The translations under genes and the position numbers were made by a program. DNA of 64,000 nucleotides from an uncultured Acidobacteriota bacterium (GTDB taxonomy: Bacteria; Acidobacteriota; Terriglobia; UBA7540). Positions 1-64,000 of this stretch are shown piece by piece; position 1 is the first letter of the stretch; each line of letters starts with the position of its first letter. Location of the stretch: contig CAWDSK010000005.1 in assembly GCA_963804995.1 (NCBI GenBank), positions 960,001-1,024,000 on the forward strand, read 5' to 3'. The notes beneath the pieces are model-generated. The model saw nothing but the letters and a program-made list of their open reading frames with translations. It was not told where the DNA came from and searched no databases.

Positions 1-2
1 TG

Positions 3-254
3 CGTGGGCGTCGTTACGAAACTTACTGGCATCGTGAGGAGAAAGGTGAGTGGGCGCAGCACGCAGGTTTGCCGCGGCGCGATGAGGACTGGCAGACTCT
101 GCACGCCTGGGTGGTGCGCAAAGTGTTTTTGCCGAACGCCCGCGGTCTTGCCAAACCGGGATTCGTTCGTGAGGTTGAGCGTATCTTTTCCGAACTCTAT
201 CCGCTTTATATGTTCACCTCCGATGCCAAAATCCGGTGGGACAAGGGTCGCTAG
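3..254 (+). CDS. C-terminal part of a hypothetical protein (possibly DUF2461-like), truncated by the window edge
   Basis: Frame open from base 3 to TAG at 252-254; ends ...GFVREVERIFSELYPLYMFTS. Confidence 0.45.
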   Translation, partial: RGRRYETYWHREEKGEWAQHAGLPRRDEDWQTLHAWVVRKVFLPNARGLAKPGFVREVERIFSELYPLYMFTSDAKIRWDKGR

Positions 255-670
255 GCCTCTCTACGGGTAACAATTGGGACATCCGGGGCCTGACCAATCC
301 GCCTAGTCGGGCATTTTGTGGGGCAGGTTATGGTGGGACAAAGCTGGGACGGCCTTGCTGAGATTCGGACTCTATGGCGTGGCTGGCGGGGTCGGCAGGA
401 TCAATTCCAGAGTCAGAGGCGGAATCTCAGACCTGGGAATCTGGTAGTGTCCTAGTTTGGAAAAATGCCCCACGTGCCCCCTCACCCGTCCCGCCCCGGC
501 TGATGAATACGCCGGCGGCGGTCCACCCTCTCCCCTCGGAGAGGGCTGTTATTCACGGTGGGGTGCTCCATCGGCATATGCAGAAGATAGGTCTCCAATT
601 CGGCCAGTGGGCGCTTCGATATAACTTTCCCGTGGCCGGAACTACCCTGAAATAATAGCCTTCTCCCCAG

Positions 671-2375
671 GAGCTTGTGACTTTTTGGGTCACCAGTGAG
701 GGGGGATGGGTGGGGGGAGGAGGCAGAAAATCGGGAGCGGAGGTACGGAGAGAGAAAAAAGCTGGCGGTTGGGTCGGTACTTGTATTAATATAAATGTTA
801 TGGACAACGTTTTACATTCAGATGATTTTAAATTAGGAATGGAACCGGCGGTAGGTCAGGAAGCGGAAGGAAAGGAAGAGAAGGGCGCGAAGGGGGCAGC
901 AGAGCGGCGCGGGGCGGTGCGTTTGCGCCGGCCGGAGCGCCAGCAGATGGCCTGGGTGGCGCAATGTCCGGACGATCTGGTGGGGCCGGGGCACGGGGTG
1001 CGGCGGGTGGCGGCGGTGGTGGAGCGCTTGGACTTAGCGGCGTTCCGCCTGCCGATCAAGGCGCGGGAAGGAGGGGCTGGACGGGACGCGACCGATCCCC
1101 AGCTTTTAGTGTCGCTGTGGTTATACGCCTGTGTGCGGGGCATCGGTGCGGCGCGCGAACTGGCGCGGCAGTGCCAGGAGCATGCGGCCTTTCGCTGGCT
1201 GTGCGGAGGGGTGACGGTGAACCACCGTTTGCTGTCGGACTTTCGCACCGATCACGCCGAGGCCTTGGACACCCTGTTCACGCAAGTGATCGCTGCTCTG
1301 GTGGATAAAGGAGTGGTGAAGGTCAGCCGCATCAGCCAGGACGGAATGCGGGTGCGGGTGGGGGCGGGGAAGAAGAGTTTTCGGCGGGAAAGGCGGCTGG
1401 AGGAACTGCTGGGGGAAGCGGAACGGCACGTGGCGGAGTTGAGACGGCAACTGGAGTCGCCGGAAGGAGCGGGGCTGAGCGCGCGGCAAGCGGCGGCGCG
1501 GAAGCGGGCGGCGCAGGAGCGGCAGAAACGCCTGCAGGAGGCGATTGCGCAACTGCCGGAGCTGCAACGCCGGCACACCGCAAGGGTAAAGCGGACGGGG
1601 GGAAAACGGGGCCAGGAGATTGCGGCGCAGCCTCCGCGGGTGAGCACGACGGATGCGGAAGCGCGCATCATGAAGATGCCCAACGGGGGCTACGACCCGG
1701 CGGTGAATGTGCAGTTGGCGGCGGACCCGGAGAGCCGCGCCATTGTGGGGGTGGAGGTGAGCGCGGAAGGTTCGGACTCGGGAGGACTGAGCGCGCCGCT
1801 GCGGGAACAGGTGGAACAGCGCACGGGCGGGAAGGTGGAAGAGCACTTGTTGGACGGCGGGTACCTGCGCAAGGAAGACTTGGAAGCGGCACACGCGCAG
1901 GGCGTGGCGCTGTTCATCCCGCCGCACACGGCGCAAAATCGTCAGAAGCGGGGGAAGGAACTGGAGCCCCAGAAGGGCGACAGCGAGGCCGTACGAGAGT
2001 GGAAGCAACGCATGAAAAGTGAGGAGGGAAAGAAAATCTATCAGCAGAGAGCGGCGACGAGTGAAACCGTCAACGCCGACTTGCGCACCTATCGCGGTTT
2101 GGGCCGCATCCTGGTGCGCGGGCTGGCCAAGGCACGCTGCGTGGCACTGTGGTGCGCCCTGGCTTACAACGTGATGCACTTCGCGCCCCTGTTGCTGGGC
2201 TAACCAAGCCCTGCCCAGCCGTACCGGGCACGGGTGTAGGGCGGATTCCCCCGGTACTCCTTGCCGCGCGGCACCGCTCCACCGGCCAAGGGGAGCCCTC
2301 TCGCGCACTTCCCAAGCTGCCCACTACCTGACCCGCCCCACCGCGTAACGGTGGCTTCGAAAAAGTCACAAGCTC
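671..2375 (+). mobile_element. IS1182-family insertion sequence
   Basis: 16-bp IRs GAGCTTGTGACTTTTT (671-686 and 2360-2375); CAG duplicated at 668-670 and 2376-2378; target is the loop of hairpin CCTTCTCCC-CAG-GGGAGAAGG. Confidence 0.85.
800..2203 (+). CDS. IS1182-family DDE transposase
   Basis: DUF772-like N-terminus (P..LL.LWLYA...G...AR.L), QDG, TTDAEAR, LDGGY and Y..R....E motifs; ATG at 800 chosen within the 677 ORF. Confidence 0.9.
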   Translation: MDNVLHSDDFKLGMEPAVGQEAEGKEEKGAKGAAERRGAVRLRRPERQQMAWVAQCPDDLVGPGHGVRRVAAVVERLDLAAFRLPIKAREGGAGRDATDPQLLVSLWLYACVRGIGAARELARQCQEHAAFRWLCGGVTVNHRLLSDFRTDHAEALDTLFTQVIAALVDKGVVKVSRISQDGMRVRVGAGKKSFRRERRLEELLGEAERHVAELRRQLESPEGAGLSARQAAARKRAAQERQKRLQEAIAQLPELQRRHTARVKRTGGKRGQEIAAQPPRVSTTDAEARIMKMPNGGYDPAVNVQLAADPESRAIVGVEVSAEGSDSGGLSAPLREQVEQRTGGKVEEHLLDGGYLRKEDLEAAHAQGVALFIPPHTAQNRQKRGKELEPQKGDSEAVREWKQRMKSEEGKKIYQQRAATSETVNADLRTYRGLGRILVRGLAKARCVALWCALAYNVMHFAPLLLG

Positions 2376-2651
2376 CAGGGGAGAAGGTGGCTGACGTAGG
2401 AGGCCGGATGAGGGGTTACTTACACACTCAGGGCGTCGAAACAAGTTACAACCTATAAATTCAAAAACCATTAGCCCGGCGCTACGTCAAACTAGGACAC
2501 TACCGGGAATCTGTGAGGATTGTAGTAGGGTCTATCGGCCCCGAAGTGTCAAGGGCTATACACCACGGCCGGGCGCAGGCAGGGCAGAACTGAACTCAAG
2601 CTCGACCAGACTTCCTCCGGACGCCGCGGATTCAGCGGAACTCCATCTCGA

Positions 2652-4070
2652 CTAAACTTCTTCTGGAACGACATACGGCGCGCGATAGGTGCCTCGCAGC
2701 ATTTTATTAGCTTCCTCGTCGCCGATGACCTGTTCAGTTTCCGGATCAAACTTCAGCGTCCGTCCGAGGCGATACGAGGTATTAGCCAGATGGATTAGAG
2801 CGCAGGAGATATAGCCTTCCTCGATCGGAGCATTCTGTTCTTCCGGCTTCCGGCTGCGCACGCAATTGATAAAGTTCTGCCAATTATTTCCTTCCCGCGA
2901 GCTGCTGGGCCCGCGCTCCTGATCCTCACCGAGCCAGGTGCGATAGGACGGGAATTCCTCGTTGGACATGGCCATATAGCCCTTCGATCCGTAGAAGATA
3001 TTCCCGACGGAGCCGTTGACCCGGTAGCGTCGCGAGCGGGAAGGATTTCTGGGCGGAGGCCCGAGGAATCCCGGAATGTCGATTCCGAATCCCAGCGACC
3101 CGATGCCCGCCTCCTGATTGGTAATCCAGTGGCGCACTTCAAATTCCAGAATCTTGGGCTTGCCCCCGGGCTGATTGAATTCGAAGGCGGCGTTGAGAGT
3201 ATTGGGAACTTCCTGGTCGTCATCGAACATGAAGTGTCCGCCCATGGCCGAAATCTTGTTGGGGAATTTCACGCCCAGCCCCCAACGGGCCACATCGATC
3301 TGGTGGGCGCCCTGGTTGCCGATATCGCCGTTGCCGGTATCCCAGAACCAATGCCAATTGTAGTGGAACCGGTTACGCGTGAACTCGTGGAGGGGAGAGG
3401 GGCCGGTCCAGAGATCGTAGTTCACGCCCGCCGGAACGGGTTCAACCGGGGCGTGCCCGATGGTATCGCGATCGTTGAAGCAGAGGCCACGCGCCAGATA
3501 GACGTCGCCGATCAGCCCCTCGCGCAGTTTTTGGATGCCCTCGATCACGGCGCCGGCGGAGCGGTTATTGGTTCCATGCTGCACGATGCGGTTGTATTTC
3601 TTGGTAGCCCGAACCAGTTGCCGCCCTTCCCACAAATAATGGCAGCAGGGCTTTTCGATGTAGCAATCCTTGCCGGCCTGGCAGGCCCAGATGCCCATCA
3701 GGCTGTGCCAATGATTGGGTGTGCCGAGGGAAATGGCGTCGATCGAGGAGTCTTCGAGGAGTTTGCGGATGTCGACGTAGGTTTTGGGCGTTGGCAGGGC
3801 CATGAGGTCCATGTCCGCCAGGCGCCCGCGCATAATGTTATCATCCACATCGCACAAGGCCGCGACTTCCACATTCGGCATGCGCGAGTACTGCTCCACG
3901 GCCGTAAAACCCTGTCCACGCACCCCGACTACCCCGACGCGTACGCGGTCGTTCGCGCCAAAGACCCGTTGGGGTTCGGTAATAAAGCTGATTCCCGCGA
4001 AGGCCGCGGCGCCGGCGGCAGCGATTCCCTTCGTGATCTGGTCCGTCCCCTGCTTTTTTTCTCCTGACAT
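2652..4070 (-). CDS. Gfo/Idh/MocA family oxidoreductase
   Basis: GANDRVRVGVVGVRGQG Rossmann start, TPNHWH, YIEKP, GDIGNQGAHQID. Confidence 0.92.
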   Translation of the reverse strand: MSGEKKQGTDQITKGIAAAGAAAFAGISFITEPQRVFGANDRVRVGVVGVRGQGFTAVEQYSRMPNVEVAALCDVDDNIMRGRLADMDLMALPTPKTYVDIRKLLEDSSIDAISLGTPNHWHSLMGIWACQAGKDCYIEKPCCHYLWEGRQLVRATKKYNRIVQHGTNNRSAGAVIEGIQKLREGLIGDVYLARGLCFNDRDTIGHAPVEPVPAGVNYDLWTGPSPLHEFTRNRFHYNWHWFWDTGNGDIGNQGAHQIDVARWGLGVKFPNKISAMGGHFMFDDDQEVPNTLNAAFEFNQPGGKPKILEFEVRHWITNQEAGIGSLGFGIDIPGFLGPPPRNPSRSRRYRVNGSVGNIFYGSKGYMAMSNEEFPSYRTWLGEDQERGPSSSREGNNWQNFINCVRSRKPEEQNAPIEEGYISCALIHLANTSYRLGRTLKFDPETEQVIGDEEANKMLRGTYRAPYVVPEEV

Positions 4071-4214
4071 AATGCCTACCCTTCGTGATGGATGATATCG
4101 AACCGCCTTCTACACCTCGGCGTAAATGAGGAATACAAATTATGAACAAAGAAAGGGGATGTCAAGGGGATTAAATCCCTGGTAGTGATTCAATTTGAGG
4201 TGCCACGGGCGTCC

Positions 4215-4342
4215 GAAGGTGTAAAAAAATACCATTTTCACCGCTGAGACGCTGAGACGCAGAGAAATGACCCTTTGTTTTCAAACCTCTGCGCCTCCGC
4301 GTCTCCGCAGTAAAAGGTTTGATGGGATTTTTTCACAGCTTC
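4215..4342. mobile_element. 128-bp MITE (family M1) inserted in a REP hairpin loop
   Basis: Termini GAAGGTGTAAAAAAAT / ATTTTTTCACAGCTTC; TCC duplicated on both sides; near-identical copy at 52921-53048. Confidence 0.8.
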
Positions 4343-4450
4343 TCCCGCCCGTGTCCAGTCACGGCCAAGACCCCGATGGATCGGGGCAGGTCGGTTGGGG
4401 GATTGGGCCATCGGTCCATGGGTTCATCAGCACAAGGTGAAGATGCATAG

Positions 4451-4519
4451 CCCTCTCCGAGGGGAGAGGGTGGCGCGCTGCCGGCGCTTTTACCAGCCGG
4501 GGCGCGCCGGGTGAGGGGG
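4451..4519. repeat. REP-like palindrome family CCCTCTCC..GGAGAGGG...GGGTGAGGGG
   Basis: Related copies at about 478-547, 31920-31989, 41695-41762, 48070-48141 and 62719-62791. Confidence 0.75.
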
Positions 4520-4547
4520 CAAGCGGTTAGTTCCGGGGTACTCAATT

Positions 4548-4800
4548 TGCCTCATCCTTGGCGTCGATTCCACCGATAACCGAAGTGGGGCAGTGTGGCA
4601 CGGCGGGGGCAGGTGTCGGTTTGGGGATCGGAGCGTCGGCTCATCGATCCCTCGATTCGTCGGCTGATCCGCTCATCGAGTCATGGCGTGATCTCGCGAT
4701 CTGGCGATTGCGTGATTGTGAACCCACTGCCGATTTTTGGGCTCATGTCCCCGTGCCAACCTACCGATTACCGATACGGGGCAGTGTGTCACGGCGGGGT
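4548..4800. repeat. Two copies of a ~37-bp motif ACCGATAACCGAT.CGGG..AGTGTGTCACGGCGGGG separated by short tandem repeats
   Basis: Copies at 4573 and 4763; same motif at 63242, 63390 and 63724. Confidence 0.7.
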
Positions 4801-5011
4801 TAGGGGGACGAGGGGTTCGGGCTAGGGATTCGGAGTTCGGGATTCGGGGCGGGGCGAGAGGAGCTAGGAGGAGTCAGGAGCTAGGAGTTAGGAGTCAGTA
4901 GCCCAAACCCTAACCCTAACCCTAACCCTAACCCCTAGGCCCCCTGTCCCATCTGTCAGCTGTCGGCCGTTAGCTATCACTTGCCATCTGTCTGCTGTGA
5001 GCTGTCGGCTT

Positions 5012-5192
5012 GTAGCGCGGGTGTCCCCACCCGCGCTTTACGTGTCTCGTTGCCTCGGAGACGCGGGTGAGGACACCCGCGCTACAAGCGATCTGATAGC
5101 TGAGAGCTGAAAGCTGAAAGCTTTTCCTCAGCACCATGCCTCATCCCGATTGACCACATGCAGTTGCCGCTGGGGTATCGGGCAGAGAAGCC
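5012..5192. repeat. Repeat unit B1: GTAG-REPIN followed by a RAYT-like 3' tail
   Basis: GTAGCGCGGGTGTCCCCACCCGCG...CGCGGGTGAGGACACCCGCGCTAC (5012-5085), then a tail shared with B2 and B3. Confidence 0.85.
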
Positions 5193-5200
5193 CCTCGCCC

Positions 5201-5229
5201 TTGACTCGCCGTGCATACAAATGCATGCT
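5201..5229 (+). promoter_or_regulatory. Putative sigma70 promoter with overlapping operator for brnTA
   Basis: TTGACT-17 bp-CATGCT with an imperfect palindrome GCATACAAATGCATGC across it. Confidence 0.45.
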
Positions 5230-5235
5230 CAGTAA

Positions 5236-5301
5236 ATGGAGATCGTCTGGGACCGCGCCAAAGCGAGGCAAAACGTGGCGAAGCACGGCGTGCGGTTTTA
5301 A
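5236..5301 (+). pseudogene. brnT: Truncated BrnT-family toxin (21 codons)
   Basis: MEIVWDRAKARQNVAKHGVRF* matches the BrnT N-terminal WD..K...N..KHG..F motif; lies directly upstream of brnA. Confidence 0.8.
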
Positions 5302-5303
5302 GC

Positions 5304-5558
5304 ATGAAAACCTACGAATTCAGTAAAGGAAAACGCGGACCGGTGCTGCCCGTGCCACCCGGCAAGGAACGCATCACCATTCGCCTGGACACCGACATTC
5401 TGGAATATTTCCGGGACGCGGTGGAGAGCGCCGGGGGCGGTAATTATCAAACCTTGATCAACAACGCGCTGCGCGCCTATATCGAGGGTGGACAGAAGCC
5501 CTCAATCGAGGAAACGCTCCGGCGGGTGATCCGCGAGGAACTGCGGACCGCGCCCTGA
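5304..5558 (+). CDS. brnA: BrnA-family antitoxin
   Basis: KERITIRLDTDILEYFR...GGNYQTLINNALR ribbon-helix-helix signature. Confidence 0.88.
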   Translation: MKTYEFSKGKRGPVLPVPPGKERITIRLDTDILEYFRDAVESAGGGNYQTLINNALRAYIEGGQKPSIEETLRRVIREELRTAP

Positions 5559-5680
5559 GGGGGCGGGATTGGGGAGCTGGGGGCCGGGATACGGGGCTCG
5601 GGATACGGGATTTGGCGATCCTGAATCTAGAATCTCAAATCTGGAATCGAAACTCGGAACTGGCTGTCGGCTGTGAGCTT

Positions 5681-5875
5681 GTAGCGCGGGTGTCCCCACC
5701 CGCGTCGAATCCGGGTGTTCCCACCCGCGCTTTACGTGTCTCGTCACCTCGAAGACGCGGGTGAGGACACCCGCGCTACAACCAATCTGATCGCTGAAAG
5801 CTTCTCTCCAGCACCATGCCTCAACCAGATTGACCACATGCGTTTGCCACGGGGTGCAGGGCATGAGAAAAGCCC
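5681..5875. repeat. Repeat unit B2: REPIN followed by a RAYT-like tail
   Basis: Direct repeat of B1 with an extra partial REP at 5711-5729. Confidence 0.85.
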
Positions 5876-5976
5876 CTGGTCACGACGCCACTGAACGTGG
5901 CTTTTAGCTACCCGCGTATTCCCTGTTTGCGTGCTTAGCCAGTCTGCGATATCCTCTCGCCCCGAGACACGCTCCT

Positions 5977-6237
5977 ATGCCTGAGACCGACAAAATTCTC
6001 ATCCAGGTTTTGCGCGGACAGTCCGACGCCAACCTGCGCTTTGCGGACCTCAGAGGATTACTTCAGCGGCTGGGCTTCGTTGAGCGAATTCGCGGCAGTC
6101 ATCACATCTTCTGGAAAGAGGGCGTCGAAGAAATTCTAAACCTCCAGCCCAAGGGGGGCAAAGCCAAACCCTATCAGGTGAAGCAGGTCCGGCATGTTAT
6201 ACTCAAGTACAAGTTGGGAGGCGGTTTAGATGCCTAA
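5977..6237 (+). CDS. hicA: HicA-family toxin
   Basis: LGFVERIRGSHHIF...NLQP...AKPYQVKQV. Confidence 0.9.
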   Translation: MPETDKILIQVLRGQSDANLRFADLRGLLQRLGFVERIRGSHHIFWKEGVEEILNLQPKGGKAKPYQVKQVRHVILKYKLGGGLDA

Positions 6238-6439
6238 GTACGAAGTCATCATCTATTGGAGCGAGGAGGACAAGGCCTTCATCGCCGAAGTGCCGGAACT
6301 TCCCGGCTGTGCGGCCGATGGCAAGACCTATCGGGAAGCCCTCGCCAACGTAGAAGTGGTCATCCAGGAATGGATCGAAACCGCCCAGGAACTCGGCCGC
6401 TCCGTCCCCGCCCCCAAGGGCCGATTGGTGTTTGCCTAA
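6230..6439 (+). CDS. hicB: HicB-family antitoxin (short form)
   Basis: YWSEED.AFIAEVPELPGC.ADG.TY.EAL; overlaps the hicA stop. Confidence 0.9.
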   Translation: MPKYEVIIYWSEEDKAFIAEVPELPGCAADGKTYREALANVEVVIQEWIETAQELGRSVPAPKGRLVFA

Positions 6440-6620
6440 CTGGCCCGGTTGACTTTCAAATTGCTTCTTTCCGTTCTTGATAACTTAAAACTGACAACTA
6501 AAGACCTTTTTCTGCTGTCGGCTGGTAGCTTGTAGCGCGGGTGTCCCTACCCGCCCTTTACGTGTTTCGTCACCTCGAAGACGCGGGTGAGGACACCCGC
6601 GCCTGGAGTTTCTACATTTA

Positions 6621-8000
6621 TTATGCATCAGCGGCGTGGGTGAGGGCGCGGTCGGTGAGTTGGAAGCCCAGAGATTGGGGACATTCCGGGTGGTCGACCA
6701 TTTCTTGGCGCAGCAGGGTGACGAGGTCGAGGCAGGAAGGGCGGTGGGCCTTGCGTCGCCACCGGGGCAGAGCCTGATAGGCCGTGCCACGCTCGGTGCC
6801 GAAGGCTTGGAGAGAAGCCAGGAGCAGCGCGCTGTAGGCGGCCACGACCAGGGCAGGTTGCTTGGGCACGGCGTTAACGTTCCATAACTGGGCTTGTCCG
6901 ACACCCAGCGTCTCCTTCTCGTCGCGGTGGTTGACTTCGATCTGCCAGCGGTCGAAGTAGATTTGCAGCAACTGAGGGGCAGAGTGCCGCAGGTCGGTGG
7001 TCAGCAGGTAGGCCGGTTGACGGTAGTAGAGTCTGGAGCTCTTCCGTTTGCGATAGGGGGTAGGAGCCACGACGAAGAGCCGCAGGGGGATCTGGCCGGC
7101 GCCCCGACGCCAGTAGACTTGCGACACCTCTTTATAACGGAGGCGGCGGCGCTTGCCTCCGTAGAAGAGCTTGGTTTGCTGCCAGAGGTGGGACTCGTCC
7201 TGCCGGACCTGTTCGGGGGTAAAGGTGGAGAGGGCGTAAAAGCGGCGAGAAGGCTGGGGAGCGCGAAAGCCGAGGCGCGCATCCTTGCGGGCGCGGGCGA
7301 TCAACTCGGTGCGATCGCGGGGGGCGCGCAGACAGGTGCGGTTGCAGAAGCTGCCATCCAGAGCCAGCACCAGCAGCTTGGCCCCACCCCCGGCCGCATC
7401 CAGCGCCTGGCGCAAGGGGGCCACGCTCTGCACAAAACGCTGCGAGAGGTTGTGGAGCTTGCGCATCCTTTTATATTCCTGCCAGGCTTCCTCTTTCGCC
7501 TTGCGGGAGGGCTTTTTCAGCGGCGCCGCCTCTTCAAAGCGCACGGGCAGAGCGCGGCAGCTGGCGGGGGCGTACCGATGCAGGGGCAGCAGCAGGGAAG
7601 CTTGCAGAAAGCGCACGCCGCGCAGGAGGTTGACATGAAAGGGGGGCGAGAGGGGATCGCGGTGATAACGCGCCTGGGGAATGGCGCGGCCGGTCTTGCG
7701 CAGGCGGGTGTCGTCGACGGCCACGCCCACCAGGCGGCCGGGACAATAGGGCAAGGCGCGGCGCCAGACGCCGGCAAACAACGTCTGCGGTTCCCAGTGA
7801 CAACGCGAGTGGAGAAAGTATTCGCTCGACCAACTGCGCTGCTGGCGGCCCTGGGTCCAGAGGATACGCGAAAGACAGCGTCGACCCACGCAGACCAAGG
7901 CGCCCAGGGCCTGGCGCACGGCGCGCTGCAGGGTGCGCTGCTGGGGAAAAGTGGGGGCCCAGTCCGCCACGATCTCCGACCAGGCGGCGAACAGAGTCAT
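6621..8000 (-). CDS. DDE transposase, IS4 superfamily (IS701-like)
   Basis: VAVDDT, LALDGSF and Y..RWQIE......K (YREK) motifs; stop codon abuts the IR. Confidence 0.88.
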   Translation of the reverse strand: MTLFAAWSEIVADWAPTFPQQRTLQRAVRQALGALVCVGRRCLSRILWTQGRQQRSWSSEYFLHSRCHWEPQTLFAGVWRRALPYCPGRLVGVAVDDTRLRKTGRAIPQARYHRDPLSPPFHVNLLRGVRFLQASLLLPLHRYAPASCRALPVRFEEAAPLKKPSRKAKEEAWQEYKRMRKLHNLSQRFVQSVAPLRQALDAAGGGAKLLVLALDGSFCNRTCLRAPRDRTELIARARKDARLGFRAPQPSRRFYALSTFTPEQVRQDESHLWQQTKLFYGGKRRRLRYKEVSQVYWRRGAGQIPLRLFVVAPTPYRKRKSSRLYYRQPAYLLTTDLRHSAPQLLQIYFDRWQIEVNHRDEKETLGVGQAQLWNVNAVPKQPALVVAAYSALLLASLQAFGTERGTAYQALPRWRRKAHRPSCLDLVTLLRQEMVDHPECPQSLGFQLTDRALTHAADA

Positions 8001-8332
8001 CGGGCCTCCGGACGTAAGCCGAAAGTGTTCTTCCCGGTACGCAGGAAGCGATCGCCGCGGGCGACTTTTTTGGTCAGCGAAGAGACCAGGCTCTCGCGAT
8101 CGACGGTGACGTAGAAGGCGGCGCGGAGGCGCGCCAGGAGTTCGGAAATGTGCAAGGGGGTACGGGCCTTCTTGAGTATGTCGTACGCCATGTCCACTTG
8201 GGACAGACCTGTGCGGCGCGGCCTCGGGGCGGGGGCTGGGGAACCGCCGCGGAGACGGCGAACCGCCCGCAACTGGGCATCCAGTGAGGCCTCGAATATC
8301 GAAAGAATGGAATCCTTGAGATCGTCAGGCAA
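7997..8332 (-). CDS. Small winged-helix protein (HARE-HTH-like), IS accessory gene
   Basis: AYDILKKARTPLHISELL...FLRTGKNTFGL; GGAGG upstream of the TTG start; ATGA overlap with the transposase start; lies inside the IRs. Confidence 0.75.
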   Translation of the reverse strand: MPDDLKDSILSIFEASLDAQLRAVRRLRGGSPAPAPRPRRTGLSQVDMAYDILKKARTPLHISELLARLRAAFYVTVDRESLVSSLTKKVARGDRFLRTGKNTFGLRPEAR

Positions 8333-8605
8333 GTTAACCTCCGGAGCCAGGACTCAGGAGGAAGGTAACGGAAATCAGGTCGGTCTGTCAATAGAAATAT
8401 TACTTTGCCAGACCTAAATGTAGAAACTCCAGACGCGGGTGAGGACACCCGCGCTACAACCAATCTGATCGCTGAAAGCTTCTCTCCAGCACCATGCCTC
8501 ATCCAGATTGACCACCTGCGTTTGCCACGGGGGCATTGGCATAAGAAAAGCCTATAGTCACAACTATGCGGACGGTCGACCGCTAATCAATCTTTGCCGC
8601 GGAAT

Positions 8606-9574
8606 TCACCAGTGCTTGGGGTCGTCCTTGAACTCGCTGTCCTCTAATTTCCTCAGTTCCGAAAGGCTTCCCGCCGCTTGGGACTTGACCATCTTCCACA
8701 CCTCGGCAAAAGCCTGTCGTGATAGATTAAGTTTCATGCCATCGGACCAATTTACCCACGTCTTCGCACTGATACGGCCGCTCCGTCTCAGAAATACTTG
8801 CTCATTAGATAGGTCCAAATAGTGGTAGATTCCATCCATACACTTAGAGAATTCGTCTGGAGTCAACGTCTGGCCCAGGAGCGCCTTGACGGGGATAGTC
8901 TTAAGGATTTCTCTGTATTGGTGCGATAGCCCATCCTCGAAAGCGGTTATGCTCTGTCTCTTGCTCAGCCAAATTTGCCAGCCAACGAAAATAACGCCGA
9001 GCGCTGTTGCGCATGATCCAATTGCCTGCCAGTTCATGATAGTAATCCTCAACTTGTAATCGTGGCCGTGCGGATACGTTGCGCTCAAGGCCAGACAGGT
9101 CAAGCAAAGCCACGCGATAAAGAAGAGCGAGGGCACCAACCGCATCAACCAACGGTAACTCGGCCAATCCACCCGGTGGATCTTGTAAAGCTCCGCAGCG
9201 TTGTTGTCATATTTGCTCGCAAAGTTCCATTTCGGTAAATCGGATTTTGTGTTCGATGTGGAATCCGAGGTAAGCGATTCCTTTTCAATTTGTTGGATCG
9301 CCGCCCACCAATAGTCAATATAGGATTGTACCTTCTGGTCGTTTCTAATCCAGACTCCAGTCAGGGCAAGTCCAAATGCGCAGGCAATAATGCCAAGAAA
9401 GTTGTTGCAGCCATCTAGGATTACCTTGCCAACACCAAGTAGTAGGGCCGTCTCAAACGCAGCGAAATAGTTTGTTCGGTGCCAGCCAGAATCTACCTGG
9501 AATCGCCAAGTTTCAAACAACAGGCGATATATTCCCAACGTCTCGGTTCGGTTCCGTTCTTGATCGGGCGTCAT
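8606..9574 (-). CDS. Two-domain membrane protein (RipA-like multi-TM N-terminus plus TM-anchored helical C-terminal domain)
   Basis: Several hydrophobic helices; second module begins MNWQAIGSCATALGVIFVGWQI; ATG at 9574 chosen. Confidence 0.6.
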   Translation of the reverse strand: MTPDQERNRTETLGIYRLLFETWRFQVDSGWHRTNYFAAFETALLLGVGKVILDGCNNFLGIIACAFGLALTGVWIRNDQKVQSYIDYWWAAIQQIEKESLTSDSTSNTKSDLPKWNFASKYDNNAAELYKIHRVDWPSYRWLMRLVPSLFFIAWLCLTCLALSATYPHGHDYKLRITIMNWQAIGSCATALGVIFVGWQIWLSKRQSITAFEDGLSHQYREILKTIPVKALLGQTLTPDEFSKCMDGIYHYLDLSNEQVFLRRSGRISAKTWVNWSDGMKLNLSRQAFAEVWKMVKSQAAGSLSELRKLEDSEFKDDPKHW

Positions 9575-9590
9575 GCGGTATTCCTGCTTG

Positions 9591-10043
9591 CTAGTTATCC
9601 AACAACGCTCCACTATCAAATTCGCTTGAAGCCTTGCGGCGGGCTGCAACGAGCCGCGCCCTAAGATCCTCAGGAATCACTGCACAAACAAACTCAATTT
9701 CTTTTGGTACGCGGCCTCCTGCTACCTCCTTTTGGCACTGGTCGAACATGTCAGGCTCCGTAAGAACGATGACCCGGCGCTTTGCCTCGACCAAGGTCAA
9801 AAAGAGCATGTCGGATCGTAGCTTCAGGATCTTGCCGACGGCGTGCTTTCCTCCCGAAGTCTTGGCGCCACTGGTTGAGACAGTGGCGACGATGGAGCGG
9901 TCTTCGCTTACTGCGTCAAAATCAAAGACCCCACCAGATCGGAGCGGCAGGCGCTCCCGCGAGAACTTGGTTCCAAAGTGCGAAAGCATCCAGTTACGCC
10001 TTACCCAGTCTTCCACTTCAACTTGAACGCGGGTATCTGCCAT
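9591..10043 (-). CDS. Hypothetical protein, possible restriction-endonuclease fold
   Basis: GAGG upstream of the start; FDFDAVS...IVATVST resembles a degenerate PD-(D/E)xK core. Confidence 0.6.
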   Translation of the reverse strand: MADTRVQVEVEDWVRRNWMLSHFGTKFSRERLPLRSGGVFDFDAVSEDRSIVATVSTSGAKTSGGKHAVGKILKLRSDMLFLTLVEAKRRVIVLTEPDMFDQCQKEVAGGRVPKEIEFVCAVIPEDLRARLVAARRKASSEFDSGALLDN

Positions 10044-10225
10044 TTGTTGCCCCCTCTGGCTACCTCCTCCTCAGGATCGCAAGAACAATGCCGACCACGA
10101 TCAGTCAAATCAGAAATGAGAAATGCACACGGCCAGATTACGACTGACCGCGGCCGATTGCTGGAAGAGAGTCCCCTCGGGAGATCGCAGACGCTAAGAT
10201 GCAACCGTCTCGCCCGCCCGTTTGC

Positions 10226-12650
10226 TCATGGCACCCTGCATTCAAGGGATTTGCGAAAAGCCGGGTGAATACAATAGCAGAACTGTTGAAGCCCGCTCTT
10301 CATCTTCTGCACGTTATGTTCGAACTGGTACGAATACCGTTCCCGATCATCTGGGTAGGTATAAATACCTAGAAAACCGAACCATAGGAGGAGGTCTTTT
10401 ACCTTGTCCACATCCTCCATCCTGATACCTGCCTCCGCAAGCGCTATTGAAACATCTGAGGGGGTAAGCTGAGCCAATGACCCTATGAACGCATACGTCG
10501 CATTTCCAAATTCCGGCTTTACATCCTTCAACTCAAAGCTAAGATCAACCAGTGCGTCCTCGGAGTACGATCTTTCCGCCGTACAAATGTCGTCCTCAAG
10601 CACTAGTTCATGGCCCCTATTCACTGCCACGTTGATGCAGTCTCTCATAAACCGCAAAACCTCGCGGGGCCGCATGAGGGTCCTTTCAAGAATGTACGAG
10701 AAGGATTCTTCGCCTGATACATGGCTTACAAAGAAGAGTCTCCATAGCTCGTCAAAACTCTCGTCAAGTCCCGTGCTTAGAACGATCCTTCTTCTTAGCA
10801 TTTCCTTGAGCGTTTCCGGGTCGTTCCAATCTAGCAGGGCGGCATTGTCCTTTCCTCGGTCGGCCGGGTCGACTATTAGGTGGTCATATATGTCATTTCT
10901 CAGGAAAACCACGGCATGCAAGTCAACGGACCGGCTTTCGAATTGCCGTTGCAGTTTTCTAGTTGCCTCAAGCAAACTCTTAATTAGGGAAATGTCTTCA
11001 TTCTTCACGTCGAATATCGGCCATCCTTTATCCAAATTGTCGAATAGAAGCCAAATATCCTCCTTCCTGCTCGCGCGCACGAATTCTCCTATGGCATCAT
11101 TGAGTGGTCGGATGTCCTTTCGGTAGATGAGTTGGGTCACCTCAGCTGCCGCACCCACCTTTCCGATCGAATCTTTTCGTTTCAGGATCTCGTCAACGAG
11201 TGCCAAGAGGCGCTCAGAAAAATCACCTTGCTCTGCGCCCGAGACAGAGTAGGTTTCGTAAGCCGCCCGGGTCGCCTCGTAAGCTCCCCGGAGGCGTTCG
11301 TCACGATATGATTGCGGCTCCTCGAAATGAACAATCTTGTGAGCAATTTCCATTAACAACAGGTAATTCCAGAATGCCGTAAGGACATGCATTTGTAAAC
11401 CGGGCGAAAGGTCCTTTAGGACGGTCTCGCGCAATTTAGTAAACTGATGACCCTCCGGTTTCAAATCTAGAACCAAACGCGACCGCTCCTGTGAGTATGC
11501 AGCACGAATCCCGTAGAAGATGGCTGTCTTTCCGGCTCCCTTCCGACCCACGACCAGCCTGGCGTGCCCGCGCTTGGCCTCGTTGTATTGCCCAGTAGGG
11601 ACGAAATAGGAGCGGAGCGCAAGGATTCTCGTTTTCCGCCGCCAAGTCTCCCAGGTCAACCTTCTCGAGGGGGGTCAAGGGAAGAGACGTGGGAATGAAA
11701 CGGCTGTCCTGTAGCATCCCTACAACCGACTTAATGAATGGAATTATTAGGTCGGGTATTGCCTTCGGAGTCTTGTAGCAACGGATTACGTCCCGATAGT
11801 CGATCGGCTGCGTAACTTGGGTTTCCTGCAACATCAGGACATGCTTCCCTGCGGCCATCGCTAGCCCCGCTACAAAGGAGCACCGTGAATTGTGGGGAAT
11901 GTAGCCGGCGCGATTTGGAGCCATCAAGTGGACCACGACACCAAGCGACGACTGAACCTGTTTGAAGGCCTCGTGCAACGAAAGACGAGCCGACTCCCTT
12001 GGATCGAATGCACGGAATCGGAGCCCGGACTTCTTCAACGCGGACATTAAACGTACCATTCCCTCGCTTTGAATCGGACTCTTCATGAGATAAAGGGGTT
12101 GCTCTTTGTTTATGGGAGGCCCCTGGGGCAAGGCGAGACTGGGTGCTGGCTTGGTGAGAAGCTCGTTTGCTATTTCCAACGAGTTTTGGAAGTCGAAGTA
12201 TCCCAGAGTATCGATTAGCCCCAGTTCTGCGAAGGTCCTGGCGTCTTGTATGTATGATGTGTCACGGATTGGAAGGACAGGGATGCCGAGACCGATTGCG
12301 TAACCTATTTCGAACAGAAGATTGAAATTCAATGTTGTCACATCGGCTACGATGAACCTCGTGAAACGCATGCCCTTGCAAATTTGGCAAAAGATTATTT
12401 GGCCAGAAACTCCAAGGTCCTTCCATCCCAGCCAGTTCTTATTGCCTGCAACAGCTTTCAGGCGCCTTAAGGCTTCTTCAATGGTGCTCGCGATAATCTG
12501 GGGTTCGGCCGGATATAGGAATAGCGCGTCTGAGCGGACTGTGTTCTCAAAGGATTGGTCGCAAGGACCGGCGGCATACTCGCAAAAAAGTGGTGGCTGC
12601 GCGATTAACGGCAACTGCATGTTCGGCAGGCTCGAGGACATCCGACACAC
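10226..12650 (-). CDS. Tandem nucleoside-deoxyribosyltransferase/TIR-like domains fused to an Sll1717-like P-loop ATPase (frameshift at about 11626)
   Basis: IVADVTTLNFNLLFEIGYAIG motif; LGDLAAENE joins ILALRSYF if one A is removed; Walker A GRKGAGKT, Walker B WLLFDNLD, RPRE. Confidence 0.8.
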
Positions 12651-13142
12651 CGCTTCCCTGCTCTTAAGGCGACCGCATCCATTGTGCTCTTTGTGATGGG
12701 TGCGGCTTATTGTGCTTCAAAGACGCACTCGTCGCGTTTAGCTCGGGCGGCCGCGTCGTGGTCCCTGTATACACCTACTGTGGGAGCATCGCAAGTGGGA
12801 AGGGTAGGTTACAGTGGACGGGTTACCGGGACCGCGGAGAGTAGGTGAATTCTGAAGTGCGAATCATGGAAAACAGATTTCGTCGCCTGTAGCGACTATG
12901 GGCCGGACCTATCTTGAGGTCCGCCGCTTTTCGCGCCCGCCAACGTTTGTAAGCTCAGTTCAATGTTGCCTCCGCGCGGCATCTGAGAACAGTGGCTAGT
13001 GGTTAGTGGCTAGTGGCTAGTGCTACGAACAGTGACGAAAGGCAAGTGACAAGTGACGAGCAAGGTCCCAAGTCCGAAGCACGGGATCGAAGATCGAAAC
13101 TCGGAAATCGAGAATCCCAAATCACCAATCGAAAATCGTCAA

Positions 13143-13358
13143 TTAGAGGTCTTCCGGCTTAAGGCCGGTGTGCTTGGCGATGCGGGCAAGCATTCTGGGT
13201 CCAATTTCCTCCGAGGCATGGAACGCCCAGGTGAATTCACCTTTGTGGGGGTGGCTAAGTTGAATGTGCGAGGAACCCTTTTGTGCCTTGACGGACCAAC
13301 CGCTTCGGAGAAGGGCACTGAGAACCTTGCGGGCTTTTGTACTCGGCCAGTGACTCAA
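13143..13358 (-). CDS. hicA: HicA-family toxin
   Basis: LLRSGWSVKAQKGSSHIQL.H......TWAFH...EIGP.ML..I.K. Confidence 0.88.
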   Translation of the reverse strand: MSHWPSTKARKVLSALLRSGWSVKAQKGSSHIQLSHPHKGEFTWAFHASEEIGPRMLARIAKHTGLKPEDL

Positions 13359-13576
13359 GGGCAGCAGGCAATGGAGATTTCGAGGGGTTTGTCCTTCTTC
13401 TCTTTCTCGATTTCGTCGGCAAGCACGCGCAGGGCAAGTGCCTTAACCTTGGCCACCGCTTCCCGTTTGTTCTTGCCATAGGCGAGGACTCCAGGAAGTG
13501 AGGTGATTTCGGCAATCCAACGCCCGTCCTCTTCGCGGTCCAGCTCAATCTGAAACTTCACGCGGCTCTCTCCCAT
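13355..13576 (-). CDS. hicB: HicB-family antitoxin
   Basis: ELDREEDGRWIAEI..LPGV.AYG....EA; start at ATG 13576 or GTG 13561. Confidence 0.88.
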   Translation of the reverse strand: MGESRVKFQIELDREEDGRWIAEITSLPGVLAYGKNKREAVAKVKALALRVLADEIEKEKKDKPLEISIACCP

Positions 13577-13684
13577 CCGGTTTTCGCTAGTGCCATCGTA
13601 AAACACGGCCGGCGGCAGGTCAATGTCGAAATATCACCGCTTCTCTACGTGTGGCGCCGGTTGCTGTAGCGGCGTTCGCCGCCT

Positions 13685-13993
13685 CGGTTCACTATTGCCC
13701 CCGCACGGCATCCCGCGCAGTTTGTGCCACAGCCGACCTGCCCCGATGCATTGGGGTCTTGGCCGTGACCCTTCACGGGCGGGAGAAGCTGTGAAAAAAT
13801 AGATAATCTCGCGCAGAGCCGCTGAGGCGCAGAGATTTTAAGCAAATAACTGATTTGTTTTCTTTGGGGCCTCCGCGCCTCTGCGCGAGATGCTTTTGCT
13901 CGTTCAGGGATTTTTTCACGGCTTCGGACGCCCGCGGCACTTTTCTCGGACAATTCGTTGCCCGCATTGCATTTTAGGGCTACCGGTAGCCCA
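13685..13993. repeat. Composite repeat: core A, REP, MITE (13785-13925, GGA duplication) and GGGCTACCGGTAGCCC palindrome
   Basis: About 310-bp direct repeat of 22433-22750. Confidence 0.85.
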
Positions 13994-14550
13994 AATCGTA
14001 CGCAGGGGTATTGACTTTGCCATAACAATAGTGGTTATCATAAGGGGTGGAAGCGATGGCGTCCTCATGAAGTAGTGCCGAGCCTGCTATGAGTGGGACG
14101 AAGGATCGGCAGATCGGGCACCCGCGAAAAATGCTCACCATAAGGCGGCGCTGCAATGGCCTCGGCTCTCGCGATGTGTCGCATAATAAAGGTGTTAGCG
14201 GTTAAGACTCGAAACTTGTCGAAACCCTATCTCATTCATTTAACAAGGGTTAGCATGAACTGCGGGAGCCGATGCGAAAAAACGCGGGGGGAAAAAATGA
14301 AGGATAGTGTCGCGATATTGTTGAAAACAGATTCCAGCCTGCGCCAATTGTGGCGGCTCACCCGTGGTCCGCCGGGGGGCGCTGATCTGTAGAGATGTTA
14401 AAAATGAAGGAACCTCCGGGGATGTGTATGAAAACACAGGAGAGGGGACAATTTGTCAGGCTATTTTTCGAGCTTTTTACAGAAAATTCCCGAGTTTTGC
14501 GACTATGGAGGGCAATCGAGCGGGATTGTTGGCCTGAAATACGCGAATTG

Positions 14551-15172
14551 GGGTATCCACTTGACTCAGCCACCCCCTACATCTTGTGGTTTGGCCGGGG
14601 CGGTTCGGATGATGGAGGCGTAGGTGGCTGGTTCTACGGCGACAGCCTGTTGCACAAGCCGAAAGAACAATTTGCCCCGGCTGCGCGATCTCCGGCGGTT
14701 GAACCGGAAGGTGAACTCGTCCAAATAATAATCTAGGTGTTCGATACGGACGGCCCCTTGATGGGTACCCAGCAGCCATCGCTTGAGCAGCGAGATAACC
14801 CGATGGACCCGTGGCAACAGATCGGACGGAGACTTCTCGGGATTTCGACCCGAGGTGGTCCAATGGCGGTAACCCCTCCACCTCCACCGTTCCGGCCAAC
14901 CGGTCCCGGCCCGGTCGTACCATCGCCCGGCGCAGTTTATGCAGCCAAGCCCAAGCGGTCTGGTAACTTCCCAACCCCAACACCCGCTGCAGCCCCAAGG
15001 CACTCACGCCGTTTTTCTGAGTGGTCACCCACCACATCGCCCGGAACCAAACTGTCAACGGGGTGTGCGTGTCCTGGAAGATCGTTCCTGCTGTCACCGA
15101 TGCCTGGCGACCGCACCCCGCACACTGCCACAGACCCGAACGCATCGACCAAGACGTGGCCGCCCCGCAGCC
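14551..15172 (-). pseudogene. IS1595-family transposase relic, 5'-truncated and internally deleted
   Basis: Zn ribbon WQCAGCGRQASVTAGTIF and YQTAWAWLHKLRRAM; joined out of frame to LKRWLLGTHQG...YLDEFTFRFNRR; DE/D core absent; one IS end near 14551. Confidence 0.85.
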
Positions 15173-15257
15173 CAGACTCAGTGCCTCTGTCGCCGTCCGA
15201 GCTGACCCTTGTCTTCTCTTCAACCTTTGCAATACATGCGTTCTAGGCAGGGACACG

Positions 15258-16961
15258 TCAGGGGGGGAGCCCGATGCGGTCAAGCAGGTTACGAAAGCGA
15301 GCCGAGTGTGCGAGGGGTTCAAACCTTGGGTCGCAGTTGAGGAAAACCAGAAGCGGGTCGTGCTGCTCGTAGGCCTTTTCGATGCACCCCAAAGTGCATT
15401 CGTTGTTTCCCAGGTGGACCGCCGCCTGCGCCAGGAAGATGTAACGCACGTATTGTTGTTTGCTCAGGGTGGCCAACTCTTCCAGCAGGCGCTCCGCGGA
15501 CGTTCGTCGCCCCGCCAGGGCATAGACAGAACAGAGCGTTGAAGTAAAGATGGTCTGGCTCCTGGCGAGGGCTCTGGCCTTCTCGCAATGGGTAAGGGCG
15601 TGAGCGAAATCGCCCTTTTGTGCCAAGCACACCCCCAGCATCATGTGAATCAGGGCCGTGGAGGGATCATGGCTCAGTAGCTTTCGGCAAACCTCGATGG
15701 CCAGATCGTAACTCCGGGCGAGGATTCCCAGAACGGCCAGCGCCGAGCCGATTACCGGCGACAGGGGGTCGAGCCGCAACGCCTGTCTCAGCTCCTCGGC
15801 GGCCTCGTCAGGCCTAAAGACAACCAAGTGACACGCGGCCAGGAGCATCCACGCGCTTCCATCGCTGGAATTAAGCTCGATGGCGCGCCGGCAACTGGCC
15901 TCGGCTTCCGGCCAGTTCCAAGCGCCGAAGAGGTGCCATGCCGCCAGCGCGGCATGGGCGCGGCAGAGCTGCGGATCCAAATCCAAGGCCTTCAGGGCAA
16001 GTTCCCTGGTTGCCCACAACGCGGCGGCGGGTGGATAGTCGTACCAAAAGGCCAGACGAAACCAGGCCGTGGCGAGTTCGGCGTACGCGGGAGCACAATT
16101 CGAGTCGATGGCAACCGCCCGGCTGAAAACATCAAGGCTCTTCTTGATATCCGCCTCCGACCACTGGAAAAGCAGGGTCCCTGAAAGGTAGGCATTATGG
16201 GCCGCCGGGATCCAGGTGGTCTGCGGATGCGGGTTCTGCGTAATAGGCAAGCCGAGCTTGGCTGACAGGGCGCCAGCAAGTTCCCGTGCCAACCCTTGCT
16301 GGAGTGAAAATAAAGCCGGGAGCTGGATTTCAAAACTATCTGCCCAGACTTGGGCCTGGTCGCGCGCCGCAATGAGTCGTGCGGTCAGGCGGACCTGCCG
16401 CCCGTGCCAGCGCAATCCTCCCTCCATGACGTAATCCACGCCTAATTCCTTCCCGATTTGCTCGATGCTTTTCGCCAATTGCTTGTAGTACACGACCGAG
16501 GTGAAACCGATGACCCGGAGATGTCCCGGACTCAGTTGGCCGAATTCGGAAATGACTTCATCGGTGAGGGCGTCCGCAAACGTTCCCTTCGCAGGATTGC
16601 TCGTAAAGTTTCTGAAGGGAAGGACGGCAATCATGATTGGCCGCCCTGAGGAGGGTTCGTGTTTTGTAATCCCAGCGAGTGCTGGCAAAAGCCCTGAGGT
16701 GAGGGGCCCCGGGCCATGACCCGTACTTTCCGCCCTCCTGCGACTCTTTAGCCAAGCATCAATCTTATCGGTGAAGGCATAGACTGTTTCTTTCTTATGA
16801 TGCAGGTGACGGCGGACCGGCAGACCCTCCGCCCGCTCCCAGCGGCGGACCGTCCGCGGGCTGCGCTTCAGATAGGCCGCAATTTCCTTCCAGGAATCGA
16901 GTCGCAGTCCGGGGGCGGGAGTGACAATGCTCGGCTCCGGGGACGTTCCTGCGTTTGACAC
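15258..16961 (-). CDS. HTH / TolB-N-like / TPR regulatory protein
   Basis: LDSWKEIAAYL...RTVRRWE, IAVLPFRN, multiple TPRs, DPRFEPL C-terminus. Confidence 0.85.
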   Translation of the reverse strand: MSNAGTSPEPSIVTPAPGLRLDSWKEIAAYLKRSPRTVRRWERAEGLPVRRHLHHKKETVYAFTDKIDAWLKSRRRAESTGHGPGPLTSGLLPALAGITKHEPSSGRPIMIAVLPFRNFTSNPAKGTFADALTDEVISEFGQLSPGHLRVIGFTSVVYYKQLAKSIEQIGKELGVDYVMEGGLRWHGRQVRLTARLIAARDQAQVWADSFEIQLPALFSLQQGLARELAGALSAKLGLPITQNPHPQTTWIPAAHNAYLSGTLLFQWSEADIKKSLDVFSRAVAIDSNCAPAYAELATAWFRLAFWYDYPPAAALWATRELALKALDLDPQLCRAHAALAAWHLFGAWNWPEAEASCRRAIELNSSDGSAWMLLAACHLVVFRPDEAAEELRQALRLDPLSPVIGSALAVLGILARSYDLAIEVCRKLLSHDPSTALIHMMLGVCLAQKGDFAHALTHCEKARALARSQTIFTSTLCSVYALAGRRTSAERLLEELATLSKQQYVRYIFLAQAAVHLGNNECTLGCIEKAYEQHDPLLVFLNCDPRFEPLAHSARFRNLLDRIGLPP

Positions 16962-17226
16962 GTTGAGGCTCCAGGGACCCGCGTTGCCACAACTTTAAAC
17001 CATTTCCGGGCAAGCTTCAAAGCAAATGTACGAATTTACCAAGTGGGCCGTGGCAAAAGTTATGGCCAAGTGCGGCCAAACGCGGCCACGAAGGCCATGG
17101 CCCGCTTTGTCCGTTGCCGCCCTTGGCATTGGCCGCGTAGTTTGGATGAGGGGAAGAAAGATCAATCAAGGATTCATTCGCGGGCCGGCGCCACCAAGAC
17201 CAAGGCGATCAACTAAAAGGGGGAGT

Positions 17227-17580
17227 ATGAGTTTGGAAGTGCAGATTCATGAGGGAGAGACCCACTTGTCAATAAAAGCTGTGGGCCAATACAGTCTGGC
17301 CAATCTCCACGACCTTTTCGATCGAGTAGGAAAGGAGAGTGAGAATCGTGCCAAGCAGAGAATAATCCTCGATGTCACCGAGGTTGCTGGGGCCATTCCA
17401 GTTTTGGACATGCTGAAGCTGGGCGAGCATTGTGCCCGGTTTTGGGAGCAGGCGCTCAAAGTTGCGATCATATCCCCGGTGGGGGGGCTCAACATGTTCT
17501 TCGAGAATGTCGCATGGAACCGAGGAGTACAAATAGCTGTTGTTCCGAATCAAGGCGCGGCGATTGAGTGGGTAAGGTGA
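17227..17580 (+). CDS. STAS/SpoIIAA-like small protein
   Basis: GGAG upstream; IILDV...KVAII...FFENVAWNRG...AIEWV pattern. Confidence 0.7.
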   Translation: MSLEVQIHEGETHLSIKAVGQYSLANLHDLFDRVGKESENRAKQRIILDVTEVAGAIPVLDMLKLGEHCARFWEQALKVAIISPVGGLNMFFENVAWNRGVQIAVVPNQGAAIEWVR

Positions 17581-17623
17581 TCAGCGAACTGATGGATATG
17601 ACTGTCTCGAGTGAGGACTACAG

Positions 17624-17884
17624 ATGGGAAAGAAGACCCGGCAAAACGCTATTCGGGTGACCAGCGAGTTGTTCGAGCTGGGAAGAATGATGATGTCCCG
17701 TAGAAGCGCAGGGAACTTCTCAGAATATGTTCGAGGTCTGATTCTGCTGGACGCCGCTCATCACTCCCCCGAGCTGCTGGCCGGCCATGACCTTCCTGTA
17801 TGGATCACCAGGGATAAGAGATTCGAATTGTATTTTTTCACCAGAGAGGACAATGCCGTGGAAGAAGAGGAAGGTACAGCATGA
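17624..17884 (+). CDS. Hypothetical protein, possible ribbon-helix-helix DNA-binding protein
   Basis: GAGGA upstream; AIRVTSELFE...NFSEYVRGLI; overlaps the next start (ATGA). Confidence 0.5.
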   Translation: MGKKTRQNAIRVTSELFELGRMMMSRRSAGNFSEYVRGLILLDAAHHSPELLAGHDLPVWITRDKRFELYFFTREDNAVEEEEGTA

Positions 17885-18240
17885 ATTTGGAAGTGCAAGT
17901 TCAAGAGGTGAACAACTACTTGTCACTAAGCGCCGAGGGCCAATACAGTCTCGCTGGTCTATTCGGCCTTTGCGACAGAGTGAAAGCCGAGAGTGATAAA
18001 AGTACCCATTAAAGAGTCATCCTTGATGTCTCCAGGATTACTGGAACCATTCCACTAATGGACATGTTTATGCTGGGCGAACATTGTGCAAAGGTCTGGA
18101 AAGGGTCATTCCGGATCGCGCTCATTTCCCCGCCAATGGGAATCTACGAATTCTTCGAGAATGTCGCCAGCAACCGAGGAGTACCAATAGCGGTGGTTCC
18201 GAATCAAGCCGCGGCGATGGAGTGGTTAGCTTTGCACTGA
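17881..18240 (+). pseudogene. Paralog of the 17227 STAS-like gene with an in-frame stop
   Basis: MNLEVQVQE...GQYSLA...TH*RVILDV...; TAA at 18010-18012 aligns with a Gln codon in the paralog. Confidence 0.8.
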
Positions 18241-18458
18241 GTCTCGATAACCCACCGCCTTACCTGCTAGACAATCCACAACATTCCGTTATCCTAAATC
18301 TATCGTGCATTACAAATAGATATATGACTGCACTACGAATGCAATGCACGATATTTTCAAGTGGCTCCAGCCCCCGCCGATAAGTGTCCTGTGAACGGCA
18401 AGTGAGACCGGCAATTGAGTGATCTTCAGTTCACAAAATGGGGGAAAGAGGAGCCTTT

Positions 18459-19442
18459 ATGAAGAACCTGCAATACGTATTCATTCTCACGCTGGGCCTT
18501 CTGAGTATTCCAGTCCTGTGGGCGAAAGAGGGCGGCGACCAGTACCCGAACGGGGCGGAAAACTGGTTCGCGGGGGCCGTACCCCCGCCCGGCTTCTACT
18601 TTGTTAACTACTCTGGCTACTACGGCGGTGAACTCAAGAATGGTTCAGGTCAAAACGTCAATGTGAATGGAGCGACGCCGACCGTAGGCGCAGCTTTCGA
18701 CGCTCTCCGTTTTATAGATATGACTCGATTCAAGATCTTTGGGGCGGAGTGGGGGATGCATGTGATTGTCCCGGTCGTGTATCAAAGGATGGACTTTGGA
18801 GGCTGGAATAGCCGGGCGAACGTCGGTGACATTACCATCGACCCGCTCATCCTGGGATGGCATCACCCGACATGGCATGCCGCAGCGGCTTTTGACATTA
18901 ACCTTCCCACTGGGTACTACGACAAGAATGACCCGCGGGTGTGTATCGGTGCCCACTACTACAGCTTTGAGCCGATTGTAGCTTACAGCTACATGCCAAA
19001 ATCCGGTTGGGAAGTCTCCACGAAACTGATGTACAACCTGAAAACAATCAATCCTGCCACCCAATACCACTCGGGTCAGGAGTTCCACGCCGATTACGCC
19101 GCCGGCAAACACCTTGGGGCCTGGATGCTTGGAGCCACTGGCTATGTGGTCAAGCAGACAACCAATGATGTGGTCAATGGCCAAACCGTAGCCGCAGTGC
19201 CGGAGATGTGGGATACCGGTCGCCGAGGGGAGGCCCTGGCGGTGGGTCCCAGCGTTGGGTACACAAACAAGCGCCATATAACCTTTATCGTGCAGTGGCA
19301 GCACGAAACGCTGGTCAGGGACCGCTTTGGGGGAGACAAGTTCTGGTTCAAGATGATTGTCCCCACGGCCAGTCTGTTCCCTGGCCAGAAACATCAAGCC
19401 AGCAGCCGCAGTACCCACGCAAGCACTTTTCGTGGCATTTGA
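18459..19442 (+). CDS. SphA / Phenol_MetA_deg family outer-membrane beta-barrel
   Basis: Signal peptide; YPNGAENW..G..PPPG.Y, PTGYYD, YHSGQEFH.DY. Confidence 0.88.
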   Translation: MKNLQYVFILTLGLLSIPVLWAKEGGDQYPNGAENWFAGAVPPPGFYFVNYSGYYGGELKNGSGQNVNVNGATPTVGAAFDALRFIDMTRFKIFGAEWGMHVIVPVVYQRMDFGGWNSRANVGDITIDPLILGWHHPTWHAAAAFDINLPTGYYDKNDPRVCIGAHYYSFEPIVAYSYMPKSGWEVSTKLMYNLKTINPATQYHSGQEFHADYAAGKHLGAWMLGATGYVVKQTTNDVVNGQTVAAVPEMWDTGRRGEALAVGPSVGYTNKRHITFIVQWQHETLVRDRFGGDKFWFKMIVPTASLFPGQKHQASSRSTHASTFRGI

Positions 19443-19499
19443 CGCGAAGGCCCGTAATCACCGTCTTCAGTTTGGGCGGGCGGACACCAAGGAGGACCA

Positions 19500-20102
19500 A
19501 TGAAAGCAACGGATTTCAATCTTGCGAAGGACCTGAAGTTTGACCTTCAAACCGGGATGACCACTCACCAAAGCAGCCGGCTGGTTATCCTGGATGCCAA
19601 CTCGATGGGCCTGCTACGGCAGAAGTTGCTGGAGAAGTTGGGATGGGAAAAGGCACGCGAACTGTTTCTCAAGTTCGGCTATCAGAATGGTTATGCCGAT
19701 TTCCTGCAAATGAAGCTGGCCTATAAATTCGACTCGGAAATGGACCTGCTCGCTTCCGGCCCGGTCATCCATACCTGGGAAGGTATTGTCCAAGCCACCC
19801 CAAAAGAAATCCGCTTTGACCGGAGCACCGGGGAATTCTTTTTCACGGGAGTGTGGTCAAACTCCTATGAAGCAGAGCAGTTTCTATGTTTCAACCAACC
19901 GGCAGCCGAGGCCGCCTGCTGGTCACTCGTGGGCTATGCCTCCGGGTGGTCCACGGCATTTTTCGGAAAACGTTTGTTGGCCCTTGAGCCGCGGTGCGTC
20001 GGCAAAGGGGACGATCACTGCGAATGGAAGATCCAACCGGAATCGGCTTGGGGCAAGGAAGCCGATCCCTATGTCGAAGCGTACAGGGAATTCCCTGTTT
20101 GA
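19500..20102 (+). CDS. Stand-alone XylR-N / V4R ligand-binding protein
   Basis: LL.SGP.IHTWEG, WSNSYEAE, CW...GYASGW, E..C...GDDHC. Confidence 0.88.
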   Translation: MKATDFNLAKDLKFDLQTGMTTHQSSRLVILDANSMGLLRQKLLEKLGWEKARELFLKFGYQNGYADFLQMKLAYKFDSEMDLLASGPVIHTWEGIVQATPKEIRFDRSTGEFFFTGVWSNSYEAEQFLCFNQPAAEAACWSLVGYASGWSTAFFGKRLLALEPRCVGKGDDHCEWKIQPESAWGKEADPYVEAYREFPV

Positions 20103-20112
20103 GGAGTCTACT

Positions 20113-20304
20113 ATGGCAGCGAAACTCATGCAGTACTATCAATATATTTCCGACCAGGCGGGCGCCATGGGCAGGACCCAGCTCGCCATGAAAACCAAAG
20201 TCCCATCCACCAAAGCGGCAATGGAGCCAGACACGCCCGAAGCGATTCAGAGATTCATGGTGGCGGTGCGGGAAATCACCGGCAAGCCAGCGCCTGCATT
20301 GTAA
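20113..20304 (+). CDS. Small hypothetical protein (63 aa)
   Basis: GAGGAG upstream; MAAKLMQYYQYI...REITGKPAPAL; operonic spacing after V4R. Confidence 0.7.
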   Translation: MAAKLMQYYQYISDQAGAMGRTQLAMKTKVPSTKAAMEPDTPEAIQRFMVAVREITGKPAPAL

Positions 20305-20601
20305 TGAGCTTCATCTTCAGAGGGTTGGCGGATAGTGAGCACACCGACCGGCCAGGGAATTTGGAATTGGCCGCCGAGACAGGCGCCCGCCCAGATCAAT
20401 CATTTGAAGGATGAGAGCAAGATGAAAAGAGGAACCCATGGAGAGCACGGTACAAAACGTGCCGTGACAGAGCGCCCTGACGTTGTTGAGGAGGCCCACC
20501 GCTTACTCAGCGCAGCATCCGAAGGGCGGCTAACGTAGTCCTGCAAACGGGAACTGATTTCAGTTCTTTCGTGATGGGAAAGAAATCGAAGGGAGATCAT
20601 C

Positions 20602-20991
20602 ATGTACAAAATAGAAAAGCGGCCCTCCGCCTTTGTCCTGACCTTTGGAGGGAATATTAATAGGGAAGAGATGGACAAGTGGTGTTCCGATTCCCGCGGG
20701 CAGCTCGCTGGGACATCGGCCCCGTTTGGCGTGTTGGTCGACATGCGCGACCTCAAGCCCCTGGCGGCAGACGCCCAAGAAGCTATGGTTCGTGGCCAGA
20801 AGCTTTACAAGGAAGCGGGCATGCAGCGCTCGGCCGTGATCCTAAAAAACGCCGTTATCACATTGCAATTCCGCCGCCTGGCGAAAGAGTCCGGCATCGA
20901 TGCCTGGGAGCGATACATCGATGCATCATCTGAGCCGAAGTGGGAGGAAAAGGCGTTGAGCTGGATCAAGTCCGGCATTGACCCCAGCTAG
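20602..20991 (+). CDS. STAS/SEC14-like hypothetical protein
   Basis: GGAG upstream; FGVLVDMRDLKP...GMQRSAVI. Confidence 0.7.
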   Translation: MYKIEKRPSAFVLTFGGNINREEMDKWCSDSRGQLAGTSAPFGVLVDMRDLKPLAADAQEAMVRGQKLYKEAGMQRSAVILKNAVITLQFRRLAKESGIDAWERYIDASSEPKWEEKALSWIKSGIDPS

Positions 20992-21777
20992 GCAGCGTAG
21001 TCTGGACTGATCCGGAGTGGGGTTCGGTCTCCGTCGTCATGGGCAGCCATCGACCCCTATGGAAGACTCTCGCGCCATTAGGCGAGATGCCGATTTGACA
21101 GGCCGAATTTGGAAGCCGATGGCCCAGGAGCTTCAAAAAAAGGAAGGGGGTCCTTCTCTCGAAAAACGTACGGGAGCGCACCAAATAAGACGCCTCGCCC
21201 GCCGGCGGGGCTCTTACTGAGCGTTAAACGTCGAAGAGTGCCCTTAGGTATTCTTATGCTTGGAGAAGAAGGTGATGAAGAGCGTGCCATGCCGATACCC
21301 CCTTCGGCGGATTCTCCCCGCATGGACAGCCCGAATTCTTAATGCGTTTCGGTGTCCTGTTGAGGCATTATAATGCCAGTCCGCGTTGAAAGCGACGCGG
21401 GTGGACCTATCCAAGACGGACCACAACAGGCTCGGCAATCGTGCGGCGATTCGGAAGCCGACACCCTACTTCCTGCAGGACTTGTTCACGTGACATTAAC
21501 AGCAAGCACAGAGTGCACCTGTTTTGTAGGTCCGCGGCTTTTCGCGCTCGCAAGCGCGCGCCCATTCGGTTCACTATTGCCTCCGCACGGCATCGCGCGC
21601 GGTTTGTGCCACGGCCGACCTGCCCCGATGCATCGGGGTCTTGGCCGTGCCACTTTTGCGGTGTTGGTTCCTTTATGACCGCGACAGCTAAGAGCCGTGA
21701 CGTGTGACGCGTGACAAGTGGCGAGCAAGGGCCGAAGTTCGAGGTCGGGCACCCAATCACCGGATCGGCGGCAGCTA

Positions 21778-21814
21778 TTGACAGCACCCGTGTGGTGAGA
21801 TACATTGTATCTCA
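21778..21814 (+). promoter_or_regulatory. dinJ-yafQ promoter and operator
   Basis: TTGACA-17 bp-TACATT; perfect palindrome TGAGATACA-T-TGTATCTCA at 21796-21814. Confidence 0.75.
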
Positions 21815-21830
21815 GTGAGGTTCGAATCTT

Positions 21831-22085
21831 ATGGCGACGACGATGGTGCATATTCGGGTAGACGAGAAGGTGAAGCAACGGGCGGCAAAAACCCTGTCGG
21901 ACATGGGCATGTCCGTGTCTGACGCGGTCCGCATCTTGCTGGTTCGGGTGGCCGCAGAGAAGGCCCTGCCCTTCGAGGTGAAGGTTCCCAATAGAACTAC
22001 GGTGAAGGCGATGGAGGCGGCGGATCGAGCGAAGGGGAAGCGCTTCAAGTCTGCCGGCGCCCTGTTTAAGGACTTGGGAATTTGA
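21831..22085 (+). CDS. dinJ: RelB/DinJ-family antitoxin
   Basis: VHIRVDEKVK..A...L...GMSVSDAVR......LPF...PN..T. Confidence 0.9.
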   Translation: MATTMVHIRVDEKVKQRAAKTLSDMGMSVSDAVRILLVRVAAEKALPFEVKVPNRTTVKAMEAADRAKGKRFKSAGALFKDLGI

Positions 22086-22354
22086 GCGCCCGTAACCTGA
22101 TTAGCGGTACGCAATTCCGCCGTGACGTCAAACTAGCCCAGCGGCGGGGCAAAGATATGTCGAAGCTGCGCGAGCTGATCTTGCTGCTGACTGAAGGGAA
22201 CCCGCTCCCACCCCAGTACAAAGACCATCCACTCGCCGGAGAATGGAAACACCACTGCGACTGTCACCTGGAACCTGATTGGCTGCTGATCTACAAGATC
22301 GACGGTAACGCTCTGTACTTGGTCCGCACCGGCACCCATTCGGATTTGTTCTAA
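22082..22354 (+). CDS. yafQ: YafQ-family mRNA interferase toxin
   Basis: DHPLAGEW...DCHLEPDWLLIY...RTGTHSDLF. Confidence 0.92.
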   Translation: MSARNLISGTQFRRDVKLAQRRGKDMSKLRELILLLTEGNPLPPQYKDHPLAGEWKHHCDCHLEPDWLLIYKIDGNALYLVRTGTHSDLF

Positions 22355-22432
22355 CCGTCGGGCCAGGAGCAAGCGTAGCGCGGGCTTGTTCGTTGGGTCC
22401 GCGGCCTTAGCCGCGCGCCAGCGCTCCCCCGT

Positions 22433-22750
22433 TCGGTTTACTATTGCCTCCGCACGGTATAGCCCGCACTTTGTGCCACGGCCGACCTGCCCCGATGCGT
22501 CGGGGTCCTGACCGTGACCCTTCACGAGCGGGAGAAGCTGTGAAAAAATAGATAATCTCGCGCAGAGCCGCTGCGGCGCAGAGATTTTAAGCAAATAACT
22601 GATTTGTTTTCTTTGGGGCCTCCGCGCCTCTGCGTCTCTGCGCGAGGTGCTTTTGCTCGTTCAGGGATTTTTTCACGGCTTCGGACGCCCGTGGCACTTT
22701 TCTCGGACAATTCGTTGCCCGCATTGCATTTTTGGGCTACCGGTAGCCCA
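22433..22750. repeat. Second copy of the composite repeat (MITE 22534-22682, GGA duplication)
   Basis: Direct repeat of 13685-13993. Confidence 0.85.
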
Positions 22751-22906
22751 GTTTAGGGACTCGCGATGGGTAGTCTGGGCCCTCTACCAAGCCCCTGGAC
22801 TCAGCCAAAGAAAGTGCGCTGGAACCCGTCGGGGGGTGTATAGTGCGGGGCGGTTGGGAGCCAAAAGGGGAATTCCGGCTCAGAACCCTTCGAAAGGAGC
22901 AACCCA

Positions 22907-24238
22907 ATGTTTTTGATCAAACACGGTCCCGCCCGTTTTCTGGTTGCATGCCTGACAGCTTGGGCGCTTATGGGTGTGGTGGCATGTTCAAATTCTCAGA
23001 CCGGCAAGAAACAGCCTTTGGTGGTCACGGTCGGTCACGACAACGCCGACGTGATTGGCGATGACAACGTCGCCATTCAAAAAGCCATCGACCGGGTGGC
23101 AGCCGCAGGAGGAGGAGTTGTCCGGATAAAAGCTGGCACTTACATCTTCTCCAACTGGGTGCGCCTGGCCAGTCATATGACCCTGGAGGGAGAAGGCGCC
23201 GACAAGACGATTCTCAAGAAGGGTCCGCGCGTGGAAAGCCGGGTGACGGTCGATGCCGACTCCACCGAAGCGGAGGCCACGGTCGAGGACGCGAGCGCGT
23301 TCAAGCCCGGCATGGGCGTCGTGGTCTTTGACAACCACCTCTGGTGCCGGTATCCCTATGTGCGGACCGTTTTGCGCATCGAGGGCTCCAGGCTCATCTT
23401 TGACGACATTCTCGAGGTCGACCATGCCGCCGCCCAGTCCGCCATGGCCAGCAACTGTTTTCCGCTGATTGCCGGCATCAATGTGGAAGATGACCAGGTC
23501 CGCAACCTTACCGTCGAGGGCAATCGGACGGGGAAGGAGCCCGCTGTCGAAGCCCATTTGGTCGATCCCAGCGCGCTCCTCTTTTACGGTTCCAAAAAGT
23601 TCAGCATTCGCGGGGTCGTAGCGCGCAATTTCGCGGGCGATGGCATCAGCGCATGGTACGCGGAAGATCCCACCATCGAGGATTGCGAGAGTTATGGCAA
23701 CACCGGTTTGGGCATCCACTTGGGGAGCAGGGCCCTGCGCGGCCAGGTTCGACACAACCGCAGCCACAACAACCACTCGGACGGAATCTATCTATGTTGG
23801 GGCGTGCAAGGCGGCAGATGGGAAGAGAACGAGTCCATCGCGAACGACGGCGACGGAATTTCGATCGGCCACAAGGACACGGACAACATTTTCATCAAGA
23901 ACGTGGTGCGTGAGAACGGCAAGGCGGGCGTCTACTTCCGCGACGATCCGGAAAGCACCGCCGGGCACCGCAACAGTTTGCGCGAGAACATCATCGAAAA
24001 CAATGGTTGCCTTTCCCACCCCGGGTATGGCGTTCGCATTGACGGGGCCACGCAGCACATCGAACTGATTGCGAACACCATTCGCGAAACCCGAACGGGA
24101 GCCCAGGCGCGCCAGAACGTTGGCCTCTATATTGGGCCGCGGGCCGGGTACGTGGTCGCCACGCAAAACGAGTTTGCAGGAGCCATGCAGAAGAAAATTG
24201 AGGACAAATCCACGGGCGGCCACAACAAGCTCGATTAG
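22907..24238 (+). CDS. Right-handed parallel beta-helix (pectate lyase-like) lipoprotein
   Basis: VVAC lipobox; AIQKAID...GGGVVRIKAGTY; repeated N..DGI turns. Confidence 0.85.
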   Translation: MFLIKHGPARFLVACLTAWALMGVVACSNSQTGKKQPLVVTVGHDNADVIGDDNVAIQKAIDRVAAAGGGVVRIKAGTYIFSNWVRLASHMTLEGEGADKTILKKGPRVESRVTVDADSTEAEATVEDASAFKPGMGVVVFDNHLWCRYPYVRTVLRIEGSRLIFDDILEVDHAAAQSAMASNCFPLIAGINVEDDQVRNLTVEGNRTGKEPAVEAHLVDPSALLFYGSKKFSIRGVVARNFAGDGISAWYAEDPTIEDCESYGNTGLGIHLGSRALRGQVRHNRSHNNHSDGIYLCWGVQGGRWEENESIANDGDGISIGHKDTDNIFIKNVVRENGKAGVYFRDDPESTAGHRNSLRENIIENNGCLSHPGYGVRIDGATQHIELIANTIRETRTGAQARQNVGLYIGPRAGYVVATQNEFAGAMQKKIEDKSTGGHNKLD

Positions 24239-24243
24239 AAAGC

Positions 24244-26580
24244 TCACCCGCGGGCCTCACTCAACCAGTCGAAGATGGCCTCCTCCATGGCGGGCGTGAA
24301 AGAGTTGAACGCCAGGGGCGTTTGGAACTGGAGGGCGTTTTCATTCCCCAGGCGCGCATAGACTTTCCTGGCCTGTTCAACCTGCAATTGCACGTCGGCG
24401 ACCGGCGCGTAGCGATCGAGGCTGGGTGCGATGATCAAGGTGCGGCGCGGAGCAACGGCGGCCAACACATCGTCAAAATCAAAGGGCAGGCGGCTTTCCT
24501 CGCCAACAAAGAATCCGAGGCGGGGCAGCAGTCCGTGCAGGTGCGAGTACTGCCGTACGCCTTCAGTGCCCTTCTCGGCCGTGCTCAGGCGCAAAGGATC
24601 GACGCCGCAGACCGCCGCGACGCCTTTGACCCGGTCATCCAAAGCGGCGGTTATCAGTCCCACCTTGGCCCCCAGCGCGTACCCCACCAGGTAGATCCGC
24701 GAGGAATCCACTGCCTCTAGCGTCGCAATCGCATCCAGCGCGGTCCGGGTGTCCGTAACCATTTTTCCCAGCAAGGACCATTTCGGGTAGCGCTGGTAGA
24801 AATAGCGCGCATCGCGGACGCGAGTGCCGAAGCCTATCTGGTCAAAGGCGAGAACCGCAAATCCCCGCTTGGTCAGGGCGGCAAAAAACGGTTGGGTGTA
24901 GCGCGAATAGCCGGTGGCATACGCGTAAGGGTGTATCCAAACCACCACCGGCCAGTTGCTCCCCTGGGGTGAGCCGTTCGCGCCGACGGGGAAATAGAAG
25001 TTGGCCGCGAGATCGTCTCCATAGTCCAGGTCAACCTCTCCCATCGACGAGTTCTGGAAGGGGCGGTCGAGCAGCAGGGAAATCCATCCCGCATCCGCCA
25101 TGACCTCGCCCTTGAGCTCATGGCGGGCAGGGAAGCGAACGCCGGCGGGTTCTTCCCCCATTGCCCAGTTAATTTTCTGAAGGATGCCCTGCCGGGTCGC
25201 GTCGCTCCATTCGGCCGCGAGGTCGCGTTGACCGATGGCCGGGAACTTTGACGGGTCAACGGTCTCGCCCGTGAGTTTTTTCCAGCGATCAAAGGTGTAA
25301 CCGTTGACCCAGGGTTCGCGCCGAGGATAGGTTCCCCGGCCGAAGAGGGTATCGAGGAAATCACAAAAGATTTCGATGTCTCCCGCGGTGGTGGAATGTT
25401 CGCCGTCGCGCAGATTCAACCAGACCTTATCCTCGTGTCCAAGAAATCGGTAGACTTTCTGGACCGCTGGAAAGGCCTGTTCAAAGCCAAAAGGATTTCC
25501 TTGGTGCTCCGCGTAACCGGAGTACATCATGAGCCCGCGCGGGGCTACCATGGCCAGCAGAGCATGCTGGTCCACGGGAAGTTTGTGCTCCCGGCCCGCA
25601 AAAAAACGCAGGCGAGGATGAAACCAATGGGGGAAGACGCCGGTGATCTGCTCGATACTCTCGTTCGCGAACATGTCGGTGGTGTAGCGCCAGGGGTCGC
25701 ACTCGCCAGTATTGCCGCTGGAGGCGATGACGGCGGCAATGCGGTCGTCGAATGCCGCGGCCAGCAGGGCTTGTTTGCCATTCCGCGAGTGGCCGGTTAT
25801 GGCGATCTTCCGTTTGTCAACCTCGGGCAGGGTTTGCAAGTAGTCGATGGTGCGCATGCCGGCCCACGCCCAGCGCGCCAGGCAGGAAAAGTCATACTGC
25901 GGATAAACGTCGATGAATTTGTCCGAGTCATCGGCCGGGCCGAAAATCGGGTCGGTGGCAAAATAGATGCAGCCTATGTAGCCACGCCGCACTGCCGTCG
26001 CCACCCACGGCCAGGTGCGTGGATGGTTGGTGAGGAATACCGGAAACGGCCCCTTCCCCGGTGGGATGATCAACTGCACCCGCAAGGTGGCGCGGTGGTC
26101 AGGACCGAATTCGAGGCGCACATTCCTGATGGTCAGCTTGCCGTCGGTCTCGGTTCCCGTGATCACCCCGCGAAGGTTGTCAGGCGGGGGTGGCATTTTT
26201 CCAACAACCCATTGCTCATATTGGGCGCGAATCTGCTGGCGCTTCTGTTGCCATCGTTCAGGAGTCCGGACACCTTCGAGCAGGTCAGCCAGGAAGGGTT
26301 GGGACGGCATAGCGTCGAAATCCGGCGGCAGCTCGCCGGTGCGCTGGAGCCAATCTTCCCACGATTTGTCGTAGGCGTTAATCCTTCCCTCATCGAATTG
26401 CGGTTGGCGATGGGGAAGAATCTTGAGAAGCGCCTGGAGTATTTCGCGGCGTTTGTCCATTGCGTCCATGGCTACCGCCGTGGCATGGGGATGGGCATGG
26501 GCATCCGCCGCGAGCGCTGACGCACTGGCGGCCATCGTGGCGGTCTGCGTGATGAATTCTCAACGTGTGATTCCTGCCAT
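24244..26580 (-). CDS. Double alpha/beta hydrolase (CE15 glucuronyl-esterase-like domain plus a second hydrolase domain); stop codon in the Tat leader
   Basis: GHSRNGK nucleophile motif and LPVDQH; second domain GYALG; upstream in-frame MAGITR*EF; the open frame resumes at ATG 26535. Confidence 0.8.
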
Positions 26581-26751
26581 ATCTTTATGATCCTTTCAAT
26601 GCTTGAAGCCCGGATTTCCCCTGATGCGAATCAGGATCTCCATGCTGGCATCATGACCCGCCGCAGTATACAACTGTGTGCCGTCAAAAAGACACCGTCG
26701 TTCCACATGGCCAGCACGCAGACAGGTTCGTTTTAAGGGAGGATGCGGAGT

Positions 26752-27576
26752 TCAGTGCGTCATTGCGTAGATGACGTAATTCACGCCGATGCGGATTCCC
26801 ATATCAGAAAATTTCTGCGGATAGCGCGGATCACCCGCCCATTCCCAGGAGTCGCCCACATCCGAATTGTAGGTGATCGCCACCATGATGCGGCCCTGGT
26901 CGTCGTAAATGCCGCGCCAGTGCGGCTCGATGCCGTCAAGCTTGTGACCCTCGCGCAAGTGCTCGGCGCCCACAATCTGGAACCGGTCATCCAGATCGAA
27001 AACCGTATGGAAAATGGGGTCGGTGTTGGGGATTTCCACGATGGGGCGGTCCGGGAAAACCAGCTTCATGCTCCGTTCGAACACCTCCCATTCCAGGGTT
27101 CCGTGGAAATCGTCGGCCATGAAAAAACCGCCGCGCAGCAGGTATTCGCGCAACACTTTCGCCTGCGCTGCGGTCAAGCCCCATTCGCCTGTCTGGACGG
27201 CATAAAGCCAGGGCCAGTTGAAAACTTCGTCCCCATCATCCAGATTCACCGGTTGCTCAACGGAGCGCACCTGGAGGAGAGTCAGACGCCGGAGGGCTTG
27301 GGAAAAATTCCGATCCGCCATAGGATAATCCTGGGTCCAAAGGGAGAGCCCCTGGCGCCAGTCTCCATCAAAGCGGCCGCGATAGCCGTCATTGGGGCCC
27401 GGCGGATACATCAAGCGGGCGAAGGTCCACTCACCCTTCTCCTTCCAGTCCGGTGGCAACTGTACGTAGCCGTATTCTACGGAGGGATATTCCCGGAACG
27501 GGCGCTGGAATGCGTACAAGGCGCCGAGAAAAACCAACGCGCACCCTAATCCCCACACGGCCTTCATGATACACAT
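26752..27576 (-). CDS. DUF4159-domain protein
   Basis: DYP.AD, YLLRGGFFMADDF, N.DVGD.WE, G.NY..YAMTH. Confidence 0.85.
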   Translation of the reverse strand: MCIMKAVWGLGCALVFLGALYAFQRPFREYPSVEYGYVQLPPDWKEKGEWTFARLMYPPGPNDGYRGRFDGDWRQGLSLWTQDYPMADRNFSQALRRLTLLQVRSVEQPVNLDDGDEVFNWPWLYAVQTGEWGLTAAQAKVLREYLLRGGFFMADDFHGTLEWEVFERSMKLVFPDRPIVEIPNTDPIFHTVFDLDDRFQIVGAEHLREGHKLDGIEPHWRGIYDDQGRIMVAITYNSDVGDSWEWAGDPRYPQKFSDMGIRIGVNYVIYAMTH

Positions 27577-28044
27577 GCCAGCCCGGAACTTCCGATTTCA
27601 ATTTTCGCCCCTATGTAAAACCATACGTCGGACGCCTTGCCGAATCAAGCTAGAATTGCCACGGCCTCAAAGGCGTTTGAATCTTGCCCGCGTCTGGAAT
27701 GAACTGCGGCCCATGGACCTGGGCGCGGCACTGCGTCCTTCTGTCACGGGGGCCGGAACCCTGGACTTCTGAAGTCTTTCCAACCCCAGAAAACACAGTA
27801 TTAAGGCACGTTGACTTGCGAACGGGTGGGGACTAACATGGCTTCCACCGGTGAACCTTGATGACGGGCGAGACGATTTCTGTTCGTGGATTCTGGAAAA
27901 CTGGCTGACAGTAGCGGGGGCTCGGTCGGGCGTTGGCATTCAAGTTGACAAGGGCAAGTTATGGGGCCACACACGTAGCGCCAGCCGCCGCGTCAACCCC
28001 GCGGGCAGCCGCCATCAGGACCCCTCATTCACCCGAGTACTCTC

Positions 28045-30679
28045 ATGGCTGAGCCCGGAATCCAGAAGCAGAAGAGTATGCTGGACTCCCGAGACCTGAC
28101 GGGGAAGACGGTGGGGCGATTTGTGGTCCGTGCCTTCTTGGGCGCGGGCGCGATGGGTGAAGTTTACCTCGCAGATGATTCCCGGCTGAAGCGCGCCGTG
28201 GCCTTGAAGCGACTGGCGCCGCATCTCCGTGCTGACCCGAGTTTTCGCCAGCGCTTCATGCAGGAAGCTGAACGCGCCTCCGCCCTGAACGACCCCCACA
28301 TTGCCCAGATTTATGATGTGTTCGAGGAGAGCGGTGAAGCCTATCTGGTCATGGAACACGTGGCGGGGGCAACGCTCCGCCATCGGCTGGAAAAGCCCGT
28401 CAGCATTGGCGAATTCCTGGAACTGGCCGTGCAGTGTGTCCGGGGGCTGGTGACGGCTCACGAAAAGGGCGTCCTGCATTGCGACCTCAAACCCGATAAC
28501 ATCATGCTGACCCCCACTGGGGGCGTGAAAGTTCTGGACTTTGGGGTCGCCAAGCGCTTGCCGAGCGCCGAACCCACCCAGGCAACCACCGTCGGCCACA
28601 GCAACGCCGGCATGTTGGTGGGAACACCCGCCTACATGTCCCCGGAGACTCTGCTTCTGAAGGAGCCCGACGCTCGCGCTGACATCTTTTCCTTGGGGGT
28701 TGTCTTCTACGAAATTCTGGCCGGCCGCAATCCTTTTTTGGCGGGCAGCGTGACGGGCACAAGCGACAGGATTCTGCATGAGTCTCCCCCATCTCTCACC
28801 CGGCTGAACCCGCTGGTTTCGAAGGAGCTCGAACTGGGTCATCCTCAAGATGCTTGCCAAGGACCCGGCGGAACGTTACCTGAGCGCGCGCGCCCTCCTG
28901 GACGACCTCGAAGCTCTCCGGGAAACTTCCCACCTCCCCGCCGCGTCTTCAGCGCGTCCCCGTCGGATGAACCATCGCTGGCGCGCTGCCCTGGCCGCCC
29001 TCAGCGCTGCGATGGTGTTGGGGCTGGCCGCCGCCTCGCCGTTTCTCCTGCGAAAATTCGGCCACCGCGTGGTCACCCCGGGCGTCCCGGCACGACAACA
29101 ACTGGCCGTGTTGCCATTTAACGTATTGGGCGGCGACGCTGAAACCACCGCCTTCGCCAAAGGTCTGGGTGAAACGTTAACCGCGCGGCTTACCCAACTC
29201 ACCCCCAACCATTCGCTCGATGTCGTGCCGACAAGTGAAGTCCGGGCCATCGGCGTTAATACCGTGCGCCAGGCGCGCGAGGAGTTTGGAGTGAATATCG
29301 GCCTGGAAGGCAGTCTGCAACGGTCCGGATCCATGGTGCGCGTGACCTACAGCCTGATTGACGCCAAGACGCTCCGCCAACTGCGCGGCGATGCCATTAC
29401 CGCCAGCGCGTCTGATCCCTTCGCCCTGGAAGACAAGGTGGCGGAAAGCGTGCTCCGCGCCCTGGAGGTTGAGCTCCAGCCGCAGGAACGGCGGGCCTTG
29501 GCGGCTCACGGCACCACCCAGCCGGCCGCCTTCGACTACTACCTCCAGGGGCGTGGATATTTACAAGATAACTTGAAGCCGGAAAATATCGATACTGCCA
29601 TTACCGTATTTAAACACGCCCTCGAAAAGGACCCCCATTACGGTCTGGCCTATGCTGGCCTGGGAGAAGCGTACGGATACAAATACTACTACACCAAGAA
29701 TAGCGCCTGGGTCGCCCTATCCCGGTCCGCTTGCTCGCAGGCGACCCAGTTGGCAGGAGACCAGGCCGAAGGGCATATCTGCCTGGGCGAAGTCTTTGCG
29801 CGGACCGGGGAATATGAAATGTCAGCAGAGCAGTTCCGCCGCGCGATTGAGGTGGATGCCACCAATGATTTGGCCTTTGCGGGCTTGGCGAAGGCTTACG
29901 AAGGGCTCGGAAACGAACGCGGGGCCGAGGAGACTTACCTTCGGGCCATCAGCCTTCGCCCGAATTATTCGGGAGGCTACAACGCCCTGGGAGGATTCTA
30001 TTTCGACCACGGTCGTTACGCCCAGGCCGCTACCGCGTTTCAGCGCATGGTGGCGCTTGCCCCCGACAGCTTTGTGGGATTCCAAAACCTGGGTGCAATT
30101 TACGTCCTCCAGGGCCGCTACGCCGAGGCTATCCCTGCCCTCGAGCGCTCAGCTTCCATCCGACCCACCGCCGGGGCAAGTTCCAATCTGGCTACCGCCT
30201 ACTTCGCGCTGCGACGCTATGCCGACGCGGCCCGTCTCTACGAGAATGCCGTGAAGCTGAGCGGCCAGGAATTCGAATTGTGGGGAAACCTCGGCGACGC
30301 ATATTACTGGGCGCCAGGCAGGCGCGACGAGGCCGCCGGCGCCTATCACCACGCTATTTCACTGGCTGACCGGGATTTGACGGTGAACCCCCGTGACTCG
30401 AAGACCCTGAGCTTCGCCGCCTACTATCACGCCATGCTGGGGGAGCAACCCGCAGCGCTCTCCACCCTGCGGCGAGCCCTGCAGGTGGATTCGCATAACG
30501 TGGAACTGCTATTTAACGCGGCGCTCATTTACAATCAACAGGGCGACACCGACCTGACGATCAATTGGTTGGAGAAGGCGCTTGCCGCCGGCTATCCGCC
30601 CGCCGCGGTTCGTCACACGCCGAACTTCGACGCGCTTCGCGACAATCCGCGTTTCCAGGCCCTAATGAAGAAATACTGA
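28045..30679 (+). CDS. Hanks-type Ser/Thr kinase / TolB-N-like / TPR protein (frameshift at about 28833)
   Basis: GAGAMGEV, VALK, HCDLKPDN, DFG, GTPAYMSPE; continues as MLAKDP..RY, TM helix, AVLPF, TPRs. Confidence 0.88.
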
Positions 30680-30701
30680 CTCCGCAAACAAGGAGGAATC
30701 T

Positions 30702-31187
30702 ATGGCCAATAGTAGTCGAACCGCAGTCTTGATGTTTATCGCGGGCGGCATCGTCGGTGCACTCGCGATTTACCTGTCGCTCGGCAGCAAACCGAAAATT
30801 ACACCCCCGCCCCAGCCACAGCCCACACCTATCGTGCGTCAAATGGCTCCCTGCGGCCAGTTTACGGGACGTGTGATGATCACCGTGTTGACCACAAAAC
30901 CTTTTGTTGACTGCCAGGGCGTGACCATGAACGTCCACGACTCCATCGAGTGGACGCCTGGCCCCGGCGTCACCAACTTCGTCATCGACTTTAAGATGAG
31001 TAAGAAACCCTTCAAGGACAAGAACGCAAATAAGAAGGGACATTTCACTGAAAAGCCTGGAGAATCCTCAGGCGAGGCGGATGACCCGTGTCCGGGCACG
31101 AACCCTTGCGCACCGTACTTTCCTTATAGCATTTCGGTAAACGGGGGTCCACCCTTCGACCCGGGCGTTATCATCACCAGGCCTTAA
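30702..31187 (+). CDS. Hypothetical membrane-anchored or secreted protein
   Basis: AGGAGG RBS; N-terminal TM, Pro-rich linker, two Cys pairs, FDPGVII end. Confidence 0.7.
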   Translation: MANSSRTAVLMFIAGGIVGALAIYLSLGSKPKITPPPQPQPTPIVRQMAPCGQFTGRVMITVLTTKPFVDCQGVTMNVHDSIEWTPGPGVTNFVIDFKMSKKPFKDKNANKKGHFTEKPGESSGEADDPCPGTNPCAPYFPYSISVNGGPPFDPGVIITRP

Positions 31188-31399
31188 AAACGCGGGGGGT
31201 ATTTTGAAACGGCAGCTCCCGCCCGTTTCTGCACCGTGGGCTTCGGCTTGTTACGGGCTGCTAAGGTTCCGTGATTAGTTATCAGCGGGCAGAGTTCGCG
31301 GGTCAAATGTCGCCGACGGTCCAGTGTGGACAGGCATGCCGTTCTGAGGACGGCGCAACACATGCGCCGCCGCCCCGCCCATTTTCTCCTGGTGGTCCG

Positions 31400-31762
31400 A
31401 TGCAACCTGAACGCCAGGTATCCGTCGCCTTTATTGGGATTGGTGCAGCACTGGTCATCCCCGAATATGTCGCCCTGTCGCGCCACCCGGGCGTCACGCC
31501 AGGCGCCAGCCTCGCGGTCGGGACGGTACTGGGAGCACTCGGTGTGCTCCTCGGTAGTCTCGTTATCAGCTCGCACCCGGCGCGCTCGGCGCGTGTGCTG
31601 GGCTTGGGGTTCTGGATCTTGGTGGCTCTGGCGTTCAGTGCAGCGGCCTTCGCGGGCGCCCTGCACTGCGCTGGATGGGGGCGTCGCATTGTCTTTGGAC
31701 TGGCGGGAGTCCTGCCACTGGTGGGTCCAATCCTGGTCCTGGCCCGGGGGGACGCGGCGTAA
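31400..31762 (+). CDS. Hypothetical integral membrane protein
   Basis: About four hydrophobic segments; start uncertain. Confidence 0.4.
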   Translation: MQPERQVSVAFIGIGAALVIPEYVALSRHPGVTPGASLAVGTVLGALGVLLGSLVISSHPARSARVLGLGFWILVALAFSAAAFAGALHCAGWGRRIVFGLAGVLPLVGPILVLARGDAA

Positions 31763-32245
31763 CCAGTTGCGGAGTAGGCTGGCACAGAGCGATCTCAGCT
31801 CTCGCGAGGTGAAACCTGTATAATCTGGCCTTTCAGTGGCAAATCCCACCAGCGGCACCGTAGAGAGGGACGAGAACTGGGCGCAGAGCAGCGATGCCGC
31901 AACCAAAAGAGAATCATAGCCCTCTCCGCAGGGGAGAGGGTGGACCGCGGCCGGCGTACTCATCAGCCGGCGCGGGACGGGTGAGGGGTCACTTTCGGGA
32001 AGTAGCACAAGATTCTTCTAAAAAGACAAGAAATTACGGTATTGCATAGCAGAGCGCGTTTGGTGCGGCAGCGACCTCAGAGGCTGCGGCTCCGCGTCTC
32101 GACTCGCCCAGGTTGTGGGACCTGATAGCTCTGGTTCTGCTTACGGCTTCGTCCCGGGCAAAGACTTGAGTCCGTTCAAAAGGCCCGTCTCGAAATCTAA
32201 AGCCGCGCGCCTGGCAAAGTCGAAGCGGGGCGCAAGGGAGAGAAA

Positions 32246-32530
32246 ATGCAGTCTGCTTTCCGAAAAGTAGCCCTTCTGGCGTTCATGCTATGTGCATTGG
32301 CCTGGCCCGTGGGCTTGACCGCGCCAGCGCAGCAGAAACTTAAGAACCCCGTGATCCCATTTCACAAGACCAACGCGAGCCCGGCCCCGGCGGCTGGGCT
32401 TCCAGACCGGGCGCCAAAGCCCAAAGTGAAGAAGAACTCGATAGATGGTCTTAAATACGTGTGGGTACCCCCGGGAACATTTATGATGGGCTGCTCGCCA
32501 GGGGACAATGAGTGTGTCGACAATGAATCG
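32246..32530 (+). pseudogene. N-terminal fragment of an FGE-sulfatase/SUMF1-domain protein
   Basis: Signal peptide then DGLKYVWVPPGTFMMGCSPGD.EC..NE; similarity stops abruptly afterwards. Confidence 0.7.
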
Positions 32531-32660
32531 CAGGCCGCCGTCGCTTTGCAGGTTGCCATGGTATTTGGCGCTGATATGATTGGCCGCCGAGCCGCCTTTT
32601 CTTATTTGAAGATTCAGGCCGAATGCTGCAACCTATCGGGAAATCCAAAGGGGTGCTCCA

Positions 32661-33434
32661 ATGATCGATACAAATGTCGATTTGTTTCGCTGGCCCTTCC
32701 GCCGCTTGGCAGGGGATGATCCCGCCGACCTCGTGGCCCGGCTTCGCCAGAAGGGGGTGACGCAGGCCTGGGCGGGCAGTTTCGAAGGGGTGCTGCATCG
32801 GGATGTGGAGGGCGTGAACCGGCGCCTGGCCGCCGCGTGCCGCGAGCATGGGCCGAATTTCCTGCTCCCCTTCGGCACCGTCAATCCCAAGGAGCCCGAC
32901 TGGCAGGAAGATTTAAGACGCTGCCAGGAAGTGCACAAGATGCCGGGCATTCGTTTGCACCCGGACTATCACGCTTACGGGCTCGATGATCCGGCGGCTG
33001 CCGAGTTGTTTTCCCTGGCGGCGAAGCGCAACCTCGTGGTCCAGATTGCTTACGGCATGGAGGACCCCCGCACCCAGTTTCCGCTCATGCTGGTGCCGCC
33101 CGTGGACCTCCGCCCTCTGCCTAATGTGGTAAGGAACACCCCGAGTCTGCGTGTCGAAGTGCTCAACTGGGGGCACTGGGGCGACGGCCGCGCCGGTAAC
33201 TTGAATGAGATGGGCAAGATTGAGAACATCTATTTCGATATTGCCATGACGGAGAAAGTGGGCGGAGTCGCGCGCCTGATTGCGGATACTTCACCTTCGC
33301 GTGTGGTGTTTGGTTCGCACTATCCCTTTTTGTATTTCGATTCCGCGGTGCTGAAGGTGCGGGAAGCAGGCCTTACCGATGAGCAGGCCCATGCGGTGCT
33401 GGAAGGCAATGCCCGCACGTTGCTCAAGGGGTAA
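32661..33434 (+). CDS. Amidohydrolase_2 family protein
   Basis: GIRLHPDYH, VVFGSHYP, GNA. Confidence 0.85.
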   Translation: MIDTNVDLFRWPFRRLAGDDPADLVARLRQKGVTQAWAGSFEGVLHRDVEGVNRRLAAACREHGPNFLLPFGTVNPKEPDWQEDLRRCQEVHKMPGIRLHPDYHAYGLDDPAAAELFSLAAKRNLVVQIAYGMEDPRTQFPLMLVPPVDLRPLPNVVRNTPSLRVEVLNWGHWGDGRAGNLNEMGKIENIYFDIAMTEKVGGVARLIADTSPSRVVFGSHYPFLYFDSAVLKVREAGLTDEQAHAVLEGNARTLLKG

Positions 33435-33467
33435 GACTTTCTATCGAATCGGTTGGGAGGTTTACTT

Positions 33468-34439
33468 ATGAAGAAAAAGAGCGTGTCTCGTCGTGAGTTC
33501 TTGCAGCGGACTTCCGCGGGCCTCGCTGTTGCCGGTGTGGGGAGCGCAGCGGCAATCGACAATCCCAAGTCCGCACCACAAACCAAGACACCGCAGGCCC
33601 CGGAGCATGGGGTGGCGATCGAGGACGTGGGGAGCCGGCTCAAGTCCTACCACATCTGGGATGTGCATACCCACCTCAACCGGTTCGCGGGCGCGACGAC
33701 GGAGGAGAAGGTGGACGATTGCCTCCGTTGGGCCGACCACATGGGGGTCGAGCGCATGCTGCTGCTTACGGCGGGTTCCGGTGGACGCGACCCGGATGCC
33801 GAAGGAATGCACGCGATGAACGATGAGTGCATCAAGGCTGTTAAGAAGGCTCCGGACCGCTTCTTCGGCTGCGCTTTCATGAATCCCATTTACGGGCAGG
33901 CCTGTATCGATGAGATCAACCGCTGCGTGCGCGACGGTCCTCTGGTGGGCCTGAAATTTGAATTTGATACGGTTCGCCTGGCGAGCTCGCCGGAGATGGA
34001 TCCCATCATCGCGCGCATCGGCGAGCTGTACGGCGTGGTCATGCAGCACACCTTCATCGAGACCGGCGGGAATTTTCTCGGGGAATCGACGCCAGTGGAA
34101 TTGGCTGAACTGGCGCGGCGCCATTCCTCCGTGAGTATTTTCTGCGGCCACACGGGAGGCACTTGGGAAGTGGGAATCCGCGGTATGAAGGGAGTTCCGA
34201 ACCTCTACTCCGACCTGTCGGGGTCTGATCCCATGGCGGGCTTTACGGAGATGGCGGTCCGCGAGCTGGGTCCCGAGCGCGTTCTGTATGGCAGCGACAT
34301 CGAGGGGCGCAGCTTTGCCTCGCAGATCAGCAAGGTGCTGGGCGCGAACCTTCCGGAGTCCACGCGCCGCCTTATCCTGGGCGGAAACATGCGCCGCTTG
34401 ATGGAACCGGTGATGAAAGCCAGGGGGATGAAGATATGA
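33468..34439 (+). CDS. Amidohydrolase_2 family protein with Tat signal
   Basis: SRREFL; DVHTH, GHTGG, LYGSD. Confidence 0.88.
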   Translation: MKKKSVSRREFLQRTSAGLAVAGVGSAAAIDNPKSAPQTKTPQAPEHGVAIEDVGSRLKSYHIWDVHTHLNRFAGATTEEKVDDCLRWADHMGVERMLLLTAGSGGRDPDAEGMHAMNDECIKAVKKAPDRFFGCAFMNPIYGQACIDEINRCVRDGPLVGLKFEFDTVRLASSPEMDPIIARIGELYGVVMQHTFIETGGNFLGESTPVELAELARRHSSVSIFCGHTGGTWEVGIRGMKGVPNLYSDLSGSDPMAGFTEMAVRELGPERVLYGSDIEGRSFASQISKVLGANLPESTRRLILGGNMRRLMEPVMKARGMKI

Positions 34440-35209
34440 TCGATACCAATGTGAATCTTTTTCAATGGCCTTTCCGCCGTTTGGCGGGCGATGATCCTGC
34501 TAGCCTGGTTGCCAACCTGCGCAAGAAGGGCGTGACCGAGGCCTGGGCGTGCGGCTACGAAAGCCTGTTGTACCGGGATACGGCGGGGGTGAATGCGCGC
34601 CTGGCCGCCGCCTGCCGGCAACACGGGCCGAACTTTCTGGTACCCTTTGGCAGCATCAACCCCAGGCTGCCGGGCTGGCAGGAAGACGTTGAGCGCTGCG
34701 TTGAAGTGCACAAGATGCCGGGCATTCGCCTGCATCCGAACTATCACGGCTACATGCTGGACGATCCGGCAGTGGCCGAGCTTCTGGGTCTGGCGGTCGC
34801 GAAGAATCTGGTGGTGCAGATCGCCATCTCCATGGAGGACGTGCGGGTGCAATTCCCGCTCATGAAGGTTCCCCCCGTGGACCCGGGACCGCTGGTTGAC
34901 CTGCTGAAGCGCACCCCCGCCCTGCGCGTGCAACTCCTGAACGCTGGATATCATGGTGGCGTCAATACCGAGCACTTGGCCGAAATCACGAAGCTTGAGA
35001 ATGTCTACTTTGATTTCACCTGTCAGGAAGGCGTGGGCGGGGTCGCGAAGCTGATCGCGCAAAGCTCTCCGAAGCGCGTGGTCTTCGGGTCCCACTATCC
35101 CTTCTTCTATTTTGAATCGTCGTTACTGAAGGTTTACGAGGCGCACCTGCCGGCGGATCAGGAGGAAGCAGTGCTGGAAGGCAACGCCCGCGTCCTGATG
35201 GGACGTTGA
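34436..35209 (+). CDS. Amidohydrolase_2 family protein, paralog of 32661
   Basis: Same length and colinear with the 32661 protein. Confidence 0.85.
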   Translation: MIDTNVNLFQWPFRRLAGDDPASLVANLRKKGVTEAWACGYESLLYRDTAGVNARLAAACRQHGPNFLVPFGSINPRLPGWQEDVERCVEVHKMPGIRLHPNYHGYMLDDPAVAELLGLAVAKNLVVQIAISMEDVRVQFPLMKVPPVDPGPLVDLLKRTPALRVQLLNAGYHGGVNTEHLAEITKLENVYFDFTCQEGVGGVAKLIAQSSPKRVVFGSHYPFFYFESSLLKVYEAHLPADQEEAVLEGNARVLMGR

Positions 35210-35343
35210 AACTTGAGAGTGTCAGCCTGCCCGTGCAAGCCTCATGCAGGGCTCCGTCCAAGTCGAGCACGTCCAGGTTGAGCAATTGCTTGCTGAGGTC
35301 AAAAGCGCTACCATGACGCCGATTCTCACTCGCGGAGCCTGGC

Positions 35344-36538
35344 ATGAACAGTGCATCCACACCGGCTGAAGTGGTTGAGAGCGGAACTGCCGCCGCTCCC
35401 CCCTTGAAAGCCAAAGAGCGGTTACTGTCCCTTGATATCTTTCGCGGTATGACCCTTATTGCTATGACTATGGTGAACATGCCCGGCGACGAGCATTTTA
35501 GCTACGCGCCGTTCACGCATGTCCGATGGAATGGCTGGACGATCGCGGATCTGATTTTCCCCTTCTTCATTTTTATTGTGGGCGTCGCCATGCCGTATTC
35601 CTTTGCCGGGCGGCTGGCGCGGGGGGAATCGAAGGGAAAGCTCGTCGCTCATATTCTGCTGCGCACCACGATCCTGTTCGCGGTCGGTGTCTTCATGAAC
35701 TGGTATACAAATTTCATGGGTGGCACTGACAGGTATCATCTCGCGAATATCCGCATTTTTGGCGCGCTGCAAAGAATTGCCCTATGTTATTTCTTCGCCT
35801 CACTTCTCTATTTGAAGCTCAAGCCGAAGGGCCTGGCGATAACCTCCGCCACCATCCTGGTGCTTTACTTCATCCTCCTCAAATTCATTCCGGTTCCCGG
35901 CCACGGAGCCGGAGTGCTGGTAAGGGACGGCAACTGGGTGCAGTTCATCGATCTCCACCTCATGCCCGGGCACCTGGGCAGCGCCACATGGGAATCAAAA
36001 GGATTTTTGGGGACCTTGCCCGTGCTGGCCGGCATGCTGATCGGCGTGCTGGCGGGACTGTATTTGCGGTCCGCCCACTCGGCCATGGAAAAAGTCCGCG
36101 CCTTTCTGGTGGCGGGAAACGTGGGGCTTCTGCTGGGTTTGATTTGGAATGTATGGCTGCCCATCAACCAGAACTTGTGGACCAGTTCGCTTGTGGTTTT
36201 CATCTCAGGCATGGCTCTGGTCATCCTGGCGTGCTGCTACTATCTGGCGGACGTTCCGGAAAATCACCTGGTGGACGAAACCCTTTGTCATCGTCGGGGT
36301 CAATTCACTTTTCCTCTGGGTACTGGGTGGCGACGGCAGTTCCGTGACCAACCTGGAACTCATCAGAATCCATCTGGGGAACGGCACACAGGTTTCCTTG
36401 AAGACGTTGATCTACAATTTCCTCGCTGCACGGGTCGGCCCGGCCAACGGCTCCGAGCTGTACGCGGCTGCTTGGATGGCTCTGTGGCTGGGAATCCTCG
36501 CGATCATGTATAGGAAGCGAATCTTCATCAAGATATGA
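35344..36538 (+). CDS. HGSNAT-like membrane acyltransferase (frameshift at about 36256)
   Basis: RLLSLDIFRG, H..WNG.T.ADL.FP.F, G.LQRI, PIN.NLWTSS, C-terminal IFIKI. Confidence 0.88.
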
Positions 36539-36669
36539 TGGGGCGGCGCTGATCGCGCCGTGGGGCTTCAACAAATCCCAAAGGCAAGGCAGGCCCCGGC
36601 TGAGGCCGACGCCTACTCTTCCGTTCTGCGGCATTCGCGGTGTGTCTACTCTGAATTGAGGAGGTTTCT

Positions 36670-37563
36670 ATGTTAAGGAAATTTGCAGCACGCGTCGTGG
36701 CGATAATGGCGGTGGGAATCATCCTGATCGTCGGTATCTCGGCTTCTGCCCAGACCCCCAAGAAGGTTTACATCGAAACCGACATGGAGGGAGTAGACGG
36801 GATTTTCGATTTCGAAATGCAATGCATTCCCTTCAAGAGCCCGCGCTGGAGCGAATCCATCAAGCTGCTCACGGACGAAATCAATGCGGCGGTCGACGGC
36901 CTGCTTGAGGGCGGCGCCACCGACGTCTACATTGGCGACAATCACACCGGCAGCGGCATCCTCTCCGTCATGGATATTCACCCCAAGGCCAAACTCATTA
37001 CGGGATTCCACAGCAAGCCTTCGACCCTTGGGCTCGATCCCTCTTTCAGCGCCATGATTTTTATCGGCCGGCACGCCATGTCGGGGGCGGAGAAGGGAAT
37101 TCTTGCCCACACCAATTCGCTCGATTGGCGGAATGTGTGGGTCAACAACGTGCCCGTGGGCGAGTTCGGATTATGTGCGCTGGTGGGAGCAAGTTTTGGA
37201 GTTCCCACCATTATGGTTTCCGGCGACACCGCCGCCTGCAAGGAGGCTGATAAACTCATTCCGGGAATTGAGTGCGCGGAAGTGAAGTCAGGATTCAACG
37301 CGACTTCAGGGATCATGCTTTCGCACCCCGCCGCGCTGGCCTTGATTCACCAGAAAGCCCGCCGTGCCATGGAACGCTTGCCGGAGTTCAAGCCCTATAA
37401 ACTCGAGAGTCCGGTGGAGATAAAGGTCCAGCTAACTCACGAGTTGGGTGAAACTTCTAACTTGGGTATGCTCTCCCGCGGCGCGGAGGAAGAGCCGGAT
37501 TGGATTTACGTGTTTCGCGGTAAGGATTATCTGGAGGCTTGCCGGAAGTTGGAAGGCCGCTGA
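36670..37563 (+). CDS. M55 family D-aminopeptidase (DppA-like)
   Basis: DMEG, D.H, G.HA, LAHT, GE, SGD. Confidence 0.9.
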   Translation: MLRKFAARVVAIMAVGIILIVGISASAQTPKKVYIETDMEGVDGIFDFEMQCIPFKSPRWSESIKLLTDEINAAVDGLLEGGATDVYIGDNHTGSGILSVMDIHPKAKLITGFHSKPSTLGLDPSFSAMIFIGRHAMSGAEKGILAHTNSLDWRNVWVNNVPVGEFGLCALVGASFGVPTIMVSGDTAACKEADKLIPGIECAEVKSGFNATSGIMLSHPAALALIHQKARRAMERLPEFKPYKLESPVEIKVQLTHELGETSNLGMLSRGAEEEPDWIYVFRGKDYLEACRKLEGR

Positions 37564-37639
37564 GGGGAGCAGCCTGCATGGGCGTTACGGCCTGCCGTCC
37601 CGTCCCGGCTCGATCGCTCGATAACGATGAAAAACGACT

Positions 37640-37850
37640 GTAGCGCGGACCTCCGCTGTTGAGGTCCGCGGTCCTTCATGAGCCACCGAATCAGAGGCCA
37701 GTTCCCAACAGAGGATTTTCGAACGAAGAGCCGCGGACCTCAAAGGCGGAGGTCCGCGCTACGCTTGCTCAACGATGAAAGCAATCCGTGGATTCGGTGG
37801 CATGAATCTAACGAAGAACCGCAGCCCTCAAAGGCGGAGGTCTGCGCTAC
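37640..37850. repeat. GTAG-REP/REPIN cluster (GTAGCGCGGACCTCCGC..TTGAGGTCCGCGG)
   Basis: Inverted pair at 37640-37762 plus a third REP; homologous cluster at 41367-41624. Confidence 0.85.
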
Positions 37851-37897
37851 GTTTCCTGTGGCGCGAGCGGCCCGCCGCCGCCCCCAGCGACAATCCC

Positions 37898-40256
37898 CTA
37901 CGGAGTCACCTTCAACACTCCCTGCAAAACTATATCCGCCGAAGATTTTCCCACCATGATCTCAAACTCACCCGGCACGACCCGCCAGTGCATATCAATG
38001 TCGAGCAATTGGAGATCCTCAGGGCCAAGCTTCAAAGTCACGGTTTTGGTTTGTCCGGGGTCAAGCGCCACGCGCTCAAATCCCCGGAGTTGCTTGACGG
38101 GAGTTGAAACCGGGGCATATTTCTCGTGGATATAGAGCTGGACGGTTTCCACGCCGGCCCGGTCTCCGGTGTTTTTCACGCCCACGCTGATGCGCGCTTC
38201 GCCCGCGGGATGGATCTCCGGCGACTCAATCTTCAGATTGCTATACTCAAAGTTGGTATAGCTCATCCCATAGCCAAAGGGATAGAGCGGCGTCGCGGGC
38301 ATATCGGCGTAACCGCGCCGCATCCAGTACGCCTTGGAGGGTTTGTAATTGTAATACATGGGCAATTGGCCGGAATGCCGGGGGACGGTAATCGCCAGGC
38401 GGCCCGAGGGGTTGTAATTCCCAAAGAGTACATCCGCCACCGCTTCGCCGCCGCGCTCACCGGGTTCCCAGGCTTCCACCAGGGCCGGCACGTGCTCCGA
38501 CGTCCAGCGTGTGGAAAGCGGCCGGCCGTTAATAAGCACCACCACGGTGGGAGTCCCCGTCTCAAAGACCGCCTGAATCAGCTCTTCCTGGACTCCCGAA
38601 AGATCCAGGCTGGCCACGTCGCTCCCTTCACCGTCAGTGGGCCGGCCGTGGCGGTCGCCTCCGTTCGTCTCGTGTTGCCGTTCTCCCACCACCACGATGG
38701 CGACGTCGGCGCCCTTGGCTGCCTTCACGGCGTCGGCAAACCCGCTCTTATCCGTGCCCGTAACTTCACAGCCGCGCACCGCGGTGACTTTGGTTTGCGC
38801 CGAGACCGCGCCCTTGATTCCCTCGATCACGGTGGTCACGTGTTGCAGAACTTTCTTCGGCGAATAATCGCCCAGTTGATTCATCACATCGTCGGCATTG
38901 GGGCCGATCACCGCCACGGATTTCAAATCCTTCTTCAGCGGCAACAGGTTTTTTTCATTCTTGAGTAGCACAATGCCCTCGCGGCCTGCCCGCAGAGCCA
39001 GGTCCTGATGCGCTTTCGAGTGCACCACCTGGACGGCGTGGTCCACATCGACGTAGGGATTCTCAAACAGGCCCAGGTTGAACTTCTGCTCCAGGACTCT
39101 GCGCAGAGCGCGATCGACCAGCGCCATGGGGACTCGGCCCTCCTCCACGCTCTCGACCAGCGGTCCCATGTAGGCAGGCTCGAAACTGATGCCGACATCG
39201 ACGCCGGCCTTGAGTGCCAGCAGGCCCGCTTCTTTTTGGGTGGGGACGATTTGCTCGTAAACGATGGTCCCCAGCCCTCCCCCTTCGCCCACCACGATTC
39301 CCTTGAAGCCGATATCGTTCCGGAGGATATTGTTCATCCACTTCTCGGAAGCGTGCGACGGTACATCTTCGATTTCCGGGTACCCCGCCATCACGCCTAA
39401 AGCTCCGGCCTTGGTAATGCCGCCAATCCAGGGAAGCATGTCGTTCTCGCGCAGCGAGCGTTCCGACATCTCGATAGCACCGCGCTCGAGACCCGCTGAC
39501 GGGCTCGCTTTGCGTGGGGAAATCCGTCAACAAGGCGATGACCTTGTCGGGCCGCGAAATATCAGGGCCTTGCGCGCCGTGCACAAGGGCTTCGCCGATG
39601 CGCATGTAGAGGTAGGGGTCTTCCGTGTAAGCTTCCTCGTTTCGGCCCATGCGCGGATCACGATCCAGTTCCATCACCAGGGTGGAGAGGATGTGGATTC
39701 CGACCGCCCGCGATTCCGCTGCGGCAGCCGCGTAGACGTCGTGCACCAAGTCGAGGTCGAAGGAGCTGCCGATGGCCAGGCCCTCCGGATAAACCGTGGC
39801 GCCGGGGAACATGCCCCCGTGCGTGCCTTCTTCATCTTCCATTACCGGAATCTTCAAGCGCGTCTGGGTGAGCGCGATCTTTTGCAGCTCGTTGAAGTAT
39901 TCCGCCTGCTGGCGTGCGCCTTCTTGCAGAATCTCATTGGCGAGCGTGAAGAAACCGCAGGCGGGCCCGATCTCATTGACGTAAGTTCCGGCGGTGAATT
40001 TCCGGCACGCCTCTTGCTTAGCGGGAATGGTTCTGCCCAGCTCACCCACATAAACACAAGGTAAGTTGAGTTGCCCGACTTTTTCCTTCAGCGTCATCCG
40101 GCTCATCAAGTCGTCGATTCGCTCCTCGACCGTGCGTTTCGGATCGAGGTAGATAGGCATTTGGCCTACGGCCTGAGCGAGGATCATCGAGATCGATCCC
40201 AACGTCACGCTGGCAGCCACCACCGACCACCCAAAAGTTCTCTTCCGCATCGTCAT
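37898..40256 (-). CDS. GH3 beta-glucosidase/xylosidase (frameshift at about 39493)
   Basis: MTLKEKVGQL, RDPR.GR.EE, IVLLKN, NPSGRL, PLYPFGYG.SY, Fn3-like KQLRGF. Confidence 0.9.
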
Positions 40257-40301
40257 TACCTCCGGAGGGCCAGGTGATCTGGCCCGAATTCTATAATTGC
40301 G

Positions 40302-41327
40302 TCACCCCAAATACTCCTTCATCAAACTGATATACCGCCGGCACACATCCTTCATTTCGTTGGCTGCCCCGTCCTGCTCGAGCGATAGGAAGCCCGTGAA
40401 GCCAATTGCCTTCGCCGCGTCCGCGATGGCTTTCAGGTCCATCACCCCGTCGCCAATGGGCACATATTCGCGCATCCGGGCGTCAATGTCACGCAGGTGA
40501 AGGTTCATCAGGTGCCGGTTCGCCTTGTGAATGGCCACCGGAGGGTACTCGCGCTGATTCATGGCCCAACCACAATCGAGGTTGAAGCCAAAAGCCGGAT
40601 CGTGCACGGAGTCCCAGAGGCGCAGGAAACTGTCCGTAACCGGCATCATCGTGTGCGTGTGGTTTTCGATGGAAAACCTCAGCCCTTCTGACTTGGCGCG
40701 CTCCAGACAATCCTTGATAGTCTGAACGAAAAGGCTCCACAGCTTGTCATAATCGTATCCCGGAGCAATTTCGATGTGGAACTTGTCGCCGGGTTTGCCA
40801 TCGCCCATGAAGTAGCGGGGCAGGTAGCCGCTCGTCGAAGTCAGTTCCCGCGCCCAGGGCGCCACAATATTCACCATGGGAGCCCCCAGCTTCTTGGCGA
40901 TGCGGCACCCCTTTTCAAAGTAGTCTAGGCTGACCTTCCTCTCCTCCGGGTTGGTGCTGGTCAGGCCCTCCACCACGGGCTGGAAAAAGGGATACTGATT
41001 GACCACCAGCCGATTCCGCTCGAGTTGTTTCTTGATGCGGTCAATCGTTGCGTCCGTCCAATATTCGTCAACATCCATGCGGGAGTTGGCGATCAGTTCC
41101 ACGCCCTCGAACCCCAGACTGCCAATAATGTCGATGGCCTCCTCCGGGTGAGCGCCGGGACCAAGGCTATGGAAATTCCAGCTCACACATCCGATTTTGG
41201 CGTGCCGCTTGCCTGTTTCCACCGGAGGCTGCGCAGGCGGAACCGCCCCCGCAGCGGGTGCGCCACCACTTGCCATCAAAGAATAACTGCCGACACCTAG
41301 AACCGAAATGAATTCGCGACGTTTCAT
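40302..41327 (-). CDS. Sugar phosphate isomerase/epimerase (AP2-type TIM barrel) with Tat signal
   Basis: KRREF; IENH, NLD.G, HLRD, G.G, SLE. Confidence 0.88.
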   Translation of the reverse strand: MKRREFISVLGVGSYSLMASGGAPAAGAVPPAQPPVETGKRHAKIGCVSWNFHSLGPGAHPEEAIDIIGSLGFEGVELIANSRMDVDEYWTDATIDRIKKQLERNRLVVNQYPFFQPVVEGLTSTNPEERKVSLDYFEKGCRIAKKLGAPMVNIVAPWARELTSTSGYLPRYFMGDGKPGDKFHIEIAPGYDYDKLWSLFVQTIKDCLERAKSEGLRFSIENHTHTMMPVTDSFLRLWDSVHDPAFGFNLDCGWAMNQREYPPVAIHKANRHLMNLHLRDIDARMREYVPIGDGVMDLKAIADAAKAIGFTGFLSLEQDGAANEMKDVCRRYISLMKEYLG

Positions 41328-41366
41328 GAATTGTCTCCTTGTGCACCACTTGACCTACAACCAACC

Positions 41367-41624
41367 GTAGCGCAGACCTCCGCCTTTGAGGTCTGCGGTT
41401 CTTCATTAGCCACCGAATCCGAGGTCACCTTCCGCCAGAGATTTTTCGCACGAAGTGCTCCTTGTAAATTTCCGGGCCCATAAGTTGAAAAGTTAGGATG
41501 TGTAGCGCAGACCTCCGCTGTTGAGGTCTGCGGTTCTTCATTAGCCGTTAAATCCGAGGTCACCTCCTGCCAGAGAGTTTTCGCACGAAGAGCCGCGGAC
41601 CTCAAAGGCGGAGGTCCGCGCTAC
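41367..41624. repeat. GTAG-REP/REPIN cluster
   Basis: Three REPs with conserved spacer, same family as 37640. Confidence 0.85.
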
Positions 41625-41820
41625 GATCCCTCCACTAGGCGAACAATATGAATGCCTAGCCCACTCCCAGTAGTCGAGTTAGCAAATTCCCTAGCCCTCT
41701 CCGAGGGGAGAGGGTGGCCCGCTGCCGGCGCTTTCACCAGCCGGAGCGGGACGGGTGAGGGGTTACGTCTCGTCGCGCTACACTCGCTGCGGATGAATCG
41801 GGGCCTCACTCATCAAAACC

Positions 41821-44469
41821 CTACGGTTTTGCCACGCGGAACGTATACTCACCGGAAGCGACCTCAAACACCTGCGCCGACCTTTCCGCGCGCAGAAAGC
41901 GGACGCCCTCCGCTCGCGAAATCGGTTTGCCGCTTTCGGTAACACTTTCGAGCGAGTGTGCGGGCAGGAAAACCGTGGCTGTAGCATTCGCGGGAATCTT
42001 AACTGTCAACTCAAAGCCCGAGTCATCTTTCTTCCAACTGCTCTCCACGCGGCCTCGAACCGTATCGTGCCAGGCCTTGACCCAGGTGAGATCGCCCACC
42101 GGCTGCGGCCGGATTGTGATGTTGTTGTAATCCGTTTCAATGCCTGCCAGGCCCGCATAAAACCACTCTTCGATGTGACCCAGCATGCAGTGGTTTTGGG
42201 AGGATTCGGGATCGGCATCCCAGGCCTCGGTGAGCGAAGTGGCGCCCTTTTCAAGTTGCGCCCCGTAACTGGGAGGGTTGGTGCGATTGGTCATGGCGAA
42301 GAGCACGTCGGATCGCCCCGCATCCATCAAGGCGCGCACCAGGTAGTGATATCCCACATCGCCCGCGGTTTGCTGATCGCCCCGGCGCACCACGTCGTCA
42401 ACCAGGTGGGTCGCGACACCCGGACGATCGGCGCGCGGGCAAAGGTCGTTGACCAGCGGCATGGCTTGCGCCGTCTGGCTGCCCGAGGCGTATTGGCCCG
42501 TCTTCGCATCGAAAAACGCATGGTTGAATGCCGCTTTGACCACGCTCGCCAGCGCCGCATAGCGAATCGCCTCCGCCTCGTGCCCCAACACGTGGTTTGC
42601 CTCCGCCACCACGTGTATATCCTCGTAATACGTGGCGGTCGCGGTTACCCCGAGCGGCGTCAGCTTCGAAACTCCCGGCCGGCCCGGACCGATGTCGTAC
42701 CAATCCCCCAGGCCGTAGGAGATGATGTGGTCGTGCGCTTTGCTCCCCAGGTAATCGACGTAATGCTCCATGGCGGGCAGGCTCTCCTCCAGTATCCGCC
42801 GGTCACCATTCTGCTGGTACGACCACCAGGGAACCATCACCATGGCGCTGCCCCACTCGGGAGAATCGCGAAACCCCTCCGAGTGAATCGAATACTCCGG
42901 CGCGATGTCGGGAATCAGGCCTTCCAGGGTTTGCGAATCCCGCATGTCACGGGCAATTTTCGGAAAGTAAGAGGAGAGATCGAAATCGAACCCGATGCCG
43001 GACGCCATCAGGTAGGGCACTTCCAGCCAGCCGAGCTTCTCGCGATGCGGGCAGTCCGTCACCACGCTTTGCAGGTTGCCGAGCACCGCCATGATGATCA
43101 GTTTATGTATACGATTAAAGAGAGTATTCGAACAGATAAACTCTCCGGCCTGCGGCGCTGAGGAGTGTAGGAACTGGCCCTCCAGATTCGTCACCTCCGC
43201 GTCGCCCTCCACCTGCACGTAGCGGAAGCCGTAATAGGAAAAATGCGGGTGCCAGGTCTCCGCCTCGCCACCCTTGAGCGTGTAGGTGAAGTACGTGGGG
43301 CCGCCCGAACTCCGCTGGCTGACCAAGCCCTTGTCATCGAGTAATTCGCCCGGCGTCATCCGCACCTCGGCTCCGGCTTTGCCCCACACCGTGATCTGCG
43401 GCCAGCCGGAAAAATTCTGCCCCAGGTCGTAGACGTGAATGCCGGGCGCGGGTTCGGTCACCTTTACGGTGGGGAAGACCTGCATCACTTTGATGGGCGG
43501 CTGCGCCTGCGAAATCAGGCTTTCACTTGGTTCGCCAACATCGTCAACTCCCTCCCAACCCTTTTCTGAAAAGCCCGGCTCGGCCCAACCCGGTTGCTCG
43601 TCGCGCGCGTCATAATCCTCGCCGCCATAGATGCAGGAAAAATGCGTGGCGCTGGGCGCGACTTTCCAACGATGGTCTGAAACCACCGTTTGCGTGGAGC
43701 CGTCGGCGTATTCAATCCGCAGATGCAGAATGAATTTCGGCCGCCCAAAACTGCCGACGAACTTCACATAGCGCCCGCCCGCCACGTTGTACATGCCGTT
43801 GCCAAGCTCGACCCCGACGGCATTCGAGCCCTGGCGCAGAAAATCGCTGACATCATACGTGGCGTATAAAGTGGTGCGCCGGTAATTCGTCCAGCCGGGT
43901 TCAAGAACGTGGTCCCCCACCCGCTTGCCGTTCAGGTAAAGCTCAAAAAATCCGAGCCCGGAGATGTACGCCGTCGCGCGGCGCACCTCGTGGGACACGT
44001 CGAACTCCCGCCGGAAGATCGGCAGCGGCCCGGAGTTGATCGAGGTGCGTTCCCAGGTGATCCACTGGCTGTGACCCCAGTCCTCCGGCGTCAAAATGCC
44101 CATCGACCATGTCCCAGATGTACTCCATGCAGGGGCTAAGCGGCCCTTGTCCCACGTTCGGACCTTCCAAAAGCAGCGCTGGTGGGAAATTAGCGGTTTG
44201 CCACCATAAGCGATATTCGCGGTCTCGTGACTTGGAACTTTGCCGCTATCCCACAAGTCACCCTTGTCGCTGTCCAGCAGCGCGCGCGAGGTCGCAACCA
44301 GAATCTGGTAAGCCGTAACGGACTCCGCCCGCCCCGCGGACTCAAGAGTCCAACTGAGACGCGGCCGCGCCGCATCAATCCCGTCAGGATCAACTCGATA
44401 CTCGCAGCGCAGGTTTGTGGGTGTGATACCCGATGTTGCCATGAGTGCTAAAAGGAATAGAGTGGTCAT
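41821..44469 (-). CDS. GH78 alpha-L-rhamnosidase-like protein
   Basis: LRCEY..P.GID, DLGQNF.G, FSYYGFRYV, TDCPHREKLGW, E.W...S.NH. Confidence 0.92.
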   Translation of the reverse strand: MTTLFLLALMATSGITPTNLRCEYRVDPDGIDAARPRLSWTLESAGRAESVTAYQILVATSRALLDSDKGDLWDSGKVPSHETANIAYGGKPLISHQRCFWKVRTWDKGRLAPAWSTSGTWSMGILTPEDWGHSQWITWERTSINSGPLPIFRREFDVSHEVRRATAYISGLGFFELYLNGKRVGDHVLEPGWTNYRRTTLYATYDVSDFLRQGSNAVGVELGNGMYNVAGGRYVKFVGSFGRPKFILHLRIEYADGSTQTVVSDHRWKVAPSATHFSCIYGGEDYDARDEQPGWAEPGFSEKGWEGVDDVGEPSESLISQAQPPIKVMQVFPTVKVTEPAPGIHVYDLGQNFSGWPQITVWGKAGAEVRMTPGELLDDKGLVSQRSSGGPTYFTYTLKGGEAETWHPHFSYYGFRYVQVEGDAEVTNLEGQFLHSSAPQAGEFICSNTLFNRIHKLIIMAVLGNLQSVVTDCPHREKLGWLEVPYLMASGIGFDFDLSSYFPKIARDMRDSQTLEGLIPDIAPEYSIHSEGFRDSPEWGSAMVMVPWWSYQQNGDRRILEESLPAMEHYVDYLGSKAHDHIISYGLGDWYDIGPGRPGVSKLTPLGVTATATYYEDIHVVAEANHVLGHEAEAIRYAALASVVKAAFNHAFFDAKTGQYASGSQTAQAMPLVNDLCPRADRPGVATHLVDDVVRRGDQQTAGDVGYHYLVRALMDAGRSDVLFAMTNRTNPPSYGAQLEKGATSLTEAWDADPESSQNHCMLGHIEEWFYAGLAGIETDYNNITIRPQPVGDLTWVKAWHDTVRGRVESSWKKDDSGFELTVKIPANATATVFLPAHSLESVTESGKPISRAEGVRFLRAERSAQVFEVASGEYTFRVAKP

Positions 44470-44598
44470 GGAATTTCTTTCCCCAGCGGCCACGAGCGCC
44501 GGGTTCGCACGTTGGCATGGCTGCTGGATTTGCCGGTGGAGGACACTTCCACTTCGAAGGACCGCTGGCGTGATCTGCTGCGCACTTGCGCGCCACAC

Positions 44599-45606
44599 CT
44601 ACCGGAACTTCTTCATGTACTCCAAGAACGACCTGGCGACGCGGTCCAGGTTTTCAATGGAACCTCCGCCCTCGGTCACCGCGCAGATTTCGTAGGCAAC
44701 GTAGCCCTGAAATCCAATCTCTTTCAGGGCATTAAAGAAACTGTCGTAGTCGATCAGGCCCGGGCCCATCGGGATCTCCATGTTCACCGAGGGGAGTCTC
44801 TGGTAATCCACGACATCGGGCAGCATGTGGAAGCGGGGCACGCTGATGTACTGGGCGGCCGTGGTATGGACGATGAAAGGCTTCAGCTTGAGCACACCCT
44901 GGCGCATTTCCGCCGGCGTGTATCCCTGCGCGGCGGGGCTCCAGGCGTCCCAAGCCGCCATGACATTGGGGAGATTCACATCCTTCAAGAGCCAGTACAT
45001 GCCCTCGGCGCTGACCGCCAGATCGTGGTGGTTTTGCACCGCCAGGGTGACACCATAGCGCGCCGCCTGCTGGCCGCCCAGGCGCAACCCTTGCAGGACC
45101 GCGTTGTATTGCTGGTCGTAAGGAATGCCCTCGCGGTCAAAGCCGGTGAAGACGCGCACCATGTTCGTGCCCAGGTCATGCGCCAGGCGCGCCACTTCTC
45201 CCAAATAGGTGGCTTGAATTTCCACGTGCGGAATTCCGGGCTCATCCATCCCCGCGGAAAAATCGGTGTAGGCCGCCAGAGCGACGAGTTTCAGCCCAAG
45301 TTGGTCGATCCTCGCGCGGAGCCGCTGACGCGCCTCCTCATCATAATCGAGCGGTGACAAGTGCGGCCGTTTGCACATGATTTCGACACCGTCGTAACCA
45401 AGCTCCTTGGCTTTGACCAGGAATTGGTCCACGGTTAAAACCGTCTGACCGCGCCAGGCTCCGGAATAGCTGACTGAGTGCAAGCAAGTCCTGACTTTGA
45501 AATCCTTGGGATTGCCGGTGGGAAGTTCTTGCGCCTGCACTGCTAAAACGCAAGCTGCACCGGTCAGGAACAAACTCACCAAGATTTTCCACATGGTTCT
45601 TCGCAC
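44599..45606 (-). CDS. Sugar phosphate isomerase/epimerase (TIM barrel)
   Basis: GAGGAG before GTG 45606; signal peptide; GYDGVE, QNHHD, YEIC. Confidence 0.85.
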   Translation of the reverse strand: MRRTMWKILVSLFLTGAACVLAVQAQELPTGNPKDFKVRTCLHSVSYSGAWRGQTVLTVDQFLVKAKELGYDGVEIMCKRPHLSPLDYDEEARQRLRARIDQLGLKLVALAAYTDFSAGMDEPGIPHVEIQATYLGEVARLAHDLGTNMVRVFTGFDREGIPYDQQYNAVLQGLRLGGQQAARYGVTLAVQNHHDLAVSAEGMYWLLKDVNLPNVMAAWDAWSPAAQGYTPAEMRQGVLKLKPFIVHTTAAQYISVPRFHMLPDVVDYQRLPSVNMEIPMGPGLIDYDSFFNALKEIGFQGYVAYEICAVTEGGGSIENLDRVARSFLEYMKKFR

Positions 45607-45896
45607 GCTAGACTCCTCCTTATTTGGGGCTCCCGCGGCGTCGCGACAAAGTCCCTGAGCTTTCCGCGACCCTTGAGTTTCCGCGCTGCCCGCGAGAATT
45701 TTCCCGCTATCTAATATAGCCCTGTCCTCAGCGGCCGGCAGAGCTTCAGCACAGAAGCCGCTGAGAGGCACTGTACCCTTATGTATTGGCGCTTAAAGGG
45801 TAGTGAGGCTTTGTAACCCCTTGTAAAGTTAAACGTGAACAACCACGCCAAAGTGAAAACAACTTCGCCGCTTTTGCGTAGCGCGACAATCCGAAA

Positions 45897-47132
45897 TCAA
45901 ACAATATCTTCGGTCTTGGGATCCCAAGTCACCGTGCGTTTCTGGTGATACGAGGAAATCGCCATCTGGCACGCGATGGCCGAGTTGTAACCAATTTCAA
46001 AGGGGCAATTAAGTTTCTGGCGGCTGCGCACGCAGTCAAAAAAGTTCTGCATGTGTTGATCAGTAGCCTCGTAGTAACCGTGCTCCTGGCCTCCTTGCGG
46101 CGGCACCGAGGAGAGCGTTTCGACGCCCCGGCCCTTGCCACCTTCGGGCAGGTAGCGCACCTGATCGCCCTCATTCCGTGCGATCATGCCTTTCGTGCCC
46201 AGCAGCATGTCATGACCTTCGCCGTAGAAATCATTCCCAAACATGGAATTCCATGTGAACAAGACATTCCCCTGCATCATCGATACGTCCATGATGTCAG
46301 GCACCTGCATCTTAGGGGAGAGAAGATTTGCTCCGGTCATGGTCACGCTGTCGGGAATCTTGAAGTCCATCAGCTTATACCAGAAGCCCACTTGGTGGAC
46401 CATGTTTTCATACACGTTGCTGCCATCGTAGTCCCAATAGAAGCGCCAATTGATGAGGCGTTGCGGGTCGAACGCATAGTGGGTCGCTTCGCCCTCAAAG
46501 CCCTTCCAATCGACGTGCTCGGCATCGCAATCCGGCGGAATAGGGCGCAGCCATCCGCCGTGATGGCGATTGCGGTAGTGGTGAGTGTGGAGAGCCGTAA
46601 TCGTGCCCATCTTCTCAGGAGTGAGCATTTCCTTAATCACGGTGAAGCCGGGCGCGCTGGTCACCTGGACGCCCACTTGTACCACCCGGTCGGATTTCTC
46701 GAATGCCCGGCGCATGCGGCGCGCGTGATCAGGATTGAACGCCATGGTCTTTTCCTGATAGACATCCTTCCCCGCCTCGAGGGCAGGAACAAACTGCAGG
46801 CAATGGATGTGCTGGGGCGAAGCGATCAGGACCGCGTCAATCGATTTGTCGTCGAGGATCTTGCGAAAATCCTGATAAGTATTGATATTCGGAACGATCG
46901 CTTTCACTTCGTCGAGGCGGCGAGTGTAAACATCCGCCACCGCAACCGCTTCGACATTGGGGCATTTAAGGGCCGCATGGAAGATTTCTTTGCCGCGACC
47001 GCCTCCCCCGATCAAAGCGAAGCGGATGCGATCATTGGCTCCCAAGACGCGGCCGGAGGGTAAGATTCCTGACGCAACCAAAGCGGCAGAGCCGCCTAGC
47101 GTCTGCTTAATAAAAGTACGGCGACTGAACAT
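45897..47132 (-). CDS. Gfo/Idh/MocA oxidoreductase with Tat signal
   Basis: SRRTF; GANDRI..IG.GGRG; YQEK. Confidence 0.92.
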   Translation of the reverse strand: MFSRRTFIKQTLGGSAALVASGILPSGRVLGANDRIRFALIGGGGRGKEIFHAALKCPNVEAVAVADVYTRRLDEVKAIVPNINTYQDFRKILDDKSIDAVLIASPQHIHCLQFVPALEAGKDVYQEKTMAFNPDHARRMRRAFEKSDRVVQVGVQVTSAPGFTVIKEMLTPEKMGTITALHTHHYRNRHHGGWLRPIPPDCDAEHVDWKGFEGEATHYAFDPQRLINWRFYWDYDGSNVYENMVHQVGFWYKLMDFKIPDSVTMTGANLLSPKMQVPDIMDVSMMQGNVLFTWNSMFGNDFYGEGHDMLLGTKGMIARNEGDQVRYLPEGGKGRGVETLSSVPPQGGQEHGYYEATDQHMQNFFDCVRSRQKLNCPFEIGYNSAIACQMAISSYHQKRTVTWDPKTEDIV

Positions 47133-48029
47133 GGAAACACTCCTTTTCTATAAAGAAAGAAAGTCAATCCCTTGGGATGATTGCTTTAATTTCACGTGGT
47201 CGTACTCGGCCGCCTGGAGACGTGGAGAAGGGCACAGCGCAAGGCGGCCACAGCGTTACACTTTGCTACCTATAAGTGATTTGAGCAAGTGATTTTTAGC
47301 TTGCCGGAAACGGTCTATGCCGGGGCATTGGAAAACTAAGGTGGAAGTCCGGTGAGATAAAGAACAGGGTTAAAGACTTAGGAAACCCCTGCGACGGCAC
47401 CCTTCCATACCTCATGGTTGACAAGAGGGTATGCAAGTACACACGGATGCTTAAGTGTTCATCGGAGGGATCGTAGCTCAGGGGTGAACTTTTACTCTTG
47501 AGCAATACTAATGTAGTGTATGGTAATTAACTGGACATCGTAGCGCCGGCATCTTGGCGGCATTTGCCGGCAGGATGATGGCGCTACGGCCAGCCCATTT
47601 GTCCAGCCATTTCCTGGACACTGCACTAGACACATTGTCATCCTGTTCTACCATTTATAATATTGTTGCTAACCGTATTTGTTTTCAATAACCTCTCAGC
47701 TTTGGCAAACAGAAATCCCTAGTTGACGCGCTTTGTTTTCAATATGTTCTCAGCTTTGGGCATTTTTGGCATCTAGCGACACATTGTCGACCAAGAATGA
47801 GCGGCTCAGATGGTGCGTTTTCGGTCTCATATTTACACTTCACTGCGGGGCCTCCCTACGATGCGCGCAAGTCTTTCCGACAGTCGGCGCAGCCGGATTA
47901 TACCAATCAGTCATGCTTAGTGTCAAGCTTTATTGTTGCAGGGGATGAACTGAGGGAAGTAGGGCCTCCACCTTCGCCGGGAACCCTGAAATTAGTCGCT
48001 CCGACGGCAAACTGCACCACTACCGCTAA

Positions 48030-48238
48030 CTAGTGTGGTGTCCCGTGTTAGAGTTGACAATGGGTAGAACCCCCTCACCCGTCTGGCCTCGGCTGATGAG
48101 AACGCCTCGGCCAGCCACCCTCTCCCCCAAAGGGGCGAGGGCAAGAAAATTAACTCTCCCCTCGGTCGCCGCGGCGACAGAGGGGTTGGGGGGTGAGGGG
48201 GTCGGACAGCCTTGTCAAATATTAACTGGGACACCACA
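48030..48238. mobile_element. About 200-bp REP-containing MITE-like element
   Basis: Imperfect terminal IRs GTGTCCC..GTTA...TGACAA; reverse-complement copy at about 62624-62826. Confidence 0.7.
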
Positions 48239-48962
48239 CGAGGTGCTGCCCTATTTGGGGCGTAGCACCGCCCTCTTGGTGGCGCAGAATGCCGGCCCTA
48301 CGGCCAACACAGTTGTCCAGCCATTTCCTGGACATTGCACTAGATAGAGAAGCTACCCTGCAGAGGTGGTGAACCGTGTGTCGGGCAGATGGGGCCAATA
48401 GTTTAACGCGTGGGCACGGTGCGTCACTCCGCAGCCTTACCAACCCAGAGGAAGGTCTTACCCGCAGAATGAATCACTAGTCCCCTTCAGGTCAAGAGCC
48501 GATGATCCTACAAGTCGAGTGCCTTGGGTATAGTCTCTGGCTTCTTCTGAGGCTTCCAGTTTCTAAATTCCGTAATAGTTTGTACTGAAAATCATATGGA
48601 GTTACCTCCCCCTACGGTAACCCCGTAGTTAACTTATTTGCTTGCAATAGCATAGAAATTTGATGAGTTTGGGGAGTGAGATGCACTGCCCCCTATCGGT
48701 CATCTCCTGTTCGACTAACACAGACCGGGCCTTCTGGATTTAATTCACGCGAAGAATGGGACAACATCCGACACAACATCTGCGGGGCATGCTGGCACAC
48801 CGGCTGTTGAGCCCAACGAGCAAACTCCTAAGAATGATTACATCGGCACGCTTCCCGTTCGAGAGAGGACGAAAAACGCCGGCCATCGCGTTCAGCTCTG
48901 GAAGTCTGTTTTCGTTTTCATGGGCAACCGTAATTGAAGACATCTTTAGCAGGAGGAATAGC

Positions 48963-51900
48963 ATGGAATTTTCAAATTCAAGCCGAGGTTTGAAGGTCCA
49001 GTCGCATCGGGCGCCAATGTGGACACTCATCGCCCTGGTTGCAACATTATTCCTGTCAGTGGCGGGATGGGCGCAGGACCAAGCCTCGATTACGGGTACG
49101 GTAACGGACACCTCAGGCGCCGTAGTTCCGGGAGTCAAGCTGACTGTTGCCAACCCCGACAAGGGGTTTACGCGCGAAACGAAGACCAATTCCACCGGAG
49201 ACTACACGATCACGCCCGTACCCATCGGCGATTACACGGTCACCGCGGAAGCCACGGGCTTCCAAAAATTGATTCGCTCCGGCATTACCTTGAGTGTGGG
49301 CCAGGCTATGCGGCTTGATCTACAACTCACGGTTGGGCAGACGACGCAGCAGGTCACCGTCACCGGCGACGTAGTGAAGGTTGACACGGAAAACGCCCGG
49401 GTTTCGGATGTGGTTAGCGGGACGCAAGTCGAGGACCTCAACCTGAACGGCCGGAACTATCAATCCCTTGCCATCCTCGTTCCAGGGGCGGCGGCCAGTA
49501 ACAGTTTCAACCCCATCGTGGTTGGTCACAATGCCCAAGCTACGGTTTCCTTCAATGGGGGCAGGACACAGCACAACAATTGGGAAATCGACGGTGGCAA
49601 CGACAATGACGAAAGCGGCGGCGGGGCCTCCCCCCAGGTTATACCCAACCTTGACGCCATCGCGGAGTTCCGCATCACCACGTCCAACTATGGAGCGGAC
49701 GTCGGCAAGCGCTCCGGCGCCACCATTGAAGTCGTTACCAAGTCCGGGACCAAAGATTTCCATGGCACCGCCTATGAATTTGTCCGCAACGACCACTTTG
49801 ATGCCAACGATTTTTTCGTGAACCGGCAGCCGTGGTCGAGCCTCGACCCCTCGGACTGCACCGGGGCGACTTGCAACGCTCCCAAGACGCCTTTGAAGCA
49901 GAACAATTTCGGCTTCAACCTCGGTGGCCCCTTCTACATTCCCGGCCATTACAACACCAGCAAGTCGAAGACCTTCTTCTTCTATTCCGAGAACTGGGTT
50001 AAGTATCGCAATGGCACGGTGTTGGGGACTGGAACCGCCGACGTGCCCAGCCTGCGCATGCGCCAGGGGGATTTCAGCGAGTGTGATCCGGCTAATGTCG
50101 CAAACTACAACCCCGTAGTGGCCTCCGGCTGTGTGGTCCCCACGAACCCCCTTACGGGCAACCCGTACCCGGGCGACATAGTTCCGATCGACCCGAACGC
50201 CCAGACCTTGCTCAATTCATTCGTCCCGCTGCCTAATAGCGGCCCGATTGGCTGGGTGGCCGCACACAGCGCGCCCACGAATTACCGGCAGGAAAGCATT
50301 CGCGTGGATCAGAATATCAACGACAAGACCACGCTCTTTTTCAGGTTCACGAATGACGCCTGGCAGCAGACGGTATATCCCTCTGAATACTCCTCGGCCG
50401 TCTTCGACTCCGCCGGGAGCATCTTCTCCGTTCCTGCCAAGAGCGCGGTATTGCACCTGACGCGTACTTTCAAGCCGACCCTGATGAATGAGTTCGTGGT
50501 AGCCTGGGGGAACGACCCGCACCACATCACCGGATTTGCCGGCCCCGGGTCTCCCTCCGGCTCCATCACCAAACCCTCCACCTGGACGGCTGGCCAGTTC
50601 TTCTCCGCCAATGCGAGTCAACCTTTCCTCCCGGGGGTCTCCGTAGGTGGTGGATTACCTTTCTCTTTTTATGAGGATGTCGAGTATGGGGTTTTCTACA
50701 ACAGCGTGCCCACTTGGACGGTGAAGGACAATCTGGCCTATGTGCATGGCAAACACAATCTGAGGATGGGTGTGTTCGTCATGCGGACCGCCATCAATTC
50801 CATGAACGGGATCGTAGCCCCGCAAGGTGAGTACTCATTTACGGGTGGGGGGCCTATCACCACGGGCAACGGGCTCGCCGACATGTATACGGGCCGAATC
50901 CAAAACTATACCGAAGGCACCTTCGTCGTGAATGGGCAAGCCGTAGGAACCTGGGGCTATGCGAAAGCCCGTCACCAGTCCTACGAACCGTATGTCCAGG
51001 ACGATTGGAAGGTCAGCCGGCGGCTAACGTTGAATCTCGGTGTCCGCCACTATCTGTACACCTCTGAACACGACATTCAGGTTCCCACGACGGATGCGGA
51101 TTTTTACCCCAACCTCTACGACCCAACGAAACAGGCTCAACTCAACATCAGCGGCAACATCATTCCCGGCTCGGGATACAACTACACGGGGTATGGAAAC
51201 GGGCTAGTCGAGTGCGGGACTAACGGGGTTGCCAAGGGGTGCCGCCATATTGGTCGCGACACCTGGTCACCCCGATTCGGATTTGCCTATGATCCGACGG
51301 GAAGCGGGAAGACCGCCATCCGTGGGGGCTACGGCCTCTTCTACGACATTGGCGCAGGGGAGGCCTCCCAAGAAGACGGGGAGGGCAACCCTCCATCGTA
51401 TTTTAACCCGAATGGTTATAACATTCTTGGATATGGCAACCTTACCCAGGCCCCCATCGCTCCGGTTCCGTTTGGCGCCTGGACGCCCAATGGACCGAAC
51501 ACCTCGGTCCAACAATACAACCTCACAGTCCAGCATGAGTTTCCGGGAAAGAACCTGCTGAGTGTTGCTTACGTGGGAAGTCAGGGGCGCCACTTGAGTC
51601 GCGCGCCCAACCTCAACCAGATTCCCGATGGTTCCACCACGGCCACCGTTCCCGCCCTGGAGGGGACGACGGGTTGCACGGTCTCCGGGGTTTGCGACGT
51701 TCAGTCCATCATGATTAACCAGCTTCAACCCAGTATCTACTTTGTCCCCTTCCGCGGGTACACCTCGATTACCTGGAATGAACTGGCGGCGTCCTCGCGC
51801 TATAACGCCTTGCAAGCGAATTTCCGGCACACGGTGGGCCACGGATTGACGGTCCAAATGGCCTACACCTACTCGAAGGCGATCGACAACGCCAGCGGCC

Positions 51901-52589
51901 CGGGTTACGACCAGGGGGTGGACGACACCAACAAGAACCGCTGGTTCAGCCAGAGCGACTTTAACCGTACCCACACCCTGGTGGCGAATTACATCTACAA
52001 CTTGCCGTTCTTCCAGAACTCCTCCAATCATTTTGCGAAGAGTGGATTGGGGGGGTGGCAGTTCAGTGGGATCTCGAGCTTTTGGAGCGGAACACCTGTA
52101 AACTTCGGTTGTTCGGAGAATGGATACAGCAATGGCGTGGGCCTGGGTATGCAGTGCAATTCGCTAGGCTCGCTCAAGATTCAGAAAGGCACGGTAACCG
52201 ATCCAACTTTTGGACCCGTAGCGACTTGGTATAACCCGTCGACGGTTGGTATGCCGCTGCTCTCTCAATTCAGCGCCAATGGGCAGCCGGGAATGTTCGG
52301 CTGTATGGGGCGAAATGCTTTGACGGGTCCCGGCCGCAACAATTGGGACCTGGCTCTATTGAAGAACTTCCAATTGCCCTGGGCGGGCGGCGAACACTCG
52401 AACCTGCAATTCCGCCTGGAAACCTTCAACACCTTCAATCATACCCAGTGGAAGTCCATCCGAACCGGATGCAGCGGGAATACAGACTTTGGGGCGGCGT
52501 GCTCCGGCGCGAACAATTTGAACCGCGGTGAGGTCACGGGCGCTTGGTCACCTCGGATCTTGCAGTTGGGTTTGAAGTTCATGTTCTAA
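48963..52589 (+). CDS. TonB-dependent receptor with carboxypeptidase-regulatory N-domain (Oar-like)
   Basis: AGGAGG RBS; ITGTVTD.SGAVV, LNGRNY, TKSGT..FHG, QDDWK, C-terminal LGLKFMF. Confidence 0.93.
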   Translation: MEFSNSSRGLKVQSHRAPMWTLIALVATLFLSVAGWAQDQASITGTVTDTSGAVVPGVKLTVANPDKGFTRETKTNSTGDYTITPVPIGDYTVTAEATGFQKLIRSGITLSVGQAMRLDLQLTVGQTTQQVTVTGDVVKVDTENARVSDVVSGTQVEDLNLNGRNYQSLAILVPGAAASNSFNPIVVGHNAQATVSFNGGRTQHNNWEIDGGNDNDESGGGASPQVIPNLDAIAEFRITTSNYGADVGKRSGATIEVVTKSGTKDFHGTAYEFVRNDHFDANDFFVNRQPWSSLDPSDCTGATCNAPKTPLKQNNFGFNLGGPFYIPGHYNTSKSKTFFFYSENWVKYRNGTVLGTGTADVPSLRMRQGDFSECDPANVANYNPVVASGCVVPTNPLTGNPYPGDIVPIDPNAQTLLNSFVPLPNSGPIGWVAAHSAPTNYRQESIRVDQNINDKTTLFFRFTNDAWQQTVYPSEYSSAVFDSAGSIFSVPAKSAVLHLTRTFKPTLMNEFVVAWGNDPHHITGFAGPGSPSGSITKPSTWTAGQFFSANASQPFLPGVSVGGGLPFSFYEDVEYGVFYNSVPTWTVKDNLAYVHGKHNLRMGVFVMRTAINSMNGIVAPQGEYSFTGGGPITTGNGLADMYTGRIQNYTEGTFVVNGQAVGTWGYAKARHQSYEPYVQDDWKVSRRLTLNLGVRHYLYTSEHDIQVPTTDADFYPNLYDPTKQAQLNISGNIIPGSGYNYTGYGNGLVECGTNGVAKGCRHIGRDTWSPRFGFAYDPTGSGKTAIRGGYGLFYDIGAGEASQEDGEGNPPSYFNPNGYNILGYGNLTQAPIAPVPFGAWTPNGPNTSVQQYNLTVQHEFPGKNLLSVAYVGSQGRHLSRAPNLNQIPDGSTTATVPALEGTTGCTVSGVCDVQSIMINQLQPSIYFVPFRGYTSITWNELAASSRYNALQANFRHTVGHGLTVQMAYTYSKAIDNASGPGYDQGVDDTNKNRWFSQSDFNRTHTLVANYIYNLPFFQNSSNHFAKSGLGGWQFSGISSFWSGTPVNFGCSENGYSNGVGLGMQCNSLGSLKIQKGTVTDPTFGPVATWYNPSTVGMPLLSQFSANGQPGMFGCMGRNALTGPGRNNWDLALLKNFQLPWAGGEHSNLQFRLETFNTFNHTQWKSIRTGCSGNTDFGAACSGANNLNRGEVTGAWSPRILQLGLKFMF

Positions 52590-52694
52590 GCCTATCTCTC
52601 CTGGGCGACCGCGATGTTGCGGTCGCCCGGGAGATTTGTTTCTCCCACCGGATCCACTTCATCCTCCATTTCCTCACGCGTTTTGGACCAGCAG

Positions 52695-53377
52695 GTAGCC
52701 ACAGACAGTGCCTTTCTGTCCGTGGGCTTTTCCCTGATGCACAATCCCCGGTCAATTGTGGCTGGCACGACGGCGCTCACCCGGGGGTTCTTGAAGGCAT
52801 AAATACGTAGGGGTAATCTGCGGGCGTGTCAAACGTCCGTCGCCTACGCCACACCGACCGAATCTTCTTTCTTAGTGTGAACCTTCGTCCTCGCGGGTGG
52901 CGCATACGTCCCGGCGCTCTGAAGGTGTGAAAAAATATCATTTTCACCGCTGAGTCGCTGAGACGCAGAGAAATGACCCTTTGTTTTCAAACCTCAGCGC
53001 CTCCACGTCTCCGCGGTGAAAGGTTTGATAGGATTTTTTCACAGCTTCTCTTTGTCGGGATGTATGCGGCGGAAGAGGAATATCTGCGGGCAGGGTCAGA
53101 GACGTGAATCGCAGAGCTGAGCTCGCTCTGCGCCAGCCTGCCAACTGGGATATGAGGCGTGAGAAAAGCCCACGGACAGAAAGGCACTGTCCGTGGCTAC
53201 CAGCTTTGTGGTTATGTTTTGATGCCCGACCATTGGCACGCCCTGAAGCGGCATGCCCAATTCAGATTGATTACGTGCGATTGCCGCTGGGATATCAGGC
53301 ATGAGGAAAGCACACTGCCAACTGGGATATGAGGCGTGAGAAAAGCCCACGGACAGAAAGGCACTGTCCGTGGCTAC
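52695..53377. repeat. REP cluster GTAGCCACGGACAGTGCCTTTCTGTCCGTGGG (three copies), with MITE M1 at 52921-53048
   Basis: Copies at 52695-52726 (+), 53169-53200 (-) and 53346-53377 (-); MITE flanked by TCT duplication. Confidence 0.85.
53204..53304 (+). pseudogene. Internally deleted REP-associated tyrosine transposase (RAYT) remnant
   Basis: LCGYVLMPDHWHAL (HUH motif) joined out of frame to AACPIQIDYVRLPLGYQA*; lies between GTAG-REPs. Confidence 0.75.
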
Positions 53378-53438
53378 CAGCTCGCATTTCTCATCAGGCC
53401 GAGCCGTTTTCCACGAGCGGTCGGAAGGCGGGGCTTCA

Positions 53439-53606
53439 CAGGCTGCGGAAAAACTCCGCAAACTGTCATCCTGAGGAGGCGAAGCCGAGGAAGGACCTCT
53501 GTATTTGCTTGAAAGTTCAAATACAGGGGTCGTTTACCCTGAGCGAAATACCGAGGTCCTTCGCTGCGCTCAGGATGACAGCATTGGAGCGTTTTTCCGC
53601 AGCCTG
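53439..53606. mobile_element. MITE with CAGGCTGCGGAAAAAC termini and an internal GTCATCCTGAG palindrome
   Basis: IRs at 53439-53454 and 53591-53606; sits in the middle of a GC-rich hairpin. Confidence 0.7.
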
Positions 53607-53792
53607 TGAAGCGCCGCCCTTCCCATGGGTGTAAACACACAATACTTCTTCCTCCTCACTTCAAGTGTGGTGTAGACTCTCCCCGCGATTCGTGCCAAAG
53701 ACTGTGCTGCTCACTCGTAAGGGATTCAGCCGCGGGCCGCCCTAATTGCGTACGGGGGAAGAGAGGCGGCGCACGGCAGGAAGGGTCCGAAC

Positions 53793-55202
53793 ATGAAAAA
53801 GTTGAATCGACGGGATTTCATGGGTGTCTGGCCGGCGCTCGGGGCGGTCTCCTTGCTGGCCGCTCCTTCGCTGGGGATGTCAGCAGAGGATACGAAAGGA
53901 TTAGCGCCGGCCCCAGGGGGGCTCCGGGCCGCGGCGTTTTCGTGTGATGTCACGCCTCCCGTGGGTAGTCCGCTTGAAGAATGTGATCCGCCTATTGCGA
54001 CGAGCGTGGACCTTCCCCTGCTCGCGAAAGGCGTGGTCCTGTCGGACGGCAGAACGCGCTATGTTCTGTGCGCGTTCGATTATTGTGAGTTGCGCACCGG
54101 CGCCCATGACCTGTTTCGCAGAAAGATTGCCAACGCTGCCCGCGTCAACGAACTTCACGTCGCCGCGCATTGCGTTCATCAGCATGACGCGCCGCTCTAT
54201 GATGTCGATGCCGAAAAGATAATGGAACTGACGGAGTCGCCCCCGCACGTTTGCGACTTGCCGTTCCTGGAAGTGGCCTCGGACCGCGTGGCCGCAGCCG
54301 TCCGCGCTGCTTGTGAGAAACTCCAGCCGCTGACGCACGTCGGCTATGGCACGGCGAAGGTGGAGAAGTTCGCTTCCAACCGGCGCGTCCCCATGCCGGA
54401 TGGCACAATTGGCGTGCGTTACACTTCCTGCACCGATCCGGTCTTGATTGCCGCGCCGGAGGGGCTGATCGACCCGTGGGTGCGCACGGTGACGCTCTTT
54501 AACGACGAGCATCCCCTGGCGCGGCTGCACTACTACGCCTCTCACCCGCAGAGCTACTACGGCAAGGGGCATATGAATCCGGACATGCCTGGCCTGGCGC
54601 GTGAGCGTCTGGAAAAGGAGGAGGGCATTCCCCAAATCTATTTCACGGGGTGCGGGGGCAATGTGGGAGCGGGGAAGTATAACAACGGTTCGCCCGAGGC
54701 TCGCGTGGAAATCGCGGGGCGCCTCTACACGGGCATGAAAGAATCCGTTGCTTCCACCCAAAAGGCTGCCGTTTCAGAAATCTCCTGGAAGACCAACGAG
54801 GTCAAGTTTGCCCTGCGCCCGGAGCCGGAATTCTCCGAAGCCTATTTCCGCAAAGTCCTGGCCGATTCAAGCAAGCCCTACCATGACCGCAGCCGAGCCG
54901 TTATAGCGCTGGCCTGGTACGAGCGCCTCAAGGTGCGGCCGGCCGTTGACTTGACGTATTATCGCCTCGGCCCCGTCCACATCCTGCACTTGCCGGGCGA
55001 GTCTTTTGTGCAATATCAACTGTACGCGCAAAGTATTCATCCGGATGAATTCCTCGCGGTCGCCGCTTACGGAGAGCTCGGTACAGGTTACATTTGCACG
55101 GACAACGCTGCCAAAGAGGGTGGGTACGAGCCTACCAATTCCTTCGTCGGCCCTCCCAGTGAGGTCCGCTTGAAGGCGGCCATTCGTGAGCTGTTGACGT
55201 AG
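53793..55202 (+). CDS. Tat-exported neutral-ceramidase-like hypothetical hydrolase
   Basis: NRRDF; DVTPP, HQHDAP, YASHP, G..GN, LPGE. Confidence 0.75.
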   Translation: MKKLNRRDFMGVWPALGAVSLLAAPSLGMSAEDTKGLAPAPGGLRAAAFSCDVTPPVGSPLEECDPPIATSVDLPLLAKGVVLSDGRTRYVLCAFDYCELRTGAHDLFRRKIANAARVNELHVAAHCVHQHDAPLYDVDAEKIMELTESPPHVCDLPFLEVASDRVAAAVRAACEKLQPLTHVGYGTAKVEKFASNRRVPMPDGTIGVRYTSCTDPVLIAAPEGLIDPWVRTVTLFNDEHPLARLHYYASHPQSYYGKGHMNPDMPGLARERLEKEEGIPQIYFTGCGGNVGAGKYNNGSPEARVEIAGRLYTGMKESVASTQKAAVSEISWKTNEVKFALRPEPEFSEAYFRKVLADSSKPYHDRSRAVIALAWYERLKVRPAVDLTYYRLGPVHILHLPGESFVQYQLYAQSIHPDEFLAVAAYGELGTGYICTDNAAKEGGYEPTNSFVGPPSEVRLKAAIRELLT

Positions 55203-55265
55203 CTTCTGACCTCAGGCCACGAGTCCAAACGGCTCGTGGCCTGAGGGAATTCCTCAGGAGGAATC

Positions 55266-56273
55266 ATGCACGGCCACTTGCATCGCATCGGAACAAGGTT
55301 CTGCGTCCTGATACTAATGGCATGGGTATTGCCGCTGGCCTGTTTTCCGCAGTCGGATGACAATCACCCGATTCGGGTCGGCATCATCGGGTTGGATACC
55401 TCCCACGCCACCGAATTCACAAGAATCTTCAACAATCCTGCCGACCCCGAGCACGTTCCGGGTATCCGGGTGGTGGCCGCGTACAAAGGCGGCAGCCCCG
55501 ACGTTGACGCCAGCCGGAATCGCGTTGACAAGTTCACCGCAGAATTGCGTGACAAATACAAGATTAAAATTGTCGATGACATTCCCACCCTTTGCGGAAT
55601 GGTGGACGCTATTCTGCTCGAAAGCGTGGATGGCCGCCGGCATCTGGAACAAGTCAAGCCGGTGATCGCCGCGCACAAGCCCGTTTTCATCGATAAGCCC
55701 ATGGCGGCCAGCTACAAGGATGTGAAAGAAATCATCCGCCTGGCGAAGGAAGCCGGCGTGCCTTGGTTCACTTCTTCCGACCTGCGATTCTGGGAAGAGA
55801 CCAAGCGGCTGAAGAATCCCGCCGGGGTGGGACGTATCCTGAGCTACGAGGTTTACGGTCCCTCTCCTACTGAGCCTCACCACCCGGACCTGATGTGGTA
55901 CGGTATCCACGCCGTTGAGATGCTGTTCACGCTTATGGGGCCGGGCTGCGAATCCGTCAGCCGGTCGGGGAACAAGGATCAAGACGTCATCGTCGGACGG
56001 TGGAAAGACGGCCGCTTGGGAGTGATGCGAGGCTTCCGGGAGGGAATGGACGATTACGGGATCATGGTGTTTGGTGACAAACAGGTGGCGCACTCCGAAC
56101 CCCGGCCGGATACTTATGGACCGCTGCTCGTGGAAATCGTGAAGTTCTTCCAGACTCGCGTATCGCCCGTTCCGAGCGATGAGACCCTGGAAATATTTGC
56201 CTTCATGGAAGCAGCCGATGTCAGCAAGGCACATGGGGGCGCCGCCGTGCCGCTTAGCCAGATCGGGAAGTGA
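55266..56273 (+). CDS. Gfo/Idh/MocA oxidoreductase
   Basis: GIIGLDTSH, FIDKP, WYGIH. Confidence 0.9.
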   Translation: MHGHLHRIGTRFCVLILMAWVLPLACFPQSDDNHPIRVGIIGLDTSHATEFTRIFNNPADPEHVPGIRVVAAYKGGSPDVDASRNRVDKFTAELRDKYKIKIVDDIPTLCGMVDAILLESVDGRRHLEQVKPVIAAHKPVFIDKPMAASYKDVKEIIRLAKEAGVPWFTSSDLRFWEETKRLKNPAGVGRILSYEVYGPSPTEPHHPDLMWYGIHAVEMLFTLMGPGCESVSRSGNKDQDVIVGRWKDGRLGVMRGFREGMDDYGIMVFGDKQVAHSEPRPDTYGPLLVEIVKFFQTRVSPVPSDETLEIFAFMEAADVSKAHGGAAVPLSQIGK

Positions 56274-56370
56274 ATTCACTGTGGCCGCCAAGGGAGTGGC
56301 ATCGCCGCGTAAATGCCGCATGAATGCCCACGGCTGATGGCCGTGCCGCGCGGCTAGTGGGAGTGAACCA

Positions 56371-58476
56371 ATGCGTAAATCCGACTCGCTCTTTCGAACC
56401 ACCGCCTTTCGTCTTTTCATCATCATTCTTTCCGTCCTGTCCATGGCCGCGATTTCCGCCGCACAGCAGGGTCAGTTCCCTGAGGAATATGCCAAGTCAG
56501 TGCTGGGCGCGCACCAATTTCGCCAGGTCGCCATGTCGCCGGACGGCACGCGCCTCGCTTGGGTCGAAAGATTGCAGGATGGGAAAGGGGCCCCCACAAG
56601 TCACACCGCAATATGGGTCGCGAGCACCGCCGCGTCCACTTCGATTCGCCGCATTACCGCTTGTGGCACGGGCATCCTGCCCGTGAAGGGTCATGGCCAG
56701 GACCCCGATGCATCGGGGCAGGTCGGCCATGCCACGCTTGCCTGCGCTGAGAACAGTCCCGCCTGGTCTCCTGACAGCCAGCAGATTGCCTTCCTTTCGG
56801 ATGCTGCCGGGGCGGGCCAACTTCAACTCTACGTGGCGAACGCGAGTGATGGCAGTCCGCGCCAGGTCACCCACACCAAGGGTTTTCTTGCCGACCCGCA
56901 TTGGTCGCCGGACGGGAAGACGGTTGCAGTTTTGTTGACGGAAAGCTCTGCCCACGCGGTGGGGCCCATGGAGCCGAAGGCTTCGCCCCTTGGTGCTGTA
57001 AGTGAGAAGGTCGACGAGCAGCGACTGGCCACCGTCGATGTAAAGTCTGGAGCCCTCAAGCTGCTGTCTCCCCCGGATCTCTACATATACGAATATGACT
57101 GGTCTCCTGATGGCAAGCGCCTGGCTGCCACCGCGGCGCACGGTTCCGGAGACAACAACTGGTACATCGCCCAACTCTACACGATTGACGCCGGCACGGG
57201 TGACGCCACATCCATTTACCGGCCACCCCTGCAGATTGCTGTGCCCCGCTGGTCCCCGGATGGCGGCAGCATCGCTTTCATCATGGGCTTGATGAGTGAC
57301 GAAGGCGTCACCGGCGGGGATGTGTTCGTAATCCCGGCAGCGGGCGGTGAACCGAGGAACCTTACCCCCAACGTCAGGGCATCGGCCGTGTGGCTGGCGT
57401 GGATGCCTTCGCTACTGCTGGTCGGCGAAGTCCAGGATGGTTTGAGCGCTCTCACCACCTTGGACACCGAAAGCGGAAACCGTCAGACGCTGGTGATTGC
57501 CCCGGAAGATATTACCAACGGCCTGTGGGGCACGAGTTTTTCGCTGGCAAAGGACGGCCGCAACATCGGCGTCATTCGGCATTCCTTCCAAAATCCGCCG
57601 GAGGTCTGGGCGGGCCCTATCGGGAATTGGCGGCAAGTGACGCACGCCAATCAAAACATAAAACCGCAGTGGGGCGAATCTAAAAGCATCCACTGGGATA
57701 ACGATGGGATGCAGATCCAAGGCTGGCTCATTTATCCACTGAACTACGATCCCACCAAGAAGTACCCGCTGGCGGTTTGGGTCCACGGCGGCCCCGGTAG
57801 ATCTCTGCTTTCGCATTGGCCGGCTTGGGACAACGTGACGGCGAACGTGATGGGCCTTCCGGCGCGCGGGTATTTCGTGTTCTTTCCCAATGTGCGCGGC
57901 AGCTTCGGACTGGGTGAGAAGTTCCAGGCCGCGAATGTGAAGGATTTCGGCTACGGAGATTTTCGCGATTTGGTCACGGGAGTGGATGAAGTCGAAAAAT
58001 CCGTGCCCGTTGATGATCAGCGCGTGGGTTTGGCGGGCTGGAGCTACGGCGGATACATGAGCATGTGGGCCGTTACCCAAACCCATCGCTTCCACGCTGT
58101 CATGGCGGGAGCCGGCATTACCAATTGGCAAAGTTACTATGGCGAAAATCAGATCGACGAATGGCTCATTCCTTACTTTGGCGCGTCGGTCTATGAAGAC
58201 CCGGCGGTTTACTCCCGCAGTGCGCCCATCAATTTCATTCAGAACGTCAAGACGCCTACCCTGGTCATGGTGGGCGAGCTGGACGGTGAGTGTCCTGTAG
58301 CGCAGTCGCTCGAGTTTTGGCGCGCCCTCAAGACGCTTGGCGTCGAGACTCAGCTTGTGGTGTATCCCGGCGAGGGACACGCCATCGCGCAACAGGAACA
58401 CCGGCGCGACATCATCACCCGCGTGGCCGATTGGTTCGACCGCTATCTGAAGCCCGTGGCCACCGCTGCGCCCTAG
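56371..58476 (+). CDS. S9 family peptidase with an in-frame REP insertion
   Basis: WSPD propeller repeats, HGGP, GWSYGG, D.EC, GEGH. Confidence 0.93.
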   Translation: MRKSDSLFRTTAFRLFIIILSVLSMAAISAAQQGQFPEEYAKSVLGAHQFRQVAMSPDGTRLAWVERLQDGKGAPTSHTAIWVASTAASTSIRRITACGTGILPVKGHGQDPDASGQVGHATLACAENSPAWSPDSQQIAFLSDAAGAGQLQLYVANASDGSPRQVTHTKGFLADPHWSPDGKTVAVLLTESSAHAVGPMEPKASPLGAVSEKVDEQRLATVDVKSGALKLLSPPDLYIYEYDWSPDGKRLAATAAHGSGDNNWYIAQLYTIDAGTGDATSIYRPPLQIAVPRWSPDGGSIAFIMGLMSDEGVTGGDVFVIPAAGGEPRNLTPNVRASAVWLAWMPSLLLVGEVQDGLSALTTLDTESGNRQTLVIAPEDITNGLWGTSFSLAKDGRNIGVIRHSFQNPPEVWAGPIGNWRQVTHANQNIKPQWGESKSIHWDNDGMQIQGWLIYPLNYDPTKKYPLAVWVHGGPGRSLLSHWPAWDNVTANVMGLPARGYFVFFPNVRGSFGLGEKFQAANVKDFGYGDFRDLVTGVDEVEKSVPVDDQRVGLAGWSYGGYMSMWAVTQTHRFHAVMAGAGITNWQSYYGENQIDEWLIPYFGASVYEDPAVYSRSAPINFIQNVKTPTLVMVGELDGECPVAQSLEFWRALKTLGVETQLVVYPGEGHAIAQQEHRRDIITRVADWFDRYLKPVATAAP

Positions 58477-58584
58477 TTTGCAACCGCGCTCCAGGGTTGA
58501 CGAACACTATCCTCAGGAAGTCCATGCCGATCACTCATGGGTAGTCATTCCTTCGTTTCCCATCATGCCGGAAAGGAGAATCAT

Positions 58585-60783
58585 ATGAGACAGCGCTTCG
58601 CAGGCTTGCTGATTGCACTTTTGCTCTCGACGGCTGGCGCGTGGGCCGGCCAACGTGTCTACGAGGTTGGAGCCGTTTATGTTTACTACGCTTGGACGAG
58701 TGATGCGCAGATCGTACGCGATTTGGAAACCATCGCCTCGACCGGCATCAAGGCCATCAATCCTTATCCGCCTTTTCTCCTGACCCCCGGACACCCAGAG
58801 CCTGACTTCTCCAAGGCGGATGTGGTGCAAAAGACCGCGCAACGCTTGGGCCTGCGCGTGATGCCCACACCTTTCTGGATTGATATGCTACCGGACATGG
58901 CGGCGGCGAAGTGGCCCGAGCGCGCGCCCTCGCCAATCATCGACAACCCGGCGCGCGAGGCCAAACTTTCCCTTGCCAACCCGGAGGTCCTGGCGCTGGC
59001 CGACTACTACGTGGCAGCCACCGTCCGGCACCTCAAGGACGACCCCACTCTGGTTGCCTGGAATGTTTGGGACGAAGCGAATTTCGGAACCTCCATGAAC
59101 GATCCTCACGCCGACCAGTGGTTTGAAGAATGGGGGATGAAGAAGTACGGAAGCACTGACGCCTGGTACGCGCAGTGGAATGATATGCACTTCAATTACG
59201 AGTACCACAAGATGGACCGCATCCAGTTCCAGTGGGATTCGGTTGCCCGCGTCGTCGAGCACTTTGCGGAACTGGTGAAGTCGATCGACCCCGTGCACCC
59301 CACCGGCACGCATAGCGTGGGCAGCATGGTGGTCAAGCCGGAAGTCAGCTCGAATGATGACTGGACTACGGCGAAGGTCGTCGATGAATATGGGCTGTCC
59401 TATTATCCCGATATTCCCGCGCGCGAGTCGGAAGATCAACCGCAGAAAATGGAGAAAGAGAAAGCTCTTTGGGATACGCCATGGACGACCAGCCTGGGGC
59501 TGACCGCCGCCCACGATGCCACGGGGGGCAAGCCTTTCGTGCTGATGGAAGTGCAGACGGGTCCGCAAACTGGGTTCACACGGTATGGCTACGAGCCGGG
59601 GACCATCTTTAACTATGACCGGATTCATCTCTTGACATGGCAATCCGTCGCGCATGATTCCAAGGCGATTTATTTCTGGCAATGGCTCCCGCACCTCGAC
59701 GACTGGCAGGCGTTCGGCCGCGGGCTCGCCGCCTCTGACGGCAGCGTCACGGGGCGCGCGGTGGCTGCGGGGGACGCTTCGCGAATTCTGAATTCTGACC
59801 CCGACCTTTTTCTCGACAGCAAGCCGGTGCCGGCGCAGGTTGCCGTTGTCTACGATGTGATGGGCGATCTGAAGGCCAAAGTGCACGGGGAGGATTGGGG
59901 CTCATTCACGGCCAGAAATCTGATTGGAATCTATCGTGCCTTGTGGAGAGACCAGGTGCGCATCAACGTTCTCAACGCGCGGCAGGTGACGGCTGCGAGC
60001 CTGAAGCCTTACAAGTTGGTCATCTTCCCCTTCTACCTTTGCATGCGCAGCAATGTTGCTGAGGCAGTGGAGAACTATGTGGCGAGCGGCGGTACGGTGC
60101 TGGCAGACGCGCGCTTCGGCATCAGCGACGAACATGACCGAGGGTACCCTGTGAATCCTGGCCTCGGCATGGCCAAGCTCTTCGGGGCGCGCCGGCATGA
60201 CTTGGTGGCGAGCCACAGCCCGTCCCCCATCCGCCTATCGGAAGCGGCTGGTGTGCTGAAGGGCGTCACGCTGCCCGGCCACATGATGGGCGGCGTCTTT
60301 CGCGAGGAGTTGCAGCTTGAGAAAGGCAGCGAGGGGAAAGTCGTGGGCGTCTTCGAAGCAACAGGAACGCCCACGGTGGTCGTTCGGCAAACGGGCAAAG
60401 GGCAAACCGTTCTTCTGGGATTCTCGCTGGGCATTCCGTTACTTGAGAACAATGATCCCGGCGCGGCGGGCTTGCTGCGGGCGGTTGTGAAGTCTGCCGG
60501 GGTCGAGCCCGCGATCCGGGTTACAACGGCGCCCGTTGCCGGACCGGTCGAAGGCGTGGTCCACTCGCGAGGCCGTGCGGATGAGCGGCTGATCTACCTG
60601 CTGAATTGGGGGCATCGCCAGACGCAGGTGACGGCGGAAGTTCCCTGGCCGGGAGAGGTGGTACTGCGCGGGAAGGATTTCGTGTCGGGGCGCAAGGTCG
60701 AGATCCAGCACAAGGAGAATCGCGCCGTGTTCACCCTGACCCTGCCTGCGGATCACGCTGCCGCCGTCCAGATTCGACCGTGA
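58585..60783 (+). CDS. GH42-like beta-galactosidase with trimerisation domain
   Basis: Signal peptide; WNVWDE, LME, yvasGG.V.AD. Confidence 0.8.
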   Translation: MRQRFAGLLIALLLSTAGAWAGQRVYEVGAVYVYYAWTSDAQIVRDLETIASTGIKAINPYPPFLLTPGHPEPDFSKADVVQKTAQRLGLRVMPTPFWIDMLPDMAAAKWPERAPSPIIDNPAREAKLSLANPEVLALADYYVAATVRHLKDDPTLVAWNVWDEANFGTSMNDPHADQWFEEWGMKKYGSTDAWYAQWNDMHFNYEYHKMDRIQFQWDSVARVVEHFAELVKSIDPVHPTGTHSVGSMVVKPEVSSNDDWTTAKVVDEYGLSYYPDIPARESEDQPQKMEKEKALWDTPWTTSLGLTAAHDATGGKPFVLMEVQTGPQTGFTRYGYEPGTIFNYDRIHLLTWQSVAHDSKAIYFWQWLPHLDDWQAFGRGLAASDGSVTGRAVAAGDASRILNSDPDLFLDSKPVPAQVAVVYDVMGDLKAKVHGEDWGSFTARNLIGIYRALWRDQVRINVLNARQVTAASLKPYKLVIFPFYLCMRSNVAEAVENYVASGGTVLADARFGISDEHDRGYPVNPGLGMAKLFGARRHDLVASHSPSPIRLSEAAGVLKGVTLPGHMMGGVFREELQLEKGSEGKVVGVFEATGTPTVVVRQTGKGQTVLLGFSLGIPLLENNDPGAAGLLRAVVKSAGVEPAIRVTTAPVAGPVEGVVHSRGRADERLIYLLNWGHRQTQVTAEVPWPGEVVLRGKDFVSGRKVEIQHKENRAVFTLTLPADHAAAVQIRP

Positions 60784-61271
60784 TCATCCTGGCCGGTAGA
60801 ATAGCGCGGCGGAACTACTGATCAAAAGCCATAGGAAAAAAACGCATGAAGGTGGGAAAGTTAGTGGGACCTCGCGCGCTATGCCCCGCGGAAAGCAACA
60901 TGTGGGACATGTCCCAGGTTGACAAAAAGTCGTACACCCGCAAAAGTGACATCGGAGAACACGCGTCGCCGAGTGCCACCTCCGCACCTCGCGCCCGGCC
61001 CGACGTACAGATTTCCAGTCTCCGGATCCAAGGCCAACTCCATTCAGAACCGCGACAATTCAACCCCGAATTCTTGACTTCGATAGGATTCAGTGACAAT
61101 GTGCTGTTTTCTGATGGGGCATTTGCGCCTGGCGAGTGGATTTCTTAAGACGCCGAACGCGTGGACGGGATGGCCGGAAGGGCGGGGTTCCCGAGAGAGG
61201 GCAGGGGGACACGTTCCGGCGCGCCTTTCCAATAGGTATTAACAAGTTTAATGATGAGAGGAGAGGTTATC

Positions 61272-62613
61272 ATGAAGAAAGCATCTTTGACTCAACGTGA
61301 ATTCCTGGAAGCGACTTCCGTGGGAGTGGCGGCAAGCGTGGTGCCCAGTGTCAGCATCGCCGGGGGCAACCCCAATGTTTTGGCCGTGCAGGGCGGCACT
61401 CCGGTGCGCAGCAAGCCATTTCCCACGTGGGCCTCAAACCAATGAAATGGATGAAAGCAATATTCTGAAAGCGCTGCGGAATCATCGCTGGTGCACTTAC
61501 GACGGAGAATTCATTCCCAAATTCGAAAAGGCCTGGGCCGAACACCAGTCTGCGCGGGGATGCGTGATGACGCCTTGCGGGACGCATGCCCTGCACATGG
61601 CGCTGGAGGTGCTGGAAATTCAGCCCGGCGATGAGGTGCTGGTGGCGCCTTTCAGCTTTATTGCGGACGTTGCCGCCATCTTGCTGTGTTACGCACTGCC
61701 GGTATTTGTGGATTCGGACCTGGCGACTTTCATGATGGACCCGGATGACATCGAGCACCGGATCACCGAGCATACGCGCGCCATCATGCCCTGTCATATC
61801 ACGGGGGCTCCTGCGGACATGGATAGAATCAATGCGATTGCCCGGAAGCATAACCTCCCCGTGGTCGAGGACGCGGCGCAGGCGCACACCACGCAATATA
61901 AGGGCAAGAAAGCCGGCACGCTGGGAACCATCGGCTGCTTCAGCTTTCAGGAGACCAAGGTCCTGCCGGGCGGTGAGGCGGGAGCGATGGTGAGCAATAA
62001 TGCGGACCTGATCGCCAAGGGATATATCTTCCGCGATTGGGGCCGTCCGCCCAAACAAGGAGAGACCTTTGTGACGCGGGGCACCAAGTACCGCATCTCT
62101 GAGTTCGCCGCCGCCATCCTGATGGCGCAGATTACGCGCTTTGAAGATATCTGCCTGATCCGGGAGAAGAACGCCGCCTACCTCAACGAAGAGTTGCGCA
62201 AGGTTCCGGGGATTATGCCGCTGGAGCTCTGCCCGGGGGCGGAACGCTCGTCGTATTACAATTATGGACTGCGTTTCAGCAAGGAGCATTTCAGCGGCAT
62301 TTCGCAGAAGAAACTGATTAAAGCCATGAGCGCGGAGGGTATTCCGGTGGATTCTTCCGGTCCAGCCCTTAACCGTGAGCCTTACCTCGAACGCCAGCTC
62401 AATTCGCGTGGTTTCCAGAGGATCTTTTCCAAAGAGCGCTTGGCCCGGTACCGGGAGCAGAACGTGCTTCCCCGTAACGACGAACTTACAGACAACCACC
62501 TGGTCATGCCCCACGAGGTGTTAATGGGGACGAAGGCCGACACGGACAGCATCGTGGAGGCTTTCGCAAAAGTTCAGAAGAATGCCGCCAAGCTGACGGG
62601 GATTGTGTCGTAG
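61272..62613 (+). CDS. DegT/DnrJ/EryC1/StrS aminotransferase with Tat-like leader (frameshift at about 61430)
   Basis: GT.AL, PGDEV, EDAAQAH, FSFQETK, GE.G. Confidence 0.88.
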
Positions 62614-62984
62614 CCGCGTCCCCAGTGCGGTGTCCCAGTTAATATCTGACAAGGTTTCCGACCCCCTCACCCCCCAGCCCCTCTCCCCCAAAGGGGCGAG
62701 GGGAGAGTTAATTCCCTTGCCCTCGCCCCTTTGGGGGAGAGGGTGGCTGGCCGAGGCGTTCTCATCAGCCGAGGCCAGACGGGTGAGGGGGTTCTACCCC
62801 TTGTCAAATCTAACTCGGGACACTAGGCCCGGAATTTTCGCCAGGGAGGAGTCTTGGTGAAAACCTCCCCCCACTCCCAGTAGCGGCGTAAACCCGTCCT
62901 GGCTTGTCCAAATTACGCTCAGAGGGGTGAGTAACGATCTGCGGCGCCGCCGCTTGTTGCCATAAAAAGCTCCCCTCCTCAGAT

Positions 62985-63083
62985 GAGGCTGTCTCAAAAC
63001 TAGGTATTTCTGACTTTTGCACAGCGTAAGTTATTGATTATTCGTCGTAAAAACCGTGAATTTGCCAGTTTTGAGACAGCCTC
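62985..63083. mobile_element. 99-bp MITE in the loop of a REP hairpin
   Basis: 17-bp IRs GAGGCTGTCTCAAAACT; AGAT duplicated at 62981-62984 and 63084-63087; target CCCCTCCTC-AGAT-GAGGAGGGG. Confidence 0.85.
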
Positions 63084-63218
63084 AGATGAGGAGGGGTGGC
63101 GCGCCGAGCCCCGATAGCGCGTTCTTTCCAAATTGATCATCGGGGCCGCGCGCCGGGGTGGTGTTGGGAGTTGCGTCAAGCCACCCGGTGGGAGGCCCCC
63201 CAACGCGCTCCGCGATTT

Positions 63219-63790
63219 GCCTCATCCTTGGCGTCGATCCTACCGATAACCGATAAGGGAAAGTGTGTCACGGCGAAGTCTGGAAATGGGGAGAGGGCGC
63301 GATCCGGTGATCGGGCCATTGAGTCATCGGGTGATTTTTTGATTTTCAAGCTTCGTGCCGACTTTAAGTTCATGTTCGTATGCCCACCGACCGATAACCG
63401 ATACGGGAAAGTGTGTCACGGCGGGGCCGGCAATTTTCGATTGCCGATTTTCGATTGGGACGTTAGTCCGGGGGACTTGTGATTGGCGATTTTCGAAGTC
63501 AGTATTTGATTCATCTTCTTACCTGACACCACCAGTGTCACGGCGGGGGCGGGGAGCGGGGTTCGGCGTTAGGGATTGGGGACTTGGGGCTGGGGACTAA
63601 CGGTGCGCTGTCGGTTGTGAGCTGTCAGCCCGAGGTAGGGTGTCAGGGCCGGGTCAGGTCGGTTGAGGGGTCAAGTTGCTCGTCACGGGCCACGCAATTG
63701 GCCTCATGTTCGGGTATCAACCCACCGATAACCGATATGGGGGAGTGTCACGGGGGGGAGAGATTCAGGGTTCGGGACTCGGGATTTGGG
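63219..63790. repeat. Non-coding array of the ACCGATAACCGAT...AGTGTGTCACGG motif with heptamer-repeat spacers
   Basis: Copies at 63242, 63390, about 63534 (partial) and 63724. Confidence 0.7.
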
Positions 63791-64000
63791 CCTGAGCGCG
63801 CCCCTACTTTAGTGGCGGTCTACGACCGTCGGGGTGGTGCTGATCGTGGCGGCAAGCCGCGCGGATAACCACCCTGTTACCATCAGGTGCTCGCGTAACC
63901 ACCCCGTCGCCTCCGGCGCCACCCCTCCTAAATTAGGAGGGGAGTTCTTAAAAACACTCCCCTCGTCAGGAGGGGAGGAGGGAGAAAATGCCGGTTCGGC

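Follow-up and report, generated by a model that had tools for sequence, protein, structure and literature searches.

TA and candidate defence cassettes alternating with RAYT-derived repeats in an Acidobacteriota genome: a possible gene store without an integron integrase

How unrelated TA and candidate defence genes come to stand in a row between copies of one repeat is the question raised by positions 4940 to 8564 of the window, by which we mean the whole stretch of 64,000 nucleotides analysed here. The preliminary description had read three direct units, at 5012, 5681 and 6532 (continued at 8433), as the junctions of a cassette array, and all three were located there on the plus strand. Unit 1, preceded by a low-complexity short-repeat arm of the GCTGTCGGC type recognized from its sequence (4940..5011), comprised a family A REPIN, that is, an inverted GTAG-REP pair (5012..5085), and a tail (5135..5192) whose own REP hairpin was deleted. 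The inverted pair, as it had been called, was predicted to fold into a single long hairpin (z -8.9). Unit 2 (5559..5915) began with G-rich short repeats, contained its REPIN-A at 5681-5779 and its tail at 5815-5875, and ended at 5915 in a decayed REP-B (fold z -0.1). Unit 3 was interrupted by an IS701-like element; its left part contained the REPIN-A as far as the IS (6532..6602), and its right part (8433..8564) resumed the REPIN at 8433-8457, carried the tail at 8493-8553 and included a decayed REP-B. The right halves of the three units were 87-95% identical to one another. An arm of the GCTGTCGGC type was also found 5' of the remaining composite copies. Of the full composite copies, the fourth (on C6) adjoined no TA gene.

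The cargo of the first two cassettes was on the plus strand too. Cassette 1 (5201..5558) consisted of a promoter with its -35 box at 5201, a brnT pseudogene (brnT', 5236-5301), which had lost about 205 bp in comparison with an intact relative, and brnA (5304-5558). Cassette 2 (5916..6439) started with a promoter region and contained hicA (5977-6237) and hicB (6230-6439). Pfam assigned BrnA, HicA and HicB, in agreement with the names first given to these genes. The third cargo (8606..12650, minus strand, 49-54% G+C) contains candidate defence genes only: an 8xMP-domain ORF and an Sll1717-type ATPase were present, together with a 150-aa ORF without family and an ORF overlapping the ATPase with a weak nucleoside-deoxyribosyltransferase-like match, but PADLOC gave no match on this cargo. 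No closing unit was detected beyond it by the tail HMM. A second hicAB-type pair (13143..13606, minus strand), which marks the distal end of the island, stood amid short repeats without a tail. The Rfam scan of positions 3000-16000 returned no matches.

The element splitting unit 3 (6603..8432, minus strand; 1830 bp with CTGG...CCAG ends) encoded a putative DDE_5 transposase (6621-8000) and a small winged-helix ORF (7997-8332). The transposase matched PF13546 with 28.8 bits (cut-off 27), and its best NCBIfam match, IS701_3, reached 132 bits, under the cut-off of 170. A 22-bp hairpin, the REP arm, was duplicated on both sides of the element (6581-6602 and 8433-8454), and a whole hairpin of 18-23 bp was duplicated at 7/7 copies of it, whereas the rule for the IS701 family, in the accessible part of PMC2266710, is a 4-bp target duplication. 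No description of a hairpin-duplicating IS701 element was found in the literature searched, mainly open-access main texts.

The origin of the unit tails was revealed by comparison with an intact RAYT gene of G026. Its 3' end was 80-81% identical to the unit tails over 57-59 nt, with alignment scores of 58-67 against 26-28 for the best among 500 shuffles, and 85% identical over 68 nt to a remnant at 53 kb in the window. These alignments showed that the unit tail comes, as had been proposed, from a gene for a REP-associated tyrosine transposase, RAYT-B, and corresponds to its 3' end. The RAYT-B protein has 169 aa, for which Pfam gives Y1_Tnp alone; intact relatives scored 90-100 bits with NF047646 (cut-off 80), and DHWH and YMHxNP were invariant in them. 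RAYT-B was intact in 5 of the 29 genus genomes, in a different context each time, and was present as fragments only in the genome of the window (G000). With the HMM, the tail had 60 matches across that genome and thus occurs beyond the window. The 53-kb remnant is a decayed RAYT-B REPtron (52690..53382, plus strand) composed of a left REP-B, the gene start, inserted repeats, the tail (53244-53314, plus strand) and a right REP-B.

REPIN and tail had been regarded as one recognition site, a view that had to be given up because two repeat families are involved. The GTAG REPIN of the units belongs to family A, GTAGCGCGGG, and the intact RAYT-B genes were bordered by GTAGCCACGG(T/A)CAG hairpins (REP-B), on both sides in four of the five genes, the fifth being cut at its 5' end. 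For the same reason, REPIN-A was rejected as the cognate REP of the RAYT to which the tail belongs. REP-B, with 86 loci in G000, is placed 3' of GAAAAGCC and was deleted or decayed in the window. REP-A was not found within 120-130 bases on either side of any of the 14 Y1_Tnp matches of G000, and no RAYT belonging to REP-A was found among them.

Orthologous sites were compared in genomes that represent different species from one another, not conspecific strains, and the cargo differed at the GFO, rimM-trmD and Fer4-iscS sites. Upstream of the GFO oxidoreductase gene, the closest relative, G013, carried five full minis of RAYT-B with DUF433-, ParE-, BrnT- and AbrB/PIN-type and unknown cargo, none of it common to the window; the other 9 orthologue stretches contained no tails. 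In the synteny comparison of this site in 10 relatives the gene alone aligned, and the G013 array emerged on tail mapping. The rimM-trmD site was occupied in G005 by a 6.8-kb array with six minis, and the gap was at most 351 bp in 20/20 other genomes fetched. The Fer4-iscS site held differing arrays in G026 and G022 and was empty in G000. The ParE-type cargo was 99.7% identical between G013 and G005, compared with 88.6% for trmD, and the AbrB/PIN cargo was 99.0% identical between G013 and G000, compared with 82.4% for trmD. Both shared blocks terminated in REP-B sequence, and at one end of the ParE block only the hairpin of about 20 bp was common to both hosts. Among hicAB homologue loci, only 1 of 26 had a tail by HMM. 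The cassette reading of the preliminary description thus holds, with cargo varying per site and cargo-plus-mini blocks 99% identical across species. Since near-identical gene-plus-stub units stood at different sites in different species, the stubs are likely swap sites, and such arrays likely represent an integron-like gene store without an integron integrase.

The reading to which we give an even chance is that this region of the window belongs, in decayed form, to an array type found across the genus, in which TA and defence modules alternate with shrunken RAYT copies, joined by the RAYT and stacked by host recombination. RAYT-B, while present, would nick ssDNA near its GTAG hairpin and link REP ends with neighbouring DNA, so that a unit of mini plus cargo results. 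An incoming unit, circular or linear, would cross over with a resident mini to leave mini-cargo-mini direct repeats, and repeated rounds of crossover would produce rows of units, which are probably shifted and stacked by the host's homologous recombination acting on the copies of 110-190 bp. The same direct repeats could delete cargo, so that addictive TA modules would be those retained. In G000 the junction may later have acquired a REPIN of family A while its own REP hairpin disappeared, so that the window array would now turn over by homology only. We infer the respective parts played by RAYT and RecA from the comparison of sequences. Counting against this reading are the composite copy on C6, the hicAB homologue loci without a tail and the 48 of 60 tails with none of nine TA families close by; moreover, no circle, empty donor site or conspecific strain was observed in four sequencing runs (share 0.11 or less), among whose listed pieces none spans the stretch.

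The expected enrichment beside TA genes was found for tails and REP-B alike, and a role of the RAYT is favoured because REP-B flanked 30/118 TA blocks versus 76/2036 others (odds ratio 8.8) while the abundant families G, K and N were not enriched (odds ratio 0.1-0.8). It is also favoured by the end of the ParE block, where only the hairpin is shared, and by the activity of RAYTs in vitro, which, in the available parts of PMC8266576 and PMC3479197, cleave CT sites on both sides of the REP and transfer strands. The enzyme could conceivably do more than join: RAYT-B itself may cut out the cargo lying between two REP-B ends in the form of a single-stranded circle and rejoin it at another REP-B without homology. 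It would then be the single-strand HUH transposase of an integron-like platform, taking up TA and anti-phage cassettes at its REP ends and arranging them in rows after copies of the 3' end of its own gene. The shared blocks stopping inside or exactly at REP-B hairpins and the family-specific enrichment are consistent with such a platform, as are the cargo stop codons no more than 15 nt away from a REP-B end, seen in 4/19 stop-facing TA cases versus 5/73 others (small numbers), and the intact RAYT-B genes of G026 and G020, directly behind which defence-type genes or a cassette followed. We nevertheless consider it doubtful. In the three genomes whose arrays are clearest, G000, G005 and G013 (92, 96 and 73% complete), no intact RAYT-B was found, and direct repeats of unrelated families likewise bracketed TA genes; on these two points the HUH enzyme as the stacker, as first suggested, was not upheld. 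The window junctions are also without the REP-B hairpin, and the E. coli enzyme is monomeric, and its authors, in the accessible text of PMC3479197, do not readily see how a circular intermediate could form.

Stacking by homology, which the preferred reading assigns to the host, is favoured by the geometry of the repeats, because direct repeats flanked 25/118 TA blocks and inverted ones only 3, and because the flanking repeats belonged to many families, 23 of the 28 pairs matching equally well or better elsewhere in the genome. The enrichment at TA blocks is not peculiar to RAYT-B, a further point against the preferred reading: family F was as strongly enriched (odds ratio 13) as REP-B, and families L, A, I and C were likewise raised. 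Local target duplication as the source of the direct repeats was rejected for most, only 5/28 pairs being local. Homology is further favoured by G020, where RAYT-B and cargo were followed by a 190-bp copy of the RAYT's own end at 96.8% identity, an order that is the pattern a single crossover would leave. TA genes near tails were oriented with them in 8 cases and opposite in 7; the third window cargo is opposite. A passive hot spot is unlikely; in this view TA genes and many small repeats accumulate separately wherever intergenic DNA tolerates them, and the look of an array is a by-product. The genome does contain thousands of repeats of many families, 48 of the 60 tails had none of nine TA families within 500 bp, and TA loci cluster anyway (48/136 in 21 clusters). 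Independent insertion, however, predicts about as many direct as inverted repeats, not 25 versus 3 (9 versus 3 for neighbouring tails); moreover, cargo and minis travelled together between species, and in the closest brnTA homologues the tail was retained with unchanged orientation amid unrelated surroundings. It is also improbable that the short-repeat hairpin arms, mobilized by another small nuclease, form the active ends, with tail and REPIN as passengers: the arms begin every window unit, bracket hicAB homologues in other genera and occupy the empty rimM-trmD site, but the GCTGTCGGCTG arm was not enriched at TA blocks (4/118 versus 64/2036 others) and the arrays of G005, G013 and G000:C1 consisted of full minis, mostly without such arms.

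It is still open what RAYTs and REPs contribute to the hosts that carry them, and little is known of how defence islands form outside integrons. If the HUH platform were true, RAYTs would gain a host-useful job in building defence arrays; even under the homology model, MITE copies would be the places where addiction modules are exchanged between species. Natural cassettes with RAYT-B and its REP contain brnTA, ParDE-type, AbrB/PIN, CBASS and type I restriction genes, and these, together with the filled and empty sites, make the joining role and the need for RecA directly testable.

Compared with REPtrons and REPIN-RAYT systems, as described in the available parts of PMC8266576, PMC3479197, PMC5581495, 10.1101/2021.07.10.451892 and PMC6006769, RAYT-B is likewise a class-2 Y1 HUH enzyme, with its gene between two inverted GTAG hairpins and many non-autonomous copies. 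Its non-autonomous copy, in contrast, retains the final 110 bp of that gene, its distribution is patchy (5/29 intact), unlike that of model RAYTs, for which fixation and vertical inheritance are described, and its copies delimit exchangeable cargo, a feature not in the passages on the model systems. TIRtrons (TIRYT; PMC3733652, subclass 2.1 of PMC6006769), RAYT-like Y1 genes with terminal repeats, were reported from Acidobacteria; going by these partial descriptions, RAYT-B differs in that the 169-aa protein lacks a C-terminal HTH extension and true GTAG hairpins are present. TA arrays delimited by RAYT ends were not found described in the literature that we searched, mainly open-access main texts. 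In ISCR elements a single-strand HUH enzyme, and in IS26 an IS end, takes up neighbouring DNA, and the resulting unit inserts at a copy already in place; the repeat-cargo-repeat rows of ISCR/complex class 1 integrons and IS26 arrays are similar to those described here. In the present arrays, by contrast, the enzyme is of the IS200/REP type, not the IS91 type, a gene-less mini of 190 bp serves as the repeat, and chromosomal sites carry TA and defence genes as cargo. The pdif modules use XerC/D and 28-bp sites. In Acinetobacter, according to the accessible part of PMC13141974, accessory modules are likewise shuffled between short repeated sites, whereas the junction here comes from a transposase gene. 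Sedentary chromosomal integrons, in the available text of 10.1101/2024.07.02.601686 and PMC13108822, also hold unrelated cassettes rich in TA and defence genes in site-variable rows between direct repeats. The absence of IntI from the arrays, noted at the outset, extended to the genus: TIGR02249 had no match at E <= 1e-30 in G000, G005 and G013 and none above the cut-off in the 25 genus genomes searched. In contrast to integrons, the junctions here are RAYT ends, cargo lies in both orientations, not mostly one, and the arrays are short (2-6 cassettes), often in two opposed halves; in common with integrons, a cassette array at one site varies between genomes.

The three ~190-bp direct repeats claimed for the window (units 1-3, from 5012, from 5681, and from 6532 continued at 8433) are present, with corrections. 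All three units followed the same layout, in which a short-repeat arm led into a REPIN of family A (an inverted GTAG-REP pair), a second short-repeat arm and a ~60-bp tail; their right halves were 87-95% identical pairwise, and folding predicted the REPIN to be a single long hairpin (z -8.9). The tail is the gene end of RAYT-B, a family of REP-associated tyrosine transposases, and the preliminary description's match of tail to RAYT 3' end was borne out by 80-81% identity of the window tails to the gene end in G026, a genome of the same genus. Intact RAYT-B was found in 5 of 29 genus genomes (G026, G007, G020, G002 and G028), with the protein end CPIQ(I/V)DYV(R/Q/H)LP.GYRA, and the three genes scanned all scored above the NF047646 (REP-associated tyrosine transposase) cut-off. 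The intact genes are bounded by the hairpins GTAGCCACGG(T/A)CAG (REP-B), and the usual short form, the mini (~190 bp), carries the final 110 bp of the gene between a left and a right REP-B. In the window units only the tail of the mini is left, with REP-B deleted or decayed, and the family-A REPIN is an addition from a different repeat family, not RAYT-B's own REP. The source genome, G000 (7.55 Mb, 58% G+C; window at C5:960001-1024000), is crowded with small repeats from many families; it contained 60 tails, detected by a DNA HMM trained on 15 of its copies, and only fragments of RAYT-B, including the broken full element at 52690-53382.

In L104 (5194-5733) and at G000:C1:653.6 kb, a left REP-B hairpin lay within the RAYT-B gene just 5' of the WRWSS codons, preceded by an AAGCGG-like stretch resembling the element's outer end; the G020 frame remained open. 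Such intragenic copies may offer a view of mini formation or of mini re-entry into the gene. By eye, direct repeats around small blocks at G000:C6:1673045, C6:1606990 and C2:350035 seemed to include the 3' end of another RAYT family or of former TA (toxin-antitoxin) genes, and the capture of gene ends may therefore extend beyond RAYT-B.

The cargo between the units was brnT'/brnA, with ~205 bp of brnT missing relative to an intact relative, and then hicAB. The third cargo (8606-12650, 49-54% G+C) encoded an 8xMP domain and a Sll1717-type ATPase; PADLOC gave no match to it, and the tail DNA HMM found no closing tail behind it. The stretch at 8606-9649 resembled two genes read as one, and two overlapping minus-strand ORFs at 10226-12650 (a weak nucleoside-deoxyribosyltransferase-like match and the ATPase) resembled one frameshifted gene. 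The island was flanked by a DUF772/DDE transposase at 677-2203 and a broken IS1595-type element at 14477-15322. A fourth full composite copy, 96% identical to unit 1, was located at C6:1377467 and was followed by a Crp-like gene instead of a TA pair; other composite copies preceded a brnT/CopG pair (one), type I restriction genes (two) and a type ISP fragment (one).

Unit 3 was interrupted by an 1830-bp IS701-like element (6603-8432), with duplication of a 22-bp REP hairpin. This element and that at G000:C5:1268528 (L132) represent two families with 41% amino acid identity and CTGG...CCAG ends. Both insert at hairpins of diverse sequence and duplicate them entire, with duplications of 18-23 bp for the window type (7 of 7 copies) and 18-27 bp for the L132 type (8 of 10). 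The two copies lacking the duplication (C2:760070 and C1:279012) have a single hairpin in common, on complementary sides, the arrangement that recombination between copies would leave.

Cargo varied at orthologous sites. The oxidoreductase gene GFO beside the window island has a G013 orthologue 91% identical over the aligned part. Immediately 5' of that orthologue, an array of five full minis, whose cargo is of DUF433, ParE, BrnT and AbrB/PIN type or unknown, has nothing in common with the window island except one dispersed repeat. No tails were found at the other nine GFO orthologue stretches compared, two of which end early at contig ends. An apparent short protein-kinase gene fragment, seen by eye before the first G013 mini (L039:2950-3010), is possibly a flank carried from an earlier site. 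The rimM-trmD gap held a 6.8-kb array of six minis in G005, with PIN, PIN, ParE and other cargo, and measured at most 351 bp in 20 of 20 other genomes compared (of 28). In most of these 20 the spacer (L137-L156), which consists of fast-turning repeats within a ribosomal protein operon, was a hairpin built from short tandem units that are imperfectly repeated and differ from one species to another. Among the 10 genomes with the gene at the Fer4-iscS site, G026 carried a 10-kb array and G022 another array with different cargo, the site was empty in G000, and G015 and G007 had inserted genes without tails. G026 also contained a CBASS cyclase-effector pair behind a tail. The large arrays L121 (G000:C1:653-660 kb), L112 (G005) and L039 (G013) had two opposed halves facing each other, made of two subfamilies of mini, of which one carries a 6-bp deletion.

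Cassettes were also shared between species. Between G013 and G005, a ParE-type pair with a mini (783 bp) was 99.4% identical (99.7% for the cargo by itself, 88.6% for trmD); between G013 and G000:C1, AbrB/PIN with a RAYT remnant (1337 bp) was 95.5% identical (99.0% for the cargo by itself, 82.4% for trmD). Both blocks carried REP-B sequence at both ends. Among 27 brnA homologue loci scored, the tail lay upstream in 5 and downstream in 6; its orientation was the same throughout, and almost all of these loci were at least 88% identical. Of the 9 closest loci displayed, the window included, 7 had the tail directly 5' of the -35 box, REP-B being deleted in various ways. At the hicAB homologues, direct repeats of families other than RAYT-B's were present at 6 of 26 loci and the tail at only 1 of 26. 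In G002:C35 (L086/L173), ~150-bp direct repeats of another family bracketed brnTA. The loci had been selected because they contained tails or TA genes, and related genomes are not independent of one another, so the cross-species comparisons are cases, not rates. The RAYT-B origin of the junction, the variable cargo at fixed sites, the transfer of cargo with the mini and, in the cases examined, block ends at REP-B are established; the preliminary description's interpretation is supported in part, and the family-A REPIN is not borne out as part of the RAYT site.

Enrichment beside TA genes was evident in G000, where genes were called with a simple hexamer model, the TA set comprised nine families in 136 merged loci (one HigB match within a 712-aa frame excluded), and blocks of at most 1.3 kb with free flanks were compared. 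REP-B flanked 30 of 118 TA blocks vs 76 of 2036 other blocks, which include TA families beyond the nine (odds ratio 8.8). Direct repeats flanked 25 of 118 and 63 of 2036 (P 8e-13), and inverted repeats 3 of 118 and 26 of 2036. A TA locus lay within 500 bp of 12 of 60 tails, compared with 3.6-4.8% of random intergenic spots; the remaining 48 had no locus of the nine families within that distance. The odds ratio was as strong for family F (13) as for REP-B, raised for L (4.9), A (3.7), I (3.3) and C (2.5), and not raised for G (0.1), K (0.5) and N (0.8). The flanking direct repeats were drawn from many families, and 23 of 28 pairs had an equal or better match elsewhere in the genome.

With roughly even confidence, we attribute the arrays to three processes: RAYT-B would make the initial REP-cargo joint, host recombination between minis would insert, stack and delete units, and addiction would retain TA cargo. 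A first joint made by RAYT-B would explain why TA genes go with REP-B and not with the commoner G, K and N repeats. Recombination between minis would account for the bias to direct over inverted repeats across many families, for the G020 pattern (RAYT-B with its frame open, then a cargo of 140 aa, then a copy of the RAYT's final 190 bp at 96.8%) and for arrays in genomes without an intact RAYT-B gene, none having been found in G005 and G013 (the latter 73% complete). Known RAYTs cleave single-stranded DNA at CT sites on either flank of the GTAG hairpin, with strand transfer in vitro (PMC8266576, PMC3479197); the E. coli RAYT is monomeric, its authors finding no ready route to a circle (PMC3479197). 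That the arrays are purely an HUH platform is conceivable but doubtful. Passive accretion we judge unlikely, and that the short-repeat arms are the true ends is about as improbable.

The arrays of the window and the genus work like integron arrays, ISCR or IS26 rows and pdif arrays. They are not integrons, because no IntI integrase was found in the genus genomes searched and, unlike in an integron, cargo orientation is mixed. By its enzyme and ends the RAYT-B element qualifies as a REPtron. It is patchy and apparently mobile in contrast to the fixed RAYTs (10.1101/2021.07.10.451892), and it has no HTH extension such as that described for subclass 2.1/TIRYT (PMC6006769, PMC3733652). The literature searched held no description of TA arrays delimited by RAYT ends; to the known systems our results add filled and empty orthologous sites, cross-species blocks and genome-wide counts.

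Follow-up and report, generated by a model that had tools for sequence, protein, structure and literature searches.

The window analysed here, a 64,000-nucleotide stretch of the genome of an uncultured Acidobacteriota bacterium, contains an insertion sequence of 1830 bp at positions 6603-8432 with its genes on the minus strand. The element is bounded by perfect 18-bp terminal inverted repeats, one upstream of the genes (8415-8432, minus strand) and its partner downstream of the transposase gene (6603-6620, plus strand). It is flanked by two identical 22-bp target duplications (6581-6602 and 8433-8454), each comprising a whole REP hairpin with an 8-bp stem, a 4-nt loop and one extra base per side. 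The CTAC-tagged side of the REP comes next after the right copy. The other REP of the two-REP unit hit by the insertion (6530-6554) is GTAG-tagged, has an imperfect stem and is not duplicated. If the element and a single copy of the repeat are taken out in silico, what is left resembles the two-REP units that are still intact (5016-5085 and 5685-5781), and we can therefore conclude that one REP hairpin was duplicated. A preliminary description of the locus, which had reported the element with its perfect inverted repeats, the exact 22-bp direct repeat spanning the REP stem-loop, the duplication of a single REP and an ATGA overlap between a 111-aa gene and a YREK transposase gene, is borne out on all of these points. 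No empty site was seen in public sequencing runs, which hold related strains only, none with half of the stretch, and very thin RNA coverage, and Rfam gave no match at the locus.

The transposase gene (6621-8000, minus strand) encodes a 459-aa DDE enzyme in which D96, D215 and E355 are invariant and in which the complete YREK motif (Y348, R351, E355 and K362) is invariant across 49 aligned rows. It is preceded by a gene with a TTG start (7997-8332, minus strand), joined to it by the ATGA overlap, for a 111-aa protein that consists of an N-terminal helix, a flexible linker and a winged helix of the HARE-HTH, RNAP delta or Rok-like kind and is likely to be an autorepressor. The match to HARE-HTH (PF05066; E 5e-4, 20.8 bits) lies under the gathering cut-off of 25.9, and the predicted model has its winged helix at residues 45-106 with RNAP delta and Rok as the nearest, weakly matching folds (E 1e-3 to 3e-3). 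Further upstream lies a putative operator (8377-8415, minus strand), an imperfect inverted repeat with half-sites at about 8409-8415 and 8377-8389 which straddles a perfect TTGACA -35 box (8386-8391) and is seen only in HTH-type elements. The element's promoter was not called by a promoter scan; the -35 box was identified by eye and the -10 box is weak. A small putative stem-loop (8339-8360, minus strand), kept in part in relatives, covers what is probably the HTH gene's ribosome-binding site.

The surroundings of the element are themselves repetitive. The two-REP unit together with about 110 downstream bases is present twice (5663-5886 and 6514-6602/8433-8564; 91% alike), with a hicA-hicB toxin-antitoxin pair (5977-6439) enclosed by the two versions. 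Between the unit at 5663-5886 and another at 5016-5085 there is a gene for a BrnA-type antitoxin (about 5292-5558). The ORF immediately past the element (8606-9649, minus strand; 347 aa) has a membrane-protein domain of the 8xMP type (PF24838, E 9e-14), and after it come more uncharacterised genes that resemble a defence island.

The family placement of the transposase was assessed by profile, fold and element architecture. The nearest model is NF049999 (IS701_3), with 131.9 bits against a cut-off of 170; NF033540 gives 33.7 against 150, and the best IS4 model 36.6 against 152. NF049999 is also the nearest model for all 49 aligned members, and sister elements with an AbrB-like small gene pass its cut-off (182.7 versus 170 bits). 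No IS30 or IS1182 model is among the Pfam and NCBIfam matches, and a search of solved structures by sequence returned nothing significant. The predicted model of the transposase (pLDDT 90.8) has Tn5 transposase as its best fold match (E 7.8e-11, TM 0.56). Canonical IS701 elements are 1400-1550 bp long, make a 4-bp duplication and mostly lack the YREK motif (PMC2266710); the element described here has 1830 bp, two genes instead of one, ends that differ from the family pattern ---YACT-Y--YR, a full YREK and, in this genome, duplications of 18-23 bp. With the IS4 family it shares the complete YREK and the predicted Tn5-like fold, although its duplications exceed the 7-13 bp of that family and its score falls below the IS4 cut-off. 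Because it departs from IS701 in size, ends, YREK and duplication, and from IS4 in duplication length, we treat it as a separate IS701/IS4-like clade. The predicted fold and the YREK motif suggest cut-and-paste transposition via hairpinned ends as in Tn5 and Tn10. The same genome also holds a canonical single-gene IS701 (G000:C1:633339-634466), which is over the cut-off for NF033540 and lacks a long duplication.

Seven near-identical copies of the element are present in the genome (99.7-100% identity), and all seven are flanked by duplications of 18-23 bp, one of them with a mismatch. Each copy has duplicated a different hairpin with a perfect 7-8-bp stem and a 3-4-nt loop, so the 22-mer in the window belongs to the target rather than to the element, and what the copies prefer is a shape. 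Only 327 of 200,000 random positions (0.16%) fall at a hairpin foot of this kind, compared with seven out of seven copies. The preliminary description had named short duplications at random targets and a 22-mer travelling with the element as findings that would count against it, and neither is what the copies display.

A sister insertion sequence of 1763 bp, whose transposase is 40% identical, is present in ten copies in this genome (for example at G000:C3:102361-104123). Eight of these have 18-27-bp hairpin duplications. The flanks of the other two are swapped, and they resolve to one 21-bp hairpin duplication and one 7-bp duplication that is not a hairpin; the latter, as an inferred insertion, is the clearest counter-example to the hairpin rule.

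Relatives collected by genome and metagenome scans comprise 163 loci with at least 55% transposase identity, after 15 duplicate or own-genome loci had been dropped; 112 of them, with both ends and 35 or more bases of flank, could be scored. Duplications of 17-32 bp are found in 45/112 (36/66 genome loci and 9/46 metagenome loci), and 43 of these 45 are centred to the base on the dyad axis of a hairpin. The remaining 67 lack a matching long pair (65 have none and two have 3 bp), and no scorable relative has a duplication of 4-16 bp. Even in the unpaired relatives, a stem of at least 6 bp abuts the element end in 56/67 left and 60/66 right flanks, whereas each control offset gives 0-5 of 43-60. 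We read these flanks as collapsed assemblies or the outcome of recombination between copies, and the swapped partner was found in only a few cases. The hosts that carry names are mostly Acidobacteriota, with others in Hydrogenedentota, Nitrospirota, Armatimonadota, Pseudomonadota and Chlamydiota.

Pooling 44 of the relatives with 21 sites in this genome gives 65 sites with duplications of 17-33 bp, a range that rules out a fixed stagger of two helical turns. Duplication length tracks hairpin length, a check which the preliminary description had asked for: in 49/65 sites the duplicated stretch is as long as the hairpin span or two bases longer (Spearman 0.55). In 6/65 the hairpin exceeds the duplication by 4-10 bp, implying that cuts can fall inside the stem. 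The target sequences are distinct in 63/65 and a GTAG/CTAC tag is present in only 13/65, so a specificity for REP sequences is not supported. The targets differ from ordinary genome hairpins in their stems, which have 8 bp or more in 158/188 cases versus 538/1388 (mode 8 bp), and in their loops, with GNA triloops in 49/91 targets versus 97/700 genome hairpins in an unweighted background taken from one genome. GNA loops give rise to unusually stable DNA mini-hairpins, but a richness of REP-like repeats in GNA may also have other causes.

Among 23 more distant IS701-type loci, sampled through genome searches and most of them single-gene, none has a duplication of 12 bp or more, and 13 have candidate duplications of 4-8 bp, often CTAG or TTAG; hairpin duplication is thus a trait of the clade described here. 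Holophagae-like relatives (28-35% identity; L200-L205, L209 and L212) had no ends among the matches listed, and plasmids held only relatives of about 25% identity. In viral contigs no transposase relative was confirmed by alignment. One distant HTH-type element (L259, 48% identity) was found there via its HTH gene, in a phage-like contig of a viral collection, and its ends abut two different hairpins.

A small gene precedes the transposase in all 112 scorable relatives; in 98 it is of the HTH type, a conservation whose absence the preliminary description had named as a refutation, and in 14 it belongs to DUF6788. The HTH gene has a median dN/dS of 0.17 over 86 comparisons and overlaps the transposase gene through ATGA in 127/133 measurable junctions, which together mark it as a real gene. 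It occurs in 10 of 301 genomes, eight times beside the transposase, once in an element remnant and once as a weak stand-alone match. DUF6788-type elements have the same ends as the HTH type and make hairpin duplications likewise (6/14, three with imperfect stems). The small ORF of the sister insertion sequence is AbrB/MazE-like (a weak Pfam match, E 0.02) and has an A8 run at its junction with the transposase gene; a run of A8-A10 is found in 8/9 AbrB-type loci, where it likely serves a programmed -1 frameshift or slippage that would fuse the two products. A conserved -1 frameshift joining the HTH protein to the transposase was considered and rejected, as a slippery run is present in 7/133 junctions and the upstream frame is shorter than 20 codons in 24/133; in this genome that frame is open for 108 codons. 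On a quick tree of 70 transposases, whose distant rows in part have very long branches and are perhaps mistranslated (most of all L197), at least four small-gene changes involve DUF6788 and five involve HTH. A distant IS701/IS4-like element (L322, G434:C223) has an upstream ORF that is DUF6788-like by eye and a duplication of 8 bp that is AT-rich and not a hairpin, and the small-gene cassette therefore travels with non-hairpin elements too.

Each type of small gene is accompanied by a palindrome of its own at the promoter. At the left ends of the HTH type, the TTGACA box is spanned by an inverted repeat, which in its strict form is found in 74/122 HTH-type, 0/15 DUF6788-type and 0/10 AbrB-type elements and which spans 33-35 bp in 87/101 distinct ends. 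In four distant HTH relatives a changed but perfect repeat of 7-10 bp occupies the same place. The DUF6788 palindrome TTTCA-N9/10-TGAmA is present in 15/15 DUF6788-type, 0/122 HTH-type and 0/8 other elements, and the AbrB palindrome CTAGT-N6-ACTAG in 7/10 AbrB-type and 0/137 others, these motifs having been read off the very alignments in which they are counted and the DUF6788 right arm taking in the start codon. Covariation of the outer bases of the HTH operator is not above chance (36/96 versus 31.6 expected). On this sequence evidence, the winged-helix protein likely binds the -35 palindrome and represses the two-gene operon. Because every small-gene type comes with its own promoter palindrome, we infer that HARE-HTH, DUF6788 and AbrB-like genes represent three interchangeable autorepressor-operator cassettes. 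Five of the seven genome copies, not including the window copy, carry two altered bases in the right half-site of the operator (positions 52-53 of the element, counted from its upstream end), a change found in 0/120 relatives; the change may weaken repression, and we would guess at a derepressed variant.

The preliminary description had offered the HTH protein as either a targeting or a regulatory subunit. The targeting half of that idea is not supported, since relatives with an unrelated small gene (the DUF6788 and AbrB types) duplicate hairpins too. The regulatory half stands in a changed form, with the protein as a likely autorepressor instead of a subunit of the transposase.

A DDE transposase dimer joins two 3' ends to opposite target strands, and the stagger between the two joints sets the length of the duplication. 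The duplex geometry of a Tn5-fold enzyme is a poor fit to the sites described above because their stagger ranges over 17-33 bp and lies symmetrically around the dyad. On a cruciform the same stagger is natural, since the attacked bonds would be the two 5' feet, which lie diagonally across the junction. We therefore favour, with a probability of roughly 0.7, a reading in which the transposase itself holds the targeting function and recognises a DNA hairpin by its shape and not its sequence. The palindrome would extrude as a cruciform, the Tn5-fold enzyme would join the two ends of the element at the opposite 5' feet, and fill-in of the two folded single strands would leave a whole hairpin on both sides. 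The winged-helix protein, as a swappable autorepressor, would meanwhile bind the palindrome over the -35 box and keep the two-gene operon in check. The cuts are symmetric and fall at the feet of the hairpin or one base outside them, as the preliminary description had supposed; the extrusion that it also invoked is deduced from this geometry. For a cruciform to form spontaneously, stems of 7-9 bp are short, and extrusion would accordingly need the enzyme, supercoiling or some other helper. A cruciform route to whole-hairpin duplication has been drawn by Wan et al. (Fig 13b; PMC5678879).

Every insertion of this kind would leave two hairpins open to new hits, giving rise to stacks and to cargo-carrying derivatives. 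Another element end is found right behind the hairpin in 7/258 flanks (one of them doubtful) versus 0/195 controls, from which it follows that duplicated hairpins are hit again. One contig of run X2 reads end-hairpin-end and could be a tandem or a circle.

Other explanations of the long repeats deserve weighing against this reading. REP-like repeats are abundant (the core of the window target has 38 copies in the genome) and insertions at intergenic sites are tolerated, so the element might carry its hairpins along, land between two existing REP copies or simply survive there by selection. This is very improbable: each copy has its own exact pair, and seven different pairs refute it; in the intact units the corresponding position holds just one hairpin; and selection for harmless sites can neither set the length of a duplication nor centre it on a dyad axis. 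Somewhat less remote, though still unlikely, is the idea that the target is no free cruciform and the enzyme has no shape specificity, the palindrome being caught at a stalled fork or a transcription-unwound region, or delivered by a host protein that binds hairpins or junctions. Host proteins do bind REP-type repeats, which many of the targets resemble. Gyrase is treated in connection with such repeats in a passage of PMC3733652. The shortness of the target stems, with their mode of 8 bp, and the one inferred non-hairpin insertion, the 7-bp case of the sister element, would also suit such a reading. The base-exact symmetry of the cuts in 43/45 sites, however, requires both strands to be folded alike, assemblies of several phyla show this behaviour too, and the duplications made by other IS701-type elements within the same phylum are short.

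It has also to be asked whether the small protein might be a required subunit for transposition or targeting, with HARE-HTH, DUF6788 and AbrB-like proteins as DNA-binding helpers that can stand in for one another and keep hold of the hairpin or of the ends. Some small gene is present in every hairpin-clade element with a readable left end, including all 112 scorable relatives; the ATGA coupling in 127/133 HTH junctions and the A8-A10 runs of the AbrB type, suggestive of fusion to the transposase, would be understandable for a working partner, and the distant single-gene relatives make short duplications. We nevertheless regard such a role as improbable, since three unrelated folds share the target and two share the ends, every type has its own promoter palindrome, HTH-type elements show no fusion that is conserved (7/133 have the slippery run) and the DUF6788-like gene of L322 accompanies a non-hairpin duplication.

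Whole-hairpin duplication has a precedent in IS1630 of Mycoplasma fermentans, a member of the IS30 family (PMC2853133, PMC3317919). That element works alike and also duplicates the whole hairpin; it has an IS30-type transposase, however, whereas an IS701/IS4-like enzyme with YREK and a predicted Tn5-like fold acts here, on GC-rich targets, with duplications of 17-33 bp and a separate small gene with its putative operator. The source paper for IS1630 is reportedly that of Calcutt et al. 1999. Certain elements within the IS1182 family are likewise said, by Siguier et al. 2015, to duplicate the whole stem-loop, although no IS1182 model matches the transposase studied here. Within that group, IS1272/IS1182 use hairpin targets without a sequence consensus, and pathway b of the cruciform model predicts that the entire stem-loop is duplicated (PMC5678879, PMC4923244). 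With IS1272 itself, part of the hairpin is lost and nothing is duplicated, in contrast to the duplicated hairpins found here. ISRm22 (IS4), ISPsy8, ISPpu9/10 and ISPa11 also insert into palindromic intergenic repeats; they do so at a fixed position in one REP consensus with duplications of 0-6 bp (PMC1525189), unlike the sequence-free targeting and copying of the whole hairpin described above. The IS4-related DDE elements IS1549 and IS1634 have long variable direct repeats (8-514 bp), for which the relevant passage of the IS4-family survey notes that a mechanistic model had yet to be put forward and states no hairpin rule (PMC2266710); in the present clade the length is set by the hairpin. In the literature searched, with ISfinder entries outside its scope, neither the duplication of whole hairpins nor the small genes are reported from IS701/IS4-like elements. 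To that extent the behaviour is new to such elements, as a variant of what is known for IS1630 and modelled for IS1272.

The genome also contains non-autonomous elements with the same ends. Miniatures of 163-175, 305 and about 510 bp lie next to hairpins (G000:C5:1182935-1183097; C6:1258121-1258295; C6:1411795-1411969; C6:703455-703629; C9:314569-314873; C3:683961-684475; C6:2041593-2042102). Four larger units (L002-L005; G000:C1:444888-451209; C6:1026896-1031991; C5:1245059-1255639; C2:304380-306945) lack a DDE transposase of this kind, and three of them share ends of about 70-100 bp. Hairpin duplications of 19-33 bp flank non-autonomous elements of both sorts (163-305-bp miniatures and 2.6-10.6-kb units). 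The cargo includes toxin-antitoxin and defence-like genes; genes for Zeta, PIN, NucS, ThiF, an IrrE-like protein, a dCTP deaminase and IS21 and Y1 transposases are among those carried. A bolder picture, to which we give a little less than even odds, is that of a widespread and hitherto undescribed clade of compact Tn5-fold transposases that would extrude short hairpins unaided and integrate diagonally across a four-way junction, doubling their targets as they go, swapping repressor-operator cassettes and mobilising toxin-antitoxin and defence-like cargo in trans.

Long variable duplications by DDE enzymes are called unexplained in the passage of the IS4-family survey that treats them (PMC2266710), and for these the clade offers about 65 natural sites. 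It also offers a simple rule that can be tested, duplication equal to hairpin span plus 0-2 bases, in a 459-aa enzyme near Tn5 in its predicted fold. In the part of PMC5678879 concerned, the cruciform route is drawn as a model, with no enzyme put to the test; here it becomes directly testable on synthetic junctions. Tools for annotation that look for short duplications would overlook the ends of such elements. Regulation of an insertion sequence would here take the form of a swappable repressor-operator module. If the reading holds, the transposase would be a structure-specific, sequence-free integrase and possibly a probe for cruciforms in living cells.
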